Source of the DNA: a bacterium
GTDB taxonomy: Bacteria > Eisenbacteria > RBG-16-71-46
Assembly: GCA_043779265.1 (NCBI GenBank)
Contig: JAYWEM010000062.1
Location: forward strand, 1-11,273
Direction: 5' to 3'
DNA length: 11,273 nt
This document shows positions 1-11,273 of this stretch, in pieces. The notes beneath the pieces were generated by a model. The model was not told where the DNA came from and did not search any database. It was given only the letters and a program-made list of their open reading frames with translations. A program made the translations under genes and the position numbers. Within the stretch, counting starts at the first letter, position 1, and every line of letters begins with the position of its first letter.

Positions 1-2
1 GC

Positions 3-677
3 CGCGCGCGACTCGATCTCGGAGGATCCGTGAGCGCGGTGCTCGAACTTCTCGATCGCAAGTTGCGGGACAGCAGCGTGAAGCTCGAGACGAATCTCGC
101 GCCCGAACTGCCCCAGGTGAACGCCGATGCCGATCAAATGCAGCAGCTCATCTTGAATCTGGCGATGAACGGCATCGATGCGATGACCGAGGGCGGCCGG
201 CTGCGCGTGGATCTGGCTCGCGTCGAGTGGACGCCGCCGGGCGGCACAGCCGGGGCGATCGCCTGCGTGCGACTCGATGTCGCCGACACGGGGACGGGGA
301 TCGCACCCGAGGACTTGGACCGCGTGTTCGACCCGTTCTTCACGACCAAGGACGCCGGGCGTGGCACCGGCCTCGGATTACCCGTGGCGCACTCGATCGT
401 CGAGGAGCACGGCGGTTGGTTCGACGTGGAGTCGAAACGGGGCGAGGGGAGCCGATTCAGCGTCCTGATCCCCGTCGCACTCCGCGAGCGGCGCAAGCGG
501 GCCCCGAGCGCGTGGGATGATCTCCCGAGCCTGTTCGCCGCCGGCTTGAACAAGTCGGTGCTCGAGAAGCAGAAGAAGCAAGAGCAGGAGAAGAAGGACG
601 AAGAGCGTGTCTCGAAGCGAGCGCGCTCGACCGACCCCTCGGAGTCCCCCGAGGATGACCCCGGAGCGCGTGCGTGA
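3..677 (+). CDS. Two-component sensor histidine kinase, C-terminal HATPase_c domain (5'-truncated by window edge)
   Basis: Frame is open from position 3. N-box QQLILNLAMNGIDAM, G1 DVADTGTGI, F-box VFDPFFTTK, G2 GTGLGL. Stop TGA (675-677) overlaps the GTG start of the response regulator (GTGA). Confidence 0.95.
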   Translation, partial: RARLDLGGSVSAVLELLDRKLRDSSVKLETNLAPELPQVNADADQMQQLILNLAMNGIDAMTEGGRLRVDLARVEWTPPGGTAGAIACVRLDVADTGTGIAPEDLDRVFDPFFTTKDAGRGTGLGLPVAHSIVEEHGGWFDVESKRGEGSRFSVLIPVALRERRKRAPSAWDDLPSLFAAGLNKSVLEKQKKQEQEKKDEERVSKRARSTDPSESPEDDPGARA

Positions 678-2020
678 GTGACGAGAGGATCCTGGTGGTC
701 GAGGACGATGCGGACATGCGCCTCCTGCTCGAGGAGGAGTTGACCGCCGCGGGCTACGACGTGCTCGTGGCGGCCGATGGCAACGAGGCGCTCGCTCGGC
801 TGCAGCGCCACGCCGTCGATCTCGTGCTCACCGATCTCGCGATGCCGGGCATGCGCGGCGAGCGTCTGCTGCAGCAGGTGAGGGCGTGGGACGCGAACGT
901 GCCGGTGATCATCATGACTGCGTTCGGCAGCATCGAGTCGGCGGTCGAGGCGATGCGAGGCGGCGCGCGGCACTACGTGACCAAACCGTTCCGGCTCGAA
1001 GACATGCTCGGCACCATCCGCGCCGCGCTCGAGGAACGCCGGGTGAAGTGGTCGGCGAACGACGAGACGCGCTCCGAGGCGGAGGAGCCGACCGAGTTCG
1101 TGCTCGCGAGCGAGAGCATGCGGCGCGTGTACGAGCGAGTGGAGCGAGCGGCCGCCGTCGATACGCCGGTGCTGATCCGCGGCGAGAGTGGGACGGGCAA
1201 GGAGTGGTTGGCGCGCGCCGTCCACCGCGGGAGTCCTCGCTGCGACAAGGTGTTCCTTCCAGTCAACAGCTCGGCCATCCCCGACACGCTGCTCGAGAGC
1301 CTGCTGTTCGGACATCGCCGCGGAGCCTTCACCGATGCGCGTGAGGACCGCACGGGGCTGCTGCAACAGGCCGAGGGCGGCACGCTTTTCCTCGACGAGG
1401 TCGGCGACATGTCGATCGGGCTTCAGGCCAAGCTCCTGCGCGTGCTCCAGGAGCACGAGATGCAGCCGCTCGGCGCGCCGGCGCCCATTGCGGTCGATGT
1501 CCGCGTCGTGGCCGCGACCCATCGCGACCTGGTCGCGATGTGCGCCGATGGCCGCTTCCGGGAGGACCTCTACTACCGACTCGCCGTGATCCCCATCGAG
1601 GTGCCGCCACTGCGTGAGCGGCTCGAGGACATCCCGCCGCTGGTGCAGCACTTCCTCGCGCGCCACGGCCGTCGGCTGGGGCGCGAGCAGGTCGGCGTGA
1701 GCCACGAGGTGCTCGAGCTGATGCGGCGGCATACCTGGCCCGGCAACGTGCGCGAACTCGAGAACGTGGTGCAGCGCGCTCTCGTGCTCGGACGTGGCGA
1801 GGTCATCGGGCTCAAGGACCTGCCCGAGTCGATGTGGAGCGAGCGTCGTCCGGTCGTGCCCGACGAGGTGCGCTCTCTCTCGGAAGTCGAGCGCGAACAG
1901 GTCGAGCGTGCGATGCGCGCTTCGCGCCGCAACAAGTCCGCGGCGGCAAGATTGCTCGGACTCGACCGCAAGACGCTCTACCGCAAGCTCGAGCTGTACA
2001 GGATCCGCACCGAGTCCTGA
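674..2020 (+). CDS. Sigma54-dependent Fis-family response regulator (NtrC/AtoC/ZraR-like enhancer-binding protein)
   Basis: Receiver motifs ILVVEDD, LVLTDLAMPGM, MTAFG, TKPF. AAA+ Walker A GESGTGKE, loop ESLLFGHRRGAFTDA, Walker B TLFLDEVG, FREDLYYRL, WPGNVRELEN. C-terminal HTH NKSAAARLLGLDRKTLYRKL. Confidence 0.97.
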   Translation: MSDERILVVEDDADMRLLLEEELTAAGYDVLVAADGNEALARLQRHAVDLVLTDLAMPGMRGERLLQQVRAWDANVPVIIMTAFGSIESAVEAMRGGARHYVTKPFRLEDMLGTIRAALEERRVKWSANDETRSEAEEPTEFVLASESMRRVYERVERAAAVDTPVLIRGESGTGKEWLARAVHRGSPRCDKVFLPVNSSAIPDTLLESLLFGHRRGAFTDAREDRTGLLQQAEGGTLFLDEVGDMSIGLQAKLLRVLQEHEMQPLGAPAPIAVDVRVVAATHRDLVAMCADGRFREDLYYRLAVIPIEVPPLRERLEDIPPLVQHFLARHGRRLGREQVGVSHEVLELMRRHTWPGNVRELENVVQRALVLGRGEVIGLKDLPESMWSERRPVVPDEVRSLSEVEREQVERAMRASRRNKSAAARLLGLDRKTLYRKLELYRIRTES

Positions 2021-2042
2021 GTCGTCCCTTCGTGGGACACCT

Positions 2043-2059
2043 GTGGCGGAACGCCCCAC
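2043..2059. promoter_or_regulatory. Candidate upstream activator (enhancer) site for the sigma54 promoter
   Basis: Imperfect palindrome GTGGC-N7-CCCAC about 85-100 bp upstream of the -24 element, a typical enhancer distance. Not matched to a known operator. Confidence 0.35.
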
Positions 2060-2143
2060 CTCAACTCGGGGCGATTGGTCCGCGATCGTCTGCCGGACTG
2101 CCGCCGAATGCGCATTGGCGTGCACTTGAGCCGATCGAATGCG

Positions 2144-2158
2144 CGGCACGCCGCTTGC
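2144..2158 (+). promoter_or_regulatory. Sigma54 (RpoN) -24/-12 promoter
   Basis: CGGCACGCCGCTTGC matches YGGCACG-N4-TTGC, with GG (2145-2146) and GC (2157-2158) at canonical spacing. It lies 124 bp downstream of a sigma54 activator gene. Predicted TSS ~2170. Confidence 0.8.
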
Positions 2159-2251
2159 GATGAGTGTTCCGTGGTCCTCGTCGGTCGCCGCCTCTCAGGG
2201 GAGGGGGCACCCGAGGGAACGCGAAGCCCTCGCGCATCCGAGGCCCATCGA

Positions 2252-2290
2252 GTGCAAAGGGGCGCCCGCTCATGACGGGCGCCCCTGCAC
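2252..2290 (+). other. Strong GC-rich stem-loop (possible 3' end of a sigma54-driven sRNA, or a leader structure)
   Basis: GGGGCGCCCG (2259-2268) / CGGGCGCCCC (2276-2285) form a perfect 10-bp stem, extended by GTGCA/TGCAC with an AA bulge. No U-tract follows. Confidence 0.55.
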
Positions 2291-2328
2291 CGTCCCCATC
2301 GTGAAGGCTCTGTCCCGAGAGGATCCGG

Positions 2329-2586
2329 ATGAGCAACGAGGAACGGAATCCACCCCCGCCGCCACTGCCCACGCTGTCTTGGGCCGAGGTCCGCGAACCG
2401 GGCTGCTACCTGCACCAGGCGAGCGGCATGCTCACACGCCTCGGGCCGGATGAAGTCGCGGAGCGCGAATCCGGATCCGCATGGGCTTCGGATCAGCCGG
2501 TGATCCAGCTCTCCGCTCGTCCGTCCGAACCACTCGAGGAACTCAGACGCATCGCGGGCGCGCACGGTTTGCGCGTTCGCTTCTGA
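2329..2586 (+). CDS. Small hypothetical protein (85 aa)
   Basis: SD-like GAGAGGA 5 nt before the ATG. Fills the gap between the sigma54 leader and pal in the same orientation. Sequence looks globular (WAEVREPGCY...GMLTRL...LSARPSEPLEELRRIAGAHGLRVRF). Confidence 0.7.
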   Translation: MSNEERNPPPPPLPTLSWAEVREPGCYLHQASGMLTRLGPDEVAERESGSAWASDQPVIQLSARPSEPLEELRRIAGAHGLRVRF

Positions 2587-2634
2587 ATCCCGTTCGAATC
2601 GAACCCGAATCCCCGAACCCAGAATGAGGTCCCG

Positions 2635-3132
2635 ATGAAGCTTCGTCACTTGTCTGCTCTACTCCCGATCGTCCTGTTGCTCGCCACCGGTTGCGCCCGC
2701 AAGTCGGTTCAGGCGCCGCCTGCAGCGACCCCGGTTCGCACCGAGACGCCGACCACGCCGGCCACCACGCCCTCGACCCCGGCGCCGACCACAACCGATT
2801 CGTTCAGCTCGGCGAGCGCCTACTTCGGCTATGACTCCTCGGTGCTCGATGCGGCCGCGCGCGCGACGCTCGATCGCAGCGCCGAGTCACTCCGCCGCAT
2901 GCCGACCGCGCGCCTCGTCATCGAGGGGCACTGCGATGAGCGCGGCACGGTCGAGTACAACCAGGCCCTCGGCGAGCGCCGTGCCCTGGCAGCGCGAGCG
3001 TATCTCGAGGCGGCCGGTGTCGAGGCGTCGCGGATGCGCGTTGTGTCCTTCGGCAAGGAGCGCCCATTCGAGGCAGGTTCCAACGAGTCGGCGTGGTCGA
3101 AGAACCGCTGCGCCCATCTCGTCCAGGAGTGA
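2635..3132 (+). CDS. pal: Peptidoglycan-associated lipoprotein (Pal/OmpA-like domain)
   Basis: Lipoprotein signal with lipobox LATG-C, Thr/Pro-rich linker, and Pal motifs YFGYDSS, IEGHCDERGTVEYNQALGERRA, VSFGKERP, AWSKNR. SD-like GAGGT upstream. Confidence 0.92.
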   Translation: MKLRHLSALLPIVLLLATGCARKSVQAPPAATPVRTETPTTPATTPSTPAPTTTDSFSSASAYFGYDSSVLDAAARATLDRSAESLRRMPTARLVIEGHCDERGTVEYNQALGERRALAARAYLEAAGVEASRMRVVSFGKERPFEAGSNESAWSKNRCAHLVQE

Positions 3133-3135
3133 CGC

Positions 3136-3621
3136 TCAGCGTTCGGGTGCGCCGGGTTCGCCGAAGTACCCGCGCATCAGCTCGCTGAACCAGACCGGCT
3201 CGAGAACCGCACGCGGCGCGTCGAACACGCCCGCGTGCGGTTTGATGTCGAGCACCGGTGTTCCCTCGAGCGCATCGAGCCCACGCACGCGCAGACCACC
3301 CGGCTCGAGCCCGACGATCGCGACGGTGGTGATACCGATCGGATTGGGGCGCATGCGGCCGCGTTGCGCGAACACGCCGAGCCGCGGCAGATCGGTGCGG
3401 CCACGCGGATGCCTCCGCCAGTCCTCGGGCGGGGCTTCGCCGGTGGGATCGCGATCGAGCCAGGTGATCACGACGACGTGCGACCAGGCTTCGAGCCCCG
3501 CGAGTCCGCTTCGATAGGCGGGCTCGAGCACGATCTCGGACTCGAGCGAGCCCCAGTCCGCATCACGGGCATCGTCGCGACCACTGCGCACGTGGCCGAT
3601 CGGTTTCAGGTGAATCTCCAT
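3136..3621 (-). CDS. trmO: TsaA/TrmO-family (UPF0066) SAM-binding protein, putative tRNA m6t6A37 methyltransferase (161 aa)
   Basis: Family motifs LKPIGHV, GLAGLEAWSHVVVITWL, GVFAQRGRMRPNPIG, GLDALEGTPVLDIKP. Start placed at ATG 3621 (MEIHLKPIG) because the ORF-track extension to 3954 runs through the riboswitch and inverted repeat. Confidence 0.9.
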   Translation of the reverse strand: MEIHLKPIGHVRSGRDDARDADWGSLESEIVLEPAYRSGLAGLEAWSHVVVITWLDRDPTGEAPPEDWRRHPRGRTDLPRLGVFAQRGRMRPNPIGITTVAIVGLEPGGLRVRGLDALEGTPVLDIKPHAGVFDAPRAVLEPVWFSELMRGYFGEPGAPER

Positions 3622-3629
3622 GAAGGCGC

Positions 3630-3635
3630 AGTGTA
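3630..3635 (-). promoter_or_regulatory. Putative -10 element (TACACT) of a leaderless or near-leaderless trmO transcript
   Basis: Minus strand reads ...ctcTACACTgcgccttcATG, a TAnnnT hexamer 8 nt before the ATG with no SD sequence. Confidence 0.45.
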
Positions 3636-3804
3636 GAGCGGGCGGGTCGCTCGGGCACCTGCAGCGGGGTGGCCGAAGTGCGAAGGGCTTCTGGAGCAGG
3701 AAGGCGGAAGAAGCCCGGAGGGAGGAGCGGAGGTGACAGGAAGTCACCGCAGCGACGCTGAGGCCACCCCGCTGCAGGTGCCCGAGCGCGACCATCCACT
3801 CTGC
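3633..3804 (+). ncRNA. Candidate structured ncRNA/element: long closing stem around a GGA-rich multiloop
   Basis: Perfect 27-bp inverted repeat 3648-3674 / 3762-3788, extended imperfectly (with G-U pairs on the + strand) to ~3633/3804. Internal stems GGGCTTCT/AGAAGCCC and GGTGAC/GTCACC. Eight GGA motifs in 3693-3741. The structure is directly visible, but expression and strand are inferred. Confidence 0.55.
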
Positions 3805-3816
3805 GACCAAAGCGTC

Positions 3817-3845
3817 TTGACCGTGCGCGACCGCAGGTGCACTGT
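3817..3845 (+). promoter_or_regulatory. Putative sigma70-type promoter for the riboswitch-btuB operon
   Basis: TTGACC (3817-3822), 17-nt spacer, CACTGT (3840-3845, weak -10). Would start transcription ~3852, just before the riboswitch. Confidence 0.4.
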
Positions 3846-3860
3846 GCCGCTCGAACATCT

Positions 3861-4040
3861 CCCAGGTGCCCGCGCGTTGCGGGTGAAAAGGGAAGCGGGT
3901 GAGATCCCCGCACGGTCCCGCCACTGTGATGGAGTGGCGCGCCAAGAAGGTCACGGTCCCGGTAACGGGGTCGGAAGACCGGCGCGCTGCGAGCGAGGCA
4001 GTCGCCGCGCTCGACCTCCTCAGTCAGGAAACCTGCCCAG
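3861..4040 (+). promoter_or_regulatory. Cobalamin (AdoCbl, class I-like) riboswitch aptamer
   Basis: AGGTGCCC...GGGTGAAAAGGGAAGCGGGTGAGATCCCCGCACGGTCCCGCCACTGTGA core, peripheral GTCACGG...CGGAAGAC element (variant of GCCACUG...GGGAAGGC), and 3' B12-box AGTCAGGAAACCTGCC (4022-4037). Lies upstream of a TonB-dependent receptor. Confidence 0.95.
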
Positions 4041-4103
4041 GAGCCATCGTCGCCGCCGCCTCGGAAGAAGGCGTGCGCGGCTTCGGGCAGCCGTCTTCGC
4101 ACT

Positions 4104-4144
4104 CGGCCCCGTCTCCGCGTCACTCGACTTCGGAGACGGGGCCG
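4104..4144 (+). promoter_or_regulatory. Riboswitch expression-platform hairpin
   Basis: Perfect 14-bp stem CGGCCCCGTCTCCG (4104-4117) / CGGAGACGGGGCCG (4131-4144) between the aptamer and the SD AAGGA (4161-4165). No U-tract. Confidence 0.6.
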
Positions 4145-4169
4145 GATCGCATCCGGTGCGAAGGACGCC

Positions 4170-6146
4170 GTGATCGTCACGCTCTTGCTCGCTACCCAAC
4201 TCGCCGCGGACTCGCTGCCGCGCCCGGTCGTCACGTTGCCCGAGGTCCGGGTGACGCGGGAGCGCGTGCTCTCCGAGGCTCGCCGCCGCACGCCCACCGC
4301 GTTCGTCACCGACGTCGACGTGGCGGCTGGCCGCACCACGCTCACTTCGCTGCCCGAGCTGTTGCAGCAGGAGGCGAGCGTTCGCGTGGTGCAGTACGGC
4401 GGGCTCGGCGCCTTCAGCATGCTGTCGCTGCGAGGCGCACCGCCCGGACAGGTGAGCGTGTACCTGGATGGCCTGCCGCTCACGTCGGCGGCGCACGGCG
4501 TCGCGAATCTGTCCGATCTGCCCGCCACGCTGCTCGAACGGATCGAAGTGCACCGCGGGCTCTCGCCACTGGGCCTCGGCGTCGCCACCCCCGGCGGCGC
4601 GGTGAACCTGGTCACCGGCACGCGCGCGCGAGGCGCCACGCTCCGCGCCGCAGCGGGCTCGTTCGGCACGCGCGAGAGTTCGGGCGGATGGGCGGGCGCG
4701 CGTGGCGACTGGAGCGCGCTCGCCCATGCGGGCCATCAGGGTTCCGATGGCGACTTCCGCTATCACGACGACAACGGCACGCCGCAGAACACGCTCGACG
4801 ATGAGATCAGCACGCGCGTCAACGGCCGCTTCGATGCCGCGAGCGCTCTGGCGCGCGTGGCGTGGACTCCGCGTGTCGGTGCCTCCGTCTCGCTTCGGGC
4901 CGAGGCGTTCCATCGTGCTCAGGGCGTCCCGGGTGTGGGAGCCGTGCCCGCGTTGCACCCGAGGCTGTCGTTCGATCGGATGCAATGGGTCAGCGAGGCC
5001 AAGTGGGCGGCCTCGGATGCCGCGCCTTCGCTGACCGTGCGCGCCAGTGCGCAGCGCTCGAGGTCGCGATTCCGTGACCGCGAGGCCGAGTTGGGCTTCG
5101 GCGTCCAGGACACCGACGAGCGATTCCGAGACGACGGCGCCTCGATGGAGTGGGCGAGTCCCGCCACTTGGCCGCACGTCTCGGCCAGCGTCGGCAGCGC
5201 GCTGCGACGAGAGCGCGCCGAGCCCTCGTCGCCGAGTGAGGGTCTGCGCCTGCCGCCCCCGAGCACGCGCCAGTCGGAGGCCGTGTGGGCCTCCGTGCAA
5301 CTCCGGTTCGCCAGTGAGCGCGTCCTGATCCACGGGGCGCGTCGCTGGGACCGGCAGTTCGATGCCATCCGTTCCACCACCTCGAGCGGTGGCGCGCGCG
5401 CCTCCGACCGTCAACGCACGCTCGACACCCCGCAGGTCGGTGTGCGCGTGGCGCTGCCGCTCGAGTTGGAAGCGAGGGCCAACTGGGCCGAGGCGGCGCG
5501 TGCCCCAGGGTTCTTGGAGCTCTTCGGCAATCAGGGCCTGGTGAGCGGCAGTCCGACGCTGGCGCCCGAGCGAGGCGAGAGCTGGGATGCGGGCGGAGCC
5601 TGGCGTGGCGCTCGAGGCGCCTGGCGCGCGAGCGCCGAGTGGGCGCACTTCGAGAGCCTGGCGCGCGACCTGATCGTGTTCCAGCGCGTCGGCCCCACCG
5701 CGACGCGCGCCACCAACGTGGCGAGGGCTGCGCTCCGAGGCGAGGAACTCAGCGCACGCCTCGCGCATCCGAGGCTCGCGATCTCGGGCGCATCGAGTTG
5801 GCTCTCGGCGCTGCAGACCGAGGACCCCTCGCTCTATCGCGGCCGCCGTCTGCCGCAACGACCCTCCCGGCAGTCGAGCCTGCGCGCCGACGTGCCCGCT
5901 GGGCCGTTCTCGTTCTCGGCCGACGTGCTGCATCTCGGCGACGACTACCTCGATCCCATCAACTTCCGCCGCGTCCCCAGCCGCACGCTGATCGGCGCTT
6001 CGGTCTCGGCCCTTTGGCGTCAGCACCGCGTGGCGCTCGAGGGCCGCAATCTCGGCGATCGCCGCGCCGAGGACGTCGGCGGCTTCCCCTTGCCCGGCCG
6101 CACTCTCGCGATCTCGTTCGAGACGCGTTGGACGGTCCACCCATGA
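4170..6146 (+). CDS. TonB-dependent outer-membrane receptor, probable cobalamin transporter (BtuB-like)
   Basis: Short signal peptide, TonB-box-like TLPEVRVT, plug motifs SLRGAPPGQVSVYLDGLPL, LERIEVHRG and GGAVNLVT, and barrel C-terminus GRNLGD...GFPLPGRTLAISFETRW. The B12 substrate is inferred from the upstream riboswitch. Confidence 0.92.
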   Translation: MIVTLLLATQLAADSLPRPVVTLPEVRVTRERVLSEARRRTPTAFVTDVDVAAGRTTLTSLPELLQQEASVRVVQYGGLGAFSMLSLRGAPPGQVSVYLDGLPLTSAAHGVANLSDLPATLLERIEVHRGLSPLGLGVATPGGAVNLVTGTRARGATLRAAAGSFGTRESSGGWAGARGDWSALAHAGHQGSDGDFRYHDDNGTPQNTLDDEISTRVNGRFDAASALARVAWTPRVGASVSLRAEAFHRAQGVPGVGAVPALHPRLSFDRMQWVSEAKWAASDAAPSLTVRASAQRSRSRFRDREAELGFGVQDTDERFRDDGASMEWASPATWPHVSASVGSALRRERAEPSSPSEGLRLPPPSTRQSEAVWASVQLRFASERVLIHGARRWDRQFDAIRSTTSSGGARASDRQRTLDTPQVGVRVALPLELEARANWAEAARAPGFLELFGNQGLVSGSPTLAPERGESWDAGGAWRGARGAWRASAEWAHFESLARDLIVFQRVGPTATRATNVARAALRGEELSARLAHPRLAISGASSWLSALQTEDPSLYRGRRLPQRPSRQSSLRADVPAGPFSFSADVLHLGDDYLDPINFRRVPSRTLIGASVSALWRQHRVALEGRNLGDRRAEDVGGFPLPGRTLAISFETRWTVHP

Positions 6147-6160
6147 AGGAGCTTCACACC

Positions 6161-7555
6161 ATGCAATCGCCCCTCCACCTCTCGCTCGCGCTCCTCGTGC
6201 TCTTGTCCCCGTCGGCAGCCTCGGCGGCGAGCAAGGCGTTCGTATTCGGCACCGACTTCTCGACCGGCTCGCTCAGTTCGGTCGTGACCGCCACCTCGAT
6301 TCCGAGCTGTGATGTGGCGAGCCCGCACTCGGATGCGCGGTTGCGGTTCTTCGGGGGCCAGATCTACGTGATCAATCGCTTCGGGGCCGACAACATCCAG
6401 ATCGTGAGCCCCTCGACTCACGCCACCGTGCGTCAGTTCAGCGTCGGCAATGGCGCCAATCCCTATGACATCGCGGTGCTGTCGCCCACGAAGGCGTACG
6501 TCACGCGCTACGAGCGTCGCGAGCTGTGGATCGTGAACCCCTCGACCGGCCTCAAGACCGGAGAGATCGACCTCGGCGCCTTCGCCGACGCCGACGGCAC
6601 GCCCGAGATGGACCGCATCGCCGTCGTGGGTCCGCTCGCGTTCGTCTCGCTGCAGCGGCTCGACCGCAACGGCGGCTTCGTGCCCACCGACAGTTCGCTC
6701 GTCGCGGTCATCGACACGCGCACCGACCAGTTGGTGGATTGCGATTCGATCGCACCCGGCGTGCAGGCGATCCATCTGCCGCGCACCAACCCCGTCACCG
6801 ACTTCGCGTTCGATCGCACCACGAGTCGTCTGCTGCTCGGATGCGCCGGGTTCTTCGGCGCGTTCGATGCCGGCATCGTCGCGATCGACGCCGCTGGGCT
6901 GACCTCCACGCAGGTGCTCGCGACCGACGCGGCGCTCGGCGGCGACTGCAATGACCTGGTGTGGATCTCGCCGACGCAGGCCTACGTCATCATCAGCACG
7001 CCGTCGTTCGTGACCAAGCTGGTCCGTTGGAACCCCTCGAGCGGTGCGGTCGGACCCACCCTGTTCGACCCGGCGGCGTTCGCCCTGTCCGATGTGGAGT
7101 ACGACGGCGCGGGGCAGCTCTGGCTGTGCGACAGCCGATTCGTCGGCGGTGCAGTGCGCCGGTTCTCGACCGTCACCGATCTCGCGATCGGTCCGCCCAT
7201 CGTGTGCACCCTGCCGCCTCAGGGCATCGTGTTCGATCAGGCGAGCGGCCCGATCGCGGGCGTTCCCTTGGGCGGCTCGGCCCTGGCGCTCTCAGCCCCA
7301 TGGCCGCTCCCGGCAAGGGGTTCCGTGCGCATGGCGCTGACCCTCGCCGAGCCGGGCGAGGCCAGTCTCGAGGTGTTCGATGCCTTCGGCCGCCGGGTTC
7401 GAGTGCTAGCCGAGGGAGCGCTGCCGGCCGGTGTGCGCGACGTGGTGTGGGATCTCCTCGACTCGCGCGGCGCCACGGTCGCCGCAGGCGTCTATCTGAT
7501 CCGGGCACGCACCGGGGCGGGGGAGGCCCGGCAGCGGGTGGTGGTCAGCCGCTGA
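6161..7555 (+). CDS. Secreted YncE/BtuG-like beta-propeller protein with C-terminal FlgD-Ig/T9SS-type-A-like sorting domain
   Basis: AAGGAG 9 nt before ATG 6161 (alternative start ATG 6143 overlaps the receptor stop, ATGA). Sec signal ending ASA-A with no lipobox. Propeller-like repeats (IYVINRF, NPYDIAVLSPTKAYVT, LWIVNP, VAVIDTRTD, QAYVII). CTD at ~7280-7555 (PWPLPA...FDAFGRRVRVL...VVWD...GVYLIRA...RVVVSR). Confidence 0.85.
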   Translation: MQSPLHLSLALLVLLSPSAASAASKAFVFGTDFSTGSLSSVVTATSIPSCDVASPHSDARLRFFGGQIYVINRFGADNIQIVSPSTHATVRQFSVGNGANPYDIAVLSPTKAYVTRYERRELWIVNPSTGLKTGEIDLGAFADADGTPEMDRIAVVGPLAFVSLQRLDRNGGFVPTDSSLVAVIDTRTDQLVDCDSIAPGVQAIHLPRTNPVTDFAFDRTTSRLLLGCAGFFGAFDAGIVAIDAAGLTSTQVLATDAALGGDCNDLVWISPTQAYVIISTPSFVTKLVRWNPSSGAVGPTLFDPAAFALSDVEYDGAGQLWLCDSRFVGGAVRRFSTVTDLAIGPPIVCTLPPQGIVFDQASGPIAGVPLGGSALALSAPWPLPARGSVRMALTLAEPGEASLEVFDAFGRRVRVLAEGALPAGVRDVVWDLLDSRGATVAAGVYLIRARTGAGEARQRVVVSR

Positions 7556-7583
7556 GAAGACGGTCGCGGTAGTGGGTTCGGGC

Positions 7584-7612
7584 TGGAAACCTCACTCGCC
7601 ACAGGACATAAT
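7584..7612 (+). promoter_or_regulatory. Putative sigma70-type promoter for the FN3-CTD / M48 genes
   Basis: TGGAAA (7584-7589), 17-nt spacer, CATAAT (7607-7612) in a 172-bp intergenic gap. Confidence 0.45.
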
Positions 7613-7727
7613 CCCGCTAGCCTGTGCCCCCCGCCGAAGGGCGGCACGGCTCGAACCCGGCCCGTCGGCAAGTGTTCTCGCGCTCGCCAACGGGCCGCTC
7701 AGGTCCCCCCGCTCCTCGAAAGCGCAC

Positions 7728-8414
7728 ATGTCATCTCGCCCCCACTTCGCGCCCGTGAGTCGTTGCCTGCTGCTCGCCGTGTTCCTCGCCACGCTCCTCG
7801 CCGGTGCGTTCGCGCTCGCGCATGAGGCATCGGCTATCAACATGATCCTGCGCTGGACCGCCCCCGGGGATGATTCGACGTTCGGTCGCGCCTCCGAATA
7901 CGATCTGCGCTACTCGATCCGCGCCTCGCAGTTCCCGAGTCGTTTCTCGACCGCGACGCGCGTACCGACGCCGCTGCCCAGCGAGGCCGGCACGATGGAG
8001 GAACTCGTGGTCGCCGACATGCCCGAGAGCACGACCGTCTACTTCGCGCTTCGAACGCGCGATGAGTTCGGCAATTGGTCGATGATCTCCAACGTGCTCG
8101 GGTCCTATCCGATCGTCGGCGTCGACGGACAGGTGCAGCGCATCGATTTCTCGGAGCCGCGCCCGAGTCCCGCCTCGAGCCACACGCGATTCACGCTATC
8201 GCTGCCGAGGAAGGCGTCCGCCAGCGTCGAGGCGATCGATGTGACCGGCCGACGCGTGCGGCTGATCCAGCGTGGCGAACTCGCCGCCGGCCAGCACACC
8301 ATGGAGTGGGACCTGCGCGACGAAGCGGGCAACCGCACGCGCCCTGGCGTGTTCTTCATCCGCGCCCGCACCGGCGACGAGGACTTCCTGCGCCGGGTCG
8401 TGGTGCTGCGCTGA
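7728..8414 (+). CDS. Secreted protein: fibronectin type III-like domain plus FlgD-Ig/T9SS-like C-terminal domain (228 aa)
   Basis: Hydrophobic signal peptide ending ASA. FN3-like LRWTAPGDD...YDLRYS...YFALRTRDEFGNWS. CTD at ~8142-8414 (PRPSPA...DVTGRRVRLI...WDLRDEAG...GVFFIRA...RVVVLR). Start uncertain (ATG 7728 or GTG 7755). Confidence 0.85.
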   Translation: MSSRPHFAPVSRCLLLAVFLATLLAGAFALAHEASAINMILRWTAPGDDSTFGRASEYDLRYSIRASQFPSRFSTATRVPTPLPSEAGTMEELVVADMPESTTVYFALRTRDEFGNWSMISNVLGSYPIVGVDGQVQRIDFSEPRPSPASSHTRFTLSLPRKASASVEAIDVTGRRVRLIQRGELAAGQHTMEWDLRDEAGNRTRPGVFFIRARTGDEDFLRRVVVLR

Positions 8415-8431
8415 TCGCCCATCTTCGCAGG

Positions 8432-9796
8432 ATGCAGCGGCTGCGATTCGCTGCAACCGCGCTGGCGATCGGCGTCGCGATGAGCGCCCTGCTGGCGGCT
8501 GTGGCCCATGCGGCCCCCGCTGTGGTCCCCGCGCTGACCGACTCCACGGCGCTGACCTCGGCCGATTCGGCCCACTTCGCGTCACTGGCCGCGGCTCCCC
8601 GTGATCTGCTCGCCGAGGCCCGCGCCGGGTTCACTCCCGAGAACCGCGCCTATCAAGGGCTTCGGGTGTGGCTGCGCATCGCGGGGCCCATCTACGGCGT
8701 ACTCGTCTCCCTGCTGCTCCTTTTCACCGGTCTCTCGGCTCGGTTCCGTGACATCGCGCATGCGATGGGACGCCGCGGCTATGTGCGCGTGCTCGTCTAC
8801 TTCACGCTCTACGCCATCGCCGCCACGCTCTTCACGATGCCCCTCGCGTGGTACGAGGAGTTCGCGCTCGAGCATCAGTTCGGCCTGAGCAACCAGTCGC
8901 TCGGCGACTGGGCGTTCGACTCGATCAAGGGGCTCACGTTCACCGTGGTCTCGGTCGGGGTCGTGCCGCTGTTGTGGCTGGCCTGGCGCGCGATCGAGAA
9001 GAGCCCGCGCGCATGGTGGTTGTGGCTCGCCGCGGGCACGCTGCCGGTGGCACTCGTCACCACGCTGCTCCAGCCGTTGGTGTTCGACCCGCTCTTCAAT
9101 CGCTTCACCCCGCTCCAGGATGAGTCGCTCCGTCAGGAGATCCTCGACCTCGGCGCACGTGCGGGCATTCCGGGCCGCAACGTCTATCAGGTCGACATGA
9201 GCAGCAAGACCAACAAGGTCAACGCCTACGTCAATGGCTTCGGCGCCTCGCAGCGGATCGTGCTATGGGACACGATGCTCCAGCGCATGCAGCGCGACGA
9301 GGTGCTGTTCGTGATGGGCCATGAGATGGGCCACTACATGCTGCACCACATCTGGAAGGGCCTGCTGTGGCTGACCTTGGGCGCGTTCGTCGCGTTCGGG
9401 TTGATGGCGTGGATGGTGCACGGTGCGTTGCGCATGTTCGGAGTCCGCTGGGGGGTGACGGGCGTGTCGGACTTGGCGGCGCTGCCGCTGATGGTAGCGG
9501 CACTGACCGTGCTGGGCTTCGCCGGACAGCCCGCCCTGAACGCGCTCAGCCGACAGGTCGAGCACGAGTCCGACATCTACGCACTCGAGCTGACGCACGA
9601 CAACGACGCCGGCGCGCGCGCGTTCCTGCAACTGGCGCAGAACAACCGCAGCGATCCCGAACCCGAGCCTTGGGTGCGGACGCTGTTCTACACGCATCCG
9701 CCGCTCGCCGAGCGCATCGAGTTCGCCCTGACGTACCGGCCTTGGGCCGAGGGTCGGCCGAACCAGCTCTTCAAGGGCCCGCCGCTCAAGCGCTGA
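8432..9796 (+). CDS. M48 family (Ste24/CAAX prenyl protease-like) membrane zinc metallopeptidase
   Basis: Multiple TM segments, LEHQFGLSNQS, NAYVNGFGASQRIVLWDTM, zinc motif HEMGH, third-ligand region EHESD, THPPLAERI. Start placed at ATG 8432 after the upstream stop at 8414. Confidence 0.95.
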   Translation: MQRLRFAATALAIGVAMSALLAAVAHAAPAVVPALTDSTALTSADSAHFASLAAAPRDLLAEARAGFTPENRAYQGLRVWLRIAGPIYGVLVSLLLLFTGLSARFRDIAHAMGRRGYVRVLVYFTLYAIAATLFTMPLAWYEEFALEHQFGLSNQSLGDWAFDSIKGLTFTVVSVGVVPLLWLAWRAIEKSPRAWWLWLAAGTLPVALVTTLLQPLVFDPLFNRFTPLQDESLRQEILDLGARAGIPGRNVYQVDMSSKTNKVNAYVNGFGASQRIVLWDTMLQRMQRDEVLFVMGHEMGHYMLHHIWKGLLWLTLGAFVAFGLMAWMVHGALRMFGVRWGVTGVSDLAALPLMVAALTVLGFAGQPALNALSRQVEHESDIYALELTHDNDAGARAFLQLAQNNRSDPEPEPWVRTLFYTHPPLAERIEFALTYRPWAEGRPNQLFKGPPLKR

Positions 9797-11273
9797 CCGC
9801 AGTCACCTTCGGGCGCGACTGCCACCACAGCGCGAACATGGCGAGGGCGTACAGCAGCTGCGAGCGATCGGCCCGGCCGCCGCGGTGCTCGGCGAACAGC
9901 TTCGCGACCGCGCCGGGATCGAGCGCGCCGGCGGCATCGGCGCCGCTGTCGCGCCACACCGACTCGGCGTAGCGACCGAGGTCGCCTCGAACCCAACGCG
10001 CCAACGGCACTGCGAAGCCCTGCTTGGGACGATCGAGTATCCGCGGCGGCAGCCACGGCTCGATGGCGCGTCGCACGATCCACTTGCCGGTGGCCCCTCG
10101 CAGCTTGAGCCCGATGGGCATGCTGGCTGCGAACTCGACGAACACGTGCGACAGGAACGGCACACGCACTTCGAGCGAGTGCTGCATGCTGGCGCGATCC
10201 ACCTTGGTGAGCATGTCGTCCGGCAGTCGCACGACCGTGTCGGCGTAGAGCAGGTCCTCGACCGGGTCGTTGGAGAGGCGTTCGGGGAAGTGGGCGCGCG
10301 CCAGGCGCTCGAGTTCGTCGCCCTGCTCGAGCTGCGCGGTGAACTCAGGCCGGTAGAGCGCGGCGCGCACGGCCCGTGGCGCCAGCTGGTACTTGCTGAA
10401 GAAGCGCTCGAAGGTCGAGCCCAGCATCGCGTCGCCACTGATCTTGGCGAGGCGCTGGCGCAGGTAGTTCCACTTGGGCAGCGGCAGCGGCGGCAATTGT
10501 GCGATGGCGCCGGCGAGTCGGAACGCCGGCAGCCTCGTCTGCACCAGGCGCTCGTTGTAGTGGCGCTCATAGCCCGCGAACAACTCATCGCCGCCATCGC
10601 CCGACATCGCCACGGTCACCTGCTCGCGCGCAAGCTGCGAGACGTACCACGTGGGGATGGCCGAAGGGTCGGCGAAGGGCTCGTCGAAGGCGGCGGCCAG
10701 GCTCGGCAAGATGGTCGCGGCGTCATCCAACTCGACCACGCGCTCGGTGTGCTGGCACTGGAGATGGGCGGCCACCTGGCGCGCGAAGGGTGACTCATCG
10801 GCCTGCGAGTCGGAGAACCCGATGGTGAACGTGCGCACCGGCTCGCGCATGACGCGCGTCATCGCCGCCACCACCGCCGAGGAATCGACGCCGCCCGAGA
10901 GGAACGCCCCCAGCGGCACGTCGCTCTGTAGATGTCGCTCGACGCACGCGGTGAACTCGTCACGGAACGCCTCGATCCACTCGGTCTCGGATCTCTCGGG
11001 GGCGGGGCGATAGGCGAATCGCCAGTAGCGAGTCGTCACCGGCTCGCCCTCGGGTCCGATCGTCATCGAGCAGCCCGGTGCGAGCTTCACGACCTCGTCG
11101 TAGATCGTGTGCGGCGCCAGCACATGGCCGAACGCGAAGTACTCGTCCATCGATCGGGCCCGCGGCGTGAACGACAGCCCCGGCACCGGGTGCAGCGTCT
11201 TCAGCTCCGAGCCCCACGCGATGCCGCCTCGTTGCAGCGTGTAGTGGAGCGGCTTGATCCCGAGCGGGTCGCG
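9786..11273 (-). CDS. asnB: Asparagine synthase (glutamine-hydrolysing) family amidotransferase, 5'-truncated by window edge
   Basis: Frame is open to the window end (RDPLGIKPLHY...WGSELKTL). Motifs SDVPLGAFLSGGVDSS, DEPFADPSAIP, VAMSGDGGDELFAGY, LTKVDRASMQHSLEVRVPFL, RPKQGF. Confidence 0.95.
   Translation of the reverse strand, partial: RDPLGIKPLHYTLQRGGIAWGSELKTLHPVPGLSFTPRARSMDEYFAFGHVLAPHTIYDEVVKLAPGCSMTIGPEGEPVTTRYWRFAYRPAPERSETEWIEAFRDEFTACVERHLQSDVPLGAFLSGGVDSSAVVAAMTRVMREPVRTFTIGFSDSQADESPFARQVAAHLQCQHTERVVELDDAATILPSLAAAFDEPFADPSAIPTWYVSQLAREQVTVAMSGDGGDELFAGYERHYNERLVQTRLPAFRLAGAIAQLPPLPLPKWNYLRQRLAKISGDAMLGSTFERFFSKYQLAPRAVRAALYRPEFTAQLEQGDELERLARAHFPERLSNDPVEDLLYADTVVRLPDDMLTKVDRASMQHSLEVRVPFLSHVFVEFAASMPIGLKLRGATGKWIVRRAIEPWLPPRILDRPKQGFAVPLARWVRGDLGRYAESVWRDSGADAAGALDPGAVAKLFAEHRGGRADRSQLLYALAMFALWWQSRPKVTAVSA

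Follow-up and report, generated by a model that had tools for sequence, protein, structure and literature searches.

A dispersed TwoAYGGAY-like repeat with two GGA hairpins in Eisenbacteria, likely mobile and a candidate ligand of CsrA

In the window, by which we mean the whole 11,273-nucleotide stretch of bacterial DNA analysed here, a long inverted repeat encloses a core rich in GGA (3633..3804). The initial annotation proposed that this might be an undescribed sponge-type RNA, sequestering CsrA through its GGA motifs and explained by no gene or riboswitch of the window. The locus therefore raises the question of what the element is, and of whether it is a gene for a dedicated RNA at all.

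The architecture described in that annotation was reproduced. The two arms (3648-3674 and 3762-3788) are 100% complementary over 27 bp and are separated by 87 nt; the eight GGA motifs lie exactly at 3693, 3699, 3706, 3717, 3721, 3724, 3729 and 3739; the heptamer CAGGAAG occurs at 3697 and 3737; the two inner hairpins are present and all eight GGAs are unpaired in the minimum-energy fold of the plus strand (3620-3820). This fold has an energy of -130 kcal/mol (z = -10.5) and its stability was equalled by 0 of 200 shuffles. When the other strand was folded, as had been suggested, it also gave a structure (z = -9.7), since any inverted repeat folds on both strands. The features of the element are the following.

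3633..3647, plus strand: outer imperfect extension of the basal stem, pairing with about 3789-3804 (fold; pairing also in the orthologue of the sister species, G002)
3648..3674, plus strand: 5' arm of the 27-bp perfect basal stem, with a copy-specific sequence
3675..3681, plus strand: tandem G·A/A·G (3675-76 opposite 3760-61), followed by a short helix that leads to the junction (fold)
3685..3716, plus strand: hairpin 1, with an 8-bp stem, a GGA/GGA 3x3 internal loop, a 2-bp stem and an AGGAAG loop (fold, covariation)
3717..3731, plus strand: purine-rich linker and base of hairpin 2, with four GGAs, a degenerate form of the AGYGAG motif of the family
3732..3748, plus strand: hairpin 2, GGTGAC-AGGAA-GTCACC, with a CsrB-type pentaloop (fold)
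3762..3788, plus strand: 3' arm of the basal stem (complementarity to 3648..3674)

In the plus-strand fold the tandem G·A pair tops the long basal stem; it is conserved in subfamily alignment A1, with Watson-Crick pairs in its place in two copies. TCC occurs a single time within 3630-3810, at 3795. In the 3.43-Mb genome that contains the window (G000), the element is the second-best inverted repeat enclosing 40-260 nt, and the top three such repeats all belong to one element family, the subject of what follows; the arm 3648..3674 has no other genomic copy above 16 nt. At least eight GGAs on either strand were found in 12 of the 39,366 87-nt tiles of G000, a rarity to be read together with the P = 0.04 obtained for eight GGAs in shuffles that keep the core's own purine-rich composition.

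The element sits between trmO and a divergent riboswitch/TonB-receptor unit, as listed here.

3136..3621, minus strand: trmO (TrmO_N, Pfam), which points away from the element and is not part of it
3630-3635, minus strand: TACACT box, inferred trmO promoter, 8 nt ahead of the trmO ATG
3817-3845, plus strand: inferred promoter TTGACC-17-CACTGT of the riboswitch/btuB unit, conserved in G002 and in two relatives (L091, L092)
3851-4050, plus strand: cobalamin riboswitch (Rfam, 81.9 bits), ahead of the TonB-dependent receptor
4170-6146, plus strand: TonB-dependent receptor of the btuB unit (Pfam), downstream of the cobalamin riboswitch

The statement that no gene or riboswitch explains the element was right in its conclusion, but it had overlooked the cobalamin riboswitch 47 nt downstream. 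The element is not accounted for by this riboswitch, since two relatives have both trmO and the riboswitch but lack the element. The promoter at 3817-3845 cannot transcribe the element, being positioned downstream of it, and the outer stem extension (3633..3647) overlaps the inferred -10 box of trmO. Neither flanking promoter is called by a consensus promoter scan, and both calls rest on conservation in G002, L091 and L092.

Some further observations were made on these neighbours. A TANNNT box lies 7-8 nt ahead of the trmO ATG in G000, G002, L091 and L092 (window 3619-3635, minus strand), and trmO is likely to be leaderless, judging from this spacing. The nearest TrmO relatives, 69% and 63% identical, are in records named Candidatus Eisenbacteria, which makes it likely that the window belongs to this phylum. 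The TonB-dependent receptor gene (4170-6146) is followed by an overlapping gene for a FlgD_ig-tailed secreted protein (6143-7555), and riboswitch, receptor and FlgD_ig protein likely form a B12-uptake operon; the divergent arrangement of trmO and the riboswitch/TonB-receptor unit is found in at least four Eisenbacteria genomes. An 85-aa ORF without a Pfam match (2329-2586) lies between a sigma-54 activator gene and an OmpA/Pal gene.

The window element is one of three copies in G000, together with C140:16931-17077 and C8:940-1105. A BLAST of the genome against itself with the window element gave no second copy; it took an inverted-repeat scan and profile searches to bring up the two paralogues. 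Across 61 genomes, BLAST did reveal divergent copies, located in the two congeners and in a further genus. The hairpin motif GCCA(N)GGAHGGCGGA is present in 71 of the 89 genomes of the family (286 matches, with few for the reversed control), and of 20 matches checked outside the family, 15 had no long stem around them and appear to be chance occurrences in coding sequence. An earlier profile (R1; 49 candidates scored per genome) was too narrow, with matches in 7 of 61 genomes. The sequence-only profile R2, built from 46 copies and with 91 candidates scored per genome, gave matches at E ≤ 1e-4 in 28 of 40 family genomes, including 19 of the 28 that had contributed no training copy. A long stem enclosed 24 of its 30 top-ranked loci and 0 of 16 weak matches outside the family. 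Absences in R2 searches are soft, since at this threshold the profile missed 3 of the 12 genomes with a training copy (G005, G010, G014) and is biased towards the family. No match to the element was found among the viral contigs or plasmids searched.

Carrier genomes contain from 1 to about 35 copies (most in G036). The two-hairpin core is common to the copies, while each has its own stem sequence, 15-45 bp long; in the 82 elements counted (85 detected minus L062, a strand duplicate of L083 and a coding match in L243) the arms are near-perfect and GC-rich, with a median of 32 bp. In G036 the cores are nearly alike and the 3' arms have a pairwise identity of about 0.3-0.45 beyond 11 nt. The cores contain 455 GGA vs. 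31 TCC, a figure that is partly circular because elements were found via one GGA loop. The loops are mostly AGGAN or AGGGAN, strict AYGGAY accounting for 14 of 153 loop matches family-wide, and five copies have ACGAN loops without GGA (C99 and C401 of G001; C149, C289 and C135 of G002). The genes flanking the 82 copies are arranged as ++ in 19 cases, -- in 16, convergently in 24, divergently in 7 and unresolved in 16, so the orientation of the element to its neighbours is free and convergent gaps are preferred. Divergent doublets are common (e.g. L174, L181, L239).

Several peculiarities of single copies can be mentioned. A half of one element is partially duplicated in tandem just outside the arms at G000:C140:17078-17137 (about 60 nt), and similar half-element tandem copies occur at L204, L206, L207, L224-L226, L229 and L239. 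The same intergenic sites are filled in different genera (L196/L277/L405; L074/L184; L078/L272; L231/L237), for instance at the 3' end of a thioredoxin-like gene, and subtype or orientation sometimes differs between them; the orthologous pair L231/L237 has compensatory and G·U changes in the arms. At L190 (the last 400 nt of G009:C57) a mirror of a gene 3' end of at least 58 bp encloses an element near the contig end, possibly as an assembly fold-back.

The check proposed at the outset, whether the stems vary while the GGA loops are kept, gave a positive answer: in 7 aligned copies two-sided changes were found in 33 of 49 pairs, a level reached by 0 of 500 shuffles, and slid controls paired 38-48% of cells as compared to 90% for the true alignment. 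RNAalifold on a 46-row MAFFT alignment gave no usable consensus. On the GGA strand, the 81 arms analysed contain 79 G·U pairs vs. 17 A·C mismatches, and 45 vs. 10 when paralogue bursts are thinned to 50 elements; per element in this thinned set, G·U exceeds A·C in 27, the reverse holds in 1 and 22 are tied. This excess favours folding of the GGA strand and suggests that the element is likely selected for folding; it could also derive from strand-biased C-to-T mutation or from folding of single-stranded DNA.

As regards movement, 12 of 23 copies from relatives have both flanks adjacent in G000, and all 12 sites (11 distinct) are empty there, 6 of them corresponding to copies from the same genus. 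L091 and L092 lack the element at the site of the window copy, with the trmO/riboswitch synteny kept. Many dispersed copies with target-site duplications had been named as what would point to a MITE or REP sequence instead of a sponge RNA: dispersal, empty sites and variable orientation were all observed, whereas no target-site duplication is evident in the 12 filled/empty comparisons, in which the flanks are only 67-86% identical. The idea that the arms are copied from the target site was abandoned, as the empty sites compared bear no trace of it. In G002 the same site is filled and the core is reversed between the arms, the inversion breakpoints falling within the two arms. Contigs of runs X3 and X4 change strand at 3645/3790 and 3648/3814 and may represent the G002 form. 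The element is thus likely, as far as genome comparison goes, to be a dispersed, non-autonomous mobile repeat. The word mobile rests here on presence/absence and copy number, neither a mobilising enzyme nor a target duplication having been identified, and repeated loss could mimic part of the signal. For this kind of element, the family offers direct comparative evidence of gain, loss and core inversion.

The other half of the initial proposal concerns CsrA. A csrA gene is present in G000, as it should be if the element is to act on its product, and in 83 of the 89 genomes of the family and 179 of the 206 of the phylum. The ORF beside it in G000 is presumably flgM-like. Its leader (G000:C18:3270-3340, L031) carries CACATGGATG and a GGAG-rich ribosome site, which likely mediates autoregulation. 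The loops of the window element do match the CsrB repeat CAGGA(U/A/C)G, as quoted in the portion of PMC7652899 consulted, and two A(N)GGAN loops would likely bind a CsrA dimer. It should be considered that in a 2026 study, as far as its consulted part goes, CsrA of Eisenbacteria is predicted to have low activity towards a B. subtilis target, with the caution that this does not amount to inactivity (PMC13443453).

Weighing these data, we lean towards the element being a non-autonomous mobile module of TwoAYGGAY-like type that is passively transcribed and binds CsrA. Copies would insert into short gaps between genes, for the most part close to gene 3' ends, and would be transcribed by read-through or in antisense, with no need for a conserved promoter. 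The long stem would hold both loops side by side for one CsrA dimer; such a stem is also a plausible, putative substrate of RNase III. All copies together may then constitute a weak distributed sink for CsrA and alter the stability of the transcripts that contain them. Selection on pairing, probably with the aid of copying from arm to arm, would maintain the complementarity of the arms, and recombination between arms would flip the core, as between G000 and G002. Some observations weigh against this reading. The window copy may be silent, as both flanking promoters point away from it and none was found for the GGA strand; the five copies with ACGAN loops have no GGA there; and G096, 96% complete, contains elements and no csrA match. 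Dependence on csrA could not be read from the genomes outside the family, where carriers are 2 of 28 csrA-positive and 0 of 11 csrA-negative genomes, too few to separate.

A different emphasis is that the module is a selfish, structural end whose GGA hairpins are recognised, as RNA or single-stranded DNA, by its own mobilisation machinery, CsrA binding being incidental or only tuning mobility. We consider this rather unlikely. The candidate partner is a multicopy family of HNH endonucleases (PF01844, about 500 aa), with at least 11 diverged copies in G000 and a conserved leader containing TTGACG. An HNH subclade of genus g23, with at least 65% identity to the query, is represented in G082 and G086 by 11 loci, 9 of which have an adjoining element; where both sides are assembled, elements flank the HNH gene divergently, and judging from the outer flanks these units occupy at least four different sites. 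Elsewhere, an element lies upstream and divergent at 3 of 6 HNH genes of G160 and at 2 of 12 contig-level HNH loci of G003, and a second one is often present downstream at element-bearing loci.

L225, L277, L281, L282, L286, L287, L292, L296, L301 (G082, G086): HNH loci with an element upstream, divergent
L285, L290, L305 (G160); L389; G003:C7: HNH loci with an element upstream, divergent

The partial tandem half-copies and short repeated motifs at the outer ends also suggest replication slippage during movement. Against this partnership, no element was found near the HNH loci examined in G012, G018, G025, G036, G037, G085 and G094, nor near the more distant ones of G086; none of the three element contigs of G000 is among its 11 HNH-bearing contigs; in G037, 8 elements stand against a single partial HNH match; and the L277 site in G085 contains a lone element without an HNH gene. 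When metagenomes were scanned for close HNH relatives, a single match was obtained, of 33% and without an element. The HNH gene may therefore be cargo, or may share insertion hot-spots with the element. Y1 transposases are less suggestive as partners, with an element within about 1.5 kb of 0 of 4 Y1 loci (L273-L276) and no Y1 match in G160. This Y1/IS200-like gene is single-copy in four genomes (G000:C36 (L273) and L274-L276) and looks domesticated; the gene directly upstream is, we assume, lexA, and the convergent neighbour EamA-like.

A bolder form of the same idea, which we regard as doubtful, is that the twin-GGA elements serve an HNH-encoding element as its mobile ends. The divergent pair with its HNH gene, seen intact in G082 and G086, would be the autonomous unit and lone copies such as that of the window non-autonomous derivatives, while host CsrA would bind the ends and couple movement to the Csr regulon. 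If true, the mobilising enzyme so far missing for TwoAYGGAY-like repeats would be at hand, and it would be seen that selfish elements can turn into a distributed CsrA sponge where the family has lost FliW. In either case the HNH gene is a candidate enzyme partner for a mobility that the consulted part of a 2026 preprint (bioRxiv 10.64898/2026.09.22.753630) calls unresolved.

That each copy is a dedicated, trans-acting sRNA gene of CsrB/RsmY type, replacing FliW in the family, appears improbable to us. The distribution of fliW makes the idea attractive: the gene is found in 0 of 89 family genomes, G000 included, where csrA is kept, as compared to 11 of 13 genomes in the sister families f2 and f3 and 47 of 206 in the phylum; moreover, the loops match the CsrB repeat and most family genomes have the element. 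However, outside the family the element was found in 2 of 39 genomes, G037 (8 matches at E ≤ 1e-4; 5 of 5 checked are real) and G160 (32 matches at E ≤ 0.01; 6 of 6 checked are real), and both have fliW besides csrA, so that the prediction, set beforehand, that the element tracks fliW loss failed. In addition, 0 of 11 csrA-positive, fliW-negative genomes outside the family carry it, with the softness of absences already mentioned. Family f11 likewise has fliW in 0 of 41 genomes and csrA in 38 of 41, and no antagonist was found for it. The consensus scan called no promoter or terminator for the window element, and 81 copies share no upstream motif or downstream U-tract. Without promoter or terminator, dispersed over sites that are empty in relatives, tied to no conserved locus and with its core inverted in G002, the window element is probably not the dedicated sponge-RNA gene that the initial annotation had in mind. 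The element family spans genomes with and without fliW, and joint action of FliW and RNA antagonists in one species is described as an open question in the consulted parts of PMC4333381 and PMC7652899.

It is very improbable that the core is an invertible switch controlling trmO or the btuB unit by its orientation. The opposite orientations in G000 and in G002, X3 and X4, with breakpoints in the arms, would suit such a switch, as would the overlap of the outer arm with the inferred trmO -10 box. Nevertheless, no recombinase or invertase was found among the 8 window ORFs scanned with Pfam, and no strand-changing joint was seen in the contigs of X1 and X2, although contigs drop rare variants; the difference in orientation observed lies between species only. 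The site is also empty in other relatives, and other copies lie between unrelated genes.

Finally, an assembly artefact or a chance hairpin, which might be suspected because perfect inverted repeats can arise at assembly and because the gene-end mirror of L190 lies near a contig end, is ruled out for practical purposes by homologues with covariation (the G002 orthologue with compensatory changes and 82 elements at the loci analysed) and by a 7,973-nt contig in X1/X2 that spans the element with 0 differences, although X1/X2 may be the window's source runs.

Among known systems, CsrB/CsrC and RsmX/Y/Z share with the element repeated loops of CAGGA(U/A/C)G type, single-stranded GGAs and the presence of csrA (PMC7652899, part consulted). 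They differ in that the element is closed by a 27-45-bp stem and has only two loop sites, is dispersed without a fixed locus, and yielded neither a terminator, a conserved promoter nor an Rfam match. Likenesses to hammerhead, K-turn/box C/D, SRP, 6S, retron and sigma-54 promoter were dropped on inspection.

MITEs and REPINs are, as the element is, short, non-coding, palindromic and intergenic, with variable copy number and empty orthologous sites. With respect to MITEs, the element is inside-out, the core being conserved and the terminal repeats copy-specific. REPINs are doublets of REP sequences moved by RAYT/Y1 transposases, whereas the Y1 gene here is single-copy beside lexA and is not flanked by elements.

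The closest resemblance is to the TwoAYGGAY RNA motif (RF01731) described by Weinberg et al. (2010; PMC2864571, part consulted), and for this reason the element cannot be called undescribed in kind: sequestration of CsrA by TwoAYGGAY was predicted in 2015 by Gardner and Eldai, who noted tandem GAs and a poorly conserved outer stem (PMC4333381, part consulted), so the idea of CsrA sponge repeats is itself not new. The preprint cited above, in its consulted part, reports extended forms, copy-number variation, divergent doublets and, in Bacillota, an elongated basal stem, and raises the sponge and mobility ideas as unresolved. We compared alignment A3 by eye with 46 seed rows of RF01731 (consulted part of the PMC2864571 supplement). 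In both, two hairpins follow one another on a shared basal stem, the outer stem is poorly conserved and the tandem-GA motif is present; both are also multicopy and intergenic, with divergent doublets and a long basal stem. Two further features of the seed rows argue in favour of a shared ancestry: hairpin 2 rests on the same AGYGA...GARCG base, which is degenerate in the window copy, and the loop variants AGGAC and ACGAY occur in both sets. On the other hand, the AYGGAY rule fails (the loops of the window copy read AGGAAG and AGGAA), an extra 3x3 internal loop of GGA/GGA type interrupts hairpin 1 and often also hairpin 2, and the arms are near-perfect (median 32 bp) and GC-rich.

The Rfam search that had been recommended found no relevant family on the window element, giving miRNA-hairpin noise only, nor on six relative loci. 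The RF01731 model has no match on the window at E ≤ 10 and exceeds its 43-bit cut-off in 0 of 5 genomes, with a best score of 28.9 bits in G036. Since both the Rfam cut-off and the strict AYGGAY loop test fail, we name the element TwoAYGGAY-like and place it outside RF01731. Our literature searches found nothing on it in the Eisenbacteria lineage; Eisenbacteria occur 0 times in the main text of the preprint, whose supplements may list further lineages or genes next to the motif, and core inversion and HNH bracketing are absent from the TwoAYGGAY literature consulted, which includes the preprint in part. What is new here is the Eisenbacteria lineage, the empty sites, the core inversion and the HNH subclade flanked by elements. 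According to the consulted parts of PMC4333381 and PMC7652899, CsrA-sequestering RNAs are established only in Gammaproteobacteria; outside this class TwoAYGGAY-like repeats are the main candidates, and the element family extends the TwoAYGGAY kind to another phylum.
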